Assembly (NCBI GenBank): GCA_035527935.1
Contig: DATKZO010000048.1
Location: forward strand, 58,690-122,689
From: Bacteroidales bacterium
GTDB taxonomy: Bacteria > Bacteroidota > Bacteroidia > Bacteroidales > VadinHA17
Reading direction: 5' to 3'
Length of the DNA stretch: 64,000 nt
The notes under the pieces were generated by a model. That model saw only the letters and a program-made list of their open reading frames with translations, searched no databases and was not told the origin of the DNA. Each line of letters starts with the position of its first letter. The stretch's first letter is position 1. Shown here piece after piece: positions 1 through 64,000 of this stretch. The translations under genes and the position numbers were made by a program.

Positions 1-979
1 CAGCCTCAAGTCCAATAAGAAGGGTCAGGCTTCCGGTTCCTCTCTGGGTAAATCTGAAACCCTCATCCTCATGGTTATCCCAGTTGCCACCGGCTAGTGT
101 TGTCCAGACCTTCGGAGCCATGTCTTTCCTTATATATAGAAAACCATTCCCTGCCGGTGCCAGTATCCACTTGTGAAAGCAACCCGTATATGCATCACAT
201 CCTGTCTCCTTCAGGTTTACCTCTATATGACCAACAGCCTGGGCACCATCAAGAATTGTTATTATGCCCCGTTTCCTGGCCTCGGCACATATCTCCTTAA
301 CAGGAAGAATTGCACCTGATCCGGTTATAACATGCGATAACATCAGCACTTTTGTCCTGGGAGTAAATGCGTTAACAACCAGTTCAATAACCTGTTCCTC
401 GTTATGGATGGGTTTGGGTAATTCAACTATTTTAAATACTACTCCATCCCGCTTCTCTTTCAATAACCACGAAGATTGACCGCCCGGATGCTCCTGGTTG
501 CTTGTAAGAACCTCATCTCCTTTCATAAGGTCGATACCGCATCCCAGATAGCTCATCCCCTGGGTTACATTTTCTGTAAGGGATATCTCATCGGTATCGA
601 CGCGCAGAAGATCTGCGATTTTCTCTCGTATGTTCCTGTAAGGAAAGTACCCGCTCATCATACCTCCATCTCCCTCATAATCCCAGTCGGCAATATTCAT
701 TGCAACATGATGAAAATGTTCCATCATTCTTGATACCACAATCCTTGGTGATGCGCCAAGTGTGCCGGTATTGAAAAACACCTTATCCCTTGCAAGAAGG
801 AACTGGTCGCGCACCTTTATCCAGAAGTCAGGGTCGTCGTCAGAAGGAAGTCCCGGAATTCCGGTGAGTTTACGTAATTCCTTTACAGGCATCTGGTTAG
901 CGAGACTGCCGGAAGTAAGAACAGGCAATGCAAAAGCACCAAGAGCCATTGACTTTAATAATTCTCTGCGGGTCATCAT
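1..979 (-). CDS. Class V-fold PLP-dependent aminotransferase / cysteine-desulfurase-like enzyme with twin-arginine-type signal; 3' end cut by window edge
   Basis: The ORF runs off the left edge, so it is absent from the track. My reverse-complement translation from the ATG at 979-977 reads MMTRRELLKSMALGAFALPVLTSG (RR plus hydrophobic stretch) ... FFNTGTLGASP ... VLMLSHVITGSGAILP ... ILDGAQAVGH ... TGCFHKWILAP (His-Lys PLP-site context). The short + ORFs at 97-1007 are antisense shadows. Confidence 0.75.
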   Translation of the reverse strand, partial: MMTRRELLKSMALGAFALPVLTSGSLANQMPVKELRKLTGIPGLPSDDDPDFWIKVRDQFLLARDKVFFNTGTLGASPRIVVSRMMEHFHHVAMNIADWDYEGDGGMMSGYFPYRNIREKIADLLRVDTDEISLTENVTQGMSYLGCGIDLMKGDEVLTSNQEHPGGQSSWLLKEKRDGVVFKIVELPKPIHNEEQVIELVVNAFTPRTKVLMLSHVITGSGAILPVKEICAEARKRGIITILDGAQAVGHIEVNLKETGCDAYTGCFHKWILAPAGNGFLYIRKDMAPKVWTTLAGGNWDNHEDEGFRFTQRGTGSLTLLIGLEA

Positions 980-1030
980 GATAATCGAATTTTGGTTTGT
1001 TCAATAAATTTAGAATAAAAAATTGACTAA

Positions 1031-1053
1031 TAAAAAAGGTGCAGATCACCTGC
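1031..1053 (-). terminator. Weak candidate rho-independent terminator between the DUF1080 gene and the aminotransferase gene
   Basis: On the minus strand, AGGTG-atctg-CACCT (5-bp stem) is followed by TTTTTTATT. The stem is short, so this is tentative. Confidence 0.25.
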
Positions 1054-1169
1054 CTGAATCCAGACAGCCAATCATGCACCTCTTCTTAATACTATAATGT
1101 GAATATCTGTATCAGAGCATGAAATTTTTCACCCTGAGGCCCGGTAAAAGTTCTGAAGGTTACGGAATT

Positions 1170-1901
1170 TTACAGCTCTTTTATCTTTATGTTCCGGAAC
1201 CAAACATCATCACCGTGATCCTGAAGTCCTATGTAACCCTCTTGTGCAGGGTTCACAAATTCAGGCCAATCCCTGAATTTCGAATCTGCACACATCTCCT
1301 TCCATGCATCGGTCCAAAGATGATACTCAAGTATATTTTTGCCATTCTGCCAGTGTACTACTGTGCCCCTGTAAACCATTATTTTCACCTGGTTCCACTC
1401 TCCGGCAGGTTTTGTGTTCTGCGGAACTGCAGGTATCAGGTCATATAATGCGCCCGCCTTACGGTTACCATCTTTGCCTAAATTGGCATCAGGATGCTTT
1501 TCATTATCAAGAATTTGCATTTCCGGAGCAGACATATAGATCGGTTTGCCCTCAAGCTCCTGTCCCAGATAGAATATACCACTGTTACCTCCTTCAGAAA
1601 TTTTCCATTCCAGGGAAAGTTCAAAATTGCTGTATCTGTTTATTGTGATAATGTCACCTCCCCCGCCACCGGCTTCACCCATACCGGAACCGACACAGTG
1701 CAACGTACCATCTACAACCTCCCAGCCTCTCTCGGGAAAGGATTCTTTCATGTATCCACGGAAATTATCAGTTGAGGTACCGTCGAAAAGAACCACCCAG
1801 CCCTCATCAGTTGCTGCTTTTATACCCTTTTTTTTCGATCCGCATGAACCTGCAATAATTATCAACAGGATTAAAGATATCAGATAACTTATAATTCTCA
1901 T
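1170..1901 (-). CDS. DUF1080 (3-keto-disaccharide hydrolase family) lipoprotein
   Basis: 243 aa. It has a lipobox-like LLIIIAGSCGS. The body follows the DUF1080/PF06439 pattern (GWVVLFDGTS, GGNSGIFY, GLQDHGDDVWFRNIKIKEL). Confidence 0.85.
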   Translation of the reverse strand: MRIISYLISLILLIIIAGSCGSKKKGIKAATDEGWVVLFDGTSTDNFRGYMKESFPERGWEVVDGTLHCVGSGMGEAGGGGGDIITINRYSNFELSLEWKISEGGNSGIFYLGQELEGKPIYMSAPEMQILDNEKHPDANLGKDGNRKAGALYDLIPAVPQNTKPAGEWNQVKIMVYRGTVVHWQNGKNILEYHLWTDAWKEMCADSKFRDWPEFVNPAQEGYIGLQDHGDDVWFRNIKIKEL

Positions 1902-1925
1902 ATTTCTTTTTGTTTTAAATTAATA

Positions 1926-3428
1926 TCAATTAGTGATCTGCCTTGGCATCTCCGGTAGTGTCCAGCCATCCCTGTATGTATGCTTGATCATTTCATTGGC
2001 AAATGCCTTAGCGTTCATAGGGTCAGTATACTTGGTATGGAAAGATGGGTGCCCGTCGGTAATACTGAAAACATCTTCGGTCACGATCTTAATTTCATCA
2101 CTGTCGGAGATATTGGTAAACTCCATCCTGGCACCATCCCATTCCAGTTCTTTATTCAATCCCTGAAGACGAACGGCCAGCACTCCCATTACGACCATTT
2201 CATTAAATGGTCCTGCTTCAGCAAAATCAGATTTTGAAGGAATCCTGCTATCAGGACTCTCTTTACAGGCACGTGCCCAATCTAACTGATGTTCTTCATC
2301 CTTAACTCTTCTTTCAGACTTTGGCACATCCGGAACTCTTCCTGACATCAGCCAGGGGTTTCTTCCATAACATCCACATATAAGCTTGTCCCTGGTTCCA
2401 TGGAATATAACACCTCCATCCCAGTCACCGATCTCTTTTCCTTCAGGCCATCCTTCAGGTTTCATAGGCTTAAGTCCACCATCGTACCAGGTAACATCTA
2501 CTTCAGGAAGATTAATTTTATAATCCTTGCGTTTTTCTCTGGCCGGATATATCAGTTTTACTATTTCAGCATTTGGAGCACAATCGGTTAATAGCAGGGT
2601 ACTGCTCCCCTGAGCTTTAATTGGATAGGTTAACTTCAGGCTGGTAAAAACAGGGTGAAGTATATGACAGGCCATATCCCCGAGAGCACCTGTTCCAAAA
2701 TCCCACCAGCCTCTCCAGTTCCACGGGTGATAAATACTATTATAGGGACGTGGTTTCGTCGGGCCGATAAACAGATCCCATTTAAGCGTTTCCGGAACAG
2801 CCATTTCTTCTGTCGGGCGATTAAGTCCCTGTGGCCATATTGGCCTGTTTGTCAATGCCTCCACCTTTGTAATTTCGCCAATTTCCCCGTTTTGTATCCA
2901 TTCAATAACCTTGTTTACACCTTCCCCTGAAGCTCCCCAGTTACCCATCTGGGTGGCGACTTTATGCTTTGCAGCAAGATTTGTAAGGAGTCTTGATTCA
3001 TATACCGTGTGGGTCAATGGTTTTTCAACGTACACATGCTTACCCATATTAATTGCATTGGCAGCGGTAATGGCATGGGTATGGTCGGCAGTTGCAATAA
3101 CCACAGCATCTATTGATTTTTCCATTTCGTCATACATCTTCCTGAAATCCCAGTATTTCTTTGCTTTCGGGTAATTATCAAACTTTGCCCCCACATAGCC
3201 CCAGTCGACATCACAAACTGCAACAATATTTTCGGTTCCTGACAGAGCTCTTAGATCGGTATTTCCCATACCTCCAATACCGATACCTGCTATATTCAGC
3301 TTATCGCTTGGCGGAGTATATCCCATGCCACTTATAACGGAACTGGGAACTATAGACAATCCTGCAGTTACTGCTGCAGTTTTACTTACAAATGATCTTC
3401 TGGAAATCTTGGCCGGCTTTTCTTTCAT
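1926..3428 (-). CDS. Gfo/Idh/MocA family oxidoreductase, Tat-exported
   Basis: 500 aa. It has an ISRRSFVSKTAAVTAGL twin-arginine signal, a Rossmann motif NIAGIGIGGMG and YVEKPL (the EKP motif of the family). Confidence 0.85.
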   Translation of the reverse strand: MKEKPAKISRRSFVSKTAAVTAGLSIVPSSVISGMGYTPPSDKLNIAGIGIGGMGNTDLRALSGTENIVAVCDVDWGYVGAKFDNYPKAKKYWDFRKMYDEMEKSIDAVVIATADHTHAITAANAINMGKHVYVEKPLTHTVYESRLLTNLAAKHKVATQMGNWGASGEGVNKVIEWIQNGEIGEITKVEALTNRPIWPQGLNRPTEEMAVPETLKWDLFIGPTKPRPYNSIYHPWNWRGWWDFGTGALGDMACHILHPVFTSLKLTYPIKAQGSSTLLLTDCAPNAEIVKLIYPAREKRKDYKINLPEVDVTWYDGGLKPMKPEGWPEGKEIGDWDGGVIFHGTRDKLICGCYGRNPWLMSGRVPDVPKSERRVKDEEHQLDWARACKESPDSRIPSKSDFAEAGPFNEMVVMGVLAVRLQGLNKELEWDGARMEFTNISDSDEIKIVTEDVFSITDGHPSFHTKYTDPMNAKAFANEMIKHTYRDGWTLPEMPRQITN

Positions 3429-3561
3429 TATCTGGTGATTTATATTTATTTAACCTTTAAAATTAACAATTTCTATCTAATCAAAAGTTTATTTAATTAA
3501 AAAAATCCGGTTTTAATAAGTTGCAGAAAAAGGATAAATTGCAGTTAAATAAAAATCAGAT

Positions 3562-4038
3562 ATGCAACATAAGCACATCTCACTTGATGACAGGCCGGAA
3601 AAACGTATGGTAAGAGTAATAATGGTGATCTTCGGGCTTCTCTGTCTTTTTACATCAGGCTGGTGGTCTGTATACCTTCTTAAACTTCCTGATAACAATA
3701 ATAATATGTTCTGGTTGGCAACGCTTTTTCTTTTTCTGTTCGGATTATACCAGATCTATTCCGGGTTAGGATTAGCAACAAGGTATATGATATTCGAAGA
3801 AAAAGTATTTATAGTCAGACAGAACAGCCTTTTAACCCCAAAGAAATTTTACTCGGACAACATTAAAACTGTTGAGATCGGGTCTCATGATATTTCATTA
3901 CTTTTCAATGATGGCAGAAGGTACAGGATCAAACTCGGACTTAAATATCCTGACCTTGGTGAAAACATTAAAGAGAACATTATTGAGTTTGCAACGGGGC
4001 ATAAAATCGAGATCTTTTACAAACACCAGCCATTATGA
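3562..4038 (+). CDS. Small membrane protein (2 TM helices plus soluble C-terminal domain), function unknown
   Basis: 158 aa. Hydrophobic helices are VIMVIFGLLCLFTSGWW and FWLATLFLFLFGLYQIY. Its stop overlaps the next start (ATGA at 4035-4038), suggesting translational coupling. Confidence 0.6.
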   Translation: MQHKHISLDDRPEKRMVRVIMVIFGLLCLFTSGWWSVYLLKLPDNNNNMFWLATLFLFLFGLYQIYSGLGLATRYMIFEEKVFIVRQNSLLTPKKFYSDNIKTVEIGSHDISLLFNDGRRYRIKLGLKYPDLGENIKENIIEFATGHKIEIFYKHQPL

Positions 4039-5180
4039 GACTTAAAATGGGAATTATAGGTGGAGGACACGGTTCATTTATAGGGCCGGTCCACCTTATG
4101 GCAGCCAGGATGGATTCTATGATTGAACTGGTATCGGGAGCCTTCAGCAGTGATCCTGACAACTCAAAAAAAAGTGGAGAGGCGTTGGGGCTTGACGCAC
4201 AGAGGGTCTATTCCGGCTGGGAGGATATGATCCGAAAGGAGAGTCAGCTGCCGGATAAGGATCGTCCTGATTTTATTTGCATTGTGACACCAAATTTCCT
4301 TCACTTCAAACAGGCACTTGATGCCCTGAATGCAGGCTTCCATGTTGTCTGTGATAAACCTCTTTGTATTACAGCAGATGAGGCATTAATACTCCAGGAA
4401 GCAGTACAACGGAACAAAAGGATATTCTGTCTTACCCATAATTATACCGGCTATCCCATGATAAAAAAGGCAAAAGAACTGATCTGCAGCGGAGAACTTG
4501 GTACAATAAGGAAGGTGGTCACTGAATATCTGCAGGGATGGTTATCAGATAAGGAGGAAGTAAAGGGAAACAAGCAGGCCGAATGGAGAGCAGATCCTTC
4601 CAGGGCCGGTAATGCAGGGTGCATGGCCGACATAGGCACGCATGCTTTTCAACTTTCTGAATACCTCACCGGTAAACTTGTTGATAGACTTTTTTCACAG
4701 CTGAACAGCTATGTGGACGGGAGACTACTCGATGATGATGGAAATGTTATTCTCAATTTCGAAGATGGGATTCGGGGTACTCTAATAGCAAGCCAGATCG
4801 CTCTGGGTGAAGAAAATAACCTGAAGATAAGAGTGTACGGAACAAAAGGAAGCGTTACCTGGGAACAAATGTGCCCAAATGATCTTCTGGTAAGGTGGAA
4901 GGATGCCCCATATCAGGTATACAGGACTGCTACGAATTTCAATCATATTGGCAACTATGCTGGTAAACACTCAAGAATTCCTGCGGGACACCCTGAAGGA
5001 TTCATCGAAGCATTTGCAAACCTCTACCGCAACTTTGCGCTAAGGGTGATAGCCCGGAAAGAAGGCAGGGAATCTGATGAAATGTTCGACTTCCCTGGTA
5101 TTGAGGATGGTGTAAGAGGGATGAAATTCCTTGAAGCTGTAGTTAGATCTTCAAAGGAAGAGAGGTGGATTACCCTATAG
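4035..5180 (+). CDS. Gfo/Idh/MocA family oxidoreductase, cytoplasmic (no signal peptide)
   Basis: 381 aa. It starts with a Rossmann motif MGIIGGGHGSFIG and has a VCDKPL motif and the C-terminal alpha/beta domain typical of the family. Confidence 0.85.
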   Translation: MRLKMGIIGGGHGSFIGPVHLMAARMDSMIELVSGAFSSDPDNSKKSGEALGLDAQRVYSGWEDMIRKESQLPDKDRPDFICIVTPNFLHFKQALDALNAGFHVVCDKPLCITADEALILQEAVQRNKRIFCLTHNYTGYPMIKKAKELICSGELGTIRKVVTEYLQGWLSDKEEVKGNKQAEWRADPSRAGNAGCMADIGTHAFQLSEYLTGKLVDRLFSQLNSYVDGRLLDDDGNVILNFEDGIRGTLIASQIALGEENNLKIRVYGTKGSVTWEQMCPNDLLVRWKDAPYQVYRTATNFNHIGNYAGKHSRIPAGHPEGFIEAFANLYRNFALRVIARKEGRESDEMFDFPGIEDGVRGMKFLEAVVRSSKEERWITL

Positions 5181-5197
5181 GTGCAACTATTGATTTA

Positions 5198-5322
5198 CGA
5201 ATATCGATTAGCAATTTTATTTATGATCTGTTTTTAATCGGTATATAATCTTTTCAAAATCCCCGATATAAGCTTCCTGGAATACGCATCTTCTAAAATC
5301 AACATTCGCTAATCGATATTCG
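5198..5322. repeat. 15-bp perfect inverted repeat (CGAATATCGATTAGC / GCTAATCGATATTCG) with 95-bp AT-rich spacer between convergent genes
   Basis: The arms at 5198-5212 and 5308-5322 are exact reverse complements, read directly from the sequence. Confidence 0.8.
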
Positions 5323-5332
5323 ATATACCATT

Positions 5333-6172
5333 TCAGAGTATCTGGTTTAATAAATATTCCCTGCTGATTTTAATACTTTCAAGTGGGGTATGTGACCGGC
5401 AATCGTCCTGCTCAATAAAGAAGTACTTCATACCAGAAATCGCCGCGCTGTAGAATATGGGATTAAAATCAATTGATCCTTCACCCAGAGTAGCATCCTT
5501 ACCCTCATCTGACAGATCCTTGATATGCCACATCTCAAATCTTCCGGGATATTTCCGGAAGAAGTTCAACGGATCCTGGCCTGCTGCTACTATCCATGCC
5601 AGGTCGAGTTGGTAGGTAACAAGTTCCGGGTCAGATTCTCCTGCAAGGATATCAAAGGGGATAATACCATCGATCGCAATGAATTCTACCTGGTGATTAT
5701 GAAAGCCTAATCTGATACCTGCAGATCTGCATTTCTCACCCGCGCCGTTCATAAAGCCGGCAGCCTCCTTAAATCCATCCGGGGAGGAGGTCCAACTTCC
5801 TGGTAATGACGGGATAACTACATATTTCAGACCAGCATCAACGGAAGCCCCGACTACCTCATCAACATTGCCAGGATTGAGATCGTTATGGCTGCTGATA
5901 AGCTCCATTCCCCTATCCTCAATCAGCCCACGGAATTTTGACGGTTTCATATTATAAAATTTCCCGTCGGCATAACTGGCTGCTTCAAGCCAGTTAAAAC
6001 CAAGCTCAGCAATCCTGTCAAGCGTACCTTCCGGATCTGCTTTCATCTCATTTCTGACTGTATAGAGTATCAAACCGGTTTTAGGATCGGCCGGCATGCA
6101 TGATGAAATTGGTACAAATGATAACGCGGCAGTAGCGGTAACTGAATTCCTGATGAAGTCTCTTCTGTTCAT
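5333..6172 (-). CDS. Sugar phosphate isomerase/epimerase (xylose isomerase-like TIM barrel), Tat-exported
   Basis: 279 aa. It has a MNRRDFIRNSVTATAALSF signal and family-like motifs LGFNWLEAA, GFHNH and WHIKD. Confidence 0.8.
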   Translation of the reverse strand: MNRRDFIRNSVTATAALSFVPISSCMPADPKTGLILYTVRNEMKADPEGTLDRIAELGFNWLEAASYADGKFYNMKPSKFRGLIEDRGMELISSHNDLNPGNVDEVVGASVDAGLKYVVIPSLPGSWTSSPDGFKEAAGFMNGAGEKCRSAGIRLGFHNHQVEFIAIDGIIPFDILAGESDPELVTYQLDLAWIVAAGQDPLNFFRKYPGRFEMWHIKDLSDEGKDATLGEGSIDFNPIFYSAAISGMKYFFIEQDDCRSHTPLESIKISREYLLNQIL

Positions 6173-6184
6173 GGCGTAATATTT

Positions 6185-7783
6185 TTATACAATTTTTTCA
6201 TTTTCACGGTCCCACTGTACCCTTCTTCCTTCCCTGAAAGCCATGGTTCCCATATGTGCCGTTATGGCTTCCTCGAAAGCCTGGTCAATATTGCAGGAGG
6301 GAGTACCTCCATCCCTTATGCATGATAACCATTCCCTAATGTGAAGATGGGATGTGTCAACACGCTTTCCTCCCCGGTAGGTATATAACAATCCTCTGCC
6401 GGCAAAATATTGCTCCGTGGCCGAGGTAATTGCATCCACACTCTTTTTACCCGGAGTAAACGAGAGGATTGGAAGGGATGTATCAATTATACCATCTTTT
6501 ATCTTCTCTTTGTATTTTGTTGATTGCGGATCAGCATAGATCATCATCGAATTTCCAATCTCCATGCTGGCATCATGTCCCATAATTACTCTTCCCCTTG
6601 ATTTGCTACTGGCAAGTGTGGCACTATACATCATTGTCAGGTTTTGCTTCTCAAATTCGAACACCGTATGAAGAACATCAGGTACTGTGCGTCCATCCTT
6701 GAAAAAATATATACCACCCGATGACACGGCACTATCGGGAATACCAAAACCAAGTATCTGGTTCATTGCATCATACTCGTGAGTAAGAAGGTCGCCCGAA
6801 AGACCTGTACTGTAGTCCCACCAGCATCGCCACCTGAAGAATCGCTCCAGACTGAAATCATGCCAGGGAGCCTGACCGATAAATTGTTCCCAGTCAATAG
6901 TCTCAGGACCGGCTTCCGGGTGTATATCGTAAACCCAGGCACCATTTGGGTCGTTCCTGTTGGTAGTTACCTCTATCAGGTTCACCGGTCCAAGGACATT
7001 ATTGAGTATAGCTTCCTTAGCTTTAATGTAGGCCTCAGTCTGTCGATTCTGATGCCCAAGCTGGAAGACAATTCCGGATTCCCTGATGGCGTTTCTTACA
7101 TCATAAGTTTCACTCACCGACCAACTGAGTGGTTTTTCACAATAAACATGTTTACCGGCCCGTGCAGCTTCGATTGTTATTGGAGCATGCCAGTGGTCAG
7201 GTGTTGCGATTATTATCGCATCAACAAAATCAGCAGCTACGAGCTCCCTGTAATTTTTAAATATAACAGGCTTATCTGCCAGAGTAGCCCCCTCTCCTTC
7301 CCTGCTCCTGTTTGCGCCGGTTTCCTGTGCTTTTTTTGCATACACCGTAAAAATGTCGCAAACTGCAGTTATTTCAATATTAAGATCCTCCTGCTCAATA
7401 AATTCCTGGTGCCTCTTGTCCCTGCTGTTCTCTATCTCTGCATTCTTCAGTTTCTCAACATCACCGGGATGAAGAAAGCCAGCTGCTTTTGCCAGCTGAG
7501 GTCCCCTGATCCCGAATCCTACAAGGCCAATTCGGATCTTCGTATTTGATCCTTTTTTTTCAGGCTCATCAGGCTGATGATCTGGCATATTAAGTTCCTG
7601 CAGGATACTGCTTTTTAATTGCCTCTCATATTTCCGTTTCCGATAATAACCATAGGCAAATGCACCAAGCACAGGAACAGTTGCCAGTCCTTTGACTATA
7701 TCGCGACGGCTCATATTATGATTATCCGGATCTTCAGGTTGATTGAGATCCTGATTTTGCCCTTTATGATCTTTATCATTCAT
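6185..7783 (-). CDS. Gfo/Idh/MocA family oxidoreductase with RR-containing N-terminal signal/anchor
   Basis: 532 aa. It has MSRRDIVKGLATVPVLGAFAYG, a Rossmann motif IGLVGFGIRG and a YCEKPL motif. An alternative start at Met24 (7714) is possible. Confidence 0.85.
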   Translation of the reverse strand: MNDKDHKGQNQDLNQPEDPDNHNMSRRDIVKGLATVPVLGAFAYGYYRKRKYERQLKSSILQELNMPDHQPDEPEKKGSNTKIRIGLVGFGIRGPQLAKAAGFLHPGDVEKLKNAEIENSRDKRHQEFIEQEDLNIEITAVCDIFTVYAKKAQETGANRSREGEGATLADKPVIFKNYRELVAADFVDAIIIATPDHWHAPITIEAARAGKHVYCEKPLSWSVSETYDVRNAIRESGIVFQLGHQNRQTEAYIKAKEAILNNVLGPVNLIEVTTNRNDPNGAWVYDIHPEAGPETIDWEQFIGQAPWHDFSLERFFRWRCWWDYSTGLSGDLLTHEYDAMNQILGFGIPDSAVSSGGIYFFKDGRTVPDVLHTVFEFEKQNLTMMYSATLASSKSRGRVIMGHDASMEIGNSMMIYADPQSTKYKEKIKDGIIDTSLPILSFTPGKKSVDAITSATEQYFAGRGLLYTYRGGKRVDTSHLHIREWLSCIRDGGTPSCNIDQAFEEAITAHMGTMAFREGRRVQWDRENEKIV

Positions 7784-7795
7784 GATTTGTGATTG

Positions 7796-8338
7796 TCATT
7801 TTCTGAATATGAATCTGTCTATCCCTATTATCCTGCCTGTAGGAAACACCAGCAGAACAGCTAGCGCAAATAGTTCAATTAGATTCTTGTTAACCCATAA
7901 ATAGCTGCCTTCGGAAGGCACCGAGAATTTAAATCCGATCATTGGCGGATGTGAAAGATAATAGAAACCAAGAAGTATGATCCCCGCTATCACACTTATC
8001 CTGGTGAAGCAGCCCAGTAACAGGCCCAGACCTATTACGACCAGTCCCCATACATTCAGGAAATCGACAGCTTTGAGGAGATCCGGATTGGAAGCTAGCG
8101 AGTTAATAAAAACTGAAAACAGACCTCTTGAATCCAGAAGAAATCCTGCCGATGACCAGTCAGGATTAGCCAGTTTTGAAACTCCCTCATACAGGAAGTG
8201 CCATCCGATGAGTATCCTTAGTATTACAAGGATCGTCAGCTGTGTTAATGAGTAGTCTTTTTGAAGATATTGAGACATAGAGAAGTGTTTTTCATTATCG
8301 GTCAGATGCAAATTTATTACTTCTCTCCAATTGGTCAA
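7796..8338 (-). CDS. DoxX family membrane protein
   Basis: 180 aa with about 4 TM helices. LRILIGWHFLYEGVSKL is a typical DoxX N-terminal motif. It lies 12 nt upstream of the 6185-7783 oxidoreductase gene on the same strand. Confidence 0.75.
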   Translation of the reverse strand: MTNWREVINLHLTDNEKHFSMSQYLQKDYSLTQLTILVILRILIGWHFLYEGVSKLANPDWSSAGFLLDSRGLFSVFINSLASNPDLLKAVDFLNVWGLVVIGLGLLLGCFTRISVIAGIILLGFYYLSHPPMIGFKFSVPSEGSYLWVNKNLIELFALAVLLVFPTGRIIGIDRFIFRK

Positions 8339-8406
8339 GGCTGGTTGCTGAATATATTATAATAATTTCAGGTATTACTCTAACTTTACAAATAATATTA
8401 TCATTT

Positions 8407-9420
8407 GTGGAAGCCAGGTACTATAAAAAGGAAGGAAACTCAGTTGTCAGATGCATGCTGTGCCCTCATCAGTGTTCCATCGAACCTGATCAAAAAGGAA
8501 TTTGCGGCGTCAGGTTAAATAAAGGGGGAAAGCTGGTAACGCAGGTGTACGGTGTGATATCCGGATTTGGACTTGATCCTGTCGAAAAAAAACCACTGTA
8601 TCACTTCTTTCCCGGTTATAATATATTATCCGCCGGATCCTATGGTTGTAATTTTTCATGTTTTTTTTGCCAGAACCATTCAATTTCACAGGTAAACGAT
8701 CTCGGGGTAATCCCAAAGGGTAAGGTGGCAACTCCTGATCAACTGATTTCTCAGGCAAGGCAAGCGGTAAATAATGTAGGCGTAGCATTTACCTATAATG
8801 AACCATCTGTATGGTTTGAATTTATGTATGATACTGCTGTATTAGCCAATAGAAAAAAATTGCGTACAGCGATGGTAACTAACGGGTATATTAACGCTGA
8901 CCCACTAAAAGAGCTACTTAAAGTAATTGATGCCTTTAACATTGACCTGAAATCCTTCGATGACTCATTTTACCGGCAGCATAGTAAGGCAACGCTCAAA
9001 CCGGTACTAAGGAGTATCCTTGACATCCATAGATCAGGGCGGCATTTAGAGCTCACGATGCTCATCATTCCAACACTGAACGACCAGATCGCAATGTTTC
9101 GTGATTGTGTTAAATGGATTGCAGAAAATACAGGAAGGGACACGGTCCTTCATCTCAGCCGCTATTTCCCGAGATACAAATCAAGTATCCCGGCCACAGC
9201 GAAAGACAAACTGGATGAGCTATTTAACATTGCACTGGAGTATTTGAATTTTGTATACATGGGAAATATCGATGGTGAAACGGGGCAAAATACAGTCTGC
9301 CCTGATTGCGCCAGTCTCATTACTAAAAGAGTTGGCTACCAGGTAATTAACATGAATTCTGATGATAAGGGGAATTGCAGTAGCTGCGGGAGGAAGATAT
9401 ATAATTATTTTACTTTTTGA
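8407..9420 (+). CDS. amrS: AmmeMemoRadiSam system radical SAM enzyme
   Basis: 337 aa with a GTG start. It has a CNFSCFFCQN (CxxxCxxC) radical-SAM cluster motif. N-terminal cysteines (RCMLCPHQC...GICGVR) and C-terminal cysteines (CPDC...CSSCG) are arranged as in this family. Confidence 0.8.
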   Translation: MEARYYKKEGNSVVRCMLCPHQCSIEPDQKGICGVRLNKGGKLVTQVYGVISGFGLDPVEKKPLYHFFPGYNILSAGSYGCNFSCFFCQNHSISQVNDLGVIPKGKVATPDQLISQARQAVNNVGVAFTYNEPSVWFEFMYDTAVLANRKKLRTAMVTNGYINADPLKELLKVIDAFNIDLKSFDDSFYRQHSKATLKPVLRSILDIHRSGRHLELTMLIIPTLNDQIAMFRDCVKWIAENTGRDTVLHLSRYFPRYKSSIPATAKDKLDELFNIALEYLNFVYMGNIDGETGQNTVCPDCASLITKRVGYQVINMNSDDKGNCSSCGRKIYNYFTF

Positions 9421-9697
9421 CGACTTTGCTGATACGGTCAAAGAGCTTGTCAACACCTTTAACGAGGTCTTCTCGTAGTTTTCTGTAATGAGCTTTTACC
9501 AGTCCCGGATTATCCTTTCCAACCGGATGATTTGCCCTTGCGACAAGGTCATTTCGCAGTTTAACTGCATCTGCCACAATCAGGGATAATTCTTCCGACT
9601 TTTCCTCAGGTTTCACCGACATTACAGTAAAACAATCTGATATTACCTCAAAAACCAGGTAATCAATATCTTTTTTTAATTCCCTGACACTTGCCAT
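9410..9697 (-). CDS. Hypothetical small helical protein
   Basis: 95 aa with clean ATG-to-stop and a charged helical composition. I recognised no motif. It converges on amrS with an 11-nt overlap. Confidence 0.5.
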   Translation of the reverse strand: MASVRELKKDIDYLVFEVISDCFTVMSVKPEEKSEELSLIVADAVKLRNDLVARANHPVGKDNPGLVKAHYRKLREDLVKGVDKLFDRISKVVKK

Positions 9698-9756
9698 AGT
9701 TTGTTATTTTCGATCCAAATATAGTGATAATTAACTACATAAATAATCCACTGAGG

Positions 9757-10584
9757 TCACCCGTGTTTGTTCATTGCTATATAGGATTCTACAAGTTCCT
9801 GGTATTCTGAATATAGGTTCTTCAGCAATGGGTCATCGACTTTAAGATCATTTTCATCAATTTTCCTTATAGCAAGCAAATGAGGTGATGTCCCTGAAAT
9901 GAATGCCGAATCAATATTTCCCAGTTCATCTACCGGCATACATCTTAGTTCCACGGGAATATTACGGTTATTGCATATGTCCAGAATATGCCTTCTGGTT
10001 ATTCCGCCAAGTACGCATTCGTCAGGAGCAGTAATTAATTCATTATTCTTAATGAAAAATATATTCGACCTGCTGCCTTCTGTAATACAATTATTCACGT
10101 TTACAAGCAGGGCCTCATAGGCGCCTTTGCTGACCAGCAGACGGAGAATTGTATTTCGCATCTGAAGATTAAAGACCTTTACCACAGGATTTTTTCTTTC
10201 ACCATAATAAAGGATGGTATCCACACCTGACCTGTACATCTCTTCATCAGGATACTGCGCCTCCACAAAATAGATAATTACCCTGCTGGTGTCATTGCTG
10301 AAATTGAATACTATCTTCAGGTTGCCATTGGCAATATCGGCTTTTTTAATCAATGAGTTTGTCCATTGCCTGACTGAATCAGCTGAAGCCAGACGGGGCT
10401 TCCCTTGAAGTTCAAGACTCCCCCATAATCTTTCTATGTGATCCTCGAAGAAAATGGGTACCTGATCAAACACCCTGAGTACCTCATAAAAGCTCTCACC
10501 TTCAAACACGAACAGAGGATTAAATCCAGAGCTGAGTTTAATTTCCCCATCAACGGAGAATATCGGCCCATAACACTCTCTCAT
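9757..10584 (-). CDS. Class IV aminotransferase (branched-chain amino acid aminotransferase / aminodeoxychorismate lyase-like)
   Basis: Fold-type IV pattern (EGSRSNIFFIKNNELITAP, LGGITR, ISGTSP). I prefer the ATG at 10584 (MRECYGPIF) over the TTG at 10635, because a TAnnTTTG box lies between them. Confidence 0.75.
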   Translation of the reverse strand: MRECYGPIFSVDGEIKLSSGFNPLFVFEGESFYEVLRVFDQVPIFFEDHIERLWGSLELQGKPRLASADSVRQWTNSLIKKADIANGNLKIVFNFSNDTSRVIIYFVEAQYPDEEMYRSGVDTILYYGERKNPVVKVFNLQMRNTILRLLVSKGAYEALLVNVNNCITEGSRSNIFFIKNNELITAPDECVLGGITRRHILDICNNRNIPVELRCMPVDELGNIDSAFISGTSPHLLAIRKIDENDLKVDDPLLKNLYSEYQELVESYIAMNKHG

Positions 10585-10602
10585 AGTAAAATCGTTTAGA
10601 CA

Positions 10603-10610
10603 CAAAAATA
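10603..10610 (-). promoter_or_regulatory. Candidate Bacteroidota -7 promoter box (TATTTTTG = TAnnTTTG)
   Basis: The minus strand reads TATTTTTG 19-26 nt upstream of the ATG at 10584. This is a consensus match only. Confidence 0.3.
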
Positions 10611-10668
10611 GTAACTTATTATAGACCTGCGCCAAAAACTGGTTATATTAGCGGGTAAATAACTGCCA

Positions 10669-12033
10669 TTGTACGCGATAGTCGACATAGAAACAACCGG
10701 TGGCAGTCCAAGGTCAGAAAGGATCACCGAAATAGCTATTTTCATCCATGACGGGGAGAAAATAACCGATGAATATTCTACCCTCATTAATCCTGAAAGG
10801 AATATTCCTTACTTTATAACCAACCTTACGGGTATAACTAATGAGATGGTGGAAGATGCTCCCAAGTTCTACGAGGTTGCAAAGGATATCGTTAAAATAA
10901 CTGAGGGGAAGACCTTTGTGGCACACAATGCCAGGTTTGATTATTCATTCATCAGGCAGGAATTCAAAAATCTGGGATTCAATTACATAAGGAATCTTCT
11001 CGATACCCTATCCCTTGGCAGAAAATTACTGCCAGGATATAGCTCCTACAGCCTGGATAATATCTGTAAAGATCTGGGAATTGATATCGACGGGAGACAC
11101 CGGGCCAGGAGTGATGCTCTTGCTACAGTTAAATTGTTTGAAATTCTCCTTGAAGCGGAGACGCAATCCGATAATCCCGGTTTTATCAATAATACAAAAC
11201 TTTCAAAACTAAATCCCGATCTCGACATCAGTATATTAGGTCAGCTTCCGGAAGATTCCGGCGTCTATTATTTTTATGATAACAAGGGGCAACTGATCTA
11301 TATAGGCAAGAGTAAAAATATTAAACAACGGGTAATGACCCATCTGTCGAATAATACATCAAAAAGAGCAATGGAGATGAGGGATGCAATTGCCGGAATA
11401 ACCTGGAAGGAGACAGGTAGTGAGCTTATTGCGTTACTAATGGAATCAGAAGAGATAAAACTCCATAAGCCAAAATACAACCGGGCACAAAGAAGGACAG
11501 GGTTCCATTGGGGTATATACCACTTCTATAACGAAAAGGGATATCTCTGTTTTGAGATTCGTAAGATCAATGAAGACAAGGGATTACTATCAGTCTTTAC
11601 CTCCAGGGTCAATGCAAAGCAGGTCCTTGAAAATCTATTGGAGAAATATGAACTGTGCCAGAAACTCTGTGGTTTGTATGAATCGCCGGGCGAATGTTTT
11701 CATCATCAGGTAAGTATTTGCAAAGGAGCCTGCTGTGGTGAAGAGGTTCCGGCTGCATATAATCTCAGGTCAGTAAAGGCAATGAATGATTTTGTATTTA
11801 GCCAGGAAAATTTCTTCTTGATCGATTCCGGAAGGCATGATGAGGAAAAATGTGCCGTTAAGATAATCAACGGGAAATATATTGGCTACGGCTATTTTGA
11901 TATTAATGAGGTTGGTTTCGGTCTGGGTGCAATACACGATTGCATAAAACCTTCCAATGACAACAGGGATATTCAGGTCATACTGAAGGGTTATCTTAAA
12001 AGAAACAAAATTGAAAGAGTTCTCAAGTTCTGA
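10669..12033 (+). CDS. DnaQ-like 3'-5' exonuclease fused to GIY-YIG (UvrC/Cho N-terminal-like) nuclease domain
   Basis: 454 aa with a TTG start. It has DEDDh exonuclease motifs (YAIVDIETTG, AHNARFDYSF, HRARSDA), then GIY-YIG (GVYYFYDNKGQLIYIGKSKNIKQR), then a Cys-rich block CQKLCGLYESPGECFHHQVSICKGACCG. Confidence 0.85.
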   Translation: MYAIVDIETTGGSPRSERITEIAIFIHDGEKITDEYSTLINPERNIPYFITNLTGITNEMVEDAPKFYEVAKDIVKITEGKTFVAHNARFDYSFIRQEFKNLGFNYIRNLLDTLSLGRKLLPGYSSYSLDNICKDLGIDIDGRHRARSDALATVKLFEILLEAETQSDNPGFINNTKLSKLNPDLDISILGQLPEDSGVYYFYDNKGQLIYIGKSKNIKQRVMTHLSNNTSKRAMEMRDAIAGITWKETGSELIALLMESEEIKLHKPKYNRAQRRTGFHWGIYHFYNEKGYLCFEIRKINEDKGLLSVFTSRVNAKQVLENLLEKYELCQKLCGLYESPGECFHHQVSICKGACCGEEVPAAYNLRSVKAMNDFVFSQENFFLIDSGRHDEEKCAVKIINGKYIGYGYFDINEVGFGLGAIHDCIKPSNDNRDIQVILKGYLKRNKIERVLKF

Positions 12034-12082
12034 TTAAATTAATAAATTTAAGGACATTTTTTAAAAATAAAATATTTCAGCC

Positions 12083-12733
12083 ATGGCAGTTTTTACCCGG
12101 CATACCAAGAAGATTATTATTAAGATTGACGACTTCTTTGATATTGTTGAGGAGGGACTTCTGATCTTTAAAGAGGGAGTGAGAAGCTACCTTCAGAATG
12201 ACATGATCTCTTTTGAAAGTCATCTTGTAAGGATTGACAAGCTTGAATCCAGAGCCGACCAGCTTCAAAAAGAGATCGAAAATAACATGATCATTCACAC
12301 TATTCTTCCGCAGCACAGGGCTGAGGTTGCCACCCTTATAGAAGATATAGATGATCTTATCGATGCAACAAAGGAGATACTCAAACAGTTTGACGTAGAG
12401 ATTCCTTCAATACCGGAGGAGTTGCACAAGGATTTTATTAGCCTTACAGAGGTTGCCGTAATGGCCGGAGAGGAACTTATCCCCGCAGCCAGATTATTCT
12501 TCAAGGAGCCACACAAGGTCAGGAACCAGCTCAACAAGGTGTATTTCTACGAAAGGGAATGCGATAACATCTCCAATAAAATCAAGAAGTATATTTTCCA
12601 TGAGATGAAATCACTTGACCTTTCTCACAAATCTCACCTCAGGTATTTCACACACCACATCGAAAGATTGTCAGATTATGCCGAATCAGTCGCAGACCTG
12701 TTATCAAGTATGGCAATCAGGGTTGTGATGTAA
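12083..12733 (+). CDS. DUF47 / TIGR00153 family PhoU-like protein (phosphate transport regulator-like)
   Basis: 216 aa, all-helical. It sits directly upstream of a PiT transporter, the usual genomic pairing for this family. Confidence 0.75.
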   Translation: MAVFTRHTKKIIIKIDDFFDIVEEGLLIFKEGVRSYLQNDMISFESHLVRIDKLESRADQLQKEIENNMIIHTILPQHRAEVATLIEDIDDLIDATKEILKQFDVEIPSIPEELHKDFISLTEVAVMAGEELIPAARLFFKEPHKVRNQLNKVYFYERECDNISNKIKKYIFHEMKSLDLSHKSHLRYFTHHIERLSDYAESVADLLSSMAIRVVM

Positions 12734-12734
12734 A

Positions 12735-12790
12735 CGAAGGGCGAAGTGCGAAGGGCAAAGAGCGAAGGGAAAAGGGCGAAAGTTTAAAGA
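12735..12790 (+). repeat. 14-nt purine-rich tandem repeat, about 4 units (CGAAGGGCGAAGTG / CGAAGGGCAAAGAG / CGAAGGGAAAAGGG / CGAAAGTTTAAAGA)
   Basis: Read directly from the sequence. The units start at 12735, 12749, 12763 and 12777 and fill most of the 75-nt spacer between the DUF47 and PiT genes. Confidence 0.85.
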
Positions 12791-12808
12791 GTAAAATTAG
12801 ATTAAGGA

Positions 12809-14023
12809 ATGGTACTTTTTTTCATAACAAGCGGTCTTTTCCTGGGCTGGTCGCTGGGTGCCAATGATGCTGCCAATGTGTTTGGTTCAGCTGTCGGGAC
12901 CAGGATGGTAACCTTTAAAAGGGCTGCGATTGTGGCTTCAATATTTGTCATTCTCGGGGCAGTATTCCAGGGAGAGGGAGCCTCTCACACCCTCGGCAAG
13001 CTTGGTGCCGTAAACGCACTAGGGGGTTCATTTACAGTGGCCCTTGCCGCTGCTCTGACCGTTTACTGGATGACCCGAATACGCGTTCCGGTATCAACTA
13101 CTCAGGCCATTGTAGGAGCAATCATTGGTTGGAACTTTTTTTCCGGTAGTTCCACCGATCTGACATCACTGACAAAAATTGTGACAACATGGGTCACCGG
13201 GCCATTAATCGGGGCTGGTTTTGCCATATTACTTTATATGCTGCTTAAATTTATCAAACGCAGATCACGTATACATATGGTTCGGTATGAGTCCTATATT
13301 CGTACCGGGCTGTTGATAGTCGGGGCGTTTGGATCATACAGCCTTGGCGCCAACAATATAGCTAACGTAATGGGAGTGTTTGTACCAGCAATATCACTTC
13401 CTGAAGTTGACCTCGGACTATTCACACTAAATGGAGGGCAGCAACTGTTCCTTCTGGGTGGTATTGCCATAGCGTTTGGAATTGTAACCTATTCAGAACA
13501 TGTTATGAAGACCGTGGGGAACAACCTTCTGGAGCTGAATGCTGATACTGCTCTAATAATTGTACTTGCTCATTCTCTTGTTCTGTTCATTTTCTCATCG
13601 ACTGCTCTTTCTGATTTTGTTGCCGGTCTCGGACTGCCCAGGATCCCGCTGGTACCCGTTTCGAGTTCACAGGTGATTGTAGGGGCCATTATCGGTATTG
13701 GTCTCTATAAAGGTGTCGGTAATATCAATTTTAAAACCCTGAGAGGTATTGTTTCCGGATGGGTCACTACGCCTGTTATCGCCTGTGTTATATCATTTAT
13801 GTCTCTCTTCTTCGTCCAGAATGTATTTGATATTCCGGTATTCTATGAAACCGGTAATGCGGCAGGAGCTGTTGTTGAAGGAATAGAGGAAACTACCGTT
13901 ACGGCGGTCCGATATTCTCTCGATCCGGGCCTTATAATTTCAATTATCTTTGCTGTGATAGCATCAATTTTTGGCTATTTGTGGTACAGGGAAAAGCAAA
14001 AGAGTGACTCACAACGTTATTAA
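12809..14023 (+). CDS. Inorganic phosphate transporter, PiT family
   Basis: 404 aa and polytopic. It has the two PiT signatures GANDAANVFGSAVGTR and GANNIANVMG. Confidence 0.9.
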   Translation: MVLFFITSGLFLGWSLGANDAANVFGSAVGTRMVTFKRAAIVASIFVILGAVFQGEGASHTLGKLGAVNALGGSFTVALAAALTVYWMTRIRVPVSTTQAIVGAIIGWNFFSGSSTDLTSLTKIVTTWVTGPLIGAGFAILLYMLLKFIKRRSRIHMVRYESYIRTGLLIVGAFGSYSLGANNIANVMGVFVPAISLPEVDLGLFTLNGGQQLFLLGGIAIAFGIVTYSEHVMKTVGNNLLELNADTALIIVLAHSLVLFIFSSTALSDFVAGLGLPRIPLVPVSSSQVIVGAIIGIGLYKGVGNINFKTLRGIVSGWVTTPVIACVISFMSLFFVQNVFDIPVFYETGNAAGAVVEGIEETTVTAVRYSLDPGLIISIIFAVIASIFGYLWYREKQKSDSQRY

Positions 14024-14031
14024 CTGATAAA

Positions 14032-14499
14032 ATGGGGTTTGAAATAGAGAGAAAATACATTGTCAAAGGGAACTATAGCAAATATCTATCCTCCTCACAT
14101 TCCATCAAGCAGGGTTTCCTTTCAGTAGATAATGACAGAGTGGTCAGGATTCGATCATTCGATGATAAAGGTTATATAACCGTTAAGGGAAGACTCAAAG
14201 GGCTGACACGGTTTGAATGGGATAAGGAAATAACCAAAAAAGAGGCTGATGACCTGATTGAACTATGTCTGCCATTCTTAATTGAGAAAACAAGACATAT
14301 AATAATATATAAGAAACAGAGAATTGAAGTGGATGAATTCCATGGTAGAAACTCCGGCCTTATCCTGGCTGAGATAGAATTGGATTCAGAGACCACAGTG
14401 CCGGAATTGCCTGACTGGATCGGTGAAGAGGTGACGGATGATACGAGATATTACCATTCGTACCTGAGCCAAAATCCATTCACTTCCTGGGATAAATAA
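14032..14499 (+). CDS. CYTH domain protein (CyaB/thiamine-triphosphatase-like triphosphate tunnel enzyme)
   Basis: 155 aa. It starts with the N-terminal hallmark FEIERKY and has acidic strands (EVDEF, LAEIEL). Confidence 0.8.
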   Translation: MGFEIERKYIVKGNYSKYLSSSHSIKQGFLSVDNDRVVRIRSFDDKGYITVKGRLKGLTRFEWDKEITKKEADDLIELCLPFLIEKTRHIIIYKKQRIEVDEFHGRNSGLILAEIELDSETTVPELPDWIGEEVTDDTRYYHSYLSQNPFTSWDK

Positions 14500-14518
14500 T
14501 CTTTATACAATTTATAGT

Positions 14519-15862
14519 ATGAAACAGAAAATTATCATCAGTGCTTTAATAACGATAGTTCTGCTGAAATGCGGCACAACCACCGCACAGGAAGAATCAG
14601 CAATTAATGTCTTGATTGGGAATGAGGTTAACAGGTTTTCAGAGAGGGCATACAATATATATGTTGACCTGCATCAGACTCCCGAGCTATCATTAATGGA
14701 ATTTGAAACTTCATCAAAAATGGCCAAATATCTCGATGAATTTGGCTTTGACGTAACAACAGGAATCGGAGGTAATGGTGTGGTAGGCATACTGAAGAAT
14801 GGAGATGGGCCGGTTATCCTATTACGTACCGACATGGATGCATTACCAATAAAGGAAACTACAGGGCTCGAATTTGCCAGCACAAGAATTAGAGAGGACC
14901 CTGAAGGAAACAAATGGCCGGTGATGCATGCCTGCGGCCATGATATGCATATGACTGTATGGCTGGGAGCGATTAACACCCTGGTACGATTGAGTTCAGA
15001 ATGGAGCGGCACACTTATTGCTATCGCCCAACCAGCTGAAGAAGTTGTTGGAGGTGCATCCGGAATGATAAATGATGGTCTTTTCAAGAGATTCCCTGTT
15101 CCTGATTTTGCACTATGTTATCATGTAAGTGCCGAGCTACCTGCAGGATCAGTGGGATTCTATCCCGGGTCAATATTTGCAGGTGTGAATTCAGCAGATC
15201 TTACTATTTTTGGTGTAGGAGGCCATGGAGCAATGCCGCATACTACTATCGACCCGATTGTACTGTCTGCACAGACTATCCTTTCACTTCAGACAATTGT
15301 TAGCCGTGAAATAAATCCTGTTTACCCGGCTGTTGTGACAGTAGGATCAATTCACGGAGGCACAAAAGACAATATTATCCCTGAAGAGGTAACCATGCAA
15401 TTAACATTGCGGTTCTTTGATGAAAAGGTTTATGAAAAGATCAGGGAAGCCCTGATAAGGATCCCGGAAGGTATTGCAAGGGCGGCCGGCTTACCTGATG
15501 ATAAAATGCCGCGATTAATACTTGGTGACCATTATACTCCTCCTGTAACTAATGATCCTGACCTTATTAACAGAGCATCCGCTTCTATGAGAGATATTAT
15601 TGGAGAGAAAAATGTGTTCCGTGTCGATCCGGCAACCGTAGCTGAAGATTTTGGAAGATATGGAAGAACTGAGGAGCAGGTGAAGATTGCACTTTTCTGG
15701 CTAGGGACTGTAAACCCGCAAAAACTTCTTGAAGCAAATGAAGCGGGAAGCAGCATTCCTGCCCTTCACAATCCTGGTTTTTGTCCGGATTTTTATCCAA
15801 CATTTGAAGGCGGGGTAAAAGCGATGGTAAGGACGGTGATCGACCTCTATAATATCAGGTGA
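14519..15862 (+). CDS. M20D family amidohydrolase (hippurate hydrolase / aminoacylase-like), secreted
   Basis: 447 aa with a signal peptide. It has the MHACGHDMH metal-site motif and the M20D layout. Confidence 0.85.
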   Translation: MKQKIIISALITIVLLKCGTTTAQEESAINVLIGNEVNRFSERAYNIYVDLHQTPELSLMEFETSSKMAKYLDEFGFDVTTGIGGNGVVGILKNGDGPVILLRTDMDALPIKETTGLEFASTRIREDPEGNKWPVMHACGHDMHMTVWLGAINTLVRLSSEWSGTLIAIAQPAEEVVGGASGMINDGLFKRFPVPDFALCYHVSAELPAGSVGFYPGSIFAGVNSADLTIFGVGGHGAMPHTTIDPIVLSAQTILSLQTIVSREINPVYPAVVTVGSIHGGTKDNIIPEEVTMQLTLRFFDEKVYEKIREALIRIPEGIARAAGLPDDKMPRLILGDHYTPPVTNDPDLINRASASMRDIIGEKNVFRVDPATVAEDFGRYGRTEEQVKIALFWLGTVNPQKLLEANEAGSSIPALHNPGFCPDFYPTFEGGVKAMVRTVIDLYNIR

Positions 15863-16089
15863 CTGGATATTGCATCACATTTCCCCATTCTCTCCAACAT
15901 ACCTTGTTAATACTGTATCCGGATTAAACTTCTTTTCAAAACTGATCCCGGTTTTGGAAATGTGAATAAATATTCTTCTATTAGTATCTGGAATAAATGA
16001 CTAATGTGGTTTTCTTACCCGATCAGTTTCCGGAACAATATTGCGATATTGCTCCATATAGGAATAAATAACTTATAAATCAATATACA

Positions 16090-17784
16090 ATGAGAAGTAA
16101 AATAATGATTTCATTAGCACTTCATATTCTTGTAACATTTTGTCTGACCGGACAGGACCGGATCACAGGACATGATTTTGCTACCAGGTCGGAAGTAATT
16201 GCTCAAAATGGTATGGCCTGCACAAGTCAGCCGCTCGCAACCCAGGTTGCGCTCGATGTACTCAAGAAAGGTGGTAACGCAATCGATGCAGCAATAGCTG
16301 CCAATGCAGTTCTGGGATTGGTTGAACCGACAGGTTCAGGTATTGGAGGTGATCTTTTTGCAATTATCTGGAGCGCCGATAAAGAGAAACTATTTGGGCT
16401 GAATGCAAGTGGCAGATCTCCAAGGACCTTGAAACTTGAGTACTTCACGGAGAATGGGTATGAAAAAATACCTCCATACGGTCCCCTCCCGGTATCTGTT
16501 CCGGGGTGCGTGGATGGCTGGTTTGAAATGCATGATCTGTTCGGAACAATTCCTATGGCCGAACTTCTGCAACCTGCAATTGATTATGCAAAAAATGGAT
16601 TCCCTGTCACCGAGTTGATTGCCTGGTATATGAAGTCAGGTACTGCTAACCTGAAACGCTTTCCGAACGTTGCAGAAGTATTTATGCCAAATGGAAAGTC
16701 ACCCGAAAAAGGCGAGGTCTTCAGGAATCCCGCTCTGGCAAACACACTTGAGAAAATTGCAAAAGGCGGCAGAAATGAATTTTACAGAGGTTCTATCGCA
16801 AGAACAATATCAGATTTTATGAAGGAACAGGGTGGTTTTCTAACATCTGACGATCTTTCGCGACATCACTCTGAATGGGTAGAACCAATCAGCACTAACT
16901 ACAGAGGTTATGATGTGTGGGAACTGCCGCCAAATGGTCAGGGAACAGCAGCACTCCAGATCCTTAATATTCTTGAAGGCTACAACATAAAGGAAATGGG
17001 ATTTGGTTCGGCTGAATACATCCATCACTTTGTGGAAGCGAAAAAGCTGGCATTTGAGGACCGCGCAAAATATTATGCAGACCCCTCTTTCGTTGATATA
17101 CCTATTGATGAGTTAATTTCAAAAGAATATGCCAAAGAGAGACGCAAACTTATAAACCCTGACAGAGCAAGCAGGAGCTATAGCCCCGGAGACCTGGAAA
17201 AGGGGAATACCATATATCTTACCGTAGCTGACAAGTTTGGTAACATGGTCTCTTTAATTCAGAGTAATTACCAGGGGATGGGCTCCGGAATGTGCCCTCC
17301 GGGCCTTGGATTTATCCTTCAGGACAGGGGTGAATTGTTCAGCCTCAGCGAAGGGCATAATAATGCATATGCTCCCGGGAAAAGACCGTTTCATACAATT
17401 ATACCGGCATTTATTACCAGAGACGGAAAACCATGGATCAGCTTTGGCGTGATGGGAGGATCAATGCAACCCCAGGGCCATGCCCAGATAGTTATTAACC
17501 TGATTGACTTCGGGATGAATCTGCAGGAGGCAGGAGATGCGCCGCGGATGAGGCACGGTGGTTCCTCACAGCCAACCGGAGAGCTAATGACTGATGGTGG
17601 TGCCCTGTACCTGGAAAGTGGAATAAGATGGGAGGAGATACAGAAGTTGTTGACGATGGGACATAAAGTTCAATGGAACCTTGGTAGTTACGGAGGATAC
17701 CAGGCAATCATGTGGGATAGCAATAAAGGTGTCTATTTTGGAGCTTCGGAATCCAGAAAAGATGGTCAGGCAGCAGGATATTAA
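16090..17784 (+). CDS. ggt: Gamma-glutamyltransferase
   Basis: 564 aa with a signal peptide. It has the family pattern GGNAIDAAIAA, the autoprocessing-site context GNTIYLTVADKFGNMVSLIQS, and GVMGGSMQPQGH. Confidence 0.9.
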   Translation: MRSKIMISLALHILVTFCLTGQDRITGHDFATRSEVIAQNGMACTSQPLATQVALDVLKKGGNAIDAAIAANAVLGLVEPTGSGIGGDLFAIIWSADKEKLFGLNASGRSPRTLKLEYFTENGYEKIPPYGPLPVSVPGCVDGWFEMHDLFGTIPMAELLQPAIDYAKNGFPVTELIAWYMKSGTANLKRFPNVAEVFMPNGKSPEKGEVFRNPALANTLEKIAKGGRNEFYRGSIARTISDFMKEQGGFLTSDDLSRHHSEWVEPISTNYRGYDVWELPPNGQGTAALQILNILEGYNIKEMGFGSAEYIHHFVEAKKLAFEDRAKYYADPSFVDIPIDELISKEYAKERRKLINPDRASRSYSPGDLEKGNTIYLTVADKFGNMVSLIQSNYQGMGSGMCPPGLGFILQDRGELFSLSEGHNNAYAPGKRPFHTIIPAFITRDGKPWISFGVMGGSMQPQGHAQIVINLIDFGMNLQEAGDAPRMRHGGSSQPTGELMTDGGALYLESGIRWEEIQKLLTMGHKVQWNLGSYGGYQAIMWDSNKGVYFGASESRKDGQAAGY

Positions 17785-17788
17785 TGAG

Positions 17789-18875
17789 ATGAAAGTTATT
17801 AAAGGTCTCAGCGGAAGGTACTCGAGGTTAACTTAACAGATCGAAGCTTTTCTGTTGTGGATATGGAAAAGAGTGCCACCAGATTATATCCTGGAGCCAA
17901 AGGTCTTGCTCTAAAATTGTTGTACGACAGATTAGCTCCGGGAAATGACCCGCTCGGACCAGATAATCTACTAATTTTCCACACAGGTGCCTATTTGGGT
18001 ACAGGTGCACCCTGTTCAGGCAGGTTTTCCGCCGTTTCAAAATCAACCCTTACAAACATTATTACAAGTTCATCACGTGGAGGTCACTTTGGCATGGCAC
18101 TCAAAACATCCGGATGGGACGGCCTGATAATTTGCGGCAAGTCAGAAAAACCTGTAATTCTTGAGATAGGCTCGGAGGGTGTTAAATTTACCGATGCTGC
18201 CGGTGTTTGGGACAAGAATACCGATACTACACAAGAAGAATTTAAGTCGCAAGGATCAGGTATACTGGCTATCGGGCAAGCAGGAGAAAACCAGCTAAGG
18301 TATGCAAATATTATTTCAGGACACAGGTTCCTGGGACGGTCAGGATTAGGTGCTGTAATGGGATCGAAGAGCCTTAAAGCTGTTATTGCCAGGGAAGATG
18401 AGTATAAGATCGTTCCGGCCAGACCGGAATACTTTAAAAAGATCAGAAAAGTTCTCACAGATGATTTAAACAACAATAAATATACTTCTGTATACTACAG
18501 AAGATATGGTACTGCTGCCAACGTGAGATGGTCTGAAGAAAACATAATGCTCCCGGTGAATAACTTCAGGGACGGAACTCATGTTGATATTAATTCTGTT
18601 TCAGGGCAGACCCTCGAAACAAAGCACATGACCGGAAGTTCAGAAAATGTGGTAGAAGGACACATATTCTTGAGAGATATATGAATATGCAGGAGGGCAT
18701 ATCGGTATCTGATGATACCCTGCCAGGCCGCTTTCTTAACGAAAAAAGGTTTTCAGATCCCAAAAACCGGAAGGTACATCTGAATTGGATGCTCAGGCGA
18801 TACTACCGGTACCGTGGGTATGACAGGAATGGGATTCCAACTGCCGGAACTCTCCGTAAGCTTGAAATCTTATAG
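17789..18875 (+). pseudogene. Aldehyde:ferredoxin oxidoreductase (AOR family) pseudogene: 5' frameshift plus loss of most of the catalytic domain
   Basis: Reading it needs three frames. MKVIKGLSG starts at 17789. The frame of the 17857 ORF then reads KVLEVNLTDRSFSV, with a stop at 17800 in that frame. The AOR N-domain is intact (GRFSAVSKS, GQAGENQLRYANI, GLGAVMGSKSLKAV, YGTAANV...NNFRDG). A remnant ...RKCGRR in a third frame joins straight to ERYMNMQEGISVSDDTLPGRFLNE...RRYYRYRGYDRNGIPT, the extreme C-terminus of AORs. By memory of roughly 600-aa AORs, about 290 codons are missing. Confidence 0.8.
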
Positions 18876-19020
18876 GATATAAGGAGTTGAAGAGATTGAA
18901 GGCCGAAGGCTATTGGCAGATAAATTATTAATCAGTTCCATACCTGTTAAACATATATATATTTTTCAGGTGTCAATGCTCAAAGCCCAACAGAACAGGC
19001 TCCAGCAATCAGAATTAACC

Positions 19021-19944
19021 TCAAACTCCTGACTTTTTTAACCTCCTTCTCTCCAGGGCTGTTATTGCACCCCATAATGAGGCAATTGCAGTTATCAGAT
19101 AGAAAGTGAAACTTACAGTTACAGCAACGTTCTGGTCAAGTCCCAGGTAGTCAGAGATCGAAAAAAAGACCAGCTCACGGATTCCGATCCCTCCTACTGA
19201 CAGCGGTAGCATGGCGGCAATGGACGATATCAGAAATATAAGCAAGTATTCTGGAAAGCCGGTATTAATATTGAAGGTCACAAGGATAATGAGAACAGCC
19301 AGCACCTGAAATATCTGGACCAGAAATGACCAACCAAGAAGCTTCCCAATAATACTTTTCAGGCGTGGCATGAAAAAAAGAATAATGCATATAAAGCCAA
19401 TGAGCGTAATGGGAATACCTACATATGAAATCCATCCATAGTTATCATGCAGGTCGGTTAACAGGATGCAAAGGAGAGCCAGAATCACAAGGGCAGCAAC
19501 ACCGGCAATTCTGTCCGTTAAAACGGCACCGGCACTTATCTTAATGCCGTTTGAATGCATCTTGTTAATAACAACGGTTTTGTAAACATCTCCTCCGATC
19601 CCCCCCGGAAGAAACAGATTATAAAACATACCCGTCCAGTAGAGTTTGAGATTATCCCACCATGAAATGGTAACACTGTATTCATTCAGGATCAGAAGTG
19701 TTCTGAAGGCAGCCACCATCTTCGATGCAACAAAAAGCAGAAAAGCAAAAACCAGATAAACATCATGGGCCGAAGCCAGGATAGTCTTAATGTCACCCAA
19801 CTTGATCCTTTTCAGAACATAAACAATTGCCAAAAGGGAAAGAACGACCTTTATTATTAATATCAGCCAGTCCCTAATCCTTTTATTCAGCACGTTTGAC
19901 CCTTTTAATTTTATATGGTTTCGACCTGTTTGATTCATATTCAT
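19021..19944 (-). CDS. Lysylphosphatidylglycerol-synthase-TM-region / flippase-like membrane protein (UPF0104 family)
   Basis: 307 aa and polytopic, with LPGGIGGDVYK and SVGGIGIRE motifs. The annotated start overlaps the upstream GT2 gene by 62 nt. The true start may be an internal GTG (VLNKRIRD). Confidence 0.7.
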   Translation of the reverse strand: MNMNQTGRNHIKLKGSNVLNKRIRDWLILIIKVVLSLLAIVYVLKRIKLGDIKTILASAHDVYLVFAFLLFVASKMVAAFRTLLILNEYSVTISWWDNLKLYWTGMFYNLFLPGGIGGDVYKTVVINKMHSNGIKISAGAVLTDRIAGVAALVILALLCILLTDLHDNYGWISYVGIPITLIGFICIILFFMPRLKSIIGKLLGWSFLVQIFQVLAVLIILVTFNINTGFPEYLLIFLISSIAAMLPLSVGGIGIRELVFFSISDYLGLDQNVAVTVSFTFYLITAIASLWGAITALERRRLKKSGV

Positions 19945-20824
19945 TTCGGATTACCAAATCAAGGATAAGGCCGGTCGATATTATCTGGAAACCGATAAAT
20001 ATCAGTAAAACACCGAGTATCATTATAGGACGTCCCCAAATATCCTGTCCCATGATTTTCTGAATGAGCAGATATAGAAGAATTATTGCACCGGCAATTG
20101 AGGTGATCACTCCTACAGTCCCGAACAGGTACATTGGTTTTTGACTGTATTTCCTTGAAAAATTCATAAGGATCAGGTCGCTGATCACTTTAAGTGTGCG
20201 GCCTAAGCCATATTTCGACTTCCCGTGTACCCTGGGATGATGTTTCACTTCCACCTGTTCAATAGTGGCACCATCGAGCACTGCCAGAGAAGCCATAAAC
20301 CTGTGCCTCTCACCATATAATGATAATTCTTTTAATATATCTGATCGAAATACTTTTATGCCGCAACCGTTATCCTTAATATTTGTACGGGTCACTTTGC
20401 GCACCATAAAATTGGCTAAATAGGATGGTATCTTTCTCAATATGAAGTCATCAGCCCGGTTAGCCCTGATACCTGTGACGATATCACAATCTTTCTGCCT
20501 GAGTACATCAAGCATCATAAGCAGGTCATAAGGATCATTCTGCATGTCACCATCCAACGTAGCAATGTAATCCCCATCTGCATGATCGATGCCTGCTTTA
20601 ATGGCAGCTGTCTGCCCAAAATTCCTTTTTAGCTCAATAAGGGTAATATTCCGGGCGATAATGCTTTTGATCTCGGTGACCGTGTGGTCTTCCGATCCAT
20701 CGTCAACGAATATGATCTCATACTTTATTCCGGAATGCTGCAAAGCCTTGTTGATCTGATCTGTCAGTGGCCTGATATTCTTTTCTTCGTTGTAAACTGG
20801 TATGACAATTGACATTTTTTCCAT
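19883..20824 (-). CDS. Family 2 glycosyltransferase, polyprenol-phosphate sugar transferase type (ArnC/GtrB/DPM1-like)
   Basis: It has MSIVIPVYNEEKNI, FVDDGSED and LDGDMQNDP motifs plus two C-terminal TM helices. The ATG at 20824 is preferred over the GTG at 20827. Confidence 0.85.
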   Translation of the reverse strand: MEKMSIVIPVYNEEKNIRPLTDQINKALQHSGIKYEIIFVDDGSEDHTVTEIKSIIARNITLIELKRNFGQTAAIKAGIDHADGDYIATLDGDMQNDPYDLLMMLDVLRQKDCDIVTGIRANRADDFILRKIPSYLANFMVRKVTRTNIKDNGCGIKVFRSDILKELSLYGERHRFMASLAVLDGATIEQVEVKHHPRVHGKSKYGLGRTLKVISDLILMNFSRKYSQKPMYLFGTVGVITSIAGAIILLYLLIQKIMGQDIWGRPIMILGVLLIFIGFQIISTGLILDLVIRNEYESNRSKPYKIKRVKRAE

Positions 20825-20826
20825 CA

Positions 20827-22491
20827 CTATCGGATTTTAAGCAGGAATATATTCTTAAGTTCACCTTCTCTGGTCCTGGGATTCAGGAATCTGATCGAAA
20901 TATTGGTCAGTTTTTTATAGGGGAAAATATACTGACAGGTAATTATCTCCTCATCATGAGCTTTTATCGCATTATACCCTTTTTCAGAGGTGATAAACCA
21001 GCATGATTCATGATCAAGAATATTATCCAACTGTTCTCCGGAAATACGGATGGAGACGTTTTTTGGATAAAAATAGGTCTCATAATGCGGATATTCGTAG
21101 GTATAAAGCACAGAATTGTCCTGTGCTATTTTATTATAAAGGTATGATGCCTGGATAGGACCATGATATTTAATGGATGAAGGCATATAGACGGTGTTTG
21201 CCACAAAATTAAAGGCTAAAATCGTAACTACAGGAGGAATAATCACCTTCTGGATTCCTGACTTCAACTTCTGGTAACTATAGATCAATATCAGCAACAT
21301 AAGTATTACAGGTATCCAAATCAGTGATCTTCCTGTAGGGAAGAAATATGTTATAAAAGCTGCTGTCAGCACCCACAGCAGGACAATAATTATGTCTCTG
21401 ATAATCAGCATCCATTTGTATGTTTTAGGATAGCTATCGGAGTAAGAAACATCATTTATGCATCTGGCTGTTATAATCGATAGAAAGGGGATTAGTGGAA
21501 GGAAGTAGTGTGGAGACTGCTGACTTGAGAGGGAGATGATTAATGCCAGGGGAATAATTACAGAGTAGCTATAAACATTGTAATAATTCTTAACTGAAAA
21601 TTTGTTACCCAGCCATTGCCTCCAATCCCTTATAAAAGCGGTGAAAGCATAAAATGACCACGGCAGGAAAATGTAAGCAATAGTATGAAAGAAAAATGTG
21701 TAGTCATGTCTGTAATTCGAATATTCTCCACGTAACCTGTCAATATTGTTCGACCAAAAGAAAAATTTTATCCCGCTTATCCCAAACTGATCATATAATC
21801 CTTTTAAGAAAGGGAGGAGGATGAGCAGTAATATGGGAAGACCAGCCAGCCACTTGACCGAAAAAAGTGTCCTGAAATCCTTTTTTATCATAAGGAAGCC
21901 TGATATGGCAAATACAGGTATCACCAGACCGATCATCCCTTTTGATATCATTGCCAGGCCAACACCCGTAAACCCTAAAATAAAATTGAGTGGTTTACGT
22001 GAGTTCAGGTACTCTGCAAGTTGCCAGGTACCGAAAATAATATTGGAGGTAAGGAGTGCGTCTGTGTGAATATCCATGTTATATAACAGTAAAGCCTCGC
22101 TGGTAGTGTATACTACAGCGGCAATGATACCGGTCCGTTTGTCATAGCAAAGCAGGCCCATTCGGTATGTCGAATATATACCCAGAAAAGTAAAAAGAAG
22201 GGTGGGTATTTTAAAGGAAAATATTGAAATCCCAAAGATCCTGAAGGATATGGCCCCAAGCCAGAACAGTAAAGGAGGTTTTTGCATGTAAGGTTCCCCG
22301 TGTATCTTAAGATGAATAAAATCACCATGTTCAAAGATCTCACGGCTTATCGATGCATATTTGGCAGAATCTACGGTGGTTTCTGAAAAAAGGCCGGTAA
22401 TATATACTAATAGAGTAAATGCTATCAGCGTTATATACATAAAGTTTCTATGCAATATTTTCCCCTTTACAATATTTATCAGAAACACCAT
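20827..22491 (-). CDS. ArnT/PMT-like glycosyltransferase (GT39/GT83-type, polyprenol-phosphate-sugar dependent)
   Basis: 554 aa and highly polytopic. The N-terminal loop DSAKYASISREI...YMQKPPLLFWL is typical of ArnT-like enzymes. Its stop abuts the GT2 start. Confidence 0.8.
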   Translation of the reverse strand: MVFLINIVKGKILHRNFMYITLIAFTLLVYITGLFSETTVDSAKYASISREIFEHGDFIHLKIHGEPYMQKPPLLFWLGAISFRIFGISIFSFKIPTLLFTFLGIYSTYRMGLLCYDKRTGIIAAVVYTTSEALLLYNMDIHTDALLTSNIIFGTWQLAEYLNSRKPLNFILGFTGVGLAMISKGMIGLVIPVFAISGFLMIKKDFRTLFSVKWLAGLPILLLILLPFLKGLYDQFGISGIKFFFWSNNIDRLRGEYSNYRHDYTFFFHTIAYIFLPWSFYAFTAFIRDWRQWLGNKFSVKNYYNVYSYSVIIPLALIISLSSQQSPHYFLPLIPFLSIITARCINDVSYSDSYPKTYKWMLIIRDIIIVLLWVLTAAFITYFFPTGRSLIWIPVILMLLILIYSYQKLKSGIQKVIIPPVVTILAFNFVANTVYMPSSIKYHGPIQASYLYNKIAQDNSVLYTYEYPHYETYFYPKNVSIRISGEQLDNILDHESCWFITSEKGYNAIKAHDEEIITCQYIFPYKKLTNISIRFLNPRTREGELKNIFLLKIR

Positions 22492-22645
22492 GCGGGATAA
22501 TTTGCTGTTTTTTATACAAGTATTAATTCGGGCAAATACAAATAATTATTATAAACAGAAATGTTTAGTAAAATTAGTAAATAATATGAAATCTGCTCAG
22601 AGGCAGAACCAAGGAGAATAGGCAGTCAACGCCTGACAGGTAACA

Positions 22646-24139
22646 CTAAACGTTTAGCTGAACCGAAGCATCAGCTCTCTCCATCTTTCTTACTCCGGTA
22701 GTTCCTCCCTCTTCAAGGTGGATCTGATGAGGCTTGTTGGTTTTCCATGTTCCACAGGTAAAATCGGGTACATCGATGGATGTGGACCTGTTTGCCACTG
22801 ACCATTCGCTGAGCGGACTAATTGAACTCCATAGAGCAGCATCGTACACATCCTGGTCGATCGATAAGCCATTCCTGAGGCAGTCGATAAGTCTCCAGTC
22901 CATAATGAAGTCCATACCGCCATGTCCCCCAACTTTTTTTGCCATCGCTCCTACCCTCCTTACAATCTCAGGAGTATACTTTTCCTGAATTTCATTGAAC
23001 TCGTCCTCATTAAGCCAGATATGCCCGATTGCGATGCGGGCAGGTTCTGGCCACTTACGTGCCACACCTTTTGTCCCGCTCAGAAGGTGTATCCTCGAAT
23101 AGGGCCTTGGTGTTGACACATCATGCTGTATCATTACAGTACGTCCCAGGGCCGTCCGGATAAGGGTGACATTCATGTTACCCCTGTATTTGTCTTCAGT
23201 ATAGGGTGAGAAGAATTCATCCTCTGCTGCGAGCTCGAGAGCCCTCTTATGCATAGTAAAATCATTGGAAGAGATTGAGGTGAGATAATCCATCCTGTCA
23301 CCCCTGTTTATATTCATTGCCTGACATACCGGGCCTAATCCATGTGTAGGGTAAAGGTTGCCATTGCGGTTGTAATTTTCCTTAAGCCTCCACATATCAA
23401 CATATCCGCTACCTGTAGGATCATCGTTATCAAATTTATCAAAGTTCAGGTCGGTCAGTGTATGAATATAGGCTCCCTCACCATGTACCAGATCGCCAAA
23501 CATACCCTGCCTGGTCATATTCAGGGTTAAGAGTTCGAAGAAGTCATAGCAGCAATTCTCAAGCTGCATGCAATGCTTCCTGGTACGTTCTGATGTCTCA
23601 ACGAGCTGCCAGGCTTCTTCGAGTGTCTTTGCGATTGGAACCTCACAGGCTACATGCTTACCATTTTCCATTGCATATACCGACATTGGAGTATGCAGGT
23701 GCCATGGAGTGCATATATAAATAAGGTCAATGTCATCTCTCTGGCAAAGCTCTTTCCATGCATCTTCCTCTCCGGTATATGATGCTGCTTCGTTAAAGCC
23801 AAACCTTGCCAGTGTTTGTTGTGATGCCTTTACTGCCGCCGGTCGCTTATCACAGAGAGCTATCACTTCAGTGCCATCTATATTCATCATCCTGTATACA
23901 GCACCACTGCCGCGGCTTCCCAATCCGATAAATCCCACCCTGACTGTGTCGATCATTGGGGCTGCATATCCGCTCATATTGAAATTCTGGACATGCTCTT
24001 GTGAAGCAGTCTGTTTTATATGACTTAAATTTGACTCCTTTTGTTCAGGTGATGAGCAACTATTTACTACGTTACCTGTAACTGCAACTGCACTTACAGC
24101 TGCCGCAGTTTTTAAGAAATTACGCCTGTTGGTTTTCAT
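22646..24139 (-). CDS. GH109-like NAD-dependent glycosidase (alpha-N-acetylgalactosaminidase family; Gfo/Idh/MocA fold), Tat signal
   Basis: It has MKTNRRNFLKTAAAVSAVAV, VGFIGLGSRGSG, NGNLYPTHGLGPVCQAMNINRGD, GGHGGMDF and a PDFTCGTWKTNKP tail. These closely recall the characterised Elizabethkingia GH109 enzyme as I remember it. I prefer the ATG at 24139 over the TTG at 24172. Confidence 0.8.
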   Translation of the reverse strand: MKTNRRNFLKTAAAVSAVAVTGNVVNSCSSPEQKESNLSHIKQTASQEHVQNFNMSGYAAPMIDTVRVGFIGLGSRGSGAVYRMMNIDGTEVIALCDKRPAAVKASQQTLARFGFNEAASYTGEEDAWKELCQRDDIDLIYICTPWHLHTPMSVYAMENGKHVACEVPIAKTLEEAWQLVETSERTRKHCMQLENCCYDFFELLTLNMTRQGMFGDLVHGEGAYIHTLTDLNFDKFDNDDPTGSGYVDMWRLKENYNRNGNLYPTHGLGPVCQAMNINRGDRMDYLTSISSNDFTMHKRALELAAEDEFFSPYTEDKYRGNMNVTLIRTALGRTVMIQHDVSTPRPYSRIHLLSGTKGVARKWPEPARIAIGHIWLNEDEFNEIQEKYTPEIVRRVGAMAKKVGGHGGMDFIMDWRLIDCLRNGLSIDQDVYDAALWSSISPLSEWSVANRSTSIDVPDFTCGTWKTNKPHQIHLEEGGTTGVRKMERADASVQLNV

Positions 24140-24252
24140 ATTCAGATCATTATTGGAGTTTTGTATAATCAAAACTTGAACGATCGTTCAAAATACGAAA
24201 AATATCTGAAAAAAACGGCGAGAGTGTTCAGGGGTGAGAGCTTATCAACCCA

Positions 24253-24470
24253 TTAAACCTTATCAACCTTCCTCTTCAGGAACCCGATCAGCACATCTCC
24301 CGCCAGGTAGGGATCAGGGCATAAAGTGTGGTGAGGTACCATTTTTATTTAATAGGGCAGGTTCCGGAATTACACCCAAAAAACTCCCGGTAAAGGAATC
24401 CGGCCAGTGCACCTGCCGTTGCAAACAATATTTTCAGGCAGTGTTTCTTTATCAATCCGATCAGTTTCAT
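24253..24470 (-). pseudogene. Small two-TM membrane protein gene (GC-x-SGTCP motif family) apparently split by a frameshift in an A-run; alternatively an intact 41-aa ORF
   Basis: This is below the track cutoff. The ATG at 24470 gives MKLIGLIKKHCLKILFATAGALAGFLYREFFGCNSGTCPIK, stopping at 24345. In another frame, 24342-24253 continues as MVPHHTLCPDPYLAGDVLIGFLKRKVDKV, which looks like the missing second hydrophobic half. Confidence 0.35.
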
Positions 24471-24540
24471 AACTGCTTTTGCCTAACTGGCAAATTCCTG
24501 TTTGAATTGTTTTCTTAAATGCATAAGTGATCTCCGGTCC

Positions 24541-25668
24541 TCAGCTGATATCAACACCAGCCTTCCTGTAAACGATTTTTAACTGCTCAATCTCTGCTTC
24601 CCATGAATATTTTGCGGAAGCTTTTACCGAATTTTCCTTGAGCTCCTTCAACAGATCTCTGTCCGTTTCGATTTTCCTTATTGCCTCCGCTATCAGTCCG
24701 GGGTCATTGCCCGAAACAAGTAACCCGCATTTGTTTTCACTCACTATTGCTGAAATTTCCGGAAGATCAGTGGCAATTATTGCCACACCGGCATTCAGAT
24801 AATCAAATATCTTATTTGGCAGGCTGTAATAATAGTTTGGACTGTTACCACTGTCAAGACTCATCCCCACATCAGCCATACCAGTTATTTTCATCATTTC
24901 CTCCCATGGCATTACAGGCAAAAAGGTTACCCTTTCAGCCAGTCCGGATTCCGCAACCCTGGCCTTCAATTCCGGTACGACGTTGCCCTTTCCGATAAAT
25001 ATAAGATGTACTCTTTCGCATCGAGCAAGCGCCTCCAGTAATTCTGAACCTCCCCTGCCTACGTTTATCCCTGTGCCCTGTACCACCAGGAGAAGTTCCT
25101 CTTTGTCTAAACCAAAATCAATACGTGCCGACGGAATAAAACCGGATCTCTTACTGAAGTTTCTTACAACAACCGGTTCAATTCCATACTCCTCCTGATA
25201 CAATGATGCTATTGATCTGTTCACAGTCATCATATTTTCTACATAGGGAAGGGTACTCATTTCAATGCGTTTCCATACACCCCTTACAAATGGCCTGTTC
25301 ATTAATTCCGGTACTCCGGTGAAATACTCATGGGCATCGTATACCAAAGATTTACATCTTAATTTTGAAACCAGAAAATTAGGCAGGAGAGTGTCAAGAT
25401 CATTCGCAACAAGGATATCAACAGGTTTAAAGAGCAGGTAAAAGAATAGTCTGATATTTAACCACTTATAAAACAGTACCCCCTTCCTGAAAAGCATACG
25501 GAACCGTTTTGTCCTGAAGGGGATGTTTTCAGCTTGCAAACTTGCAGGAAGTTCACGTCCCACAATTGTGATGTTCTGGCCCCATTTAGTTAAGGCCTCT
25601 GATATCTTCAGCACCCGGTTATCGGTAACTATATCATTGGAAACCGATATATAAATCCGTTTTGCCAT
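24541..25668 (-). CDS. Glycosyltransferase family 4 (GT-B, GT1 superfamily)
   Basis: The start is MAKRIYISVSNDIVTDNRVLK (ATG at 25668). The C-terminal half has an EX7E-like region (SLPNKIFDYLNAGVAIIATDLPE). Confidence 0.8.
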   Translation of the reverse strand: MAKRIYISVSNDIVTDNRVLKISEALTKWGQNITIVGRELPASLQAENIPFRTKRFRMLFRKGVLFYKWLNIRLFFYLLFKPVDILVANDLDTLLPNFLVSKLRCKSLVYDAHEYFTGVPELMNRPFVRGVWKRIEMSTLPYVENMMTVNRSIASLYQEEYGIEPVVVRNFSKRSGFIPSARIDFGLDKEELLLVVQGTGINVGRGGSELLEALARCERVHLIFIGKGNVVPELKARVAESGLAERVTFLPVMPWEEMMKITGMADVGMSLDSGNSPNYYYSLPNKIFDYLNAGVAIIATDLPEISAIVSENKCGLLVSGNDPGLIAEAIRKIETDRDLLKELKENSVKASAKYSWEAEIEQLKIVYRKAGVDIS

Positions 25669-25852
25669 ATACAAATATAGGATGAATATTGCATAATTGT
25701 GGATCGCTAATAATGAGTTTGGATTCTGATACTTGTCCATAATCCATAACACCTGCAGAATTGCGAAATTACAAGGGAAATATTACTTTTAGTCTGATTA
25801 TGGTAAATATAATCTATACTAATTTCTACAATATTTAACCAACCGGCAAAGA

Positions 25853-26803
25853 ATGATATTCATTGACAGCCAGCAGATCAAGATAGCAGCAACATATACT
25901 GACTGGATTGACAGCATGGAAAAAGCACTTTTACAGGATCCGGCCACAGATTTCATAATGCCTCATCGAACACATCTTGATTTTGAGAATAACACTCTCC
26001 TTATTATGCCATGTATCAATAAGGAGTATATATCCACAAAACTGATCTCATTGTTTCCGGCAAATCTGGATATCGGGAAACCACTCCTTTCAGGCCTGGT
26101 TATATTGAACAACGGCATAACAGGTGAACCGCTGGCAGTGCTTGATGGCAGTACCATCACTGCAATGCGAACTGCCGGCGTTGGATCAGTTGGGGTAAGA
26201 CATCTCTCTGTGCCTGATGTTGAGAATCTGGGGATTATCGGTCTCGGAACCCAGGGAATTTATCAGGCAATTTTTGCCTGTTCTGAACGTGATTTCAGGA
26301 GGATATATATATTTGATTGCTGCAAGAGCAGTACAGATAATTTCAGGAGCGTTTTTTCACCGATCTATCCGCATATAGAAATCATCCAGGCAGATGATGC
26401 AAGACAACTCTGTGAGGAGAGTGAGGTCATAATAACTGCAACAAACTCATCCTCTCCTGTGATACCCGATGAGAGAGAAATTCTTTATGGGAAAACTGTA
26501 ATAGGTATTGGATCCTATAAGCCTGATATGCGTGAGTTTCCGGATACCCTGTTTAATATGATTGAGTACATGTTTATCGATACTCTTCATGGCATGAAAG
26601 AAAGTGGCGACCTCCTGGAACCTGTGAAAAAGAGAATTCTAAACCAAAATCAGTTCATCACGATCGATAAGGTTATCCGGGGAGTTGTGGCACCTGGGCC
26701 GACATCGGTATTCAAAACAGTTGGAATGGCTCTATTCGATCTGTACGGAGCAAAACTGGTATATGAATCAATTATTCATGAGCATCAGGAAAAATTAAAA
26801 TAA
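25853..26803 (+). CDS. Ornithine cyclodeaminase / mu-crystallin family protein
   Basis: 316 aa, with ITAMRTAGVGSVGVRHL, a Rossmann motif LGIIGLGTQG and the GSYKPDMRE motif context. Confidence 0.8.
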   Translation: MIFIDSQQIKIAATYTDWIDSMEKALLQDPATDFIMPHRTHLDFENNTLLIMPCINKEYISTKLISLFPANLDIGKPLLSGLVILNNGITGEPLAVLDGSTITAMRTAGVGSVGVRHLSVPDVENLGIIGLGTQGIYQAIFACSERDFRRIYIFDCCKSSTDNFRSVFSPIYPHIEIIQADDARQLCEESEVIITATNSSSPVIPDEREILYGKTVIGIGSYKPDMREFPDTLFNMIEYMFIDTLHGMKESGDLLEPVKKRILNQNQFITIDKVIRGVVAPGPTSVFKTVGMALFDLYGAKLVYESIIHEHQEKLK

Positions 26804-26822
26804 TCTTTGAGAGATTCACCAA

Positions 26823-27833
26823 ATGGTATTTTTTAACTATCCATTAAGGGGCCATAACACCTTCAGGCTTGACGTTAAATGCAAAAGTTTTCATTCATTT
26901 GAGGATGAAACAGAACTTGCGGAGACAATCTCGGGAAAAGAATTTCTCCGGGACGATTTTCTATTTATAGGATCAGGCAGTAATATCCTTTTTACCGGCG
27001 ATTATCATGGGACTATCTTTCATCTCGAAAGCACGGAGATAAAGATTGTGGATACTTTAAATAATGATGTCATTGTTGTGTGCGATGCAGGCGTAAAATG
27101 GGATGACTTTGTTTTCTGGTGTGTTGACAAGAACCTTGGAGGCCTTGAAAACCTCTCCTTTATACCAGGCACAGTTGGAGCCTCACCGGTGCAGAATATA
27201 GGAGCTTATGGCGGAGAGGTGAAGGACTATATCATTAAGGTAAAAGCAGTGAATACTGAAACCGGTGAGTTCAGGTTTTTCACCAACCGGGAATGTGAAT
27301 TTTCATATCGTAACAGTCTGTTTAAATCAGAGTGTAAGGGCAAATATATCATTACAAAAGTATGGTTCAGGTTAAAGAAGGATCCATCTGTTTTTAATCT
27401 TTCTTATGGGGATGTTGATAAGAGGGTGAAAGCAACAGGTAATGTCAACCTGTTGAATATCAGGAATGCAATAATAGAAATCAGAAAAGATAAACTGCCC
27501 GATCCTGATCAGATCGGTAATGCAGGCAGTTTTTTCAGGAACCCTGTAATAAGCAGTCAAAAATTCAGGAAACTATCAGGTCAATACCCGGATATGCCCT
27601 CTTTCACTGAAGGGAATGATAGACTAAAAACCAGTGCTGCCTGGATGATCGAAAAATGTGGATGGAAAGGAAAACGTGTAGGGGATGCTGGCGTGTACGA
27701 AAAACAGGCTCTGGTACTTGTTAATCATGGAAATGCCTCAGGGAAAGAGATACTTGATCTTTCTGAAAGGATTAGAGGATCGGTCAGGGGAATGTTCGGG
27801 ATCGAGCTCGAGAGAGAGGTAAACATTATTTAA
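26823..27833 (+). CDS. murB: UDP-N-acetylenolpyruvoylglucosamine reductase
   Basis: 336 aa, with the FAD-binding pattern IGSGSNILF, PGTVGASPVQNIGAYG, GNAGSFFRNP and AAWMIEKCGWKG. Confidence 0.9.
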   Translation: MVFFNYPLRGHNTFRLDVKCKSFHSFEDETELAETISGKEFLRDDFLFIGSGSNILFTGDYHGTIFHLESTEIKIVDTLNNDVIVVCDAGVKWDDFVFWCVDKNLGGLENLSFIPGTVGASPVQNIGAYGGEVKDYIIKVKAVNTETGEFRFFTNRECEFSYRNSLFKSECKGKYIITKVWFRLKKDPSVFNLSYGDVDKRVKATGNVNLLNIRNAIIEIRKDKLPDPDQIGNAGSFFRNPVISSQKFRKLSGQYPDMPSFTEGNDRLKTSAAWMIEKCGWKGKRVGDAGVYEKQALVLVNHGNASGKEILDLSERIRGSVRGMFGIELEREVNII

Positions 27834-28858
27834 TTGTATATTTTCATCTTGTCGAGTTCTGACCAGTATTTATTGGCATAATTAAGATGCTCGTTCAGGT
27901 TAGTTGAGAAATGATGGTAGCCAGAAAAGTCGTACCTGGCAACAAAATAAAGATAATCATGCTTCACTGCCCCCAGTACGGATTCAATACCTGAAATAGT
28001 AGCACATCTGACAGGACCTGGTGGCAATCCTGTATATTTGTAGGTATTATAGGGCGAATCGATTGTAAGGTGTTCGATCAGTACACGTCGTATTGTAAAG
28101 TCATTCAATGCAAACTTTATAGTTGGGCAGGCTTGCATTGGCATATTGCGTCTCAGCCTGTTCAGGTACACACCGGCAATCATGGGCTTTTCGTCCTCCA
28201 TCATGACTTCATCATCAACTATTGAAGCAAGAATACTTACCTCAACAGGATTTAATCCAATTGCAGATGCCCTGTCAATTCGTTCACCGGACCAGAACCT
28301 ATTAAATTCCTTCAGCATTCTATCGTATAGCTCCTGTGGTGAAAAGGTCCAGTAAACCTCATATGTGTCGGGTATAAAAACAGCCATTACTGTTTCCATT
28401 ATAAATCCATCCCTTGAATAATTATCCTCATCCCTGAGAAACTCAATTAACTCCAGAGAGTCCGCTTCAAGCTGACTGCCTAACCTCCCGGCCAGCTCAT
28501 CAAGTGTCCTTATATTGTTGAAGGAAATATCCACAGGTGTTTGATTCCCTGCCCTTAAGAGGTTCATTATATCATTATTGCTAACCCTGTCGGGGATGTA
28601 ATAGTGGCCAGGTTTTATATTTGACCTGTAATTCTTTTTTTTTGCCAGTAGATCAAATACGACCTCATTTGCCAGTAATCCCTCTTCCCTTAGAATGTCT
28701 TTCACATCCTCATATTCAGCCTCACGATATATATAGATATCCTTCCCCGCATCTTCAATCCTGATTGGCCTGAGGGATGATCTCCAAACCAGAGTTATCA
28801 GTACTGCTACTGTTATTATTATTCCTGCGCCGATCCATCTTAAAAGCTTTCTGTCCAT
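27830..28858 (-). CDS. mltG: Endolytic murein transglycosylase MltG (YceG-like)
   Basis: 342 aa with an N-terminal TM anchor. It has SILASIVDDE, SPYNTYKYTGLPPGP and YLYFVA...HHFSTNLNEH motifs. Confidence 0.9.
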   Translation of the reverse strand: MDRKLLRWIGAGIIITVAVLITLVWRSSLRPIRIEDAGKDIYIYREAEYEDVKDILREEGLLANEVVFDLLAKKKNYRSNIKPGHYYIPDRVSNNDIMNLLRAGNQTPVDISFNNIRTLDELAGRLGSQLEADSLELIEFLRDEDNYSRDGFIMETVMAVFIPDTYEVYWTFSPQELYDRMLKEFNRFWSGERIDRASAIGLNPVEVSILASIVDDEVMMEDEKPMIAGVYLNRLRRNMPMQACPTIKFALNDFTIRRVLIEHLTIDSPYNTYKYTGLPPGPVRCATISGIESVLGAVKHDYLYFVARYDFSGYHHFSTNLNEHLNYANKYWSELDKMKIYN

Positions 28859-29001
28859 ATACTATATGATAAATTTAAGGTCTAAAAATAATATAATTAA
28901 ATATAAAAGCTTATAATCTGCTCAGAACTCAAAATTCATTTTGGGATTGAGTTAAAAAAAAATCAGAAACACTTGATCTTGACATACGTTATATATATAT
29001 T

Positions 29002-29037
29002 TATACTTTATTAGTATACTTACACTTTATTTGTATA
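29002..29037. promoter_or_regulatory. Two tandem operator-like palindromes upstream of the TetR gene (TATACTTTATTAGTATA and TACACTTTATTTGTATA)
   Basis: The sites are at 29002-29018 and 29021-29037, 19 bp apart centre to centre and 38-73 bp upstream of the TetR ATG. Each has 4-6 bp inverted arms around a TTTATT core. Confidence 0.45.
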
Positions 29038-29074
29038 TTTATATATTTATATTGTATTCATATCTCTTATAAAT

Positions 29075-29659
29075 ATGAGTAAACTGAATAAGAAATACTT
29101 ACAGATAATTGAAACTGGCAGGGATCTATTCTGGAAATACGGGATAAAGCGTGTTACAATTGAAGAGGTGTGCAGTAAGGCAAATGTAAGTAAGATGACA
29201 TTCTATAAACACTTCAGCAATAAGAATCATCTTGTAAAGCAAATCCTCGACTATATCTATGATGAGGGGATCAGGCATTACAGGTCAATAATGGATAGTG
29301 ACAAATTGTATAGGGAAAAAGTTGCAGACCTGGTCAAATTGAAAATAGATGCCACGAATGATATCAGTCACGAATTCCTGAACGATTATTACAGTATAAT
29401 GGACAATAAATTAAAAGGTTACCTTCAAAACTTAATGGAAAAGTATACCAAGATTTTTCTTACGGATTTTATCAAGGCACAGAAAACTGGTGATATCAGG
29501 GCAGATTTAAAACCTGAATTCATAATATATTTCATTAATCACATGGTCATACTGGTAAATGATCCGGCACTAAATGCCCTATACCCTGATGCACAGGAGA
29601 TGATACTGGAGCTAATGAATTTATTGTTTTACGGTATTATGCCGAGGACTGAGTCATAA
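29075..29659 (+). CDS. TetR/AcrR family transcriptional regulator
   Basis: 194 aa, with an N-terminal HTH (GIKRVTIEEVCSKANVSKMTFYKHFSNK). Confidence 0.9.
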   Translation: MSKLNKKYLQIIETGRDLFWKYGIKRVTIEEVCSKANVSKMTFYKHFSNKNHLVKQILDYIYDEGIRHYRSIMDSDKLYREKVADLVKLKIDATNDISHEFLNDYYSIMDNKLKGYLQNLMEKYTKIFLTDFIKAQKTGDIRADLKPEFIIYFINHMVILVNDPALNALYPDAQEMILELMNLLFYGIMPRTES

Positions 29660-29663
29660 AGCC

Positions 29664-30803
29664 ATGAATAATCTTTTAAAGATATTATTGTTTGCATTAA
29701 TAATCAGTACACTTGTCTCTACCGATCTAAATGCCCAGTTCCTGGATTTCAAAGGTATGGCAGCAGGATGGTTAACTTCAGGTTATAGTGACCAGATGGC
29801 GATGCAGGTAGGAGGCAGGTATATTCCCCAAATTGAAGGAATTATTCCACTAAAGAATAATTTAACCATTGAGGGTGAGTTCTCAGCAAATTTTGTTGGA
29901 AGCTATACCAGCCCTATTGAGGGAGATAAATTTTACGGAAAAATAAAACCGTATCGCATGTGGATGAAAATATCCGGTAATCAATTTGAAATACGGGCCG
30001 GGCTTCAAAAAATGAACTTTGGATCAGCTACAATATTGCGTCCGCTTATGTGGTTCGACAGGATAGATCCCCGGGACCCGTTACAACTGACTGACGGAGT
30101 CTACGGAGTATTGGGAAGGTATTATTTGCTTAACAATATTAATTTCTGGGCATGGGGGCTTTATGGGAATAAAGACACGAAAGGCTGGGAGGTATATGTA
30201 ACTGATAAGCACAGTGTCGAATTTGGTGGTCGCTTCCAGTTTCCTGTACCCAGGGCTGAGATCGGACTGACTTATCATTTCCGGAAAGCTACTCTGCCTT
30301 CAAATGTTTCGGGATTTGCTGATAACATAATCTTCCCTGAAAACAGGCTTGGAGTTGATATTAAAGCTGATCTTGGAATTGGAATCTGGATGGAAGATGT
30401 TGTTAAATACCAGGATCATGGATGGAACTATCCATATACGAATATGCTAACTATCGGAGCAGATTACACATTCGGGCTTGGTAATGGATTAAATATAATG
30501 TCCGAGCATTTTATCTATCAATTATCAGAGGATTTGTACGGAGATGATATGACTGTAAATTTTACAGGCTTATCTGCGAGTTATCCGCTATCCCTTACAG
30601 CTAACATCTCAGCAATACTTTACTATGACTGGGATAGCGAAGAGCTTTATCGATTCTTAAACCTTGGACTGACCTATGACAGGTTCAGTTATTACTTAAT
30701 GGGATTCTGGAATCCCGAGAGGTTCAGGATATTTGATTTTAATACAGGGCCGTCATTATTTAATGGAACGGGATTTCAGATAATGGTGGTTTATAATCAT
30801 TAA
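29664..30803 (+). CDS. Putative outer-membrane beta-barrel protein (signal peptide, amphipathic beta pattern), function unknown
   Basis: 379 aa. It has a signal ending LNAQ and is rich in alternating aromatic/Gly strands (GLTYHF, IGADYTFGLG, GLTYDRFSYYLMGFW). I recognised no family motif. Confidence 0.55.
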   Translation: MNNLLKILLFALIISTLVSTDLNAQFLDFKGMAAGWLTSGYSDQMAMQVGGRYIPQIEGIIPLKNNLTIEGEFSANFVGSYTSPIEGDKFYGKIKPYRMWMKISGNQFEIRAGLQKMNFGSATILRPLMWFDRIDPRDPLQLTDGVYGVLGRYYLLNNINFWAWGLYGNKDTKGWEVYVTDKHSVEFGGRFQFPVPRAEIGLTYHFRKATLPSNVSGFADNIIFPENRLGVDIKADLGIGIWMEDVVKYQDHGWNYPYTNMLTIGADYTFGLGNGLNIMSEHFIYQLSEDLYGDDMTVNFTGLSASYPLSLTANISAILYYDWDSEELYRFLNLGLTYDRFSYYLMGFWNPERFRIFDFNTGPSLFNGTGFQIMVVYNH

Positions 30804-30881
30804 AGACAAAATGTAAAAGGCGAAAGGCCACCGGTCATTAAGAGAATAAACAGTGACTTATTTTAGTAATCAGTGAATCAA

Positions 30882-30923
30882 CCCTGCCTGCCATGCCTGC
30901 GGCAGGTAAACCGGCAGGCAGGG
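30882..30923. repeat. GC-rich 11-bp inverted repeat (CCCTGCCTGCC ... GGCAGGCAGGG) inside the operon spacer
   Basis: The arms at 30882-30892 and 30913-30923 are exact complements with a 20-nt loop. It lies between the barrel gene and the ABC ATPase gene. Confidence 0.75.
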
Positions 30924-30953
30924 AAAAAGCGAATAAACAAATAAACAGAAAAA

Positions 30954-31652
30954 ATGAGCAATTCAGAAATTATTAACATTCGGGGACTTGTTAAACGATT
31001 CCCGATTGGTGGAGGTTATTTTACAGCCTTAGAAGATATTAATCTTAAGATTGATACCGGGGAGTTTACCGGTCTTGTGGGACCAAGTGGTTCCGGAAAA
31101 ACCACTATGCTGAATATTATCGGTTCACTTGACAATCCCACTGAAGGTGATGCCAGTGTGATGGATACTTCCATGCGTGGTATAAGTGCTAAAAGGGCTT
31201 CTACATTAAGAAGACAGCACTTTGGTTTCATATTTCAAACCTATAACCTGATGCCTGTTTATTCGGTATATGAAAATGTGGAGTTTCCACTCCTCCTGTT
31301 GAAAATGTCAGCTTCAGAGCGAAAAAAGGCTGTACTGGATGCGCTTGAATGGGTTAGTCTTACCGATAAAATCCGGTCAAAACCAAAACAGCTGTCCGGA
31401 GGAGAATCACAACGGGTAGCAATAGCCAGGGCAATGGTGAAACGTCCCCAAATGGTACTTGCCGACGAACCTACCGCAAACCTGGATGCTGAAAATTCTC
31501 ATCATATTCTCAAGACCATGGAGACGCTGAACAAAGAGTTGAATACCACATTCCTGTTTGCAACGCACGACGATAAAGTTATTAAATATCTGAGAAGGAT
31601 AATCCGTTTGGAGGATGGCAAAGTGGTTGCAGACGATCTGGTTAAAAACTGA
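30954..31652 (+). CDS. ABC transporter ATP-binding protein, LolD/MacB type
   Basis: 232 aa, with Walker A GPSGSGKTT, signature LSGGESQRVAIARA and Walker B MVLADEPT. Confidence 0.9.
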   Translation: MSNSEIINIRGLVKRFPIGGGYFTALEDINLKIDTGEFTGLVGPSGSGKTTMLNIIGSLDNPTEGDASVMDTSMRGISAKRASTLRRQHFGFIFQTYNLMPVYSVYENVEFPLLLLKMSASERKKAVLDALEWVSLTDKIRSKPKQLSGGESQRVAIARAMVKRPQMVLADEPTANLDAENSHHILKTMETLNKELNTTFLFATHDDKVIKYLRRIIRLEDGKVVADDLVKN

Positions 31653-31665
31653 AAGGAGGCATATT

Positions 31666-32838
31666 ATGTTAGCAATTAAACTGGCAATAAGAAACCTGGT
31701 TGGTGCAGGGTTTAGAACCTTCCTGAATGTCTTCATCCTTTCCGTTGCCTATGTGGTAATCATCATGCAAAATGGATTTATCCAGGGATGGAACAAACAG
31801 GCAAGGCACGACACCATTGAATGGGAGTATGGCCAGGGACAATACCGAAATGAAATCTACGATCCCTACGACCCATTCACCTATGAAGATGCACATGGGA
31901 TAATTCCTGATAAGTTGCTGCCTTCCTTTGAAAAGGGTAATATTGCCGCTGTCCTGATTTCGCAGGCTACAATATATCCTGAGGGTAGGTTAAAAAGCAT
32001 TATGCTTAAGGGGATTAATCCAGGACAAGAGGTTGTAGCCCTGCCAACATATAAACTTGTAGCTGAAAACGATGAAATCCCAGCAATAATTGGGTCCAGG
32101 ATGGCTGTCGATATTAAGGCAAACGTCGGCGATTTTGTACTTGTTCGCTGGAGAGATGCAAACGGGATGTTTGATGCTGTTGAAGTAATAATTACAGGAG
32201 TTTTTAGTACAAATGTTCCGGCAATTGACATGGGGCAGATATGGATTCCCTTGAAAAGCATGCAATCAATGATAGGCATTGAAAATGAAGCAACAATTAT
32301 TATAATTAAAAATGAAACCGATCGTGAATTGGATCTTGAAGGGTTCGATTTTTGGGATCACTCAGACCTACTGGCCGATATGGATGAGTTGATTAGGGGT
32401 AAATCAATAGGAAATGCTGTAATGTACTTGATATTGCTTGCACTTGCTCTGCTTGCAGTATTCGACACCCAGGTACTGTCAATATTCCGTCGTCAGAAGG
32501 AGATTGGAACTTTTATTGCCATGGGTATGACCCGCAGACAGGTAATTGGTGTATTCACAGTTGAGGGTACGATGCATGCAATTTTTGCTCTGATTATTGG
32601 CGCTCTATGGGGTGTTCCTACGCTTTTGAAATTGAAGCAAACAGGATTCCCTATGCCGGAAGGGATTGACCAGATGGGTCTCCCCATAAGTGAAACCATT
32701 ATTCCGGCCTACAGCATGGCCCTTGTAATAGGTACTGTAATCCTGGTAACATTAACAACAGCTATCGTGAGCTATATGCCAGCCAGGAAGATCGCGAAGA
32801 TGAATCCCAATGATGCCATCAGGGGAAAAATTCAATAA
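31666..32838 (+). CDS. ABC transporter permease, FtsX/MacB/LolC-E type (first of two)
   Basis: It starts MLAIKLAIRNLVGAGFRTFLN (ATG at 31666). It has a large extracytoplasmic domain after TM1 and a C-terminal FtsX 3-TM bundle ending PARKIAKMNPNDAIRG. Confidence 0.85.
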   Translation: MLAIKLAIRNLVGAGFRTFLNVFILSVAYVVIIMQNGFIQGWNKQARHDTIEWEYGQGQYRNEIYDPYDPFTYEDAHGIIPDKLLPSFEKGNIAAVLISQATIYPEGRLKSIMLKGINPGQEVVALPTYKLVAENDEIPAIIGSRMAVDIKANVGDFVLVRWRDANGMFDAVEVIITGVFSTNVPAIDMGQIWIPLKSMQSMIGIENEATIIIIKNETDRELDLEGFDFWDHSDLLADMDELIRGKSIGNAVMYLILLALALLAVFDTQVLSIFRRQKEIGTFIAMGMTRRQVIGVFTVEGTMHAIFALIIGALWGVPTLLKLKQTGFPMPEGIDQMGLPISETIIPAYSMALVIGTVILVTLTTAIVSYMPARKIAKMNPNDAIRGKIQ

Positions 32839-32859
32839 CCACTGCCATAATTTATAGAT

Positions 32860-34134
32860 ATGTTACGTTTTTTTATAAAAGGATTGCTCAGAGATCGTCA
32901 AAGAAGTCTGTTGCCAATTATTGTAGTTACACTGGGTGTAATGCTGGCAGTACTCATGCAGGCCTGGATCACGGGTATACTGGGTGATATCATAGATTTC
33001 AACTCCAGATTCGCAACAGGACATGTAAAGATCATGAGCCGGGCGTATAATGACATAAAAGACCAAAAACCCAACGACCTGGCTTTGTTGGAGGCTTCAG
33101 GTTTAATATCCGAATTGAAATCCAAATACCCGGATATGATATGGGCTGAGCGTATTAGTTTCGGTGGACTGATAGACTCTCCGGATGAGAATGGTGAGAC
33201 CAGGGAACAGGGACCTGCAATGGGTATGGCTGTTGACCTGCTGTCGGAGAACAGCCGTGAAGTTCAAAGGTTGAATCTGCAGAACATACTCGTGAGAGGA
33301 GAGCTACCCGACTCATCTAATGAAGTACTAATAAGTGAATTATTCTCACAGAGGTTGAAAGTAAATCCCGGAGATCAGGTTACACTGATCACTTCTACCA
33401 TGTATGGAGCAATGTCGATTACCAACTTCACAGTCACAGGGACTATTAAGTTCGGAGCTCCGGTGCTTGACCGTGGTGGAATTCTGGCTGATATATCAGG
33501 CATTAGAGAGGCTATGGATATGGAAGATGCTGTCGGTGAAATTCTTGGTTATTTCGGTGAAGGTGAATATGACGACGAGAAAGCAACAGCATTATCCAGT
33601 GCGTTTAACTCTGCCGATTCAGATCCTGAAGATCTGTTTTCACCTTTAATGGTTGAACTCAGTGAACAAGACGAACTTATTTCCGGATATCTTAATTTGG
33701 TGGGTCACATGCAGAGAATTGTCATTACAATATTCCTTGTAGCTATGGCAATCGTCCTATGGAATGCAGGATTACTGGGAGGATTAAGAAGATATGGTGA
33801 AATGGGTCTGAGAATGGCCATCGGAGAGCATAAAGGTCATATTTACAGGAGTCTGATCAGTGAATCACTGGTAATTGGAATAGTGGGATCGGTAGCAGGA
33901 ACAGCGATTGGTCTGTTTTTTGCAAGATTACTTGAGAATGGGCTTGATTTCAGCTCTATGCTTGAAGGATCTACCATGATGATGTCAGGGATATATAAAG
34001 CCCGGATTACACCTGAAACCTATTATATTGGATTCATACCCGGAATACTTGCCACGTTCCTCGGAACCGCACTGGCCGGTATTGGTATTTATAGACGCCA
34101 GACAGCCCAGTTATTCAAGGAGCTGCAGGCATAG
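32860..34134 (+). CDS. ABC transporter permease, FtsX/MacB/LolC-E type (second of two)
   Basis: 424 aa with the same architecture: TM1, a roughly 230-aa periplasmic domain and three C-terminal TM helices. Confidence 0.85.
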   Translation: MLRFFIKGLLRDRQRSLLPIIVVTLGVMLAVLMQAWITGILGDIIDFNSRFATGHVKIMSRAYNDIKDQKPNDLALLEASGLISELKSKYPDMIWAERISFGGLIDSPDENGETREQGPAMGMAVDLLSENSREVQRLNLQNILVRGELPDSSNEVLISELFSQRLKVNPGDQVTLITSTMYGAMSITNFTVTGTIKFGAPVLDRGGILADISGIREAMDMEDAVGEILGYFGEGEYDDEKATALSSAFNSADSDPEDLFSPLMVELSEQDELISGYLNLVGHMQRIVITIFLVAMAIVLWNAGLLGGLRRYGEMGLRMAIGEHKGHIYRSLISESLVIGIVGSVAGTAIGLFFARLLENGLDFSSMLEGSTMMMSGIYKARITPETYYIGFIPGILATFLGTALAGIGIYRRQTAQLFKELQA

Positions 34135-34158
34135 TGTAAACTTTTAAAGATCAGAATA

Positions 34159-34890
34159 ATGAAGAATATAATTATCGTGCTCTTGTTTAGCACAACAGTC
34201 TGCCTGGGGCAAATTCCCTCAGGAGAAACAATCCTGGATCGAATAGATCAGAATATGTCATCCGACACAAGGCATGTCATATCAAAAATGGTGATCCATG
34301 GTGCACGCACTACAAGAACCATTGAGGCGGAAACATGGTCAGCCGGTGATGATGAATCATATACAGAATACCTGGCGCCGGCCAGGGAAAAAGGTACAAA
34401 AATGCTTAAGCTGGAAGATAAACTCTGGATCTTCTCTCCCGGAACAGACCGAACCATACAAATCTCGGGACATATGCTTCGTCAATCAGTGATGGGTTCG
34501 GATCTGTCCTACGAAGATATGATGGATGATCCTAACCTGAGAAATAAATATGACGCCGCTGTAACAGGGAGTGAAGAATTGGATGGTGCAGACTGTTGGG
34601 TGCTGGAATTACAGGCCAATTCCCCGGATGTAGCCTACCAGATGAGAAAACTCTGGGTCGATAAATCGAGATACCTGCCTCTGAAAGAGGAACTGTATGC
34701 AAAAAGCGGTACACTGCTGAAGAAAACAGAATTGTTTGATATAAAAAGGATTGGCAACCGCTGGTACCCCGGGAAGATCATCTTCAAGGATATGCTGAAA
34801 AATGGTGATGGTACTGAATTCATAGTCGACAACATTGTTTTCGACGAGCCAATTCCGGAGCATCTCCTGAGTAAGGCTGCCTTGAGATAA
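34159..34890 (+). CDS. Outer membrane lipoprotein-sorting protein (LolA-like fold family)
   Basis: 243 aa with a signal peptide. It matches the LolA_like pattern as I remember it (ILDRIDQN, KLWIFSPGTDRTIQISG, MGSDLSYEDM, DCWVLEL, KLWVDKSRYLPLKEELYAKSGTLLK). Confidence 0.8.
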   Translation: MKNIIIVLLFSTTVCLGQIPSGETILDRIDQNMSSDTRHVISKMVIHGARTTRTIEAETWSAGDDESYTEYLAPAREKGTKMLKLEDKLWIFSPGTDRTIQISGHMLRQSVMGSDLSYEDMMDDPNLRNKYDAAVTGSEELDGADCWVLELQANSPDVAYQMRKLWVDKSRYLPLKEELYAKSGTLLKKTELFDIKRIGNRWYPGKIIFKDMLKNGDGTEFIVDNIVFDEPIPEHLLSKAALR

Positions 34891-35167
34891 AAAATACCCG
34901 GTATCAGATTCCCTAAGCACATTGTTAATCTGTGTTTAAATCTGAAATCAGTAACATGGGGAAAGCAGGCATTAAACGGAAAAAACAGCCTGCTTACCGA
35001 TTAAACTTGACTAATATTATTTAGATTCATATAGTTGTATATTATTTTTCTTGAAATATCAGGTTTGGAGCAGTATCAGATAACCGAAATAGTATATTTA
35101 CTGAATCAAATAATTGAAACAAATTAATTCATAGATCCTAAATCAATTCTAGCCAAATAAATGCACA

Positions 35168-36031
35168 ATGAAAACCATTCTTAAAAACCCGGGATGCTGG
35201 CTGGCGCTGCTGGCATCTGTATTAGTTATGACAGGCTGTTCAGCAACTAAAACAGCAAAAACTGTTGACCCCGGACTTAAGTATAAACTTTCCGGAAGCA
35301 GCAATTTCTCCTATACCCTGAACGCTGAGGTAACTCAGTCGATTGATGTTGGTGGCCAGGATGTAGGAGCAACAATATTGAGTTCTACAGGTTTCACACT
35401 GACTCCCGGACAGGCAGCAGCCGGTGTGATACCGCTAAAGGTCACAATTGATACTGTTGGTATCACTATTCAATCACCTCAGGGGAACCTGGTTGAAACC
35501 AAGAGCGAGCTCAAGGGAAGACAATTTAATATGACGATTTCAGAATTTGGAAAGGAAGATAACCTTGATGAAGCTGAAGAAATTAAATATATGGTGGCAG
35601 GCCAGCAGGAATCCAACCTGAAGGGCACATTCGTTATGCTGTTTCCTGATCTTCCTGAAATAACGTATAAAGAGGGAACCTCATGGACAGATAATGATAC
35701 AATAGACATTAGTACAAGCTCAGATAATGCTATGATGATTATGCAGTCAGAAAACATATTCGCTGGTACGGAAGAATTTGAAGGCTACCACTGTGTACGT
35801 ATTAACTCCAGGATAAAAGGTGAGAGAACAAGTGTTTCAAATACGCCTCAGGGCCAGATAACAACTGACGGCGCCCTTGAGGGTGAATCATCTTTTCTAT
35901 TTGTCCCTGATCAGGGAATACTTGTATGGGCTGAGTCAAATGTTACGATGAAAGGATATGTTTCTGTCCCTACCGGAGATTCATACCCATTGCAGGTAAT
36001 TACCAAATATGTAACAAAATTGGTGAAGTAG
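35168..36031 (+). CDS. Hypothetical lipoprotein
   Basis: 287 aa with lipobox LVMTGCSA and a beta-rich Thr/Ser/Gly composition. I recognised no family. Confidence 0.6.
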   Translation: MKTILKNPGCWLALLASVLVMTGCSATKTAKTVDPGLKYKLSGSSNFSYTLNAEVTQSIDVGGQDVGATILSSTGFTLTPGQAAAGVIPLKVTIDTVGITIQSPQGNLVETKSELKGRQFNMTISEFGKEDNLDEAEEIKYMVAGQQESNLKGTFVMLFPDLPEITYKEGTSWTDNDTIDISTSSDNAMMIMQSENIFAGTEEFEGYHCVRINSRIKGERTSVSNTPQGQITTDGALEGESSFLFVPDQGILVWAESNVTMKGYVSVPTGDSYPLQVITKYVTKLVK

Positions 36032-36144
36032 GCAATTAGGCTCTTCATCAGCTATACAACGGCCATAAAAGAAGAAAACCCATGCCGTAAAACCTAAAAC
36101 CTATGTAGAAACGAAACTTAAAATATTCTGGCATCTTTTTCATG

Positions 36145-36206
36145 ACTGCCCGGCATGGGTTTGTATGAGGATTCTTACATATGACCATTCAGCAGTAAAT
36201 AACCCT
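36145..36206. repeat. 62-bp dispersed direct repeat, copy A
   Basis: ACTGCCCGGCATGGGTTTGTATGAGGATTCTTACATATGACCATTCAGCAGTAAATAACCCT. It matches copy B at 54 of 62 positions by my alignment. Its CGGCATGGGTTT segment is also the reverse complement of 36076-36087. Confidence 0.85.
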
Positions 36207-36363
36207 ATTTGAAATAACGATTTTTTTTTTGATTTAAATTCTCCAACGCATAAATTAGAGAGTGGAGATAAAAGTTGATTGGAATCACAGCTCCTGCCCC
36301 CCTGACTACCTGCGCAGACGTAGTTTTATAAGCGCCCCCTGATCCTGTTATGATCGTTATATC

Positions 36364-36795
36364 TCATATCTTGCGATTCAATGATTCCATGCGCTTCTCC
36401 AACTCCTTAAATCTTTCATGCATCTGCTTTTCAAGATGCTCCATCCTCTCCCCGAATTCTTCAAGGAATTGCTCATCAATTCTGAAATCAGGTATACTGA
36501 AATCATAATCATACCCAAACTCAAAATCGCGATAAAATCCATGCAATCTGAATGTGGGAATATCAAAATAGAAATAGTTTTTATCTGCCCAGCGTTCAGG
36601 TTTTTCATATTCCTGTCCTGATTCCAGTGCCTCAAGAATGTTCAGCATTGAGTTCCTGCTATCAGGACCCTGGGCCTTTGTATCCTCCCTCCCGGTAATA
36701 TCCTGTGGGGGGTAGCCGAATGAGGTGAAACCGACAACCGATACCATCAGTATGGCAGTTGTAATTAATCTGGTAATATTTCTGCTTGTGTTCAT
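36364..36795 (-). CDS. Hypothetical small secreted/anchored protein with C-terminal coiled-coil-like tail
   Basis: I prefer the start MNTSRNITRLITTAILMVSVVGFTS (ATG at 36795) over the track start at 36882, which lies inside repeat copy B. It has an aromatic/acidic core and a KELEKRMESLNRKI tail. Confidence 0.55.
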   Translation of the reverse strand: MNTSRNITRLITTAILMVSVVGFTSFGYPPQDITGREDTKAQGPDSRNSMLNILEALESGQEYEKPERWADKNYFYFDIPTFRLHGFYRDFEFGYDYDFSIPDFRIDEQFLEEFGERMEHLEKQMHERFKELEKRMESLNRKI

Positions 36796-36844
36796 AGCTA
36801 GAGTTATTAGTCTGTTTTGATCGAATCTTCTCGCGGCAAGCTGC

Positions 36845-36906
36845 ACTGCCCGGCTTGGGTTTGTACGAGGATTCATATACATGACCCTTCAGCAGCTAAT
36901 AACCCT
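36845..36906. repeat. 62-bp dispersed direct repeat, copy B
   Basis: ACTGCCCGGCTTGGGTTTGTACGAGGATTCATATACATGACCCTTCAGCAGCTAATAACCCT. It has the same orientation as copy A and starts exactly 700 bp downstream of it. Confidence 0.85.
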
Positions 36907-36949
36907 GGAGGATTCTTCGATCCCTTTAATTAATTTGTTTTCCTTGCTC

Positions 36950-37065
36950 TCTAATCCCGCCGCGAGCATCGGTGAACCGAGTTTACGAGCTCGGCGATTT
37001 CGTCGGACCCAGCCCCGGGAAATCGGGGTGAAGTTCGAATCCAATACGCTTGCCGGGATTCACAA
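36950..37065. ncRNA. GC-rich, hairpin-dense intergenic island; candidate structured RNA or 5' leader (strand unresolved, family unknown)
   Basis: Local hairpins are CCGAG(36977-81)/CTCGG(36990-94) and CCCCG(37013-17)/CGGGG(37024-28). The 12-nt segment at 36830-36841 can pair with 36959-36966 (8 bp) or with 37048-37055 (8 bp), but not both. No convincing ORF is present. Confidence 0.3.
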
Positions 37066-37151
37066 GGTAAATTAATGAAATATTCTGCTTCGCTTTGCTT
37101 AATGCAATGTTAAAGTATAAGGATTAATCACACTTTTTGGTTAACAAAAAT

Positions 37152-38045
37152 TTACACTCGTGTGAGCTGGGGCCAGCCTTTTCTGATTTTTTCAACTTTC
37201 AGCCGTAATGGTTCTCCTGAAGCAAAGGTGTGAGTGGTCTTGATCCTGTGATTGTAACCGTATAGATCGGTAACAATTGCAATATGTTTAGTTCTGCCGG
37301 CAATTGTAATTACTTCCTTAACAGTAAAATCATATACTTCACCAATCTTAAAGAATGGATTCTCGGGCTCAATCCTTATGTTGGTATTTTTTCTGTATCT
37401 GATGAATCTGCCTCTGAATTCCGATCCCTTTTTCAAACCATAGTGTTTATAGTATTCATATGGGAGGCTATGTTTGATTCCCGATGGGCTGGTCACGAGG
37501 AAATATGATCTGCCATCAATACCCTTAACCACATCATCTATTTGAAAAAGGGTATAACTCTCCTCTTCGGATTCGATGGTTCTTTTCTCATCTCTGGTTC
37601 CTGCCACAATAATCTGACCCTTTGTAATTCTTTCTATTAACAAGCTGATAGTATCGCCTGGTGATATCTCTCGGTCTCCAATATATTCATCAGGAATAAC
37701 TACCTCTGCACCTGCCACTCCGGAGGCTACGATCACGCCATGTGGCCTTCCTGACCTATCGATCCTGATATCCCTCTCAGTAATGGTGAATTCATATTTT
37801 TCCCCTTCCCTGTAATATGGATGTTCCGGCTCAAGATATACCTCACCGTTACAATTTATTTTATCTACCCTGCAATGAATTGTCCCGTCAAGAATAATGT
37901 TGTATCCGTAATACCTGGCTGACGGGATCAGATATCGTCTGTTGTCAGGTCCTTTAAGAACAAAATAGGTTTCCTCTTCAAATCTGACTGTCTTGGTTAC
38001 CTGGAAAATATACTTCTTACCCTCTTCAAGTCTCATTTTCATCAA
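37152..38045 (-). CDS. Hypothetical protein made of two homologous halves (beta-rich, OB/SH3-like by composition)
   Basis: 297 aa. The internal duplication is visible by eye: YFVLKGPDNRRYLIPSARYYGYNI...VYLEPEHPYYREGEKYEFTI versus YFLVTSPSGIKHSLPYEYYKHYGL...IRIEPENPFFKIGEVYDFTV. Its start overlaps the cls stop by 4 nt. Confidence 0.6.
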   Translation of the reverse strand: MMKMRLEEGKKYIFQVTKTVRFEEETYFVLKGPDNRRYLIPSARYYGYNIILDGTIHCRVDKINCNGEVYLEPEHPYYREGEKYEFTITERDIRIDRSGRPHGVIVASGVAGAEVVIPDEYIGDREISPGDTISLLIERITKGQIIVAGTRDEKRTIESEEESYTLFQIDDVVKGIDGRSYFLVTSPSGIKHSLPYEYYKHYGLKKGSEFRGRFIRYRKNTNIRIEPENPFFKIGEVYDFTVKEVITIAGRTKHIAIVTDLYGYNHRIKTTHTFASGEPLRLKVEKIRKGWPQLTRV

Positions 38046-39514
38046 TATAACGGTCCCAGTATTCTGGCAAGTGATTCTTTGTATTTCTCGCTTCTCCGTC
38101 TGCCTGGCCAGAGATCGGGCAATACCTCATTACAGTCCTTAAGGTCTTCCATGAACACATTATGCAGCCTATGTGCGAATTGTTCATCATATATCAATGC
38201 CGCAACTTCAAAATTAAGGTCAAAGCTGCGCATATCAACATTCACTGAACCAACAGAGGCAAATACATCATCAACAATAATGTATTTTGAATGATTAAAC
38301 CCACCATAGTAGAGATATATGCTGACGCCAGCCTCAAGCAATTCGGAAATATATGATCTGGTATTCCAATTTCCGATCACCGAATCGCTCTTTCCCGGAA
38401 GAATTATTCTCACATCAAGTCCTTCCAGTCCGGCAGTTTTCAAAGCGGTAAGGATGCTTTCATTCGGAGAGAAATATGGAGTACAAAGGTAAATATACCT
38501 GCTGGCTGTGGCAATTGATGAAAAATATACCTGCATGATGTTTGCCCAGTCGCTGTCAGGGCCGCTTGATGCCACCTGTACCCAGCAATTTCCACTGACC
38601 TGATGTTTTTTCAGATATTTCTCATCCTTTGTCAGTATCTCACTGCTTACAAAGTACCAGTCGACAAGGAACAGGCGGTTCATTGCTCCTACTGCATCTC
38701 CCCGTATCTCCAGGTGGGTATCCCGCCAGGGTCCGATCTCTTCAAGACCCTTAATATATTTATCTGCAATATTCAACCCTCCAATAAATCCTCTTTTACC
38801 ATCAACTACCAGGATTTTCCTGTGATTCCTGTAATTTATCTTGTTGGTCAGAAGCGGAAATTTCACTGGCATGAAGGGAAATAACCTGACACCTGCCTTT
38901 CTCATTTCCCTGATATACTTTCTTTTGAAACTCCAGCTTCCTACATCATCCATAATTATCCTGACCTCCACTCCCTGCCTTGCTTTTTCGATTAAAAGAT
39001 GTCTGAATATATTACCTGTTTCATCAATATCGAATCTGTAAAACTCCAGGTGTACATAATCTGTTGCTGAGCTGATTGCTTCAAGCATAGCCGGGAATGC
39101 TTCATTGGCATTCTGAAGAAGCGTTACCTCATTATTTTCAGTCAGCATTGCCCGTTCATTGTTGAGCATAAGTGTCATCAGGTGAGATTTTGACCTTATA
39201 CTTTCACTCTTCTCCACTAACTTGCTGCTCAATGACTCGATCTGCTCTATTGCAAGGCGGGATAAATATTCGGAATCGACGACTCCCTTACGGTTGAAGA
39301 TCTTCTTTTTTCTATAACTCTGGCCAAAGAAGAGATATAAACCAATCCCAAATACCGGAATGAGCAATATTACAAGAACCCAGGCGAGTGTTTTTTCAGG
39401 TGGTCTGTTCTCAAAAATTATGATCAGGCATAGAAAGAGCATGGTTACAAGATATATAACCGACAAAATAAGCGTCACCGGGTGAAAACCTATTTTTGTG
39501 AGAGTCTCCATCAT
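38042..39514 (-). CDS. cls: Cardiolipin synthase (ClsA type)
   Basis: 490 aa with two N-terminal TM helices and two HKD motifs (HRKILVVDGKRGFIGGLN and HSKYIIVDDVFASVGSVN). Confidence 0.9.
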   Translation of the reverse strand: MMETLTKIGFHPVTLILSVIYLVTMLFLCLIIIFENRPPEKTLAWVLVILLIPVFGIGLYLFFGQSYRKKKIFNRKGVVDSEYLSRLAIEQIESLSSKLVEKSESIRSKSHLMTLMLNNERAMLTENNEVTLLQNANEAFPAMLEAISSATDYVHLEFYRFDIDETGNIFRHLLIEKARQGVEVRIIMDDVGSWSFKRKYIREMRKAGVRLFPFMPVKFPLLTNKINYRNHRKILVVDGKRGFIGGLNIADKYIKGLEEIGPWRDTHLEIRGDAVGAMNRLFLVDWYFVSSEILTKDEKYLKKHQVSGNCWVQVASSGPDSDWANIMQVYFSSIATASRYIYLCTPYFSPNESILTALKTAGLEGLDVRIILPGKSDSVIGNWNTRSYISELLEAGVSIYLYYGGFNHSKYIIVDDVFASVGSVNVDMRSFDLNFEVAALIYDEQFAHRLHNVFMEDLKDCNEVLPDLWPGRRRSEKYKESLARILGPLY

Positions 39515-39530
39515 TTATAGGGTTCGACCT

Positions 39531-39571
39531 ATAAAAATAAAAAACTCTCCTGTAATTACTACAGGAGAGTT
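39531..39571 (-). terminator. Rho-independent terminator after the 39597-40208 gene
   Basis: On the minus strand, AACTCTCCTGTA-gtaat-TACAGGAGAGTT (12-bp stem) is followed by TTTTATTTTTAT. Confidence 0.8.
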
Positions 39572-39596
39572 CCGTAATATTTCTAATATAATAAAA

Positions 39597-40208
39597 CTAG
39601 AACATAATACCTGCACTAAGTACAATGGCATTTGCTCTCCCGTCGAGTGTGAATGTTTCAGTCCCGACAGTCATCTCATTTCCAAAGTTATTCAGTCCGC
39701 CTTCATATCTTACATCAAGAGTAAGCTTCTTGAAAAGGTCGACTCCAAGACCTGCCTGGTATCCGAATGTAGCATTCTTATAGAGATTTTCTGCGTCAGT
39801 CACAAGGTCACCTGGTGAACTTATTACCACTGAGGCTACCGGCCCGGCCATAATTCTTAGTGGACCCAACTTCACCCCAAGCATAACCGGAACATCAAGC
39901 CTGTTGAACTTTTGCTCCTTAACTGTTTCAGCTCCCAGATCATCTGTAACAGTTAAATTATTTTCAGACATTGAGAATAAAACTTCAGGTTGAACCATTA
40001 TTCCCAGCATTGACAATCTAAAAAAAGCTCCACCATGAAAACCCCAGGTTGCCTCTTTTGCAGCTTCAAGTGTATTTCCTGCGTTGATGTCTGCCACAGG
40101 CAGCTCAAAAGTATTGGATGAAGCTCCTGCTTTCAAGCCCCAGCTGAACTGAGCAAAAGCACCAGTTGACAGAACAACTGATAATAGTACTAAAATGATC
40201 TTTTTCAT
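39597..40208 (-). CDS. Outer membrane beta-barrel protein (small porin/OmpW-like family)
   Basis: 203 aa. It has a signal peptide ending GAFAQ, alternating beta-strand pattern and a C-terminal SAGIMF. Confidence 0.7.
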   Translation of the reverse strand: MKKIILVLLSVVLSTGAFAQFSWGLKAGASSNTFELPVADINAGNTLEAAKEATWGFHGGAFFRLSMLGIMVQPEVLFSMSENNLTVTDDLGAETVKEQKFNRLDVPVMLGVKLGPLRIMAGPVASVVISSPGDLVTDAENLYKNATFGYQAGLGVDLFKKLTLDVRYEGGLNNFGNEMTVGTETFTLDGRANAIVLSAGIMF

Positions 40209-40274
40209 ACTAATTCATTTTTGTTTATAATAATATGACAGCAACCAGCGTCAAAAGGTTGCTTTCCCCTTTAA

Positions 40275-40958
40275 TTAATCATTAAACTTATATCCTACAC
40301 CTTTTATTGTCTGTATATGCTCTCCCCCGATTTTTTCCCTCAATTTCCTGATATGTACATCTATAGTCCTGTCTCCGACAATAATATCCTCACCCCAGAC
40401 CTTTTGAAAAATTTCGATCCGTGTAAACACCTTACCTGGTTTTGATATCAGCAGGGAAAGCAGTTCAAATTCCTTTCTGGGGAGGTTTACCTCTTGTTCA
40501 TCTATCATTATTAAAAACCTTTCCCTGTTCAATACGATATTGCCAGAACTAAGAACCTCATTGCCTGCATTTACCGCATCTGTTCTGTAACGGCGCATCA
40601 ATGCCTTTATCCTGCTTACAAGCAACTTAGGTTTTACAGGCTTGATGATATAATCATCCCCTCCTGCTTCAAAACCGGCAATCTGGGAAAAATCCTCACT
40701 TCGGGCAGTAAGAAAGCAGATAATTGCAGAATCCATTTCGGGATAACTCCTGATACGCTCACATGCCTCAACACCATCCATCCCTGGCATCATAACATCC
40801 AGCAGTATAAGATTGGGGCGCTCTGTGATCGCAAGTTTAACTCCGGATGCTCCATCAGATGCGGTTATTACATCAAACCCCTCCTTGTGCAGGGTATAGG
40901 AAAGGAACTCCCTGATATCAGGCTCATCATCAACCAGAAGTATTTTGAATTGAGACAC
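40275..40958 (-). CDS. Response regulator transcription factor, OmpR/PhoB family
   Basis: 227 aa. The receiver domain has LLVDDEPDI and DVMMPGMDG, and the winged-helix output has RTIDVHIRKLREKI and GVGYKF. Confidence 0.9.
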   Translation of the reverse strand: MSQFKILLVDDEPDIREFLSYTLHKEGFDVITASDGASGVKLAITERPNLILLDVMMPGMDGVEACERIRSYPEMDSAIICFLTARSEDFSQIAGFEAGGDDYIIKPVKPKLLVSRIKALMRRYRTDAVNAGNEVLSSGNIVLNRERFLIMIDEQEVNLPRKEFELLSLLISKPGKVFTRIEIFQKVWGEDIIVGDRTIDVHIRKLREKIGGEHIQTIKGVGYKFND

Positions 40959-40966
40959 TCTTCAGT

Positions 40967-41515
40967 TTATTTCTTATTCCTGGCTAGTTCTGCAAATAAG
41001 ACCTCCTTCATCTGATCAAATTCCTCACGTTCAAATAGTCTGGTGAGGAAAATGATCTTACCATTCCGGTCAATTATCACATTTCGGGTGACGCCTGCTT
41101 TCTTATCAGAAAACAATCCGAATATTTCAGCCCCCGGATCAAGCGCCAGTGGGTAGGTAACACCAATATCCGACTTGAATTTCCTTACTGTTTCAACCGG
41201 CTCATCTCTGTCTATTCCAATAACAACCATGCCATCATCCTTCTTGGCTTTCCATATCTCATCCTCAATAAAAGGCATCTCTCTGCGACACACAACACAC
41301 CAGCTAGCAGTAAACTGAAGCATCACAACCTTTCCTTTCAGATCAGAGAGACGGTATTCATTGCCATCGGATTCAGTGATTATAAAATCGGGAGCACCAT
41401 CTCCTACTCTGACATAATATCCATGTTCATAGACCTCCCTGTCCTGCGGATAGATTATATTTAAGCTACCCAACAAAACCAACAGAAACGCGACAGGGAG
41501 AAGTTTTATTTTCAT
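40967..41515 (-). CDS. TlpA-family thiol:disulfide oxidoreductase (thioredoxin fold), secreted
   Basis: 182 aa with a signal peptide and a WCVVC (CxxC) active site in FTASWCVVCRREMP. Confidence 0.85.
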   Translation of the reverse strand: MKIKLLPVAFLLVLLGSLNIIYPQDREVYEHGYYVRVGDGAPDFIITESDGNEYRLSDLKGKVVMLQFTASWCVVCRREMPFIEDEIWKAKKDDGMVVIGIDRDEPVETVRKFKSDIGVTYPLALDPGAEIFGLFSDKKAGVTRNVIIDRNGKIIFLTRLFEREEFDQMKEVLFAELARNKK

Positions 41516-41630
41516 ATTATAAGGTTATAGGTAGTAACAATATTTTTTATTGCCACCAAATATATTAATTAAATACAAGATTCAGGATTGTCACATAATA
41601 ATTATCACCTGGTCACATTATAGTCAAATC

Positions 41631-42197
41631 TCAGTAAAGATCCTCAATCTCACCGATCTCTTCAACGATTATCTTCTTGAGCTTAAATGATATAAAGATT
41701 TGCAGTGCACCATATATTAATGCGAACAGACCAAGTATGATCAGGAATCCCCGTGCACCTTCAAGAGGATTAAAAAGGAGAAGGATTCCAAGAATAATTG
41801 AAAAAATTCCAGCAAATATGAATATCAGATTTCCTGAAACATAATGCTGAATGTTTATTGCAGTAATCAGTTGTATTAATCCCATAATGATTATCCATAT
41901 TGCAAGTATAACAATTGCAACTGACACTACTTCCCCTGGCCATAATGCAATTAATAATCCGATTATCACATCGATAATACCTTCAAATAGCCACCATGTC
42001 CATTCGAAATTATATTTTCGATGGGTAATTGATCCTGCTATTAGCGAAATCCCGCTTACAAACAGGAATGCACCGATAATATAGCAAATTGGAAGAAGTG
42101 CAAAATCGGGAAAAAGGAGAACGAATAAACCTGATAAGCAGATCAGTATCCCCTTAATTAGCATGAACCACCAGTTTCTGTAAGGTTTAGTTCTCAT
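41631..42197 (-). CDS. HdeD/DUF308 family membrane protein
   Basis: It starts MRTKPYRNWWFMLIKGILICLSG (ATG at 42197). It has six hydrophobic helices with the repeated G-rich DUF308 pattern. Confidence 0.65.
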   Translation of the reverse strand: MRTKPYRNWWFMLIKGILICLSGLFVLLFPDFALLPICYIIGAFLFVSGISLIAGSITHRKYNFEWTWWLFEGIIDVIIGLLIALWPGEVVSVAIVILAIWIIIMGLIQLITAINIQHYVSGNLIFIFAGIFSIILGILLLFNPLEGARGFLIILGLFALIYGALQIFISFKLKKIIVEEIGEIEDLY

Positions 42198-42309
42198 AAC
42201 ATAATGATACAAAATATATTACAATATAATAAATATTTTTAATTATGAAAATTTATATTTTCAATTCATTCAATTGTGAGTATTATTTATTTGATTTATT
42301 TTTTGTTAA

Positions 42310-42636
42310 ATGATTCTCCGGGCAGGAGAGGATAAGGGTTTGCCCGGATCAAGGTATTATACGGAGAAACCAACGGTTCCTCAATTAAAAATCAGGCTTA
42401 ATGTAAACTTCGACAAGATCTCAAGGTATATCAGCGACGATGAACATGAAAAGGTGACAATGACCTATAGCGAAACATGCCCGGAATTCAAAGGTAATAC
42501 TGAAAAAAATATCTCATAGTATAATATTGAACCGGACACTGACTTTCAACCCTCTTCAAATCCGCCGGGAGGTAGCGGTCACCGTTCATTCGTTACCAGG
42601 GATATTCCGGTAATGAGGTTTAAGCAATTAATATGA
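42310..42636 (+). pseudogene. M28 family aminopeptidase remnant (5'-truncated, in-frame TAG at 42517)
   Basis: A single frame reads RAGEDKGLPGSRYYTEKPTVPQLKIRLNVNFDKISRY (compare the M28 pattern gEE.GLlGS.yy...P...k....lN.DMig). After the stop it reads NPPGGSGHRSFVTRDIPVMRF (compare SDH.sF...gIPv..f). No N-terminal half is present upstream. Confidence 0.55.
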
Positions 42637-42835
42637 CAGGTAAGGTTATTGAAAACAGTCTTTCTATAAGTAGAAAAGGGAGATACACTCTGAAAATGAG
42701 AGTGAGACAGAACGATGATATCTTTTCAATAATCATAAATGTATCGCGGAACGGATACTGTAACGTCAGCCTGACGCATCCCCGGATCGATTAAATAAGA
42801 TATCGTGGGCAGATTTCTCTCCCTGGATAATGATC

Positions 42836-43564
42836 CTAAAAGAGGTAATGAAGGCCAAGTGATATGTGAAGGACATCGATCTTCACCTCCTGCTGTTTGA
42901 TTTCAATAACAGTCCCTATAAGGCCATCAACATCAAGTTCAAAGTCATATCTTGAATTAGTACTGAAGTAGTCGGCACTTAGTTTCAACGAGCTGCCCCT
43001 GTTAAGTTTAAACATCAGACTCCCTCCGTACATATAACCCAGCGACAAACTGGATCCATCTGCCAGCAAATTAATTTCATCAAAGTCGTCAACGTACCCG
43101 ATCTCCATCCTGGGGTATATAAGAAGTGATCCACCACCCATTACCCTGACACCGGCCTGGAATCGACCAACCTCCACTGCCAGCTCCGGACCAGCCATGA
43201 TATTGAAGTAGTTCCAGAATCCGGAGGAGATATCAAATTCCTCTTCCATTGGAACACTGAGACCTGCAAATGAGGGATTAGTTGAAAGGTACTGCACAAA
43301 GTTGGTCAGATAACTGTCCCTGTCAGGATATATTGATCCAAATCCAACAAGACCTCCAAATCCAACAAATCTGACGGGGAAATAGATGCCATCAAACTGA
43401 ATTGAAAAACCATTCAAGGCATACCCGCTGGTCGCGAGATTAGTGGTGGCTTCAAAATCATTTTTTGGCATACTGCTGCCAAGGTTTATTCCAAAATATG
43501 AATCCTGGGCTGGCAACTCCAGTACCAATAAAAACAGCAGTCCCGATAGCATGAAACTCTTCAT
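42836..43564 (-). CDS. Hypothetical outer-membrane beta-barrel protein
   Basis: It starts MKSFMLSGLLFLLVLELPAQD (ATG at 43564). It has Gly/aromatic-rich alternating strands and a C-terminal LGLHYLF. Confidence 0.6.
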   Translation of the reverse strand: MKSFMLSGLLFLLVLELPAQDSYFGINLGSSMPKNDFEATTNLATSGYALNGFSIQFDGIYFPVRFVGFGGLVGFGSIYPDRDSYLTNFVQYLSTNPSFAGLSVPMEEEFDISSGFWNYFNIMAGPELAVEVGRFQAGVRVMGGGSLLIYPRMEIGYVDDFDEINLLADGSSLSLGYMYGGSLMFKLNRGSSLKLSADYFSTNSRYDFELDVDGLIGTVIEIKQQEVKIDVLHISLGLHYLF

Positions 43565-43601
43565 AGTTCTTTCGATAATTTTCACAAATATAATCAAATA
43601 A

Positions 43602-43967
43602 TCAGTGCTCCAGAACAGAGCTATTCTTAACTATCCTGACATAATCCTCATCCAGCTTTATATATCCAAATTCATAGCAATACCGGCACTCCGGCCCTTT
43701 TTCGGGCTCAACCAGATGAGTAAAGAAGGTGAATGAGTAGCCTGAAACAATTAGTGCATCTATGTGTACCTTCACCCTGCCATTATCATACAGGTCGGAC
43801 ATTATTCGCCTGTTATTCCGCAGGATGTTATGTACGCTCCTTACAAGGTTATTGGCCTCCCTGTTGAGCTTGTTATTGAAATTATTCCTGCACTGGTCGG
43901 AGCAGAACTTCTTGTCAGAGCGCCCTCTTATGCGAATGCCACAGTCGAGACATGTTCTTCCGGACAT
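43602..43967 (-). CDS. Hypothetical protein with N-terminal zinc-ribbon (CLDC...CSDQC)
   Basis: 121 aa. It has CLDCGIRIRGRSDKKFCSDQCRNNFNN followed by a basic helix. I recognised no family. Confidence 0.55.
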   Translation of the reverse strand: MSGRTCLDCGIRIRGRSDKKFCSDQCRNNFNNKLNREANNLVRSVHNILRNNRRIMSDLYDNGRVKVHIDALIVSGYSFTFFTHLVEPEKGPECRYCYEFGYIKLDEDYVRIVKNSSVLEH

Positions 43968-44103
43968 TTTCCCTTTTTCTTATAAAGATATAAATTATAT
44001 CATTTAGTGATGATTATCAGAAGCATAAATGATTTAACCGATTATAATCGTTTGCTAAACGTATATAATTATTTATCTACCGACTTGGTACACATCCGTA
44101 TAC

Positions 44104-44111
44104 TAAGTTTG
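44104..44111 (+). promoter_or_regulatory. Candidate Bacteroidota -7 promoter box (TAAGTTTG)
   Basis: This matches TAnnTTTG 40 nt upstream of the ssb ATG. Confidence 0.35.
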
Positions 44112-44150
44112 TAATGTGAAGAATAATATGTCAAACTAAAATTCTGAGTT

Positions 44151-44510
44151 ATGTCAACAATCAACAACAAAGTAACGCTAATCGGGAATCTTGGCAAAGA
44201 TCCTGAGGTAAAGGACCTTGATGGTGGTCGCAAAGTAGCAAAATTTACTGTTGCAACAACCGAAAGCTATAAAAATGAAACAGGTGACAAGATCAGTGAA
44301 ACCTCCTGGCATAATGTTATTGCCTGGAACGGACTTGCAACCATTGCGGAAAAGTATCTAAAGAAGGGACGAGAAGTGGCTGTTGAAGGAAGAATATCCT
44401 ATAGGAACTGGGAGGATAAGGAGGGTATTAAGAGATATTTCACAGAAATAATTCTGAGTCAGATACATCTTCTAAGAAATGGTGAGACAAATGTCCTCAC
44501 CGGTAAATGA
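44151..44510 (+). CDS. ssb: Single-stranded DNA-binding protein, short form lacking acidic C-terminal tip
   Basis: 119 aa with an OB-fold SSB pattern (NKVTLIGNLGKDPE, TSWHNVIAWNGLA, KGREVAVEGRISYRNWEDKEG). It ends ...NGETNVLTGK with no D/E-rich IPF-type tail. Confidence 0.85.
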   Translation: MSTINNKVTLIGNLGKDPEVKDLDGGRKVAKFTVATTESYKNETGDKISETSWHNVIAWNGLATIAEKYLKKGREVAVEGRISYRNWEDKEGIKRYFTEIILSQIHLLRNGETNVLTGK

Positions 44511-44539
44511 TAGCTTCGCTGATCATCTCCCGCTGTAGT

Positions 44540-44570
44540 GGCCCATTCGAGACTAAATTCGCAATGGGCC
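44540..44570 (+). terminator. Candidate terminator hairpin after ssb
   Basis: GGCCCATT ... AATGGGCC is an 8-bp stem with a 15-nt loop that can pair further, followed by ATTATTACTT. The U-tract is weak. Confidence 0.3.
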
Positions 44571-44779
44571 ATTATTACTTCCCGGAATGTCACCGGAGCC
44601 CCCCCCCTGAGAAAACCGGTCACTTTCCGCTTACCGTATCCTTTTCCTTTTTCCAGCAGCCCGGAATCCCGGGTATGCAGTCTCCTCTCCTTGCCATCTA
44701 AGATTACGAATACAGTAGACCTGCACCAGGGCCAGCAAAATCATAAAAATCTTCCTTTTCCTCTGTCAGTATTTATTAA

Positions 44780-47700
44780 TTACCTTTTTTCTCTTAGGTG
44801 CTGCAGTACTATTTTGTTTAAAAGTGTCAGGTCATCAATTGGTGCCGAAGGCTCCCATGGTTCGGTTCTTACCGGATCAATCCTCTCCTCGGAACATCGG
44901 GTAGCCAGTTCATAGTCTCTTTCATAAATAGCAAGGGCCCAATTAGCTAATCTATTGTCCGTTGAATTTCCGATCCATGATCTGAAAAGCTGATCAGCAT
45001 CGTCATTCCGATTCAGTTCCCTGAGCGACAACACTTTAAGAATGTTCAGAGAATTTGGGCCACCTCTTTTATCATCTGTCTCTTCAACAATCTTCTCGTA
45101 GATGCTCTTTGCTTCGTCAAATTTATCCTCTCTAATCAGTATCAAAGCATTCATAAAGTCAGTTAGTCTTTCATCAACTTCGTATGGCCTTCCAACTCCA
45201 AGGTTTTCCGGCCAGGAATATGCCGCATCAATAAACCTCCTTGCATCTTCAATCTCGTTGAGCCTGTATTTGTCAAGTGAGGCCAGCAGGTTCGCCTTCT
45301 TCCAGACCTCCCGTCCTTGGCTAGCGCCCTCATGAGGTAGAATATTTATTTTGTTCAGCACATCAATTGCTTCATAAAATTTATTACTCAGAAGGAGTGT
45401 ATACGCATGATCAAAGGCAGTAATGTAATTGTTCATATCAAGTTCATATGCCTGCGCTGAAAGCTCCAAAGCTCTGGAATGGAATCCCAGGGAGTTATAA
45501 TAATTTACCAGTTTGTGATAGCTCCTCCACTGTTTTTTGTCTTTGCAGAGCGCCTCCCTGTAATCCCTTTCCGCTGCAACTGAGTCAATAGTTGTATAAA
45601 GATCCCCCCTTGTGAGATAGAAAAAATATTCATCAGGCTGAGCGCCAACATCATCAAGTAATTGCCTGGCATCTTCAATTCTGTTCCTGTTCAAATAGAT
45701 CAGAGAAAGGTAATACTGGTTTTTCCAGTGGTATATTTGATCCTGTGCCCATTTAAGAATTTGCTCTGATTCAAACCTGAACGGGAATACGAAGTCGATA
45801 TCAGCCCTAATCGCATTTTCAAGATAGCTCCTTGACATATTTGTTTCAGAAAGTTTGTCGGCAATGAATGCCCTGTAATAATTTACCAGTGCATGATCAG
45901 GGGATAATCTCAGCGCCATGTCAGCTTCCCAATAAAGTCCGGCGTTCATATACCATGTTGCAAGCTCAATGTATGTTTGAAATGGAAATTCATTGGTTAT
46001 ATATTTCCTGAATTCTTCACTATCATTTTCCCTCATTGAATGAAGATACTTTTCAAATCTGGCAAAATGATTAAGCGGATCAGTTGAAAGAAGTCTTGAG
46101 GCCCTGTCAAGGAATAGGGAATCCTGCCTCAGTTTCCTTAGATACACAAGCTCAAGTTTACCTATTTCAGGATGATCGTTGCCATATACAAGGTAATAAT
46201 TAAGATAGTCCCATCCTTCATTCAGATTCTCATCCCTCAACCCAATAATTCCCAGCCTGCATATAGCCGCATTCCTGAATTTGTCATATTTTAAAGCCAC
46301 ACCATAGGCATCACGGGCATTTTTAAGATCCCCTACTCTTTCATAAAGCGCCCCCGAAAGGAAATTGGCTTCCGGGTCATAGGCATCGAAGGAAAGAACA
46401 ATATCCAACAAATCCCTTGCTTTATCATAATTGAGCTTACGAAACTCAATCTGAGCCAATGATGTATAGGCCGGGATAAAATTCCTGTCCTTTTCAATAC
46501 ACCTTCGTAGCCAAATCTCTGATCTTGAAAATTCTCGTTGTCTCAGATACTCAACACCCATAAAATACAGCCCATATACTGATTCCCACTCAAAATCAAA
46601 AGATTCGGATGGTCGGTCCAGAACAATATCTTCCGCCACATCACTTCTTAACACAAGTTCTCCTCCCCGCAGTACTGCTGAGAGTCCAATCACACTCTCG
46701 CCTGCATAAATTGTCTTGGTTTCCAGCGGCACCAATGATATCGGAACAGATTTTTTGAAAACACCGTATGTATATATATCCAGGGTATCCTTCCGGCGGA
46801 CCAGTGGACAGAGTTTTAACAATACAGAATCTCCAACCATTATTATATTTCCCACTGCATAGGGCGAAATTGAATTAACACCGGATGTAGAGTTAAACGG
46901 AAACCATATTTCACTGAAGTTTTGAACTGAACCTGGCGTGAATTCCATGTGCTTGAACGGACTGAAAGTACTGCCTGATCCTGCCTGATTAAATAAAAGT
47001 CCGGTCTGTATTTCAGTATACTGGTGATTACCAAGCAATGAATCTGCAAGGAGATCCTTCCATATAGCTCCTTCCCGTGATAATGCCCACATCCATATCT
47101 TCTTCCCCTGCTTGGCAGGATATCTTGACCAGTGTCCAAAACCATTTTGCTTTCGATTATAATATCCTGCGAACCAATCGGTATACATACCCATCACATG
47201 ATAACTATGATTATTTCCATAATCGTTGTTCCTATAGATTGATATATCCTTCCCTTCACTGTTCACGGGCCATGGGTATGAATTTCCACTGTGGTCGATA
47301 TACATAGTTCCAGGGAAGTAATATTTCAAATCCTCTCCGACATCAGCAGAGGCATTCATCCAATGATAAAGTGAGCTGTTCAATACTGTCGGATTTACCC
47401 ATGATGATCTGGTCTCAAAGTAAGCTCTGTCCGGATAAAGCAGAACCTCTACCCTCCATTCCGTTCTGGAAGCCAGGTCATAAGACCCAAGAAAACATGA
47501 GACTGAACTATCAGGGTTCTGCCTGAAGAAACAATCAACAGGTGTTGCGGTTGTTGGTGCATGTCCGATTGAACCAAAATTTATCTCTATTCCGCCTGAT
47601 GTCCATGCCCCTCTCATAGCAATATCCCTGAATTTAACCGCATTGTTATGGTAAATGAAGTACTCACCGCTGGATTTTTCCTGAGCTCCATATATTTTCC

Positions 47701-47956
47701 CACCGATTTCCGGTGCTATCCATAAACGGATCCATTCGTTTTCAAGCCTGACCATTTTCCAGTCAGCCCTGACTGGTTCGGTTGTGTACCCATCGAACCT
47801 GAAGTAGGGATATATCTTCCCCGGTTTTGCAACCGGATCAGGATCGCTGAACGGATAGGTGATCATTCTACGGATCTCCTCAGATATGGTGGCTGCCTGG
47901 TCATAAGCCAGAATGGAAAGGAACAGACAAATAAAGCTCACAACCGATCTTCTCAT
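44780..47956 (-). CDS. DUF5107 domain plus TPR-repeat protein, secreted
   Basis: About 1058 aa from the ATG at 47956 (MRRSVVSFICLFLSILA). The N-terminus MITYPFSDPDPVAKPGKIYPYFRFDGYT is typical of DUF5107 proteins. The C-terminal half is TPR-like repeats. Confidence 0.75.
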   Translation of the reverse strand: MRRSVVSFICLFLSILAYDQAATISEEIRRMITYPFSDPDPVAKPGKIYPYFRFDGYTTEPVRADWKMVRLENEWIRLWIAPEIGGKIYGAQEKSSGEYFIYHNNAVKFRDIAMRGAWTSGGIEINFGSIGHAPTTATPVDCFFRQNPDSSVSCFLGSYDLASRTEWRVEVLLYPDRAYFETRSSWVNPTVLNSSLYHWMNASADVGEDLKYYFPGTMYIDHSGNSYPWPVNSEGKDISIYRNNDYGNNHSYHVMGMYTDWFAGYYNRKQNGFGHWSRYPAKQGKKIWMWALSREGAIWKDLLADSLLGNHQYTEIQTGLLFNQAGSGSTFSPFKHMEFTPGSVQNFSEIWFPFNSTSGVNSISPYAVGNIIMVGDSVLLKLCPLVRRKDTLDIYTYGVFKKSVPISLVPLETKTIYAGESVIGLSAVLRGGELVLRSDVAEDIVLDRPSESFDFEWESVYGLYFMGVEYLRQREFSRSEIWLRRCIEKDRNFIPAYTSLAQIEFRKLNYDKARDLLDIVLSFDAYDPEANFLSGALYERVGDLKNARDAYGVALKYDKFRNAAICRLGIIGLRDENLNEGWDYLNYYLVYGNDHPEIGKLELVYLRKLRQDSLFLDRASRLLSTDPLNHFARFEKYLHSMRENDSEEFRKYITNEFPFQTYIELATWYMNAGLYWEADMALRLSPDHALVNYYRAFIADKLSETNMSRSYLENAIRADIDFVFPFRFESEQILKWAQDQIYHWKNQYYLSLIYLNRNRIEDARQLLDDVGAQPDEYFFYLTRGDLYTTIDSVAAERDYREALCKDKKQWRSYHKLVNYYNSLGFHSRALELSAQAYELDMNNYITAFDHAYTLLLSNKFYEAIDVLNKINILPHEGASQGREVWKKANLLASLDKYRLNEIEDARRFIDAAYSWPENLGVGRPYEVDERLTDFMNALILIREDKFDEAKSIYEKIVEETDDKRGGPNSLNILKVLSLRELNRNDDADQLFRSWIGNSTDNRLANWALAIYERDYELATRCSEERIDPVRTEPWEPSAPIDDLTLLNKIVLQHLREKR

Positions 47957-47983
47957 AAAGCTGGAGTTTTGAATCAATTATAC

Positions 47984-48008
47984 AAAAAAACCGGGACAAT
48001 GTCCCGGT
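47984..48008 (-). terminator. Rho-independent terminator after the S9 peptidase gene
   Basis: On the minus strand, ACCGGGAC-att-GTCCCGGT (8-bp GC-rich stem) is followed by TTTTTTT, 7 nt after the stop codon. Confidence 0.85.
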
Positions 48009-48014
48009 CGATTG

Positions 48015-50381
48015 TTAGAAATCCATTAGACCCACATTGGTCCTGTAATCGTCTAGCAGATGTTCTGCGAAATAATACCACATCATTCTTTCAAAATAGG
48101 CTGAGTATGGTCCATAGCTATGACTTTGTCCGGGCATGATCATAAAATCAAATCTTTTATTTGCCTTTATTAAGGCGTCAACGACCCTGATCGAATTTCC
48201 GGGATGCACATTGTTATCAATATCTCCATGCACAAGTAATAAATGTCCTTTCAGGTTGCGTGCTATGTCCTGATTATTGGGGATATTTGATTCAAAGGTT
48301 ATAACTTTTTCCTCCTTTTTAACAGTATCCTGTTCCTGGAGGGGATCACCTCTTCTTCCCCTGCCCCTCGTTCCTGCAGAGCTATTGTTTGTACTGCTTT
48401 TCTCAACCTCAGTCACTCCATGGTGTGTCTCACCCCACCATTGGTTGTAAATATTATTATCATGGTTGCCAGATGATGAAACAGCAACATCATAGAAATC
48501 CGGGTGGGATAAAAGAGCGGCAGTAGACATGAAACCACCTCCTGAATGACCATAAATCCCAACTCTGTCAACATCTATGAAATTATATTTATCGGCCAGT
48601 TGTTCAATGCCATACCTGTCATCAGCCAGGGCATAATCCCTGAGATTATCATATCCATAGGTATGATAGTAATGATTTCGCTGTGGGCTACCCCCCCTGT
48701 GGCCAAAGTTTACCACAATAAATCCAAGCTGTGCCAGAGCGGTGGTATACCGGTTATTAACTGAAAAACTGTATGGTACACTTTCAGTTTGGGGTCCAGG
48801 ATACACATAAGATATAACCGGATATTTCTTCGTGGAATCAAAATCAAATGGTTTAACCATAACACCATACAGATCTGTTACCCCATCTTTTGCCTTTACT
48901 ACTATCCTTTCCGGCATCTTCCAGCCCGTAGCGTAAACCTGCGTCAGGTCGGCCTCTTCAAGGTTGAGAATCACATTACCATTATTGTCACGTAAAACCG
49001 ATTTTGGCACAAGATCGACTCTTGAATAGGTATCCACCCAGTAATTATTTGTTTTTGACATTGAAAAAGAATGTGTTGCATCTTCCGAAGTAAGCAGCTT
49101 CATTCCGGGCCGGTCAATTGAAACACGATAGATCATTGTATAGTATGGATGTATGCCATTTTCCCTTCCAAAACCTTCAATATACAGTTCCCTGTTCAGA
49201 GTGTCAATTCCCTGAATACTGCCAGTAACGAAATATCCGTCAGTAATCTGCCTCTTCATATTTCCATTGTCATCATACAGAAATAACTGTCCCCAACCGC
49301 TTCGTTCCGACCACCATATGATATCTTTTCCTTCATTCAGCACCGATAATTGGCCATATCCGTAATTATCGTATATATATGGATATAATTCTTCTCCAAA
49401 CAATACCTCAGTTTCACCGGTATTGGCATTAACCATGCATACTTCCTGTTCTGTAAGATCTCTTTTCTTCCGTAAGATGACCATTTTATCGGCACTTTCC
49501 TGTGATGTCCATTTCACCTGGAGTCTTTGATCTTTCCATTTTTTTATGTCTGCATCAATCCGCTCCCGGGATTCAACATCGAACACAATAAGCTCGAGCT
49601 GAGGAACATTTTCCTCTCCAGGCATTGCATACTTATATGTTTCGAGTTCCGGCCTCGGATCCGCAAGTGAGTTTATGACAAACAGATCACTTACCTTCCG
49701 ACTGTCTGACTTTGTAATATATAGTTTTTCAGAGTTCTTAAACCACCTGGCCCCACTTCTTACTTTTTTATCTTTCGTTGTATCGGATCTTCTGCCTTCA
49801 TAACCCCAGTATAATTCCCCATCAGTAGAAAGCTGTATTTCAACACTATCAGGATCGTTAGTCTTCATTAAAAAGAGATTGTGATTTTTTGCATAGGCTA
49901 TCCATGTACTATCCGGTGAATATGTAGCCCATCCCGGATCTCTGTCCTTTTTAGGTACAGTATCTTTTATTGCAACGATCTTTGAGTTAATATCGTAGGA
50001 AAATCGTATACTGTCAATCTTAAAGGTGAATCTGGTGGTGCTGTTTTTCTCAAATTCAATATCTTCAAGAGGCAGGTCAAGTTCGTTGAAGGGCCTATGA
50101 ATCAGTTTATTTATCTCTGAGGCCATAAACCTTCTGTCGAACATCAATGATTTTGTCCTTGTATCAGCATTCACATAAAAGAAATTCTTGCCATCTGACC
50201 TCTTATAGGAATACCAGAACTTGTTCGATTCATTGATCCAGTTGGCGCTAATCCTGAGATCACCGTATTTTGTTTTCATATTATCAGACTGGAATTTCTC
50301 AGCAGCTTTAAAGTCGGCCTTTTGCCCGTGTGTAACAGAGGCAGCAAAAAACAGAAAAAATATCACCAGGTTGCGTTTCAT
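48015..50381 (-). CDS. S9 family serine peptidase, dipeptidyl-peptidase IV-like (beta-propeller plus alpha/beta hydrolase)
   Basis: 788 aa with a signal peptide. It has the nucleophile elbow GIYGHSGGGFMS, an LLVHGDIDNNVH Asp region and a QSHSY His region. A roughly 30-aa low-complexity insert lies between the Ser and Asp. Confidence 0.85.
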   Translation of the reverse strand: MKRNLVIFFLFFAASVTHGQKADFKAAEKFQSDNMKTKYGDLRISANWINESNKFWYSYKRSDGKNFFYVNADTRTKSLMFDRRFMASEINKLIHRPFNELDLPLEDIEFEKNSTTRFTFKIDSIRFSYDINSKIVAIKDTVPKKDRDPGWATYSPDSTWIAYAKNHNLFLMKTNDPDSVEIQLSTDGELYWGYEGRRSDTTKDKKVRSGARWFKNSEKLYITKSDSRKVSDLFVINSLADPRPELETYKYAMPGEENVPQLELIVFDVESRERIDADIKKWKDQRLQVKWTSQESADKMVILRKKRDLTEQEVCMVNANTGETEVLFGEELYPYIYDNYGYGQLSVLNEGKDIIWWSERSGWGQLFLYDDNGNMKRQITDGYFVTGSIQGIDTLNRELYIEGFGRENGIHPYYTMIYRVSIDRPGMKLLTSEDATHSFSMSKTNNYWVDTYSRVDLVPKSVLRDNNGNVILNLEEADLTQVYATGWKMPERIVVKAKDGVTDLYGVMVKPFDFDSTKKYPVISYVYPGPQTESVPYSFSVNNRYTTALAQLGFIVVNFGHRGGSPQRNHYYHTYGYDNLRDYALADDRYGIEQLADKYNFIDVDRVGIYGHSGGGFMSTAALLSHPDFYDVAVSSSGNHDNNIYNQWWGETHHGVTEVEKSSTNNSSAGTRGRGRRGDPLQEQDTVKKEEKVITFESNIPNNQDIARNLKGHLLLVHGDIDNNVHPGNSIRVVDALIKANKRFDFMIMPGQSHSYGPYSAYFERMMWYYFAEHLLDDYRTNVGLMDF

Positions 50382-50445
50382 AGCTTATAGATTTAAGGTT
50401 ATATCAAAAATAGAAGTTTTTTTGAAAGGCATCTCTAAAATAGTG

Positions 50446-50462
50446 ATGCTGTTAAACAGCAT
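50446..50462. promoter_or_regulatory. 17-bp perfect palindrome ATGCTGTTAAACAGCAT in divergent promoter region
   Basis: Read directly from the sequence. It lies between the S9 peptidase start (50381) and the porin start (50570). Confidence 0.4.
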
Positions 50463-50481
50463 GAATAGAGAAAAAATAATT

Positions 50482-50489
50482 TAGTTTTG
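50482..50489 (+). promoter_or_regulatory. Candidate Bacteroidota -7 promoter box (TAGTTTTG)
   Basis: This matches TAnnTTTG about 80 nt upstream of the porin gene ATG. Confidence 0.3.
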
Positions 50490-50569
50490 CAGCTTATCAT
50501 CCCATTCGGAAGAGAATTTTAGAAGAGAGATAAAACAGATATAAATCATTACCAGGATACCAAATACTG

Positions 50570-51565
50570 ATGCTTATGAAAAGATATATACTCCCTAATT
50601 CTGTTATAGTATTTTTTTTCTTAATCTCATACTCTTACTCACAGGAGTCATACCCTTCAGGCAGTCCCATGGGAAAAATATATGCGAGCTACAAATACCA
50701 GCTAACCGGTGAGCAGGGAGATAATCAGTTCGAAATAGAAAAGGCATTATTAGGTTACACATTTAATATTGACAACAATTTCTCAACTCAAATTGTGATT
50801 GAAATGAAACAAACTCCGGTAGTAGAAGGGGATACAAAGAGATATGTACTGTTGAGGAATGCTCTGATAGCATACAAAAAGGATAAACTTACTGTGACTT
50901 TTGGTCTTTCAGATGGAAGAGGTCACAAAGTCCCCTTTGCATACTGGGGTAAAAGGTATTTATCGAAACCATTCCTGCTCAACTATAAGTACTTGAATAT
51001 AGCTGACCTGGGTATTATTGTCGATTACAGGTTATCTTCCCGTCTCTCCGTTGACGCTGCAATACTTAACGGGGAAGGGCATACAAAAATGGCACTGGAT
51101 AACAAATTGCTGTATGCGGCAGGTGTTACCTTCATCCCGGCTGAAGGGATGGCCATCAGGTTATATTCAGATATTTACTCCAGAGGAGATTCAGTTAAGA
51201 ATACTGTTGCTGCTTTTGCTGGCTACAGGGATGAAAAATTTTCAATTGGCATTGAAGGTGGTTATAAAGCCGATTATGACTGGACTGACAAGCATAACGT
51301 TTACGGGTTCAGCGGATTTGCCGGGTATATGATCTCACAAAAGGTTGAACTTTTCGGCCGGTACGACCGTGTTTCTTCAGTTATTCTTGATGGTGAGACA
51401 AATCCGTGGAACATAGATATGGATGGTTCACATATCATAAGTGGCCTGCAATATATTCATTCACCAAGCATCAAATTCTCCATAAATTATCAGGGCTGGT
51501 TCCCAACAGGTGGATCGGGTGTGAGATGGGACTTCGCCCAGTTGAATACAGAATTCAGGTTCTGA
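50570..51565 (+). CDS. Putative porin / outer membrane beta-barrel protein
   Basis: 331 aa with a signal peptide, alternating strand pattern and a C-terminal LNTEFRF. Confidence 0.65.
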   Translation: MLMKRYILPNSVIVFFFLISYSYSQESYPSGSPMGKIYASYKYQLTGEQGDNQFEIEKALLGYTFNIDNNFSTQIVIEMKQTPVVEGDTKRYVLLRNALIAYKKDKLTVTFGLSDGRGHKVPFAYWGKRYLSKPFLLNYKYLNIADLGIIVDYRLSSRLSVDAAILNGEGHTKMALDNKLLYAAGVTFIPAEGMAIRLYSDIYSRGDSVKNTVAAFAGYRDEKFSIGIEGGYKADYDWTDKHNVYGFSGFAGYMISQKVELFGRYDRVSSVILDGETNPWNIDMDGSHIISGLQYIHSPSIKFSINYQGWFPTGGSGVRWDFAQLNTEFRF

Positions 51566-51568
51566 TTA

Positions 51569-52153
51569 TCAAACTGTAACCTGATCTCTGCCAGAAGCAA
51601 GAGCATTTATGTTCAGTTGCACCACATCATCCCCTTTTCTACCGAATAATTTCCTGATCGCGTTTACCAGGCTTTCGTAGGGTATGTCAACAAAGTGTGA
51701 TGCTGCTCCAACCATAACTATATTCGCTACCTTAATTGATCCTAACTCCCTGGCTATCTTTTCAGCGTCAACAATAACGTTGTTTCTGCAATTTCTAATT
51801 TCATCCAGGACCAATGAAATATCAGGATAATCAGGGATATTAATGAACGGATTACTGTTCGTTACCAGCCAGCCATCCTCTGCAAGCCATGGAAGGTATC
51901 GCAGCGACTCCATGGGTTCAACTGATAGTATTAACCCTGCTCCTCCATAAGGAATAAGATCAGATGATATTTCACTGTCAGACAATCGCAGGTGCGATTG
52001 AACATCCCCTCCTCGTTGGCTCATGCCATGTACCTCAGCCTGTTTAATATTCAGTCCGTTCTCAACAGCAGCCATACCTATGATTGCCGCGATGGATAAA
52101 ATTCCCTGGCCTCCGACACCTGAAAGTATAATATCGCTTTTCATTTTTGCCAC
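51569..52153 (-). CDS. iorB: Indolepyruvate:ferredoxin oxidoreductase subunit beta
   Basis: 194 aa, with SGVGGQGILSIAAIIG and HGMSQRGG motifs of the 2-oxoacid:ferredoxin oxidoreductase gamma-type domain. It is directly downstream of iorA. Confidence 0.85.
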   Translation of the reverse strand: MAKMKSDIILSGVGGQGILSIAAIIGMAAVENGLNIKQAEVHGMSQRGGDVQSHLRLSDSEISSDLIPYGGAGLILSVEPMESLRYLPWLAEDGWLVTNSNPFINIPDYPDISLVLDEIRNCRNNVIVDAEKIARELGSIKVANIVMVGAASHFVDIPYESLVNAIRKLFGRKGDDVVQLNINALASGRDQVTV

Positions 52154-52154
52154 T

Positions 52155-53756
52155 TTATTTTTTCTTTTCCAGTTTTTTCTTTCGTGTAGCTGTCTGGATG
52201 CATTCTCTACCCGAGATTATTACTGAAACACCACGATATCTGACCTCTTCGTTGATTATTTTAACATTTTCGTCATGGTATTTCCTCAAGGGATTAATAG
52301 CCCTGATATGTCCTTCGTTAACCCCAAGTCCTTTACAGATAGATTCAAGCCTGTCGGTAGCATGCGATTCCTGACCACCGGTCATTCCGGTAGTTGAGTT
52401 ATCCGAGATAATTACAGTAACAGGGGAATCTTTTATAACTGCATCCAGTAGACCGGTCATGCCGGAATGAGTAAAGGTCGAATCACCAATTACTGCTACC
52501 GAAGGGAACAATCCTGCATCGGCCGCCCCTATGGCCATAGTTACAGAGGCACCCATGTCAACACAGGAATATATTGCATTATATGGTGGCAGGGCTCCCA
52601 ATGTATAGCACCCGATATCAGAAAAGACCCTTCCCGGTTCGTATTGATTCATAACTTCGTTCAGGGCGTTATACATATCTGAATGACTGCACCCCTTGCA
52701 AAGCGAAGGAGGGCGATTTTTAACTATGGAAGGTACCGGTTTGCCAAACGTATCAGACAACCCGACAGCCACGGCTACCAAATTGGGATTAAGTTCTCCA
52801 TCCCTCGGAAGGGTTCCGTTTAGTCGCCCATTTACCTTAAGTGGTCCCGCCGGAAATCCCCTTAATAATTCTTCAATAATAGGGTAACCCTCTTCAAGCA
52901 CAAGGATCTCAGCGCATGAATCAGTTATTTTCCTGATCAAGTTTTCATTATAGGGATATCCTGAGATCTTGACTACCGGGTATTCGCATTTCCCTTCCGG
53001 AAGGTTTTCCCTTAAATAGTTATATGCGATACCTGATGCAATTATTCCAAGGCTGGTGTTATCTCCCTCAAAATATTTATTTGCAGCAACCAGCGTACTA
53101 TCATTCATAAGTTCGTCATAAGTACCTAATAAAGCTCTGTATTTTCGACGTGCAATTGCCGGTAAAAGAACAAATTGCCGTGGATCTTCAGGTAATATGA
53201 GCATATTCTGATCTATCTCTTCACGGCGTTCTATAGCACTTCTGGAATGCGCAAGGCGGGTTGTTACCCTCAATAATACCGGCAGTCTGTACTTTTCTGA
53301 AGTATTGAAGGCATCAAAAATCATTTCATAAGCTTCCTGCTGGTTCGAAGGCTCAAAGAGAGGCACAAGCGAAAATCTTGCATAAAACCTTGAGTCCTGT
53401 TCATTCTGTGACGAATGCATAGATGGATCATCAGCTGCAACAACGATTAATCCTCCATTAACACCGGTCAAAGCAGAATTAACAAATGCATCTGCGGCAA
53501 CATTCAATCCTACATGTTTCATTGCCACAATAACCCTTTTACCAGTGTATGACATCCCCAGTGCGGCTTCCAGTGCAGTCTTCTCATTTGCAGACCAGCG
53601 CCGATGGATATTCTTTTCAGCTGCCTCCTTCGAGGCTATGATATATTCCATTATTTCAGTTGATGGGGTACCAGGGTAAGCATACATTCCACTTATCCCG
53701 GCATCTATAGCGGCCTGGGCGATTGCTTCATCACCCAGCAATATTAATTTTTGCAT
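52155..53756 (-). CDS. iorA: Indolepyruvate:ferredoxin oxidoreductase subunit alpha (TPP-binding)
   Basis: It starts MQKLILLGDEAIAQAAIDAG. It has the TPP motif GDSTFTHSG, the cysteine pair CKGCSH and a YPGTPSTEI N-domain. Confidence 0.85.
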   Translation of the reverse strand: MQKLILLGDEAIAQAAIDAGISGMYAYPGTPSTEIMEYIIASKEAAEKNIHRRWSANEKTALEAALGMSYTGKRVIVAMKHVGLNVAADAFVNSALTGVNGGLIVVAADDPSMHSSQNEQDSRFYARFSLVPLFEPSNQQEAYEMIFDAFNTSEKYRLPVLLRVTTRLAHSRSAIERREEIDQNMLILPEDPRQFVLLPAIARRKYRALLGTYDELMNDSTLVAANKYFEGDNTSLGIIASGIAYNYLRENLPEGKCEYPVVKISGYPYNENLIRKITDSCAEILVLEEGYPIIEELLRGFPAGPLKVNGRLNGTLPRDGELNPNLVAVAVGLSDTFGKPVPSIVKNRPPSLCKGCSHSDMYNALNEVMNQYEPGRVFSDIGCYTLGALPPYNAIYSCVDMGASVTMAIGAADAGLFPSVAVIGDSTFTHSGMTGLLDAVIKDSPVTVIISDNSTTGMTGGQESHATDRLESICKGLGVNEGHIRAINPLRKYHDENVKIINEEVRYRGVSVIISGRECIQTATRKKKLEKKK

Positions 53757-53952
53757 ATCATAAATCATTTAAGATTAACTAATTGAATAGAAATTTGATA
53801 TTGCCAACCTGCAGACCGCCAAACATATTCAGATAGCTAACATTGATAGCATTTATATAAAACCTGATACTAGTTCCCAAGCGCATTACTTATGTATTAC
53901 GATACAAATATTATAAAAAGAAAAATTCTTTCCCCTGATTCTTGTCAGCCTT

Positions 53953-54363
53953 TTAGCTGATAATTGTAATTGTAATTCTTCTGCCAGCAGCATGACTCCT
54001 GAATTCGCATAGATAAATACCCTGCCAGGTCCCAAGTTTTAGTCTCCCGTTACTAATCGGTATTGTAACCGACTGGCTAAGAAGAGACGATTTAAGATGA
54101 GCCGGCATATCATCCGGTCCCTCAAAAGCGTGCCTGTAAGAATGGTCCTTCTCAGGAACCAATTTGTTAATAAAAGATTCAAAATCTTCACGTACCGTTG
54201 GGTCTGCATTCTCATTTATGGTCAGAGCTGCCGAGGTATGGTGAAGGAAGATGTTTACCACACCTTTTTCCGGACATGCTGGCATCTGGGCCTCAACCAG
54301 AGCGGTAATAATGTGATAGCCACGATGGAAAACAGGTAATTTCAGTTCAAATTGCTCTACCAT
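53953..54363 (-). CDS. YjbQ / UPF0047 family protein (secondary thiamine-phosphate synthase enzyme)
   Basis: 136 aa, with the family pattern VNIFLHHTSAALTINENADPTVREDFE and GTWQGIYLCEF. Confidence 0.85.
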   Translation of the reverse strand: MVEQFELKLPVFHRGYHIITALVEAQMPACPEKGVVNIFLHHTSAALTINENADPTVREDFESFINKLVPEKDHSYRHAFEGPDDMPAHLKSSLLSQSVTIPISNGRLKLGTWQGIYLCEFRSHAAGRRITITIIS

Positions 54364-54824
54364 CAGATAATATCTTTATTAAATGATACAGGATCATGAG
54401 GGATCAGTCCCCTGATATTTTCGTTTACAAAATCAAATGCAAAATCTTCAATCATGTCACGAACCCCGGCAAAAATCTTTAATTTATCCTCCTCAGTTCC
54501 CTCAGCTATTGCAGGGTCCGGGAATGAATGGTGTAACCTTATAGCGCTTCCAGGGAAATCAGGACAATTTTCTCTGGCCTTATCGCATAATGTAATAATA
54601 TAATCGAAGTTTTTCTCAGATAATTGGTTAATGCCCTTTGAAGTGTGACCGGAAATATCTATGACGGAATCCATCATAACCCTCACAGCATTTAAATCTA
54701 AATCACGAGGTGCAATTCCTGCACTGAATACCTCAACCTGATCGCCTCCATAATACCTTACCCAACCCTCTGCCATCTGACTTCGGCTGCTATTCCCGCT
54801 GCATACAATAAGAACTTTTTTCAT
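54363..54824 (-). CDS. Low-molecular-weight phosphatase family protein, ArsC-like arsenate reductase / protein-tyrosine phosphatase
   Basis: 153 aa. It has the P-loop VLIVCSGNSSRSQMAEG (a Ser sits where many members have a second Cys) and ITLCDKARENCP resembling the Cys82/Cys89 pair of thioredoxin-coupled ArsC. Confidence 0.7.
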   Translation of the reverse strand: MKKVLIVCSGNSSRSQMAEGWVRYYGGDQVEVFSAGIAPRDLDLNAVRVMMDSVIDISGHTSKGINQLSEKNFDYIITLCDKARENCPDFPGSAIRLHHSFPDPAIAEGTEEDKLKIFAGVRDMIEDFAFDFVNENIRGLIPHDPVSFNKDII

Positions 54825-54916
54825 GAAAAATGATATTTATTGATTTGAAATATACCAATTATCTCTGAAATAATAAAGTCGCTATGATACAGTGGTGAAA
54901 TGTAATTTTGACTTAT

Positions 54917-55555
54917 TCACCCTTTCTTCCTGATATACCTTACTACTATAAACAGGAACCTGATCAGGGATACTGCAAAAATTAAGATGAGAAATATTAC
55001 TGTCATTAATACCATTGAACTGTCAAGGTCAAACTGGTACTGGACCTGTTGAAATTTCCAATCCGGTTCCTCTTTTACCAGAACACCGCTAATCCTCAAT
55101 GGGACAACCAGATACCTGAAAAGATCGAATTCCACATATCCAATTGTCGAGAACCATGCTACATTCTCATATGATGATATATTGGAATTATTTATCAGCA
55201 GCTTAACATCTCCCCAGTATAACCAGTCGCTCTTTATCAGACTTTTGGCAGATGAGTGGTCTGTAAGATATTCAGAGGGCATTGTACCCAATATCAGAAT
55301 GTTCTCTTTTGAGAAGAGTTTATCCATATATTCGTCAAGATAATCTATCTCTCTTTTCGTGTAACCATCCTGGAAAAGTTGAAGCATCCTTAGGATTTCA
55401 CTCCTTACCTCTGGTGATGCATTTCCGCTTGTGTATATATATGATTCCCCATTCGCATAATACTCTTTGTGAGGTATCTTAAAAGTCTTTGTTAAGACAA
55501 TCAGTGTTAATGTTATCGCTGCCAAGGATAGCATGCTGACAAGGATTTTTTTCAT
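54917..55555 (-). CDS. Hypothetical membrane-anchored protein (N- and C-terminal TM helices)
   Basis: 212 aa. A central soluble domain is flanked by hydrophobic helices. I recognised no family. Confidence 0.5.
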   Translation of the reverse strand: MKKILVSMLSLAAITLTLIVLTKTFKIPHKEYYANGESYIYTSGNASPEVRSEILRMLQLFQDGYTKREIDYLDEYMDKLFSKENILILGTMPSEYLTDHSSAKSLIKSDWLYWGDVKLLINNSNISSYENVAWFSTIGYVEFDLFRYLVVPLRISGVLVKEEPDWKFQQVQYQFDLDSSMVLMTVIFLILIFAVSLIRFLFIVVRYIRKKG

Positions 55556-55670
55556 GTTGGGAGGTTTTTATGATTCAAATTTAATATCATATAAAAGACC
55601 GGCAAAAAAAATAATTGCTGTTATCCGAAAATTAAATAGAAAAATATTTGGCAATAAGAAAAATATAATT

Positions 55671-55678
55671 TAAGTTTG
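55671..55678 (+). promoter_or_regulatory. Candidate Bacteroidota -7 promoter box (TAAGTTTG)
   Basis: This matches TAnnTTTG 42 nt upstream of the ATG at 55720. Confidence 0.35.
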
Positions 55679-55719
55679 TACTGCAATCTATATTTTATTA
55701 ACATTTATATTACATTACC

Positions 55720-56361
55720 ATGAAAAGAAATATTACCTCTGCAAAGCTTGAGAAGGAAACCTTCCGCCTGTTTTACAAAGATGGGATTTTTGATCTTTCA
55801 TTTGGTTCCATGCTGATCATCTATACAATTAATATGTATATAGATATCAATGCTATAGGATCATCGCTGATTATGAACTTACTTATTCTACCTGTAATCA
55901 TAATCTTTGCACTGGTAAAAGGTTTTGTTACGACCAAGCGAATTGGATATGTTAAATTTATAAGGGGAAGGAACATCAAAATGCTCAAAACCTTTATTAT
56001 CGCAACAATTGCTCTTCTATTTACAACATTGATGTTTGTGCTTGCCGCATCCGGAAAGATCTCCGGTGACACTAAGAATTCTCCCCTTCCATTATTAATC
56101 GAGTTCATGTTTCTGGTCGGGGTTTTCAGCATACTCGCATATTATACCGATTATACCAATTTCTATATTGTGGGACTGGCAATGGCTATTGGATCTCCGC
56201 TTTCAATATATCTTGAACCGCTTCTTGGAACCAGATATTATGGTCTCGCTGTAATATTCATTGCCGGATGTTATCTGTTTATTAACGGCGTGGTTCAGTT
56301 TGCTACATTTTTCAATAAATTTCCAAGAGCAAATTATGATGAAAAAGGAATCCGCATTTAA
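55720..56361 (+). CDS. Hypothetical polytopic membrane protein
   Basis: 213 aa with about 6 TM helices. Its 3' end overlaps the next gene by 26 nt. Confidence 0.55.
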   Translation: MKRNITSAKLEKETFRLFYKDGIFDLSFGSMLIIYTINMYIDINAIGSSLIMNLLILPVIIIFALVKGFVTTKRIGYVKFIRGRNIKMLKTFIIATIALLFTTLMFVLAASGKISGDTKNSPLPLLIEFMFLVGVFSILAYYTDYTNFYIVGLAMAIGSPLSIYLEPLLGTRYYGLAVIFIAGCYLFINGVVQFATFFNKFPRANYDEKGIRI

Positions 56362-56650
56362 TAGTTACAAGGATATTAACAAGCTTATACATGAACCGGC
56401 AAGAACTGCCATCCTGATGTTACTTTCGGTAGTATCAGAAGCCGATTTCCTCTTCGTAATGAATAAGACAGGTCTCACACAGGGCAACCTTTCCTCCCAC
56501 CTGAACAAACTCGAAGAGGCAGGATTGGTGATTGTTACGAAAACCTTTAAAGGGAAAAGGCCAAATACAATATTAAAGATCTCTGAAAAAGGTATTGAAG
56601 AACTTGCTGGATATATCAAATCAATGAAATCAATGATTAACCATTTCTGA
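56336..56650 (+). CDS. Winged-helix transcriptional regulator (ArsR/MarR-like small wHTH)
   Basis: It starts MMKKESAFNSY (ATG at 56336). It has IHEPARTAILMLL...TGLTQGNLSSHLNKLEEAGLV, typical of a wHTH recognition region. Confidence 0.7.
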   Translation: MMKKESAFNSYKDINKLIHEPARTAILMLLSVVSEADFLFVMNKTGLTQGNLSSHLNKLEEAGLVIVTKTFKGKRPNTILKISEKGIEELAGYIKSMKSMINHF

Positions 56651-56799
56651 TAAAGTTTTCACATTATAGTTTAACCGGTTGGCTCTTCTGAAATTCTGAA
56701 ATATTAAAATTTTCATAAAATCCTTAATTATTTTCTTCATAAGACTCATTTATATTTACTTTATACAAGTTTTGAGGATTATTAACGTTTCAGTTCTTA

Positions 56800-57471
56800 G
56801 TGAGAGCCATAATATTTACTATACTGTTTCTGTTTTCCTTCTCAATATGCACAACCGCACAGGATACTCCTGGTCAAAAGTTTGTTCAGGTCGATGGGCT
56901 GGTGCTCGATGAGACAGGTTTGCCAGTGAGGTATGTGAACATTATTTCACGGTTCCTGAGAACTGGATCACAAACAGATATTGCAGGTATCTTTTCAATA
57001 ATAAGTACATCTGGTGATACACTTATATTTACTTCAATTGGCTTTAAACCTGCCTTTGTAAGGCTTCCTGACAACATAAGAGGCTCTAAATTTACGGTTG
57101 ATGTAACAATGGTAACCGATACCATTAATATTGGACCTGTTTTGGTTTTGCCATGGAAAACATATGAGGAATTCAAGAGAGCAGTTGTTGAATTTAATCC
57201 ACCCGAAGCAGAATTGATAGAAAATATGGAAATGAACCTTGCTATTATTGAGCAGCAGATTTATGCCGATACCAAAGCCACTCCCGGAACAGGATACAGG
57301 ATGGCAATGCAGCGTGAGTCTGAAAGGATTATAGCCCGCAATCAAACACCTGTCAACAATCTCTTCAACCCATTTGCCTGGGCTAAATTCATTGAAGGCA
57401 TAAAGAATGGATTATTAAAGAATAAGTCCTCGAAGAAAAAAGAGAAAAATAAAGAAGGAGAAAATAAGTAG
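56800..57471 (+). CDS. CarboxypepD_reg-like domain protein, secreted
   Basis: 223 aa with a GTG start and a signal peptide. It has VDGLVLDETGLPVRYVNII...TDIAGIFSI, typical of the carboxypeptidase regulatory-like fold, and a Lys-rich tail. Confidence 0.65.
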   Translation: MRAIIFTILFLFSFSICTTAQDTPGQKFVQVDGLVLDETGLPVRYVNIISRFLRTGSQTDIAGIFSIISTSGDTLIFTSIGFKPAFVRLPDNIRGSKFTVDVTMVTDTINIGPVLVLPWKTYEEFKRAVVEFNPPEAELIENMEMNLAIIEQQIYADTKATPGTGYRMAMQRESERIIARNQTPVNNLFNPFAWAKFIEGIKNGLLKNKSSKKKEKNKEGENK

Positions 57472-57493
57472 AATAACTGAAACAGGACATAAT

Positions 57494-59935
57494 TTGGACC
57501 TATTGGCCAGACCATCCAAAATATTACTTCCACTAATACTGCTTTCCCTGAGTTCGGCTCTTTTTTCCCAGCAGTTAAATACAATTATTTATGGAGAGGT
57601 TACCGATTCAACCAGCTTCCCGTTATCACTTGTAAATGTGACTATAAGAAATGAGTCCGGTGGAACATTTACAAATGAACAGGGGAAATTTGAACTGAGA
57701 ATCACAGCAGATAATCTGGAACATTACCTAATTATATCAATTATTGGTTATGTTACCAGACAGGTTCCTTTTAATGCAATCAATGATACTGTTAACTTTA
57801 GGATAGTCCTGGCTGAAGATGTTGCTCAGCTTGATGAGGTTTTTATCAGGGATGCAGGACGATTGGAGTCTCCCACAATGAGACAGGTCCCAATCAGGGA
57901 TATAAAACTGTTACCTTCCGCCTCAGGTAGTTTTGAAAATATACTTGTTACATTACCGGGTGTAACGAGACAGGATGAATTGTCGAGTCAATATTCAGTG
58001 CGGGGAGGCAATTATGATGAGAATCTGGTTTATGTAAACGATATTGAGATTTACCGGCCCCAGCTGATAAGATCAGGAAAGCAGGAAGGGCTCAGTTTTA
58101 TAAATCCGGATCTGACCGGATCTGTAAAATTTTCAGCCGGAGGCTTCAATGTTTCATATGGAGATAAAATGTCATCCGCTCTCGATATTACCTATATGGA
58201 TCCTCACCAGTTTTCAGGATCAGTCTCGGCTGGTCTCCTCACAAGCACAGCTCACATTGAAGGCACAGGTTTCAAAAACAGACTTTCCTATATTTCCGGT
58301 ATAAGGTATAAAACTAACAGACTGCTTCTCAGGTCACTTGATACAAAAGCCAATTATATTCCTGATTATTATGATATGCAAAGTCTTTTCCGCTTCAGGG
58401 CAGGAACAAATATTTCTGTTTCACTTCTAGCTACCTACAGCATCAACAGATATGGCTTTGTACCTAAGTCGCAACGAAGCAGCTTTGGAAATTTACTGGA
58501 AGCATATCAGATATTTGTCAGGTATGATGGTTCAGAAACAGACAGATACAGATCTTATAACATTGCATTAACCCTGGAGTATAGTCCTTCGACAGAATTT
58601 AGTAATAAGATTATTCTGCATAAGTACGAGACTCTGGAAAGTGAAAATTTTGATATCGTGGGCACTTACTCGCTAAATGCCCTTGATAAGGACCTTGGGT
58701 CAGAAAACCTGGGGGACAGCATTATAAACATTGGGACAGGAAGCTGGCTTGATCATGCCCGTAATTTATTAAAGGCTAACATTGTTGTTGCTTCCTACAG
58801 GGGAAGATGGCAGAATACAAATAATATATTGAGATGGGGAGGCAAGGTCTCAACAGAAGTGATAGATGACAGACTTAAGGAATGGAAACGGATCGATTCC
58901 GCAGGTTATACAATACCCTACTCCATTGAGCGTCTCATGATGACACGTTCTGTAGCCTCCTTCAATAGTCTGTCAGCATTCAGGGCCGATGCATATCTTT
59001 TGGAAGCTTATTCCTTATTATTTAATGAGAGCAGGTTACTGGTAACCGGAGGTATGAGGATTTCCTACTGGTCATTCAATGATGAAATCCTGTTCAGCCC
59101 CAGAGCGTCACTCAGGTGGTTCACTCCAATGCCGGGGATGGAATTATATATTGCTGCCGGCAAATATTATCAGTCGCCTTTCTACAGGGAAATGAGAGAT
59201 CAGGAGGGCTTACTAAATGAAAGCATCAAGTCTCAAAGATCATTTCATTATCTTGTAGGTTCAAGTTTTAATTTCAGTGCAGGGACGACTCCCTTTCTTC
59301 TTACCTGCGAAATGTACTTTAAGAAACTTGATGATCTTATCCCCTATAAATATGACAATGTCAGGATCATCTATTCAGCAACAAATAATGCCAGAGGTAC
59401 TGTCAAAGGAATTGACCTGAGATTGCATGGTGAGTTTGTCAAGAACGCAGAGTCCTGGATATCTATGTCATTAATGGAAGCCAGGCATGATATAATTGAT
59501 GATGACAAGCCCTCCTTCCCTGCTCCATCTGATGTCAGATTCAGTACTGATGTTTTCTTTCAGGATTATTTTCCCACAAACCCAAGTTTTCGTGCCCATA
59601 TTTATCTTCACTACAGCACTGGTATACCGGTAAGTTCACCCTATGAAGAGAGGTACGACAACTTTTACAGGATGCCTCCATACCGGCGTGTTGATATTGG
59701 TTTTACAAAAGTTCTTAAGGACAGGTACTCTATTCCCGGGAGCAAAGTATTATCAGGATTTGAAACAATAGTAGCAGGAATCGAGGTGTTCAACCTTCTT
59801 GATATAAATAATACGGTATCATATCACTGGCTTTCAACCGTAAATAACCTGGACGGAGAGGTCAGACAATTTGCAGTTCCAAATTACCTTACCGGGAGAA
59901 GTATAAATGTGAAGCTTTCATGCACATTCAGGTAG
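57494..59935 (+). CDS. TonB-dependent receptor family protein with N-terminal CarboxypepD_reg domain
   Basis: 813 aa with a TTG start. It has a signal peptide, then IYGEVTDSTSFPLSLVNVTI...TNEQGKFEL, a plug-like region (LPGVTRQDE...SVRGGNYDENLVYVNDIEIY) and a long beta-barrel. Confidence 0.8.
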   Translation: MDLLARPSKILLPLILLSLSSALFSQQLNTIIYGEVTDSTSFPLSLVNVTIRNESGGTFTNEQGKFELRITADNLEHYLIISIIGYVTRQVPFNAINDTVNFRIVLAEDVAQLDEVFIRDAGRLESPTMRQVPIRDIKLLPSASGSFENILVTLPGVTRQDELSSQYSVRGGNYDENLVYVNDIEIYRPQLIRSGKQEGLSFINPDLTGSVKFSAGGFNVSYGDKMSSALDITYMDPHQFSGSVSAGLLTSTAHIEGTGFKNRLSYISGIRYKTNRLLLRSLDTKANYIPDYYDMQSLFRFRAGTNISVSLLATYSINRYGFVPKSQRSSFGNLLEAYQIFVRYDGSETDRYRSYNIALTLEYSPSTEFSNKIILHKYETLESENFDIVGTYSLNALDKDLGSENLGDSIINIGTGSWLDHARNLLKANIVVASYRGRWQNTNNILRWGGKVSTEVIDDRLKEWKRIDSAGYTIPYSIERLMMTRSVASFNSLSAFRADAYLLEAYSLLFNESRLLVTGGMRISYWSFNDEILFSPRASLRWFTPMPGMELYIAAGKYYQSPFYREMRDQEGLLNESIKSQRSFHYLVGSSFNFSAGTTPFLLTCEMYFKKLDDLIPYKYDNVRIIYSATNNARGTVKGIDLRLHGEFVKNAESWISMSLMEARHDIIDDDKPSFPAPSDVRFSTDVFFQDYFPTNPSFRAHIYLHYSTGIPVSSPYEERYDNFYRMPPYRRVDIGFTKVLKDRYSIPGSKVLSGFETIVAGIEVFNLLDINNTVSYHWLSTVNNLDGEVRQFAVPNYLTGRSINVKLSCTFR

Positions 59936-59940
59936 CGTGG

Positions 59941-60186
59941 CTACAGCAGGAAGTGCTCCATGATAAAATAGATAAAAGGCAGGGATATTATGCTAAACAG
60001 TGTTGGAAGAAAGACATTTGATACAGCAAGCTGATCATCAACCCTGAACATCCTTGCCAATATCACAATATTGGCCGCACATGGCATTGAAGCCCCAATT
60101 ATTACAAGAATAGCCAGGAACGATATTTGTTCCAGTTTGATTGACTTATGAATCAAGTTATCAATTAATGTTATAGGTAAAAGCAA
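59941..60186 (-). pseudogene. AEC (auxin efflux carrier) family transporter, C-terminal fragment only
   Basis: The 81-codon frame (TTG start, TGA six codons upstream) reads ...ILVIIGASMPCAANIVILARMF..D..LAVSNVFLPTLFSIISLPFIYFIM. This matches the last 2-3 TM helices of the roughly 300-aa AEC permeases. Only about 100 bp remain upstream before the next gene. Confidence 0.5.
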
Positions 60187-60287
60187 GGATGGAAAGAATA
60201 TAATTCATAATTTCGCATATGTTATGAAGCTTCTTTTTCCGGAAAGTCCGACCTATTAAAGCGAAGGGTAAAGAGCAATTTTATGTA

Positions 60288-61022
60288 ATGCGCCGTTACG
60301 AGGGGAAAATAGCAGGAATTATTGGAACGATCATCATCCACTTGATCGGCGCTGTCATATTTATGTCCGTGAAGCTCACAAGTCTATATCAGGAGGACTA
60401 TACGGAATTCCTTGTTGAATTTGAGCCTGAGAGGGATTTTGTTGAGGAGGAACTAATTGATGCCCCCGTTACCCTTGAAGAGCTATTCGAGAACGATGAC
60501 AGGTTCAGGGACATTGTCAGGAATATTGCCACTCAGCCAGAGGCCCAGATCGACGTTGAAGACTATATTGACAGGGTTAAGGAGGAGATGATAGCAGCCG
60601 GTCAGCTTGGTGAAGATAATTTTATTGACCAACAGAAGAATGCTCTGAATGAGATGGGGGCTGGAGATACTGCCCTTGAATTTGAGAGGGAAATATCAGA
60701 CGATGAGGTGTCAGCAAATGAACTGGCGGCACAATACCAGGGCCCTACAAGAATCTATTATGACCTTGCCGGCAGGTACCATGTTGAGTTGCCAATCCCC
60801 ATATACAAATGTGAAGGATCTGGCATTGCTGTGGTGAACATTGAAGTGAATCAGAGAGGAAGGATAACAGATGCGAAAATTGATCCTTTAAGTTCATCTA
60901 CAAATGATCCGTGCCTGTTTGAAGCAGCTATCGGGGCAATTAACAGGACCAGATTTAATCCGGACTATAATGCTGCACCAAGACAATCAGGTACAATAAC
61001 CTATCATTTCGTAGCGCAGTGA
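60288..61022 (+). CDS. Putative TonB-like energy transducer (N-terminal TM anchor, acidic linker, TonB_C-like end)
   Basis: 244 aa. It has the anchor IAGIIGTIIIHLIGAVIFMSV, a Glu/Asp-rich middle, and a C-terminus GIAVVNIEVNQRGRITDAKI...AAIGAINRTRFNP resembling the TonB C-domain. Confidence 0.5.
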   Translation: MRRYEGKIAGIIGTIIIHLIGAVIFMSVKLTSLYQEDYTEFLVEFEPERDFVEEELIDAPVTLEELFENDDRFRDIVRNIATQPEAQIDVEDYIDRVKEEMIAAGQLGEDNFIDQQKNALNEMGAGDTALEFEREISDDEVSANELAAQYQGPTRIYYDLAGRYHVELPIPIYKCEGSGIAVVNIEVNQRGRITDAKIDPLSSSTNDPCLFEAAIGAINRTRFNPDYNAAPRQSGTITYHFVAQ

Positions 61023-61059
61023 TCCTGAAAAGTAGTTACAGGCGAGAGGGTCCGTTTTA

Positions 61060-61470
61060 CCTTAAGGCGTGATTTTCAACAAATGCCGGATCTTTGGCAG
61101 ACAGCGCTCAGGGTGAAAAATCGGCTAAAGGTCTATTCCCACGGCATACCCAATGCAGACCACACCGCCAGCAGAGACCACCTCTTCAACAGACTGTCTG
61201 AAGATACCGGGCAATCCCCAGGTGCAGGCACCTGGATATTAACATAATCATATTTACCAAGGCATTAACTAAAAAACCTTCATTATATCTCATTAAGATT
61301 ACTATCTCTTTCAAGAGAATATCAGTCATTTTTTGAGTTTAAATGGTATGATCACACCCATTGCCATCTATTAGCCTTGCATTCTCTGTTACAATGACTT
61401 TTTGATCAGGCCGGACAAGTAAAAAAGCCGGAAGCAACAGAAAGGAATGACTTTATATCACAAATTATTT
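61060..61470 (-). pseudogene. Possible decayed amidohydrolase-type gene remnant (multiple stops and frameshifts)
   Basis: Minus-strand frames give FLLLPAFLLVRPDQKVIVTENARLIDGNGCDHTI(stop), then TDILLKEIV..., then ...GLPGIFRQSVEEVVSAGGVVCIGYAVGIDL(stop). The first two resemble the N-terminus of metal-dependent amidohydrolases (ikNarliDG.G....dilI.dGkI). The segment 61030-61240 is conspicuously GC-richer than neighbouring spacers. Confidence 0.35.
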
Positions 61471-61565
61471 AGTAATAAATAGTTTGCAAAGTTCTTTTAC
61501 TCCCGGATTAAACTCTTCAGATACCATATGCACTAACTTTTGAAAAAGAGATGTGGACTATGTCT

Positions 61566-62294
61566 CTAAAACAGGGGTTGATCCTCAGGCGGTGTATATG
61601 GTTCAATAAGTTCAGGAATGTTACGGTTTACTCTGCTGTTTCCTATCAACGGGCTTATCTTATGTGCAGATAAAATATTATCAGGCAGTGGTCTCAGCAA
61701 GTTCGCAAGCTCCTCGGTTGAATCACTTTCAAGCCATTTATCCTCATTGTCTCTCGCAAGGATCATTGGCATCCTTTTTTTAGTATTATGTATCTCAGCC
61801 AGTAACTGGTTTGCGGCCGTCGTGATTATCGAAAATGTATAAATGTCATTTCCTTCTCCGGGCATCGACCACCTGTCATACAATCCGGCCAGTGACAACA
61901 CAGGCTCATCAGGATTATATATATACCACGGTTGCTTCCTGCCTGGGATATGCTGCCATTCAAAAAATCCGGAGACCGGAACTATGCACCTGCTTCGTTT
62001 AAAAGCTCTGGAAAATGATGGCTTTTCAGACAGGGTTTCTGCTTTGGCATTAAATGTCATATAGCGGATCCTATTTGCCTCTTCTTCTGATCTGACCCAT
62101 CCTGGTATAAGTCCCCATTTGAACAGACTTATGCTCTTTTCTTCACTTTTAGTTTTGTAAACCACAGGCATATCCGGCAGTGAATGAGCATGGTAATAAT
62201 AGCTTGGACGGTAGTTGTCGTGATCAATAAGGTCTGTTCCGTACCTGCGCTCAAGCTCTTCCTTAATAATATTTACGTTAACAGTAAAACACAT
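61566..62294 (-). CDS. SOS response-associated peptidase (SRAP/YedK family, abasic-site DNA-protein crosslink)
   Basis: I prefer the start MCFTVNV (ATG at 62294), which places the catalytic Cys at position 2 as in the family. It has FNAKAETL, SGFFEWQ and KRMPMIL motifs. Confidence 0.85.
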   Translation of the reverse strand: MCFTVNVNIIKEELERRYGTDLIDHDNYRPSYYYHAHSLPDMPVVYKTKSEEKSISLFKWGLIPGWVRSEEEANRIRYMTFNAKAETLSEKPSFSRAFKRSRCIVPVSGFFEWQHIPGRKQPWYIYNPDEPVLSLAGLYDRWSMPGEGNDIYTFSIITTAANQLLAEIHNTKKRMPMILARDNEDKWLESDSTEELANLLRPLPDNILSAHKISPLIGNSRVNRNIPELIEPYTPPEDQPLF

Positions 62295-62305
62295 TTTCCA
62301 GCATT

Positions 62306-63619
62306 TCATCTGATTGGCAATGAAGGTTCGATCGGGACCGGAAGAGAAAATTTAAACAGGTCTTCACCGATCCAATCTCTTGTCCCTGAAATAGCACGTG
62401 ACATCATCTTACTGATATCAGAAGGGAACATGGATTGTTTCCAGGTATTGGTATTGAAAAGTACCACCCATGCCGTTCCGTCAGGCTGGCGTCTCATCAT
62501 AGCCGAAGTTCCCGCAAATGAACCGGTCCTCCACCAGTATCCATTCTGAGTTGTTCCCTTCCAGCCTACCGGAGCAACACCATTCCCATGGCTGGTCATA
62601 TATCTGATCGACTCAGGAGACAGAATGTCTTCAGGCGAGTCAAATCCATCTATCGAAAGCATGAATCTTAACAGGTCAGGAGCAGTCCCAACCCAGGCCC
62701 CGGCACCTCCCAGTGCTTCAACATCATTACCCCCATTGGATGCCGCCACAAAATCCCTGCTATCGTAAACAGACCTGAGCGGAATGGCATTTGATGGTTC
62801 GAAATACATTACCTCAAGCGGGTCTTTCTGTTCATAAAGATTCTTCGCCAGTACAAAATCAAATAACCCAAGTGGCTCAAAAAGCTCCTTCCGGCAATAT
62901 TGATCATATGGCATCCCGGAGACCTCACTCACAACCAAACCCAGAACGGCGTAACCAAGATTCGAATAGGATCTGCCGGAACCAGGTGTAAAATGAAGTC
63001 TCTTATTTAAAGCAAATCTTACAATATCTTCAGTCGTAACAGGTGTCTCTTTTCCCAGTGAGGCAGCGACAACATGTGGCATAAACATATGATCTCCCCA
63101 TCTCGTAGTCCATCCACACTGATGGCTAAGTAAATGCTCAATCGTTATTGTATGCACTCTTTTATCCCTGGGATCTTCAAAGTATGCATAGTTTAATATC
63201 CCGTTCGGACCGAACACTTTATCATCAAGGCTTAGTTTCCCCTCCTCATACAGTTTCATAATAGCAGTGGCCGTGATCAGCTTTGATATGCTTGCCACCC
63301 TGAAGCGGTGATATGGTTCTACATTAATAATATTTTTGCTGTCAGGGGAGCCATATCCCCTGGCAAATACAAGCTTGCCATCCTTTGCTATAGCCACCGA
63401 AGCACCTTGAAGCTCCCATTTCCTGATGAAGTTATTGATGCTTCTGTCAAGGTATGAATAATTATCACCTGAGCATATTGAGTTTACAATCCGCGAATTC
63501 TCCGGGATCCTGAGAGTTCTTACACTTGTCACTCCACCAATGTAATCAGGATTGATATCAATAAATCCGATTATCAGAATCAGGAAAAGAGTCTTTAATC
63601 CCTTATCATTCATTTTCAA
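62306..63619 (-). CDS. Serine hydrolase, beta-lactamase/transpeptidase-like (class C/PBP4* type)
   Basis: 437 aa, with an SxxK motif in FRVASISKLITATAIMKL and a YSN motif (RSYSNLGY). Confidence 0.85.
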   Translation of the reverse strand: MKMNDKGLKTLFLILIIGFIDINPDYIGGVTSVRTLRIPENSRIVNSICSGDNYSYLDRSINNFIRKWELQGASVAIAKDGKLVFARGYGSPDSKNIINVEPYHRFRVASISKLITATAIMKLYEEGKLSLDDKVFGPNGILNYAYFEDPRDKRVHTITIEHLLSHQCGWTTRWGDHMFMPHVVAASLGKETPVTTEDIVRFALNKRLHFTPGSGRSYSNLGYAVLGLVVSEVSGMPYDQYCRKELFEPLGLFDFVLAKNLYEQKDPLEVMYFEPSNAIPLRSVYDSRDFVAASNGGNDVEALGGAGAWVGTAPDLLRFMLSIDGFDSPEDILSPESIRYMTSHGNGVAPVGWKGTTQNGYWWRTGSFAGTSAMMRRQPDGTAWVVLFNTNTWKQSMFPSDISKMMSRAISGTRDWIGEDLFKFSLPVPIEPSLPIR

Positions 63620-63651
63620 TTTTCTTCCTTACAAAAATAGGGATAACCAGC

Positions 63652-63691
63652 CACAAAATAAAAAATGCACTATAATTGTTCATAGTGCATT
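63652..63691 (-). terminator. Rho-independent terminator after the 63716-64000 gene
   Basis: On the minus strand, AATGCACTAT-gaacaatt-ATAGTGCATT (10-bp stem) is followed by TTTTTATTTTG. Confidence 0.8.
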
Positions 63692-63715
63692 AATTAGAGA
63701 TTTAAAAATCCCTGA

Positions 63716-64000
63716 CTAAAGATAGAGTTTTGCCTTAATCCGTTGAACGAGTGGCTTTAAACTGTCAGGTACTGCATCAAGAAGATTCCCAAAATCAGGC
63801 TTGGCCCGTGGTCTGACTCTCATATCAGCCGAATCCTCAATCGGTGATCTGGTACCCTTTCCTACATAAGACATGAGTTTCCAGTTCTCCTCTTCCCTGA
63901 ATAAAGGCAGTAATTCGAATGCGATCTGATCATAAATGACCGGTGGTACAGGGCCATTGCTGTGTTCCAATATGCCAACCTCTTCTTTTACCCACTCATC
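63716..64000 (-). CDS. Hypothetical protein, 5' end beyond window edge
   Basis: The frame stays open to position 64000 (…DEWVKEEVGILEHSNGPVPPV…), so the TTG start in the track is probably internal. I recognised no family. Confidence 0.5.
   Translation of the reverse strand, partial: DEWVKEEVGILEHSNGPVPPVIYDQIAFELLPLFREEENWKLMSYVGKGTRSPIEDSADMRVRPRAKPDFGNLLDAVPDSLKPLVQRIKAKLYL

Follow-up and report, generated by a model that had tools for sequence, protein, structure and literature searches.

The window analyzed here, a stretch of 64,000 nucleotides, contains at positions 1170–8316 what is, by its sequence, an oxidative glycoside-cleavage cluster of the BT2156–BT2159/AL1–AL4 type, whose new element is a gene pair encoding a DoxX membrane protein and a 532-residue Gfo/Idh/MocA protein (hereafter Gfo532). 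With a probability of roughly 0.55, we read the whole as an oxidative 3-keto-glycoside-cleavage system with its own respiratory outlet, in which a Tat-inserted, NAD-bound and probably FMN-linked Gfo532 would sit on DoxX and deliver electrons to menaquinone. The core pathway itself is not new, having been published (Liu 2021; Nasseri 2024) and being covered by NCBIfam models.

Table 1 Features of the cluster, in window coordinates
Positions	Strand	Feature	Evidence
1037..1053	-	Terminator-like hairpin and T-run	Past the DUF1080 stop (1170), ahead of the following ATG (979)
1170..1901	-	DUF1080 lipoprotein, BT2157/AL2 counterpart	PF06439 E 3e-52; PDB 8TDA/8TDE E 1.6e-77
1926..3428	-	Predicted Tat-exported glycoside 3-dehydrogenase (G3DH) with tightly bound NAD, BT2158/AL3 equivalog, 500 aa	NCBIfam NF058561; PDB 8TDF
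3562..4038	+	Two-TM protein of 158 aa, matching no family	ATGA overlap with next gene; only weak, sub-threshold Pfam matches
4035..5180	+	Cytoplasmic Gfo/Idh/MocA oxidoreductase, 381 aa, no signal peptide	Pfam; PDB 3V5N E 8e-104
5333..6172	-	Xylose-isomerase-like TIM barrel, AL1/BT1 homologue, Tat, possibly lipoprotein	PF01261; PDB 8TCD/8TCS/8TCT E ~3e-39
6185..7783	-	Gfo532, DoxX-partnered, Tat-inserted Gfo/Idh/MocA dehydrogenase (predicted), 532 aa	Pfam; nearest PDB 8TDH/8TDF E 2.5e-24
6416..6436	-	DAITSAT (D450–T456), predicted ApbE flavinylation site, FMN phosphoester on T456	Motif conservation
7631..7711	-	Tat motif, low-hydrophobicity helix and C-flanking basic patch (SRRDIVK + GLATVPVLGAFAYGYY + RKRK)	Kept in 78 homologues
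7796..8278	-	DoxX, 160 aa, four TM segments, both termini cytoplasmic; proposed quinone-reducing membrane subunit	PF07681
8309..8316	-	Bacteroidetes -7 promoter-like box, TAAATTTG	Upstream of DoxX ATG; position only, motif not enriched in window

The core glycoside-cleavage cluster

The 500-residue dehydrogenase scores 856.9 bits against the BT_2158 model (cutoff 750), matching 487 of 487 profile positions, and aligns with PDB 8TDF at about 70% identity (E 5e-218). It begins with the twin-arginine signal KISRRSFVSKTAAV, in which SRRSFV is followed by 25 uncharged residues in a row, and its R195, W198, D251, H255 and Y354 align with R192, W195, D248, H252 and Y349 of AL3, while Trp164 occupies the position of AL3 Gln161. 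Equivalog score, signal, and catalytic and sugar-binding residues assign this enzyme to the BT_2158 family. The gene for the DUF1080 protein lies 24 nt downstream; domain, structural similarity, a lipoprotein signal closing with IIAGSC and the adjacency to the 3-dehydrogenase gene place its product with the lyase-hydratases BT2157 and AL2, whose 3-keto-α-glycoside 1,2-lyase and 3-keto-2-hydroxyglucal hydratase functions (Nasseri 2024, bioRxiv 10.1101/2024.03.25.586180) it is predicted to share.

The TIM-barrel protein starts with the Tat sequence MNRRDFIRNSV, followed by a lipobox-like PISSC, and its H158, H160, D190, W193 and H216 align with the metal and substrate residues of AL1, E254 or D256 being the acidic residue. 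It groups with AL1/BT1 (BT2156) and would act as a 3-keto-β-glycoside 1,2-lyase. The 381-residue oxidoreductase, for which the NCBIfam profile search gave no match to BT_2159 (NF058563) and as best match levoglucosan dehydrogenase at 122 bits (cutoff 650), is likely a cytoplasmic 3-keto-sugar reductase with a BT2159-like role, not an ortholog; in relatives, the cytoplasmic partner likewise comes from subfamilies other than BT_2159, for example the PRK11579 type. The stop codon of the 158-residue two-TM protein, an open reading frame (ORF) that, among the relatives, just the two closest (L001 and L025) share, overlaps the ATG of this oxidoreductase as ATGA at 4035–4038. The hairpin downstream of the DUF1080 gene is the probable left boundary of the cluster.

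All four features that the initial annotation had read directly from the DNA were recovered where it had placed them, namely the RR-type starts on three proteins (G3DH, Gfo532 and the TIM barrel), the DUF1080 lipoprotein, the DoxX gene ending 12 nt upstream of the Gfo532 start (7796 versus 7783, same strand) and the translationally coupled two-TM/oxidoreductase pair. Its proposal of a periplasmic 3-keto-glycoside-type pathway is borne out by the NCBIfam equivalog, the similarities to PDB 8TDF, 8TDA and 8TCD and the retained catalytic and metal residues, and its expectation that the oxidoreductases group with glycoside 3-dehydrogenases holds for the BT_2158 equivalog and for Gfo532, whose nearest structures are 8TDH and 8TDF, followed by DgpA. 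Among its three supposedly signal-bearing Gfo/Idh/MocA enzymes, G3DH and Gfo532 do carry signals, whereas the third (4035–5180) opens directly with the Rossmann fold. The suggested Dgp-type C-glycoside deglycosylation was not sustained: the TIM barrel matches AL1/BT1, and the PDB comparison returned no match to DgpB/C or CarB/C at E <= 0.01. Of the 53 window ORFs with 150 or more residues, only 5 passed a TATFind-like filter that asks for RR-x-hydrophobic-hydrophobic and 13 or more uncharged residues; three of these lie within the cluster. Another Tat-type start, the fourth, occurs on the truncated ORF 1–979.

The published clusters BT2156–BT2160 and AL1–AL5 (Liu 2021, PMC8121099; Nasseri 2024) share with the window, at equivalog or PDB level, the Tat-exported NAD-bound glycoside 3-dehydrogenase, the DUF1080 lipoprotein, the TIM-barrel lyase and a cytoplasmic Gfo/Idh/MocA enzyme. 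The window cluster differs from them in the Tat (and lipobox-like) signal of its TIM barrel, where theirs is Sec, in a cytoplasmic enzyme that is not a BT2159 ortholog and is coupled to the small two-TM gene, in that no SusR or DUF6377 regulator was found within it, and in the additional DoxX–Gfo532 pair. The B. thetaiotaomicron and Alistipes clusters function without such a pair adjoining, which counts against DoxX as the electron outlet.

The DoxX–Gfo532 pair and its conservation

DoxX scores 29.8 bits against PF07681 (cutoff 23.6), and its hydropathy fits four TM segments. The start at ATG 8278 (160 residues) is more likely than that at TTG 8338 (180 residues), because gene callers choose this ATG and the -7 box lies upstream of it. 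Over its full length, the protein is weakly similar to DoxD of thiosulfate:quinone oxidoreductase (TQO), but a TQO DoxD equivalog is ruled out by a score of 21.2 bits where 300 are required (NF041179) and by the missing DoxA partner; no DoxA-like gene was found, the partner of DoxX being Gfo532. Conservation analysis of DoxX gave no conserved His pair. In Gfo532, K217, Q245, R276, D331 and H335 are conserved. Membership in the BT_2158 family was rejected for this protein (113.8 bits against 750, over residues 174–357 only), which belongs to a related but distinct family; its C-terminal half is not alignable to BT2158-type enzymes, hhalign stopping at residue 374.

The adjacency of DoxX, on which the initial annotation had built its idea of an electron outlet, is kept in related genomes. 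DoxX is encoded immediately upstream of Gfo532, in the same orientation, at all 75 species-level genome loci with upstream DNA and at all 50 testable metagenome loci (125/125 together), across Bacteroidales, Cytophagales and Acidobacteriota, as compared with 0 of 13 distant Gfo proteins (<40% identity). The 12-nt spacer of the window becomes an 8-nt gene overlap in locus L073.

Of 36 loci with complete flanks, 19 have a BT2158-type gene within 6–8 kb of the pair, and at 27 of 59 loci such a gene follows directly downstream; many metagenome loci are arranged alike. DoxX–Gfo532–(TIM)–G3DH–DUF1080 is a common operon order. We consider it unlikely that the pair is instead an autonomous membrane dehydrogenase for another periplasmic substrate (sugar, polyol, uronate or aromatic polyol), situated in sugar-utilization regions and not serving the 3-keto pathway, since roughly every second locus has an adjoining BT2158-type gene, frequently within one operon, where less than 1% would be expected by chance, and since the nearest characterized relatives of Gfo532 are glycoside 3-dehydrogenases with the catalytic D, H and K kept. 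Such autonomy would agree with the 13 of 36 fully flanked loci in which G3DH, DUF1080 and TIM genes are all missing nearby, with the pair in L082 that adjoins galM and Leloir genes, with the sister DoxX fusions, which have unrelated catalytic domains and are found in pectin-type PULs, and with the aromatic triol that is the substrate of BtdLS (see Discussion).

Membrane topology of Gfo532

The N-terminus of Gfo532 (NMSRRDIVKGLATV) carries a motif, RR-x-[ILV]-[ILV]-K, that is present in 78 of 78 homologues, and the hydrophobic stretch that follows is only 16 residues long, weakly hydrophobic and succeeded by a basic patch. This patch is a documented signature of Tat-dependent TM segments (Tooke 2017, PMC5449189). 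By its S/T-R-R-x-F-L-K-like motif, moderate hydrophobicity and basic C-flank, the segment is classified as a Tat signal anchor, and we propose that it docks to DoxX. This helix recurs inside natural DoxX fusion proteins, as the fifth TM segment (TM5) of 39 representatives, and is therefore oriented N-in/C-out. The fusions have exactly the 4+1 TM layout of the Tat-dependent proteins described by Tooke 2017 (PMC5449189), with which Gfo532 shares the RR before the last TM segment, its low hydrophobicity and the positive charges after it; in the window, however, the Tat helix and the four-TM domain are on separate polypeptides, and that description does not include the DoxX families.

By the positive-inside rule applied to RKRK, the helix could alternatively be an ordinary N-out/C-in anchor holding a cytoplasmic catalytic domain, basic residues being commoner after the helix than before it. 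This is very improbable: the complete Tat consensus is invariant, the helix has low hydrophobicity and the C-flanking charge is typical of Tat-dependent TM segments (PMC5449189), in the fusions the helix succeeds a four-TM domain with cytoplasmic C-terminus and precedes an extracytosolic flavinylation motif, and TatC adjoins the cluster in four loci. The signals are consequently taken as Tat-type, not as anchors of cytoplasm-facing enzymes, given the invariant RR consensus, the short helix, its basic C-flank and its TM5 position in the fusions.

Predicted flavinylation of Gfo532

Residues 450–456 of Gfo532 conform to a universal family motif, D-x-x-[TSA]-[ST]-[AP]-[T/S], whose D and T are shared by all 79 sequences; it occurs in 59 of 60 metagenome relatives (Ser as acceptor in three), and the acceptor position is T or S throughout about 140 Gfo532 sequences. 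The Gly of the canonical motif is never found in this family, S or T standing in its place, and the Ala is replaced by Pro in about 25%. Within the 18,393 residues of the window ORFs, DAITSAT is the sole match to D..[ST][GS]A[ST], and it sits in a low-confidence loop of the structural model. The canonical D-x-x-[ST]-G-A-[ST] is found just after TM5 in 31 of 39 DoxX fusions (S, A, P and V variants occur), and variants of the Gfo532 type are also present at this canonical position.

No ApbE is encoded in the 64-kb window, and the gene is absent from most loci; it accompanies the pair at 7 loci of the 80 in the genome set and at 9 of the 66 in the metagenome set. ApbE–DoxX–Gfo532 operons are found in L073, L052, L089, L093, L094, L096 and L103, the genes of L073 overlapping with ApbE translationally coupled and ApbE lying directly upstream in six further loci. 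It is also near the pair in L091, L092 and L097, after the cluster in the Dysgonomonas-type L030, L032, L034, L039, L044 and L110, and adjacent to the DoxX fusions of L084/L085 and L086. The link to DoxX would most likely run through FMN covalently bound to Gfo532, a route that the initial annotation had not proposed.

The lack of the canonical Gly and the invariant Y, F and R neighbors of the motif, which would fit sugar binding, could also mean that the DAITSAT loop is a substrate lid, and that DoxX is merely an anchoring or assembly partner of a Gfo532 that is a redox-neutral transhydrogenase like BT2158 or glucose-fructose oxidoreductase (GFOR); the characterized periplasmic Gfo/Idh/MocA enzymes are all ping-pong transhydrogenases, and BtdS has a non-catalytic role as well, sequestering a regulator. 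An acceptor restricted to T or S, ApbE coupled in L073 and directly upstream of the pair elsewhere, and canonical motifs with ApbE neighbors on the DoxX fusions make this improbable, and mere anchoring would not call for a four-TM partner that is dedicated and conserved throughout.

Discussion

By its homology with characterized enzymes, the core pathway can be regarded as established; it would begin with oxidation of the C3 hydroxyl of glycosides by the 500-residue enzyme using its tightly bound NAD. The aglycone would then be eliminated from the 3-keto-glycosides by the TIM barrel (β) or the DUF1080 lipoprotein (α), the elimination product hydrated to 3-keto-glucose by the DUF1080 protein, and the imported keto-sugar reduced by the cytoplasmic Gfo/Idh/MocA enzyme. 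This mechanism and its 'missing component' problem are both treated in the literature cited above. C3 oxidation followed by elimination is a logic common to DgpA/DgpBC, CarABC and the FAD-dependent glucoside 3-dehydrogenase/LacABC/ThuAB systems; among solved structures, DgpA ranks second in closeness to Gfo532, if still distant, and LacABC-type enzymes are linked to the respiratory chain, but the window cluster has neither their GMC flavoprotein nor a cytochrome c subunit.

DoxX may reduce quinone by analogy to TQO, to BtdLS and to dehydrogenase fusions, such as P0355, which joins DoxX with an FMN-dependent dehydrogenase domain. The BtdL subunit of BtdLS may be COG0673/Gfo-like. The TQO of Acidianus ambivalens, DoxDA, likewise combines a four-TM DoxD/DoxX-type protein with a single-TM, periplasm-facing subunit and has quinone as acceptor, whereas the window has no DoxA, DoxX being paired with an NAD-dependent dehydrogenase whose presumed substrate is a sugar, not thiosulfate. 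Aromatoleum anaerobium has a likewise membrane-bound, two-subunit enzyme in the hydroxyhydroquinone dehydrogenase BtdLS (PMC10084136), the small subunit being a four-TM protein of the DoxX/D family, but here the substrate is aromatic and the host a denitrifying betaproteobacterium, and flavinylation is not reported for BtdLS.

The GFOR of Zymomonas and the aldose-aldose oxidoreductase of Caulobacter share with Gfo532 the Tat-exported Gfo/Idh/MocA fold with bound nicotinamide cofactor. These enzymes are soluble, redox-neutral and ping-pong; in contrast, Gfo532 has a retained membrane helix, an obligatory DoxX partner and a flavinylation-type motif. Proteins flavinylated by ApbE (NqrC, RnfG, PplA, urocanate and fumarate reductases, DUF2271, DUF3570) resemble it in a motif of the D-x-x-[S/T]-G-A-[S/T] type on a segment that is, or for Gfo532 would be, extracytosolic, in apbE belonging to the operon of some lineages and in a proposed role of relaying electrons between a membrane pool and the catalytic domain. 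Gfo532 differs in having S/T for G, a Rossmann-type NAD enzyme as host and DoxX as membrane partner, and surveys of ApbE-flavinylated extracytosolic proteins make no mention of such a host or partner.

The extracytosolic enzymes known to be flavinylated by ApbE are mostly reductases supplied by the quinol pool, and 3-keto-glucose needs reduction somewhere, so that electrons could be imagined to flow from menaquinol through DoxX to FMN and bound NAD, with Gfo532 reducing periplasmic 3-keto-sugars back to glucose. The flow in this direction is quite improbable, being energetically uphill from menaquinol (about -74 mV) to NAD (-320 mV) or ketone/alcohol couples (about -200 mV), and the reduction step is already covered by the BT2158-type enzyme and the cytoplasmic reductase.

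In the oxidative scheme that we prefer, where the Gfo532 substrate, its covalent flavin and the electron transfer to quinone are inferred, comparative genomics suggests that DoxX and Gfo532 form one membrane complex. Gfo532 would be inserted by Tat, its N-terminal helix staying in the membrane packed on DoxX and its catalytic domain being periplasmic. A sugar or glycoside hydroxyl would be oxidized by the Lys/Asp/His machinery of sugar 3-dehydrogenases with reduction of the bound NAD, and the hydride would then pass to the FMN that ApbE is predicted to attach covalently to Thr456, from which electrons may reach menaquinone at DoxX and finally fumarate reductase. This net oxidation would supply a 3-keto-sugar oxidant to the otherwise redox-neutral and easily stalled BT2158-type enzyme, and the DoxX–Gfo532 pair looks like the missing electrical connection of the pathway to the respiratory quinone pool.

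Gene cluster and core pathway

Seven genes lie within positions 1170–8338, and the features on which the initial annotation had been built, namely a DUF1080 lipoprotein, RR-type protein starts, a DoxX gene just upstream of that for Gfo532 (the 532-aa Gfo/Idh/MocA protein) and an ATGA coupling, were all located there; of its three supposedly signal-bearing Gfo/Idh/MocA enzymes, the 500-aa and 532-aa proteins do carry an RR motif, but the 381-aa protein is signal-less. A Tat heuristic was passed by five of the 53 large open reading frames of the window, three of these five belonging to the cluster. The ATG at 8278 is the most likely start of DoxX, giving a protein of 160 aa. Between the cluster and a truncated PLP enzyme with a Tat signal lies a terminator-like hairpin, and the other flank consists of unrelated genes, among them those for a radical SAM enzyme and aminotransferase IV. 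A sigma-70 promoter scan of the window returned 19 sites against 18.3 expected, which is chance level, and because the TAnnTTTG box is not enriched across the window, it was assessed by position alone.

Features of the gene cluster and its surroundings
Feature	Position	Strand	Remarks
Class-V PLP enzyme, truncated	1–979	−	runs off window start; Tat signal (MMTRRELLKS)
Terminator-like hairpin	1037–1053		
DUF1080 lipoprotein	1170–1901	−	
500-aa Gfo/Idh/MocA protein	1926–3428	−	Tat motif SRRSFV
158-aa 2-TM protein	3562–4038	+	stop overlaps next gene's start as ATGA
381-aa Gfo/Idh/MocA protein	4035–5180	+	without signal
Xylose-isomerase-like TIM barrel	5333–6172	−	Tat motif NRRDFI
Gfo532, 532-aa Gfo/Idh/MocA protein	6185–7783	−	Tat motif SRRDIVK
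DAITSAT, Gfo532 residues 450–456	6416–6436	−	predicted flavinylation site
Gfo532 peptide			SVDAITSATEQYFAGR; predicted FMN acceptor T456
DoxX	7796–8278	−	12 nt upstream of Gfo532 gene
AmmeMemoRadiSam-system radical SAM gene	8407–9420	+	divergent to DoxX
Fourth Gfo/Idh/MocA protein, 508 aa	22646–24172	−	Tat motif, then lipobox-like VNSC

Several neighbors stand apart from the pathway considered below. The best NCBIfam match of the truncated PLP enzyme is the periplasmic, Tat-exported PvdN, a weak one (99 bits, cutoff 650), and the gene is not kept beside the cluster in relatives. The 158-aa protein belongs to no family (weak, sub-threshold EbsA-like match only), and its gene, translationally coupled to that of the cytoplasmic Gfo/Idh/MocA enzyme, occurs in the closest relatives only (L001 and L025). 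The AmmeMemoRadiSam gene is syntenic in close relatives (L001, L004, L025, and L029) and shows no obvious functional connection with the cluster. The 508-aa Gfo/Idh/MocA protein sits among ArnT/ArnC-like glycosyltransferase genes and has neither a flavinylation-type motif nor a DoxX neighbor.

By homology, the core of the cluster encodes the BT/AL oxidation–elimination–hydration pathway of glycoside cleavage, and it belongs to a known system that was characterized recently. With 857 bits, the 500-aa protein clears the cutoff of 750 for the NCBIfam family BT_2158_fam ('glycoside 3-dehydrogenase'), and it is ~70% identical to PDB 8TDF/8TDH; the DUF1080 protein matches 8TDA/8TDE (E 1.6e-77) and the TIM barrel 8TCD/8TCS/8TCT (E ~3e-39), the latter retaining H158, H160, D190, W193, and H216 as metal and substrate residues. 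All these structures originate from the work by which the pathway was defined (Nasseri 2024, bioRxiv 10.1101/2024.03.25.586180). There, many α- and β-glycosides, including glucosinolates and acarbose, are oxidized at C3 by a Tat-exported enzyme that binds NAD tightly, the aglycone is eliminated by the TIM-barrel protein from β anomers and by the DUF1080 protein from α anomers, the elimination product is hydrated by the DUF1080 protein, and in vitro the pathway can dispense with a cytosolic Gfo/Idh/MocA enzyme. The 381-aa cytoplasmic enzyme of the window is not an ortholog of BT2159 by NCBIfam comparison, and the cytoplasmic Gfo enzymes of relatives belong to yet other subfamilies. The Dgp-type C-glycoside logic mentioned initially was not borne out and was rejected, the TIM barrel matching AL1/BT1 and giving no DgpB/C or CarB/C match at E ≤ 0.01.

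Two details of the core enzymes may be recorded. Residue 164 of the 500-aa enzyme is Trp where AL3, its Alistipes counterpart, has the NAD-contacting Gln161, a Gln found at that position in ~90% of the sampled relatives. Residues 1–26 of the TIM-barrel lyase hold both a Tat motif and a lipobox-like PISSC, which suggests a Tat-exported lipoprotein, whereas AL1 is reported to have a Sec signal.

Conserved pairing of DoxX and Gfo532

Relatives of Gfo532 were taken from one genome per GTDB species (80 loci, 50–74% identity, mostly from Bacteroidales, plus Cytophagales and one Vicinamibacteria MAG), and 80 metagenome loci were added to the comparison. The DoxX adjacency noticed initially proved to be conserved: wherever upstream DNA was available, a DoxX gene lay directly upstream on the same strand (75/75 genome loci and 50/50 metagenome loci), as against none of 13 Gfo proteins less than 40% identical to Gfo532. 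Gfo532 retains the EKP lysine K217 together with Q245, R276, D331, and H335, the counterparts of AL3 catalytic and binding residues, and its C-terminal half does not align with the BT2158 family, the family-versus-family hhalign alignment ending at residue 374. An AlphaFold2 model (pLDDT 70.8, with low confidence in the motif loop and the N-terminus) found only generic Gfo/Idh/MocA matches in a Foldseek search of the PDB. A 390-aa DoxX/Gfo532 hybrid (P0347) was not used as a Rosetta stone and was set aside as a probable assembly or gene-call chimera, its join falling at a shared IGFG.

The recurrent gene order is DoxX-Gfo532-(TIM)-G3DH-DUF1080-(TIM), G3DH being the BT2158-type gene. Among the 36 genome loci flanked on either side by 6 kb or more, the BT2158-type gene is present in 19, the DUF1080 gene in 23, and the TIM barrel in 16, and none of the three occurs in 13. 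That the pair constitutes an autonomous dehydrogenase for another substrate is an unlikely reading, though the foremost of the alternatives.

N-terminal helix and topology

The N-terminus of Gfo532 runs from RR-[DE]-x-[LIV]-K through GLATVPVLGAFAYGYY to RKRK; every homologue has the RR, the hydrophobic stretch spans just 16 residues, and the basic patch always comes after it. A twin arginine, a short and weakly hydrophobic segment, and a basic C-flank are the signature of Tat-inserted transmembrane segments (Tooke 2017, PMC5449189), which accounts for a basic flank that would otherwise point to a cytoplasmic domain. With the window DoxX as query, an exhaustive search further revealed, in 39 representatives among the best 150, an internal copy of this helix placed after the DoxX domain and a charged linker and followed by a globular domain (e.g., P0266, QRRELLRDMISLPFIGAFAYAVYRKRKW). 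The charge distribution of DoxX, read from its sequence, fits an N-in/C-in orientation. We infer that the Gfo532 helix is a dedicated N-in/C-out partner of the four-TM DoxX bundle, which would make the catalytic domain periplasmic and membrane-tethered. The contrary reading, a cytoplasm-facing Gfo532 on an N-terminal anchor, draws on the basic flank and is highly improbable; it was rejected in view of the Tat signature and of the helix shared with the DoxX fusions, so that the export signals assumed initially stand.

Flavinylation-type motif and ApbE linkage

In a C-terminal loop, every member of the Gfo532 family carries the motif D-x-x-[TSA]-[ST]-[AP]-[T/S]-E-x-Y-F, resembling the sites at which ApbE covalently attaches FMN, a motif defined here from published ApbE work. 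Its Asp and the acceptor residue are invariant in 79/79 Gfo532 sequences, and it recurs in 59 of 60 relatives from metagenomes, whose identity goes as low as 41% (Ser as acceptor in three); a DAITSAT-type motif appears nowhere else in the 18,393 residues of the window's open reading frames and in none of 32 BT2158-type enzymes. Against a flavin at this site, the canonical Gly never occurs in the family motif, Ala is replaced by Pro in about a quarter of the members, and the loop is modelled at low confidence. Neither bis-His nor CxxCH cofactor sites were found in DoxX or Gfo532, H110 being the one conserved His in DoxX.

The linkage of ApbE to the pair takes several independent forms. In the Vicinamibacteria locus (L073), the ApbE, DoxX, and Gfo532 genes overlap. 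ApbE is directly upstream of DoxX in L052, L089, L093, L094, L096, and L103 and nearby in L091, L092, and L097, and Dysgonomonas-type loci (L030, L032, L034, L039, L044, and L110) have ApbE and TatC after a full cluster ordered cytoplasmic Gfo, DoxX, Gfo532, G3DH, DUF1080, TIM (e.g., L034, 13291–15488). ApbE is not near the pair in most loci, the window included; a location away from the substrate gene is usual for ApbE substrates and is not evidence in favor.

DoxX fusion proteins

An ApbE-type motif follows the internal helix within ~10–20 residues in 31 of the 39 DoxX fusions (chance ~1% per protein), for example as DATTGAT, DAITGAT, or HAITGAT, with natural variants DAMTSAT, DAVTSAT, DSVSGPT, and DSVTGVT, unlike in Gfo532, where no such motif comes right after the helix. 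As their globular domain, P0355 and P0295 carry an FMN-dependent dehydrogenase (PF01070), and other fusions one of ~300 aa that matches nothing in Pfam or the PDB. ApbE directly follows the fusion in L086 and lies two genes downstream in L084/L085; in five sampled fusions, ApbE adjacency was present in two and absent in two, one contig being too short to tell.

Two groups of fusions deserve separate description. Proteins of ~510–545 aa (P0246, P0251, P0260, P0266, P0316, and others; L083, L086, and L087) join DoxX, an internal RR helix, a canonical flavinylation motif, and the conserved ~300-aa domain; they occur in PULs (GH28, SusC/D, and aldo-keto reductase), that of L086 directly upstream of ApbE, and appear to represent a dual Sec-Tat family of flavoproteins that is as yet undescribed. 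P0355/P0394 (L084 and L085, 8001–9758), annotated '4-hydroxymandelate oxidase', join DoxX to a PF01070 α-hydroxy-acid dehydrogenase domain, the downstream ApbE being on the same strand amid sugar-metabolism genes.

Proposed mechanism and implications

In the predicted mechanism, DoxX and Gfo532 would form one membrane complex, in which a hydroxyl group of a sugar or glycoside, most likely that at C3, is oxidized by Gfo532 on bound NAD, hydride passes from the bound NADH to FMN on T456, and electrons proceed from FMN to menaquinone at DoxX; the module would thereby provide the net oxidation and 3-keto-sugar supply that keep the redox-neutral BT2158-type enzyme cycling. Established redox potentials favor electron flow from sugar to menaquinone and on to fumarate, and the reverse reaction, a quinol-driven reduction of 3-keto-sugars by Gfo532, runs against them and appears improbable. 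The comparison lends support to the initial interpretation, with DoxX as a possible electron outlet, and makes it more precise. A quinone as the electron acceptor at DoxX is suggested by analogy, namely by weak full-length similarity of DoxX to TQO DoxD, by the hydroxyhydroquinone dehydrogenase BtdLS, whose membrane subunit is of the DoxX family (PMC10084136), and by the fusion of the window-type DoxX clade to dehydrogenase domains. That DoxX is a mere anchor for a Gfo532 acting as a transhydrogenase is quite unlikely.

The predicted complex would address the question of how the periplasmic NAD enzyme of the pathway is re-oxidized. In vitro, pathway rates were very low until a 3-keto-sugar was supplied as oxidant, and re-oxidation of the bound NADH was the bottleneck, for which a 'missing component' was suspected and cytochromes or small hydride acceptors were considered in vivo (Nasseri 2024); an unidentified co-substrate sugar had been proposed by Liu et al. 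(PMC8121099). The new element is the predicted NAD- and covalent-FMN-containing, DoxX-docked periplasmic dehydrogenase. At a probability of roughly 0.45, we tentatively propose that Gfo532 is the first Gfo/Idh/MocA protein with both a tight nicotinamide and an ApbE-installed covalent FMN, that the DoxX clade (hitherto unrecognized, and including the 4+1-TM fusions as a new dual Sec-Tat family) serves as the subunit coupling Tat-inserted, flavinylated dehydrogenases of the periplasm to quinone, and that the pair, as a sugar:menaquinone oxidoreductase, is the missing component re-oxidizing or priming oxidative glycoside cleavage in Bacteroidota, tying glycan foraging to anaerobic respiration. 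The literature searched, mostly without subscription journals, so that a prior description is possible, does not mention the DoxX-Gfo532 module or join DoxX, ApbE, or flavinylation with Gfo/Idh/MocA proteins or the 3-keto pathway, and DoxX is never named in the flavinylation surveys or the Sec-Tat study (Tooke 2017, PMC5449189).

Present in about half of the clusters of this kind, the conserved membrane module is a concrete, testable candidate for the missing component. If the proposal is true, an NAD-dependent enzyme would have an extracytoplasmic route to the quinone pool, the large and poorly understood DoxX family would gain a defined role, Rossmann-type dehydrogenases would join the known ApbE substrates, dual Sec-Tat membrane proteins would gain new families, and models of redox and energy balance during the use of glycans by Bacteroidota of gut and sediment would change.

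Follow-up and report, generated by a model that had tools for sequence, protein, structure and literature searches.

A conserved gene cassette with a type VII ABC engine, a LolA-superfamily protein and a new outer-membrane barrel as a candidate envelope export module

Six tightly packed genes are located on the forward strand in the window (the whole analyzed stretch of 64,000 nucleotides), with gaps of 4, 150, 13, 21, and 24 nt between them. They encode a TetR-family regulator, an outer-membrane beta-barrel, an ABC ATPase, two FtsX-type permeases, and a soluble protein of the LolA superfamily. The cassette spans three compartments, with a type VII ABC in the inner membrane, the LolA-superfamily protein in the periplasm, and the barrel in the outer membrane. 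The first-pass annotation had described the same packing and proposed a self-contained transport module comprising these genes and a lipoprotein gene located downstream.

Of 81 non-redundant related loci, 67 have the five core genes (barrel, ATPase, two permeases, and carrier) in colinear order. Thirteen of the other 14 loci end at a contig edge, i.e., the gene order is retained in 67 of the 68 sufficiently long loci. The cassette was found in at least six phyla, among them Bacteroidota, Aminicenantes, Acidobacteriota, Gemmatimonadota, Calditrichota, and KSB1. Judging by this gene order, the five-gene core is a real, widely conserved cassette. No further conserved neighbor was found beside it in related loci, and, as had been claimed earlier, neither the cassette nor its conserved neighbors include genes for a membrane-fusion protein (MFP) or a TolC-like channel. 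In 13 related loci, a Sortilin/BNR protein is encoded near the cassette; the window contains none.

The regulator (194 aa; 29075–29659) contains the TetR_N domain according to the domain search (PF00440, E = 7e-13); its matches to named TetR equivalogs are all weak and below threshold. In 57 of 81 loci, the regulator gene directly precedes that of the barrel, with a median gap of 5 nt. The palindromes noticed earlier upstream of this gene proved to be real: TATACTTTATTAGTATA at positions 29002–29018 and TACACTTTATTTGTATA at positions 29021–29037. Both 17-bp elements have the structure TATAC-N7-GTATA, with perfect arms in the first and one mismatch in the second; they are 19 nt apart and lie 38–73 nt upstream of the tetR start codon. 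Of 53 related loci, 21 carry the same motif (at least 9 of 10 arm bases matching) in the 150 nt preceding tetR, vs. approximately one in shuffled sequences, and it is enriched 54-fold there over whole loci. Palindrome doublets with the identical 19-nt spacing are also present in loci L042 and L060. The paired palindromes (29002–29037) are predicted to be a probable TetR operator, which, judging by the motif, is conserved across related loci.

The product of the second gene (379 aa; 29664–30803), previously considered a beta-barrel candidate, can now be called a barrel on the strength of a confident AlphaFold2 model with 18 strands (pLDDT 86.4, pTM 0.79). Its signal peptide ends with LNA before a Q residue and is directly followed by strand 1 of the model, leaving no periplasmic extension. 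A long invariant loop (residues 116–145) joins strands 5 and 6, which corresponds to the position of loop L3 in porins. No matches to the barrel were found in Pfam, NCBIfam, or PDB sequences, and the top Foldseek matches of the model were general porins (TM ~0.5, 13% identity). The relatives of the barrel number 5289 at 90% clustering and form 968 clusters at 50% identity; the protein represents a new, unnamed 18-stranded outer-membrane family with no relative in Pfam, NCBIfam, or PDB sequences. The motifs G-x-Q-x3-[FWY]-G-x-A-x3-R (end of strand 5) and E-x-G-G-R (start of strand 8) occur in 82 of 83 members, and DUF1302-type barrels have both at equivalent structural positions. Comparison of the barrel with DUF1302 using hhalign gave a probability of 5.5%, a score reached by 14 of 60 block-shuffled controls; profile comparison thus leaves homology of the two unestablished.

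Between the barrel and ATPase genes, the 150-nt gap has a minimum folding energy of −40.3 kcal/mol (z = −4.75) and contains a strong GC-rich stem-loop (30882–30923, forward strand). This element occurs once in the window and in none of the 85 loci, i.e., it is specific to this genome. It is not followed by a T-run and has no Rfam match; possibly, it is a processing or stability element or a partial terminator.

The ATPase (232 aa; 30954–31652) belongs to the type VII (MacB/LolD/FtsE) class of ABC proteins (ABC_tran, PF00005, E = 7e-34), and its translation contains Walker A (GPSGSGKT), signature (LSGGESQR), and Walker B (LADEPT) motifs. Its best PDB relatives are MJ0796, YtrE, and LolD, and its identity across loci is 55–82%. 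The start of permease 1 (390 aa; 31666–32838) was given as 31615 in the ORF list; position 31666 was chosen because the homologue in locus L001 is 390 aa long and begins directly 3′ of the ATPase gene. According to hydropathy analysis, permease 1 consists of TM1, a periplasmic domain of ~210 aa, and three TM helices; it matches FtsX (PF02687, E = 7e-14), with LolC as the best PDB relative (E = 1e-5). Permease 2 (424 aa; 32860–34134) is organized as TM1, a MacB-type periplasmic core domain of ~250 aa, and three TM helices, and matches FtsX (PF02687, E = 9e-16) and MacB_PCD (PF12704, E = 1e-6), its best PDB relative being MacB (E = 1e-3). The two permeases share 22% identity (E = 4e-4), which, together with the motifs and domain matches, bears out the earlier description of one ABC ATPase with two non-identical FtsX permeases. 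Both permease types were found in 68 loci, and in 50 of these there is a 4-nt overlap between the stop of permease 1 and the start of permease 2, an arrangement indicating that the two genes are translationally coupled there.

The last gene of the cassette encodes the putative carrier (243 aa; 34159–34890). As suggested in the first-pass annotation, it belongs to a LolA-like fold family, namely PF17131 (LolA_like/TP_0789-like, “LolA3” type; E = 5e-58); the domain search gave no match to LolA proper. Its PDB relatives are 3BUU (2e-17), 4Z48, 9TP6 (1e-13), and 3BK5. The 9TP6 structure is that of Porphyromonas gingivalis LolA3, and homology with the Porphyromonas LolA3 extends over the full length (26% identity, E = 1e-19). 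Its type I signal peptide ends with CLG before a Q residue, and the protein is not a lipoprotein; a lipobox-like N-terminus was found in only 2 of 68 family members. By these sequence features, the carrier is a soluble periplasmic protein, and the family as a whole has no lipid anchor.

One ATPase, two FtsX permeases, and a LolA-fold protein follow the logic of LolCDE/LolA, and the locus could be the housekeeping system of this genome, a case that had been singled out for checking. This was ruled out: the top NCBIfam match of the ATPase, LolD (TIGR02211), scored 229 bits vs. a cut-off of 307.75, permeases 1 and 2 gave lolCE scores of 48.6 and 25 bits vs. a cut-off of 362.45, and the carrier belongs to PF17131. 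A second pathway of Lol type appears highly unlikely. Here, the ABC would extract particular lipoproteins (e.g., surface-exposed ones) or bulk outer-membrane lipids, the LolA-like protein would carry them, and the barrel would flip or insert them, as in the Slam and Omp85-like proposals. A similar proposal exists for Borrelia BBJ23–29 (PMC13078400), and no route for surface lipoproteins is known in Bacteroidota (PMC11885536). The lipoprotein gene (35168–36031, forward strand) 3′ of the cassette also fits such a pathway; its product has a good lipobox (LVMTGC) and no family match in the domain search. However, only one of the 81 related loci (L005, 36% identity) has this gene and the other 80 do not; it therefore lies outside the conserved unit, and of the module proposed earlier the six genes stand as a self-contained conserved unit without the lipoprotein. 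The permease scores far below the lolCE cut-off also argue against a Lol-type role, and TetR control and patchy distribution are ill-suited to a biogenesis pathway. In addition, Flavobacterium johnsoniae lacking all five LolA/LolB homologues, including lolA3, still exposes a lipoprotein reporter on its surface as normal, and deletion of lolA3 alone leaves gliding and T9SS unaffected (PMC11885536). P. gingivalis LolA3 binds LolB-PG very weakly (PMC13103446).

With confidence slightly above even, we read the cassette as a self-contained module under TetR control that exports a hydrophobic cargo other than protein through the envelope (efflux), most likely a small molecule. Type VII ABCs are known to extract hydrophobic molecules for periplasmic partners, as in LolCDE–LolA and YbbAP–TesA (PMC12646458). 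For the cassette, we infer the protein interactions, the direction of transport, the diffusive hand-over, the type of cargo, and the control of TetR by a ligand. Two copies of the ATPase would drive the heterodimer of FtsX permeases as a LolCDE-like type VII “mechanotransmission” engine, which would not pump across the inner membrane and would hand a cargo molecule to the soluble PF17131 LolA3-type protein. The loaded carrier would diffuse to the dedicated 18-strand barrel and dock; the invariant L3-like loop may form a specific passage through which the cargo leaves the cell or joins the outer membrane. The TetR protein would sit on the two TATAC-N7-GTATA sites and let go upon binding the cargo or a related ligand. 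Several findings count against this reading: tetR is missing from ~30% of loci, no biosynthetic or cargo gene was found in the neighborhood, and one Acidobacteriota locus contains the barrel without the rest of the cassette.

The LolA-like protein might instead be a permanent subunit of the barrel (plug-and-barrel, as LptE in LptD) or of the ABC (as EnvC for FtsEX), the ABC acting as a mechanical regulator of the channel without extracting cargo. FtsEX-type systems do exert mechanotransmission on periplasmic partners with no substrate being moved. A DUF1302–DUF1329 complex predicted by AlphaFold-Multimer has been reported (ipTM 0.84; PMC13499233), and the authors of the AmeABCD study proposed AmeB and AmeC as adaptors (PMC6394551). 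Such a fixed complex nevertheless seems improbable. The permease periplasmic domains and the 25-kDa LolA-fold protein appear too short to reach the barrel (a size estimate, not a computed value); since, in addition, the barrel lacks a periplasmic extension and the cassette encodes no MFP, a rigid bridge across the periplasm looks unlikely, and a diffusing carrier is therefore the simpler reading. Moreover, the carrier gene adjoins the permease genes and is separated from the barrel gene by the length of the operon. In all solved relatives, the LolA fold provides a groove that binds lipid, the grooves of 3BUU and 9TP6 being hydrophobic (PMC13103446).

The direction of transport may also be reversed: the barrel would be a specific channel admitting a hydrophobic nutrient, the LolA-like protein would chaperone it through the periplasm, the ABC would energize the step at the inner membrane in which it is released or inserted, and TetR would be a substrate-induced catabolic switch. 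The porin-like barrel fold with its conserved L3-like loop is in line with uptake. To our knowledge, however, ABC systems of type VII (FtsX/MacB/LolCE) have no transmembrane substrate path, and we know of no importer of this class; the HAE3/MMPL pumps of similar cassettes are exporters. No catabolic genes are conserved beside the cassette, nor did the domain search find in it an importer-type substrate-binding protein. Data on DUF1302/DUF1329 systems bear on both directions. Deletion of ameABCD, a monoterpene efflux cassette, lowered monoterpene tolerance and increased net Nile Red influx, and an ameB transposon mutant grew poorly on monoterpenes (PMC6394551). In Pseudomonas putida, DUF1302/DUF1329 mutants show a fitness defect on Tween 20 and butyl stearate (10.1101/2020.07.04.188060), and poor growth of such mutants on hydrophobic substrates in both P. 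putida and Castellaniella defragrans (10.1101/2020.07.04.188060; PMC6394551) would be compatible with uptake as well as tolerance. The P. gingivalis relatives PG1178–81 are induced along with systems for heme and iron uptake (PMC10434189, PMC10470040, PMC13096392). Taken together, we regard uptake as unlikely.

A literature search found no paper describing the cassette, in agreement with the earlier remark that such clusters are annotated only generically. LolCDE–LolA(–LolB) likewise has one ATPase, two different 4-TM FtsX permeases whose periplasmic domains are large, and a soluble periplasmic acceptor of LolA fold, but the ABC components in the window all fall short of the equivalog cut-offs, the carrier belongs to PF17131 and not PF03548, the final acceptor is an integral barrel instead of the LolB lipoprotein, and the cassette is TetR-controlled and patchy. 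In the Bacteroidota studied, PF17131 proteins coexist with canonical LolA and bind LolB weakly (PMC13103446, PMC11885536). MacAB–TolC shares the FtsX/MacB-type permease with the MacB periplasmic core, the type VII nucleotide-binding domain (NBD), and efflux-like regulatory logic; identity with it was rejected, since the window encodes no MFP or TolC-like outer-membrane factor, and the NBD is unfused and the permeases form a putative heterodimer instead of a homodimer. Borrelia BBJ23–BBJ29 combines a MacB-like ABC, a LolA-like protein, and a dedicated barrel, with outward transport of a non-polar ligand proposed from models alone (PMC13078400), but differs in its homodimeric permease, Omp85-type barrel, and TPR proteins. 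In E. coli YbbAP–TesA, the partner is a hydrolase and there is no barrel (PMC12646458).

The first-pass annotation compared the locus only with Lol and MacAB and missed the closest kind of system, namely cassettes of a LolA-like protein (DUF1329/PF17131), a DUF1302 barrel, and an HAE3/MMPL pump, in which a TetR gene is followed by the MMPL pump, with the PF17131/DUF1329 protein and the DUF1302 barrel adjoining. AmeABCD of C. defragrans and the DUF1302/DUF1329/BNR/HAE3-RND cassettes of Proteobacteria likewise combine a barrel, a LolA-superfamily protein, and a hydrophobe extruder without MFP or TolC (PMC6394551; 10.1101/072470), and AmeABCD is also inducible and tied to hydrophobic compounds. 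Its pump is of RND type, whereas the window has a type VII ABC with one NBD and two FtsX permeases. The barrel in the window has no Pfam DUF1302 match and is smaller (18 strands and 379 aa vs. ~600 aa for AmeA and ~20 strands for the Porphyromonas type), the carrier has 243 aa and PF17131 only vs. 451 aa in the DUF1329 protein AmeB, and the BNR protein of AmeABCD-type cassettes is absent. In P. gingivalis PG1178–PG1181, which belongs to the same phylum and has relatives in Porphyromonas, Prevotella, and Bacteroides, the order is TetR, MMPL, LolA3 (PDB 9TP6), and a DUF1302 “porin”; as in the window, TetR comes first and is accompanied by an inner-membrane pump, a PF17131 carrier, and a barrel. 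This locus differs in its MMPL pump and in two extra ABC half-transporters downstream, and the two TetR proteins are alike in the HTH region only and have no common operator. PG1178–81 is strongly induced under iron/heme limitation and lowered in CdhR (PG1237) mutants, with a larger decrease under NO stress (PMC10434189, PMC10470040, PMC11018363). The cassette looks less like an entirely new system than like an ABC-powered counterpart of a poorly known efflux type, the one that pairs an HAE3/MMPL pump with a DUF1302 barrel and a LolA-like protein.

According to the ORF list, the seven genes of the region all lie on the plus strand at the positions reported in the first-pass annotation. They are tetR (29075–29659), whose product matches TetR_N in Pfam, the cassette proper, consisting of the barrel (29664–30803), ATPase (30954–31652), permease 1 (31666–32838), permease 2 (32860–34134) and LolA-like carrier (34159–34890) genes, and a downstream lipoprotein gene (35168–36031). 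The intergenic gaps of 4, 150, 13, 21 and 24 nt also agree with those reported. For permease 1, the ORF list gives an earlier ATG at 31615, but a start at 31666 is the one that agrees with the homologues. Pfam analysis assigns ABC_tran to the ATPase, with Walker A, signature and Walker B visible in the translation, and FtsX to both permeases, with MacB_PCD in permease 2 alone. The operon therefore holds, as had been read from the sequence, one nucleotide-binding domain (NBD) gene and two distinct FtsX genes. Each permease has one N-terminal transmembrane helix, a periplasmic domain of ~210 aa (permease 1) or ~250 aa (permease 2) and three C-terminal transmembrane helices, and the two are 22% identical.

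The surroundings in the window are ordinary envelope and metabolic genes, namely those of MurB (assigned by FAD_binding_4/MurB_C in the syntenic related locus L001), YceG/MltG, cardiolipin synthase and glycosyltransferases, and the wider synteny around the cassette is kept solely in the closest relatives. Between the lipoprotein and cardiolipin synthase genes, there are two minus-strand ORFs of 172 aa (36364–36882) and 297 aa (37152–38045) that have no Pfam match; the 297-aa protein seemingly contains two similar halves. A Rfam scan of positions 28700–36400 gave zero matches, and a sigma-70 promoter scan, whose model is unsuited to Bacteroidota, gave 25 matches vs. 23.6 in shuffles. The barrel and ATPase genes are separated by 150 nt with an MFE of −40.3 kcal/mol (z = −4.75); this gap contains a stem-loop (30882–30923, plus strand) with a perfect 11-bp GC-rich stem, CCCTGCCTGCC...GGCAGGCAGGG, and an inner hairpin. 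No T-run follows this hairpin; it is present as a single copy in the window and has no counterpart in the related loci, being neither repeated nor conserved. A role in setting the ratio of the tetR-barrel to the ABC transcript, or in marking a processing site, is possible.

Conservation was examined with the barrel profile. A scan of 185,579 species genomes revealed at least 576 relatives, so that species genomes with the cassette number at least 576; 80 loci were taken. Colinearity was examined by tblastn with the window proteins, the non-redundant loci numbering 81. The order barrel, ATPase, permease 1, permease 2, LolA-like protein is preserved on one strand in 67 of the 81 loci, and 13 of the 14 others are cut by a contig end. 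The five core genes travel together across phyla: most loci belong to Bacteroidota, ten to Aminicenantes, and the remainder to Acidobacteriota, Gemmatimonadota, Calditrichaceae and KSB1. Both permease types were found in 68 loci, in 50 of which the permease 1 stop overlaps the permease 2 start by 4 nt, which fits a heterodimer of fixed stoichiometry. A TetR gene is located directly upstream in 57 of the 81 loci. Clustering of 1313 ORFs of 83 loci revealed no other conserved neighbours, including biosynthetic genes, a fusion protein or TolC. The genes for a predicted inner-membrane type VII ABC heterodimer, a soluble periplasmic LolA-fold protein and an outer-membrane barrel are thus co-inherited in a single operon that lacks an accompanying fusion protein, TolC or cargo gene.

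The sole intact exception to colinearity is an Acidobacteriota MAG (L002:2877–4019, L003:2414–3556), in which a barrel gene with 48% identity lies between the genes of a peptidylarginine deiminase (PAD) and an MlrC-like protein, with no ABC, carrier or TetR gene nearby. In addition, three loci labelled as uncultured Eubacteriales (L024, L035 and L056) match the Aminicenantes loci L059 and L070 in an upstream conserved ORF of 557–577 aa and in the cassette sequence type. Their labels are probably wrong, since a Firmicutes label is hard to square with an outer-membrane barrel. A separate observation concerns a ~780-aa protein with Sortilin-Vps10/BNR and PSII_BNR (Ycf48-like) repeats, which is encoded downstream on the same strand in 13 Bacteroidota loci (L010:15091–17433, plus strand, and L016, L017, L018, L028, L032, L033, L040, L044, L045, L047, L052 and L053) and starts from 20 nt to ~5 kb past the LolA-like gene.

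As for the barrel (379 aa), 3D modeling with AlphaFold2 on the family alignment (pLDDT 86.4, pTM 0.79) predicts 18 strands that begin directly after the signal peptide, leaving no periplasmic domain. The beta-barrel candidate of the first-pass annotation is thus a real outer-membrane barrel, belonging to an undescribed family. A 30-residue loop (residues 116–145) joins strands 5 and 6, at the site of the porin constriction loop L3; together with its flanks it forms the family's densest stretch of invariant residues. The HMM and structure searches suggested earlier for this gene gave no sequence family and porin-like structural matches. The profile of 43 members found no match in the PDB; in Pfam, none of the 43 hit DUF1302 even at E ≤ 10, and one showed a weak Porin_4 match (E = 0.015). 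NCBIfam returned no family for the barrel, and an OEP (TolC-type) match was also absent. All 5289 relatives in a 90%-clustered collection are labelled hypothetical, and none has a Pfam domain. Searching 1.84 billion representatives with the profile gave 968 clusters at E ≤ 1e-3, and 524 passed the stricter limit of E ≤ 1e-30; this is a family of ~970 clusters at 50% identity that is unnamed in any library. Foldseek against the PDB detected general porins alone (TM ~0.5, rmsd 7–9 Å, 13% identity). General porins of the OmpF/OmpC type are 16-strand trimers covered by porin Pfam models, whereas the modelled window barrel has 18 strands. Barrel representatives of 622–644 aa were considered as carrier-barrel fusions and rejected: two have unrelated upstream PlsY and SPOR sequences and look like gene-calling artefacts, and a third has no Pfam match.

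The relation of this barrel to DUF1302 (PF06980) was analyzed at the level of sequence and model. BLASTP similarity was not significant, and hhalign probabilities were 5.5–6.6%. Against 39 Porphyromonas-type DUF1302 proteins the probability was 5.5% with a score of 29.3, and 14 of 60 block-shuffled controls scored at least as high; because of this background for barrels, the claim is limited to shared motifs and topology. The motifs G-x-Q-x3-[FW]-G-x-A-x3-R and E-x-G-G-R are invariant in both families with identical internal spacing. Of 83 barrel-family proteins, 82 contain the first motif, which is absent from the 1230 other proteins encoded in the loci, and both motifs occur together in 32 of the 39 DUF1302-type proteins. 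The AlphaFold2 model of a Porphyromonas DUF1302-type protein (pLDDT 88.3) opens with a layout like that of the window barrel: five strands with the first motif ending strand 5, a loop of ~30 residues, two strands, a long loop, and the second motif starting strand 8. The C-terminal halves differ, with 18 strands in the window barrel vs. ~20 in the Porphyromonas protein. The common motifs and modelled topology make distant homology of the window barrel to DUF1302 probable but unproven. Outer-membrane barrels usually have a C-terminal aromatic residue; members of the barrel family end in a conserved ..FNH with no terminal aromatic, and DUF1302-type barrels terminate in ..YSF.

The carrier matches PF17131 over profile positions 1–183 of 184 (196.3 bits vs. 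a cut-off of 30, E = 5e-58), which bears out its initial placement in the LolA-like lipoprotein-sorting fold. It has a type I signal peptide (..CLG|Q), and a lipobox-like N-terminus was seen in 2 of 68 family members. A Gln residue directly follows the predicted cleavage site in the barrel (..LNA|QF), in the carrier (..CLG|QI) and in most Bacteroidota carrier homologues. The solved relatives of the carrier are 3BUU, 4Z48, 3BK5 and 9TP6 (phmmer E from 2e-17 to 3e-13). The last is LolA3 of P. gingivalis (PGN0947), which has a hydrophobic groove; since its binding to LolB-PG is very weak, its authors give it a separate, unknown function (PMC13103446). In F. johnsoniae, deletion of lolA3 leaves gliding and T9SS unaffected, and a surface lipoprotein reporter is still exposed normally in a strain lacking all five LolA/LolB homologues (PMC11885536). 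Two literature leads on the carrier were dropped. In T. pallidum, TP0789, the source of the newer name of PF17131, adjoins TP0790, an AcrB/MMPL-like pump, and TP0786 is LptB, which does not belong to a cassette of this type; papers on Thalassolituus and limonene mention LolA-like proteins in passing at most.

To inspect related LolA3 loci, the 9TP6 sequence was rebuilt from the printed alignment and used as a query. The P. macacae locus has the order TetR, MMPL, two small genes, LolA3, DUF1302 protein (411 aa) and two ABC half-transporters; in B. zoogleoformans, for which a TetR gene was not called, the order is MMPL, LolA3, DUF1302 protein (420 aa). LolA3 of both species matches PF17131 and DUF1329. 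In P. macacae (L084:4552–13556), one of the small genes between MMPL and LolA3 encodes a 136-aa protein without a family and the other a SAM-dependent methyltransferase, which might modify the cargo, and the half-transporters after the DUF1302 gene have ABC_membrane and ABC_tran domains. This type of unit is PG1178-PG1181 of P. gingivalis. Its 13- to 136-fold induction under iron/heme limitation is among the strongest (PMC10434189), and it heads the list in another study (PMC10470040); it is down in CdhR (PG1237) mutants, most under NO stress (PMC11018363), and is still termed an “uncharacterized transport system” (PMC13096392). Further relatives have been studied outside Bacteroidota. AmeABCD of Castellaniella comprises DUF1302, DUF1329, a BNR protein and an HAE3 RND pump, and its deletion lowers monoterpene tolerance and raises the net influx of Nile Red (PMC6394551). 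In Shewanella, Kangiella and Pseudomonas, genes of this set group together by cofitness (10.1101/072470; 10.1101/2020.07.04.188060). DUF1302 has been reported as an 18-strand barrel, and the predicted DUF1302-DUF1329 complex has an ipTM of 0.84 (PMC13499233).

Upstream of tetR, the palindromes described in the first-pass annotation at 29002–29037 are present as TATACTTTATTAGTATA (29002–29018) and TACACTTTATTTGTATA (29021–29037), 19 nt apart. In 21 of 53 loci, the 150 nt preceding tetR contain the pattern TATAC-N7-GTATA with at least 9 of the 10 arm bases matched; ~1 locus is expected from shuffled regions, and the density of the pattern upstream of tetR is 2.95 per kb vs. 0.055 per kb across whole loci. 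Doublets with the 19-nt spacing of the window were found in the related loci L042 and L060. There is good comparative support for this pattern as the putative operator of an autoregulated TetR, and the cassette operon usually stands behind a TetR gene with this conserved candidate operator. The window TetR and operator are not common to the Porphyromonas MMPL cassette.

The lipoprotein gene at 35168–36031, which had been counted as part of the module, was dropped as a cassette member, as it is not conserved with the cassette: besides the window, it recurs after the cassette in L005 alone (15315–16136, 36% identity), the closest genome locus. The protein (287 aa, lipobox LVMTGC) is encoded 277 nt past the cassette and has no Pfam, NCBIfam or PDB relative.

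The ATPase is a typical type VII NBD, with MJ0796, YtrE, LolD, MacB and FtsE as the best PDB relatives. One NBD gene with two distinct FtsX permease genes in one operon resembles LolCDE, and specialised lipoprotein or lipid trafficking is a possible function. The details differ from LolCDE: the ATPase scores 229 bits, below the LolD (TIGR02211) cut-off of 307.75; the lolCE (TIGR02212) scores of 48.6 bits for permease 1 and 25.0 for permease 2 vs. a cut-off of 362.45 exclude the lolCE equivalog; the carrier matches PF17131 and, weakly, MucB_RseB, not LolA proper (PF03548); and at the outer membrane, the conserved component is an integral barrel instead of the lipoprotein LolB, the downstream lipoprotein being unconserved. 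No paralogue of the cassette components was found within the 64-kb window. Two features of the cassette, its control by TetR and its patchy distribution, argue indirectly against a role as the housekeeping Lol system, as does the fact that P. gingivalis and F. johnsoniae have both LolA and LolA3 (PMC13103446, PMC11885536). The permeases are remote from solved structures (LolC E = 1e-5, MacB E = 1e-3). With MacAB-TolC, the cassette shares a type VII NBD similar to that of MacB and the FtsX domain of the two permeases, the second of which also matches PF12704 (E = 1e-6). A MacA/HlyD-type fusion protein or TolC-type factor, whose absence was noted in the first-pass annotation, is absent from the seven genes, the nearer window genes scanned and the conserved neighbours.

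In type VII ABC systems, ATP moves the periplasmic domains; LolCDE extracts lipoproteins in this way and MacB expels periplasmic substrates. An uptake route is a possible role of the cassette; to our knowledge, type VII ABC systems move no substrate across the inner membrane. A precedent for handing over membrane hydrophobes is YbbAP-TesA, in which a type VII ABC offers them to a partner (PMC12646458). In the proposed mechanism, the ABC would extract a hydrophobic molecule and load the carrier, which would diffuse to the barrel and dock, the cargo leaving through or along the barrel; TetR would sense the cargo. A fixed regulatory complex of the same components is also possible; diffusion is preferred over a rigid bridge, since the barrel has no periplasmic extension and the soluble parts, by our own uncomputed estimate, look too short. 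The preferred cargo class is membrane-partitioning compounds exported by efflux, in view of AmeABCD as a precedent, the logic of TetR control and the lack of biosynthetic neighbours.

The usual account of Gram-negative efflux is a continuous tripartite assembly of pump, fusion protein and TolC. We tentatively propose, with slightly more doubt than belief, that the LolCDE-LolA hand-over has been reused beyond lipoprotein sorting in a widespread export of small molecules or lipids (Bacteroidota, Aminicenantes, Acidobacteriota and related anaerobes). In such a route, a soluble LolA-fold carrier would receive the cargo from a heterodimeric type VII ABC and deliver it to a new family of 18-strand barrels, with no fusion protein or TolC, and the carrier-barrel pair would be ancient and portable onto RND/MMPL or ABC engines. 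If true, the carrier route to a private barrel would be a second design principle of efflux. The cassette also gives a candidate function to the Bacteroidota LolA3 proteins, whose structure is solved, and the five-gene system suits the study of LolA-fold loading by a type VII ABC, unloading at a barrel, and the natural cargo. Full-text literature searches gave no description of the ABC-driven cassette.

The cassette is not conceptually unprecedented. The RND-driven form rests on fragments, namely AmeABCD, the DUF1302/DUF1329 fitness data and the heme-regulated PG1178-PG1181. A purely computational proposal on Borrelia BBJ23-29 brings together a MacB-like ABC, an Omp85-type barrel and a protein resembling LolA (PMC13078400). 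AmeABCD, which is RND-driven and supported by sparse experiments, and the Borrelia proposal are the nearest printed ideas. Like AmeABCD-type systems, the window encodes a LolA-superfamily periplasmic protein together with a barrel. Its engine, however, is an ABC ATPase with two FtsX permeases instead of an HAE3/MMPL RND pump, and no MMPL or ACR_tran gene is found in the cassette or conserved next to it in the related loci. AmeC (BNR/Ycf48-like, COG4447) is fixed in the DUF1302/DUF1329/RND cassettes, whereas the window has no BNR protein. What is new here is the ABC-driven version of this poorly understood carrier-barrel kind, along with the barrel family, which has no name in any library.

Follow-up and report, generated by a model that had tools for sequence, protein, structure and literature searches.

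The locus described here raises the question of what two copies of a 62-bp sequence, lying in the same orientation on either side of one small gene, might signify. A sequence-only reading of the window (the whole 64-kb stretch of DNA that was analysed) had put forward three possibilities: a short dispersed repeat family, recombination sites at which the intervening unit could be lost or amplified, or a shared regulatory or RNA element. Its description of the arrangement was confirmed. The repeats at 36145-36206 (copy A) and 36845-36906 (copy B) are direct and identical at 54 of 62 positions (87%), and they bracket the ORF of the small gene (143 aa, 36364-36795, minus strand) such that, on the minus strand, copy A falls in its 3′ and copy B in its 5′ untranslated region. 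The repeat search returned a family with exactly these two members and a start-to-start spacing from copy A to copy B of 700 bp; the figure of ‘exactly 700 bp’ given earlier is therefore right, while no significance of the number 700 could be detected. The flanks had been called unrelated, and the 105-114 nt on each side of the two copies do indeed give alignments at the level of shuffled sequence; the 62-mer thus has sharp limits, with no homology extending past it. A 29-nt degenerate core, allowing ≤3 mismatches, matched just copies A and B in the 64-kb window, where 100 shuffles predict 0 matches. The 62-mers folded alone, on both strands, were no better than shuffles. The product of the small gene has a signal-peptide-like N-terminus (judged by inspection only) and a coiled-coil-like C-terminus, and searches of Pfam, NCBIfam and PDB sequences returned nothing for it or for the neighbouring 287-aa and 296-aa proteins.

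Copy A is conserved and non-coding, and forms the 5′ two-fifths of an element of approximately 150 nt (36060-36211), read on the minus strand, for which nhmmer gave E=4e-47 in the window. The alignment of this element, which is conserved at the locus in at least seven uncultured Bacteroidales lineages, takes in seven, in all of which it occupies the same relative position: W (the window), L006, L012/L013, L014, L021, L024 and L027. Pairwise identity between lineages is 60-89% for the element, as against 28-58% for the small protein and 43-79% for the 296-aa protein (encoded at 37152-38042 on the minus strand and predicted to consist of tandem β-barrels), and the element always lies downstream of the 296-aa gene on the same strand. 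The core of the element (CCCATGCC, GTCATGAA and GGCATGGGTTTT) is invariant in the seven-lineage alignment while the neighbouring protein has diverged to under 30% identity, and copy A itself holds the invariant blocks AGGGT, GGTCAT and ACCCATGCCGGGCAGT together with one arm of a stem. When coding potential was considered, each reading frame was found to be broken in some lineage and none was conserved over the seven elements; the L006 element carries compensating -2/+2 indels. The element is placed 3′ of the small gene on the same strand (in L027, 3′ of a 294-aa gene), and in L013 it begins 12 nt past the stop codon. The TAnnTTTG promoter motif had no exact match on either strand of 35950-37250 (one-mismatch versions only), and both its absence upstream of the element and the 12-nt gap in L013 fit a 3′ UTR; a sigma-70 promoter and terminator scan was uninformative. 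Rfam gave no match at the gathering score over the whole window and only chance-level matches with E up to 10 over 35900-37300. For uncultured Bacteroidales the element is put forward as a candidate new motif of non-coding RNA that matches no Rfam family.

On the minus strand the element can be drawn as an unpaired 5′ region carrying the invariant blocks, a long-range stem (P1) that encloses a weaker hairpin (P2), and a U-rich tract. The arms of P1 were recovered in the inverted-pair search as AAACCCAUGCCG (5′ arm, 36151-36162, inside copy A) and CGGCAUGGGUUU (3′ arm, 36076-36087), both given as on the minus strand. They correspond to the 12-bp inverted partner of copy A noticed earlier, which proved to have 100% complementarity, and copy B, as was also observed at that time, is without such a partner when the search is taken to about 500 nt. 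Over the seven lineages P1 is an 11-bp stem (AAACCCAUGCC / GGCAUGGGUUU) with 98.7% of cells paired, and it encloses 63-75 nt, which is unusual for the stem of an intrinsic terminator. P2 (36130-36150, minus strand; GGCAgUC...GAuGCC), which lies in the P1 loop, is weakly supported: pairing is seen in 85% of cells, and both L021 and L027 have it disrupted. Directly after P1 comes the U-rich tract UCUUCUUUUAUG (36064-36075, minus strand), which extends the UUU with which the stem ends and resembles the tail of a terminator; this T-rich tract is kept in all seven lineages and follows the stem on the minus strand only. Eight of the 11 pairs in P1 never vary, there are no changes on both sides of a pair, and there are two one-sided changes, which are independent A-to-G substitutions in the 5′ arm that leave a G.U pair on the minus strand and an A.C mismatch on the plus strand. 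Covariation support is nil because the stems never vary, and a stem that is invariant on both arms could equally reflect an inverted repeat bound by a protein at the DNA level.

We infer that the element is transcribed from the minus strand and acts as a terminator or small RNA; the likeliest reading is a terminator-embedded RNA with which a transcription unit ends. In a group of uncultured Bacteroidales it would close a unit comprising cardiolipin synthase, the 296-aa β-barrel protein and the small secreted protein where there is one, and would probably be transcribed as the 3′ end of this cardiolipin synthase unit. About 50 nt of unpaired RNA with the invariant blocks, followed by the 11-bp stem and the U-rich tract, would then make up an intrinsic terminator, from which a stable 3′-end RNA may remain, either as a 3′-UTR-derived small RNA or as a 3′ UTR that binds a protein.

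Copy B is of a different kind. It is a partial, same-sense paralogue of copy A on the minus strand, situated in the small-gene 5′ leader, corresponding to positions 7-68 only of the element profile and having no 3′ stem arm after it; a profile built from the orthologues matched the full element and copy B and nothing else in the 64-kb window. It is closest to copy A of its own genome (54/62, compared with only 44-49/62 for the orthologues), and both it and the insertion that contains it are absent from the relatives: all four of the other lineages with an alignable upstream region (L006, L012/L013, L021 and L024) lack it. The insertion is 228 nt long (36831-37058), lineage-specific and MITE-like, with copy B sitting 3 nt inside its gene-proximal end. 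It lies between the start codon of the small gene and a conserved, promoter-like intergenic block (37059-37151, minus strand) that is found in all lineages, and just downstream of that block; in the four other lineages the conserved flanks are present as empty sites without the insertion. At its ends are inverted repeats, TCGCGGCAAGC on the left (36831-36841) and GCTTGCCGGGA on the right (37048-37058), that agree at 10/11 positions, a level equalled by 5/2000 shuffles of the boundary zones. TTC stands alongside the right repeat and again at 36828-36830, and may mark a 3-bp target duplication, although one too short to convince. The core of the insertion (about 36940-37060) is GC-rich and folds strongly. 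A tRNA or tmRNA had been suspected within it from the T-loop-like GTTCGAATCC, and ARAGORN found none. Similarity to the insertion was sought in the window, in related loci, in a plasmid collection (distant BLASTN) and in viral contigs and none was found, and a search aimed at copies called elsewhere as spurious genes, for which the translated 64-aa ORF across the insertion was compared with 1.84 billion protein representatives, returned just three unrelated repetitive proteins. As no second copy of the insertion was found, the case for its MITE-like nature consists of the inverted repeat and the empty sites. The differences between copies B and A fall at 6/24 family-variable positions and 2/38 invariant ones, a marginal hint of constraint (Fisher p=0.047). 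We also noted an 11-nt pair with 91% complementarity between the region before the start codon (36800-36810) and the start of copy B (36896-36906), which is plausibly due to chance.

From these comparisons copy A appears to be ancient and part of a larger unit and copy B to be a recent, lineage-specific partial copy. The best explanation of the locus, and one that we consider probable, is that copy A lies within an old terminator-like element and that copy B is a partial copy, specific to one lineage, brought by an insertion. The three possibilities raised at the outset are thus only partly upheld: a shared regulatory or RNA element comes closest, but the two copies are not equivalent. Copy B would have arisen only in the window lineage, as a 62-nt copy of the unpaired 5′ region and the 5′ stem arm, and we infer that it was copied in with the insertion. 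The insertion would have landed between the promoter-like block and the start codon, with the consequence that the small-gene mRNA would carry the same-sense 62-nt module in both of its untranslated regions. There is a good chance that copy B is simply a tolerated by-product of the insertion event; that it is functional is possible, if the less favoured outcome. A functional copy B might have a binding partner in common with copy A, or might pair with the 3′ stem arm (11/12), and would show redeployment of such a module to a 5′ leader. What looked like cassette geometry would on this explanation have an ordinary history, in which part of an old element was recently copied and a small insertion took place, and there would no longer be reason to suspect that the secreted-protein gene is mobile or phase-variable.

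It might instead be proposed that a sequence-specific protein, for instance a regulator, binds the DNA at both copies and at the inverted partner, with looping or co-regulation possible. The sites would be the 12-bp inverted pair AAACCCATGCCG around the element loop and a third half-site, with one mismatch, in copy B upstream of the small gene. The invariance of both P1 arms over seven lineages without covariation is what such sites predict and is not something that a plain terminator needs; these three sites are moreover the only matches of 11/12 or better to the motif in 64 kb, and the adjacent 296-aa protein is predicted to contain OB-like barrels, a fold common in nucleic-acid binders. However, the two A-to-G changes in the 5′ arm retain G.U pairing in RNA and break the symmetry of the DNA, a half-site spacing that varies from 63 to 75 bp is atypical for operators, conservation reaches well past the motif (AGGGT, GGTCAT and GTCATGAA), and the T-rich tract after the stem fits termination. 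We regard a DNA-level role of this kind as unlikely.

A more elaborate version of the RNA explanation, to which we would give only a slim chance, is that the 62-nt module (an unpaired region with the invariant AGGGU and GGUCAU, and one stem arm) is a functional RNA handle for a trans-acting partner and that copy B, placed in the small-gene 5′ leader, has created a new circuit in this lineage. Either the 296-aa multi-barrel protein encoded alongside or an antisense RNA could serve as partner, and the 5′ and 3′ UTRs of one mRNA might compete for it or be bridged by it; alternatively, pairing of copy B at 11/12 positions with the 3′ stem arm might couple termination and translation. If this were true, regulatory rewiring by partial duplication of an RNA element on a small insertion would have been caught in the act.

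That copies A and B are not parent and copy but fellow members of a low-copy dispersed or mobile (MITE-like) family, with other members outside the 64-kb window, is similarly improbable. It would account for the presence of copy B in an inverted-repeat-bounded unit that is missing from the empty orthologous sites, for the two assemblies, apparently of one sample, that break within copy B (36850-36855), as assemblies do at repeats, and for contig L008, which diverges from near-identical relatives at a point within the element. In the wider scans the window's own locus was not returned, so that the rest of its genome was effectively outside them. Against a dispersed family, copy A keeps its orthology and synteny across seven lineages, which is not how mobile copies behave, copy B is traversed uninterrupted by five other contigs, and there are no more copies in the window or in approximately 100 kb of related loci. 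A 19-mer core gave 3 matches in 185,579 species-representative genomes, which are ascribed to chance because their flanks are unrelated, and a gapped pattern for both copy types found 2 orthologous loci and 2 chance matches in JGI metagenome contigs; apart from orthologues there was no true match in either collection, and the dispersed repeat family suggested earlier receives no support from them. Scans of viral contigs with the element pattern and with the insertion pattern yielded 0 matches each, and DNA and translated-ORF searches with the insertion turned up no further copy.

We consider it very improbable that the direct repeats are homologous or site-specific recombination sites for deletion, excision or amplification of the 700-bp small-gene unit, as had also been suggested. 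The geometry, a single gene between direct repeats, does fit, and in one sample contigs break inside copy B. But the longest identical run between the copies is 10 bp, far under the minimal efficient processing segment of 23-27 bp for RecA-dependent recombination (PMC12074656), attC-type core sites are absent, and no integrase or recombinase was found among the genes called across window positions 27152-40388. The window is matched at 100% by eight contigs of other assemblies. The five of these that span copy B, four of which span both copies, have the same arrangement, and none is a variant lacking or duplicating the 700-bp unit, such as the earlier reading had proposed to look for (all are consensus assemblies). 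The two contigs that end inside copy B at 36850-36855, from two assemblies of apparently one sample, simply abut and carry no variant sequence, and relatives keep the small gene and copy A without copy B. Since copy A belongs to a conserved element and copy B is a lineage-specific partial copy in an insertion, the locus is unlikely to recombine and is not to be seen as a mobile or recombining gene cassette.

It is scarcely credible that the repeats encode a small peptide, whether the plus-strand (M/L)GLYEDSY(I/T) or, on the minus strand, a leader or extension (MNPRTNPSRAV...) that gene callers join to the small gene. The plus-strand mini-frame is present as had been described, open in both copies with mostly synonymous differences, and on the minus strand a frame beginning at ATG 36876 runs in frame and without a stop into the small gene (a 170-aa call in several assemblies). 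But in L006 the mini-frame meets a stop after 3 codons, conservation of its peptide is poor (MGLYVDTSI, MGFIVESYI, MGYYVYYN), no frame is common to the seven elements, and the small proteins of the orthologous loci begin where ATG 36795 lies and have no N-terminal extension. Small-ORF readings on both strands are rejected because of stops and frameshifts in the orthologues.

Three kinds of known system invite comparison with an old terminator-like element and its partial copy. Like MITEs, the 228-nt insertion is short and non-coding, ends in 11-nt inverted repeats (10/11), may have duplicated 3 bp of its target and has empty orthologous sites in four relatives. It is unlike them in having no second copy wherever searched and a target duplication too short to convince, and in carrying copy B, part of a host element that lies nearby; MITEs do not normally carry such parts. 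As in integron cassettes, direct repeats of 60-odd bp flank one small ORF at cassette-like spacing. An attC reading was nevertheless rejected: neither strand of either copy contains an R′ (GTTRRRY) or R″ (RYYYAAC) core site, there is no attC-like palindrome and the folds are at the level of shuffles. No integrase was called across window positions 27152-40388, and the locus has two repeats only, which sets it apart from attC arrays, clusters without an integrase included. Whereas integron cassettes carry variable genes, the gene here is orthologous, and in seven lineages one of the repeats stays fixed in synteny. The element can also be compared with intrinsic (Rho-independent) terminators and 3′-UTR-derived small RNAs, of which CpxQ from the cpxP 3′ UTR of enterobacteria is an example. 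It differs from them in that its stem encloses 63-75 nt where a short loop would be usual and has invariant arms with no covariation, in being known from sequence, and in matching no Rfam family. It shares with them a position directly 3′ of a coding gene on the same strand, a G+C-containing stem followed by a U-rich tract, the lack of a separate TAnnTTTG directly upstream, a conservation far better than that of the adjacent protein, and a conserved unpaired 5′ stretch that resembles a seed region. In Bacteroides such 3′-UTR-derived small RNAs are documented, with 21 UTR-derived sRNA candidates in Bacteroides thetaiotaomicron (PMC7366714), and the element, if transcribed as predicted, would be an addition to the still small set of 3′-end and UTR-derived regulatory RNAs of the Bacteroidota.

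A repeat search of positions 35000-38000 recovered the two 62-nt direct copies, copy A (36145-36206) and copy B (36845-36906), as the sole direct-repeat family of that length, matching at 54/62 positions (87%) at a spacing of 700. In this and in its other observations the sequence-only reading was accurate: copy A has an exact 12-bp inverted partner (36076-36087 / 36151-36162) that copy B lacks, the two copies bracket a single small gene (a 143-aa ORF at 36364-36795, minus strand), and the flanks are unrelated, as the 105-114 nt either side of both copies are no more alike than shuffled sequence, which makes the duplication sharply bounded. With up to three mismatches allowed, a 29-nt degenerate core matched at copies A and B alone in 64 kb (shuffles lead one to expect 0). 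The repeat pair is real and non-random. The 62-mers folded as RNA with 10 nt of flank, on either strand, were no more stable than shuffles; Rfam gave no match at gathering score in the window and chance-level ones around the locus, and no tRNA or tmRNA genes were found.

The proposal that the copies are recombination sites for loss or amplification of a cassette is not supported, as the longest run identical in A and B is 10 bp against a minimal efficient processing segment of 23-27 bp (PMC12074656), the repeats hold no attC core sites, no recombinase is among the genes called in 27152-40388, and, among eight contigs of other assemblies with 100% identity to the window, the five that span copy B (four of them both copies) contain no deletion or duplication variant of the 700-bp unit. 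Inside copy B, two JGI contigs, L019 and L001, stop at 36850 and 36855 and abut, and a Logan contig (L002, SRR8554511) stops there too, at 36851, all without variant sequence; the Logan and JGI assemblies have a second common break near 33841-33853, and other assemblies read through copy B. The JGI and Logan assemblies are probably from one sample, and the breaks in copy B could come from a coverage dip or minor-strain heterogeneity. A short dispersed repeat family was likewise not supported on present evidence, there being no extra copy in the window or related loci. A 19-mer core gave three chance matches only in species-representative genomes and a gapped pattern gave orthologous loci and two chance matches in JGI contigs, but the window's own locus was missing from the results of both scans, although it is present in JGI contigs, so that the rest of the source genome was effectively outside the searched set. 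The third proposal, a shared regulatory or RNA element, comes nearest, except that the copies are not equivalent: our verdict is that copy A belongs to a conserved ~150-nt non-coding 3'-end element (36060-36211, minus strand) and that copy B is a lineage-specific 62-nt partial copy.

Contigs of small-protein relatives, and then those with homologues of the two neighbouring genes, were compared. The element, starting with copy A, occupies the same relative position and strand in six more lineages (L006, L012/L013, L014, L021, L024 and L027), and in the alignments A3, A5 and A8 its pairwise identity is 60-89%, the small protein having 28-58% and the 296-aa protein encoded upstream (37152-38042, minus) 43-79%. 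ATAGGGT, GGTCAT, CCCATGCC, GTCATGAA and GGCATGGGTTTT are invariant in all seven lineages. The 296-aa gene lies upstream of the element in every element-bearing lineage; L027 has the element and no small gene, and L022, L025 and L026 have the 29x-aa gene and neither small gene nor element. From the small-gene stop to the element is ~150 nt in the window (36212-36363, A10 run included), against about 12 (L013), 20 (L021), 58 (L006) and 85 nt (L024); the window's gap is another expansion of this locus particular to its lineage. Contig L008 (positions 701-909 compared) is 99.9% identical to L012/L013 as far as inside the element loop, where it switches to unrelated sequence whose end is, on the other strand, a truncated fragment of a Kup-like potassium transporter. 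Either the assembly is chimeric or a genuine rearrangement has its breakpoint within the element.

Copy B lies in an insertion (36831-37058). Five lineages share a well-conserved region upstream of the small gene (alignments A1 and A7); among them the window alone has some 230-240 extra nt between that block and the start codon. The ends form an 11-nt inverted repeat (36831-36841 / 37048-37058, 10/11 complementary), a match equalled by 5/2000 shuffles of two 30-nt boundary zones, and TTC at both ends is a possible 3-bp target duplication. The insertion comprises a GC-rich core with strong folding on both strands (z = -1.8 and -2.3) and copy B, 3 nt within the gene-proximal inverted repeat; the rest has no match in the window, related loci, plasmids or viral contigs, and its translated ORF found nothing relevant among 1.84 billion protein representatives. 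The element profile matches copy B at positions 7-68 only. Copy B agrees with the window's copy A at 54/62 positions and with the orthologues at 44-49/62; it was therefore copied within this lineage, and sequence comparison marks it as a recent, partial, lineage-specific copy. The eight A/B differences fall at 6/24 family-variable and 2/38 invariant positions (Fisher p=0.047), a marginal hint that the two copies share a constraint. Should the variable sites be near-neutral, flanks duplicated together with it would, at 25% divergence, still be recognisable, and the absence of flank similarity thus means that only 62 nt were copied. Our verdict is that copy B came with, or entered, the MITE-like insertion of 228 nt in the 5' leader of the small gene; that it is functional seems to us possible but rather doubtful. 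Several assemblies (L015-L018, L020) call the small gene as 170 aa from ATG 36876, inside copy B. Orthologues begin at the position of ATG 36795, so the 27-residue extension (36796-36876, minus) is probably spurious, a product of the in-frame insertion.

The small protein has no Pfam or NCBIfam match; a 100% identical counterpart occurs in a GenBank Bacteroidales bacterium MAG, with two other relatives only. The 296-aa protein matches nothing in Pfam, NCBIfam or PDB sequences. AlphaFold2 on a 25-sequence alignment predicts tandem OB-like beta-barrels (mean pLDDT 86), with weak Foldseek matches to OB-type nucleic-acid/ligand binders (HIN, ModE Mop, Teb1 and cold-shock domains); a homologue is labelled in one source as an AbrB/PrlF-type DNA-binding antitoxin, and in many Bacteroidales the 296-aa gene is conserved beside the cardiolipin synthase gene. 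A functional link to the element is speculation. The intergenic stretch ahead of the small gene (37059-37151, minus) has three blocks that five lineages conserve: TGTAAATTTTTGTTAACCAAA, which overlaps the stop codon of the upstream gene, TTTAACAnTnCATTAA and TTATTTCATTAnTTTAC. They probably serve as promoter or leader signals; none holds an exact TAnnTTTG, the published consensus (PMC7366714). A convergent lipoprotein-like gene (287 aa, 35168-36031, plus) is a member of a very narrow family: 5.8 billion proteins yielded only 3 matches at E<=1e-10, and a faint DUF6263 signal appears in distant homologues.

The element is non-coding. No reading frame is kept across the seven elements on either strand: L006 has compensating -2/+2 indels amid conserved nucleotides, and the minus-strand frame of L014 stops early. 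The plus-strand mini-frame was rejected as a conserved peptide, as in L006 it runs for three codons before a stop, and the encoded peptide varies freely. RNAalifold gives a long-range stem, P1 (AAACCCAUGCC / GGCAUGGGUUU), around a small hairpin, P2, and a U-rich tract follows P1 on the minus strand. P1 pairs in 98.7% of the cells of alignment A8, and no pair has changed on both of its sides; P2 is weaker (85%, broken in two lineages). Covariation support is nil because the stems never vary, and a DNA-level, sequence-specific role of the inverted repeat is a live rival. Two independent A-to-G changes in P1 give G.U pairs on the minus strand and would be A.C mismatches on the plus strand, and the element looks like an RNA read from the minus strand. 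It lacks an upstream TAnnTTTG promoter motif, and in L013 it begins 12 nt past the stop codon. The simplest reading is that the element would be a terminator-embedded RNA ending the transcription unit, a candidate new RNA motif of modest interest. It may possibly be released as a 3'-UTR-derived small RNA, of the kind documented in Bacteroides (PMC7366714).
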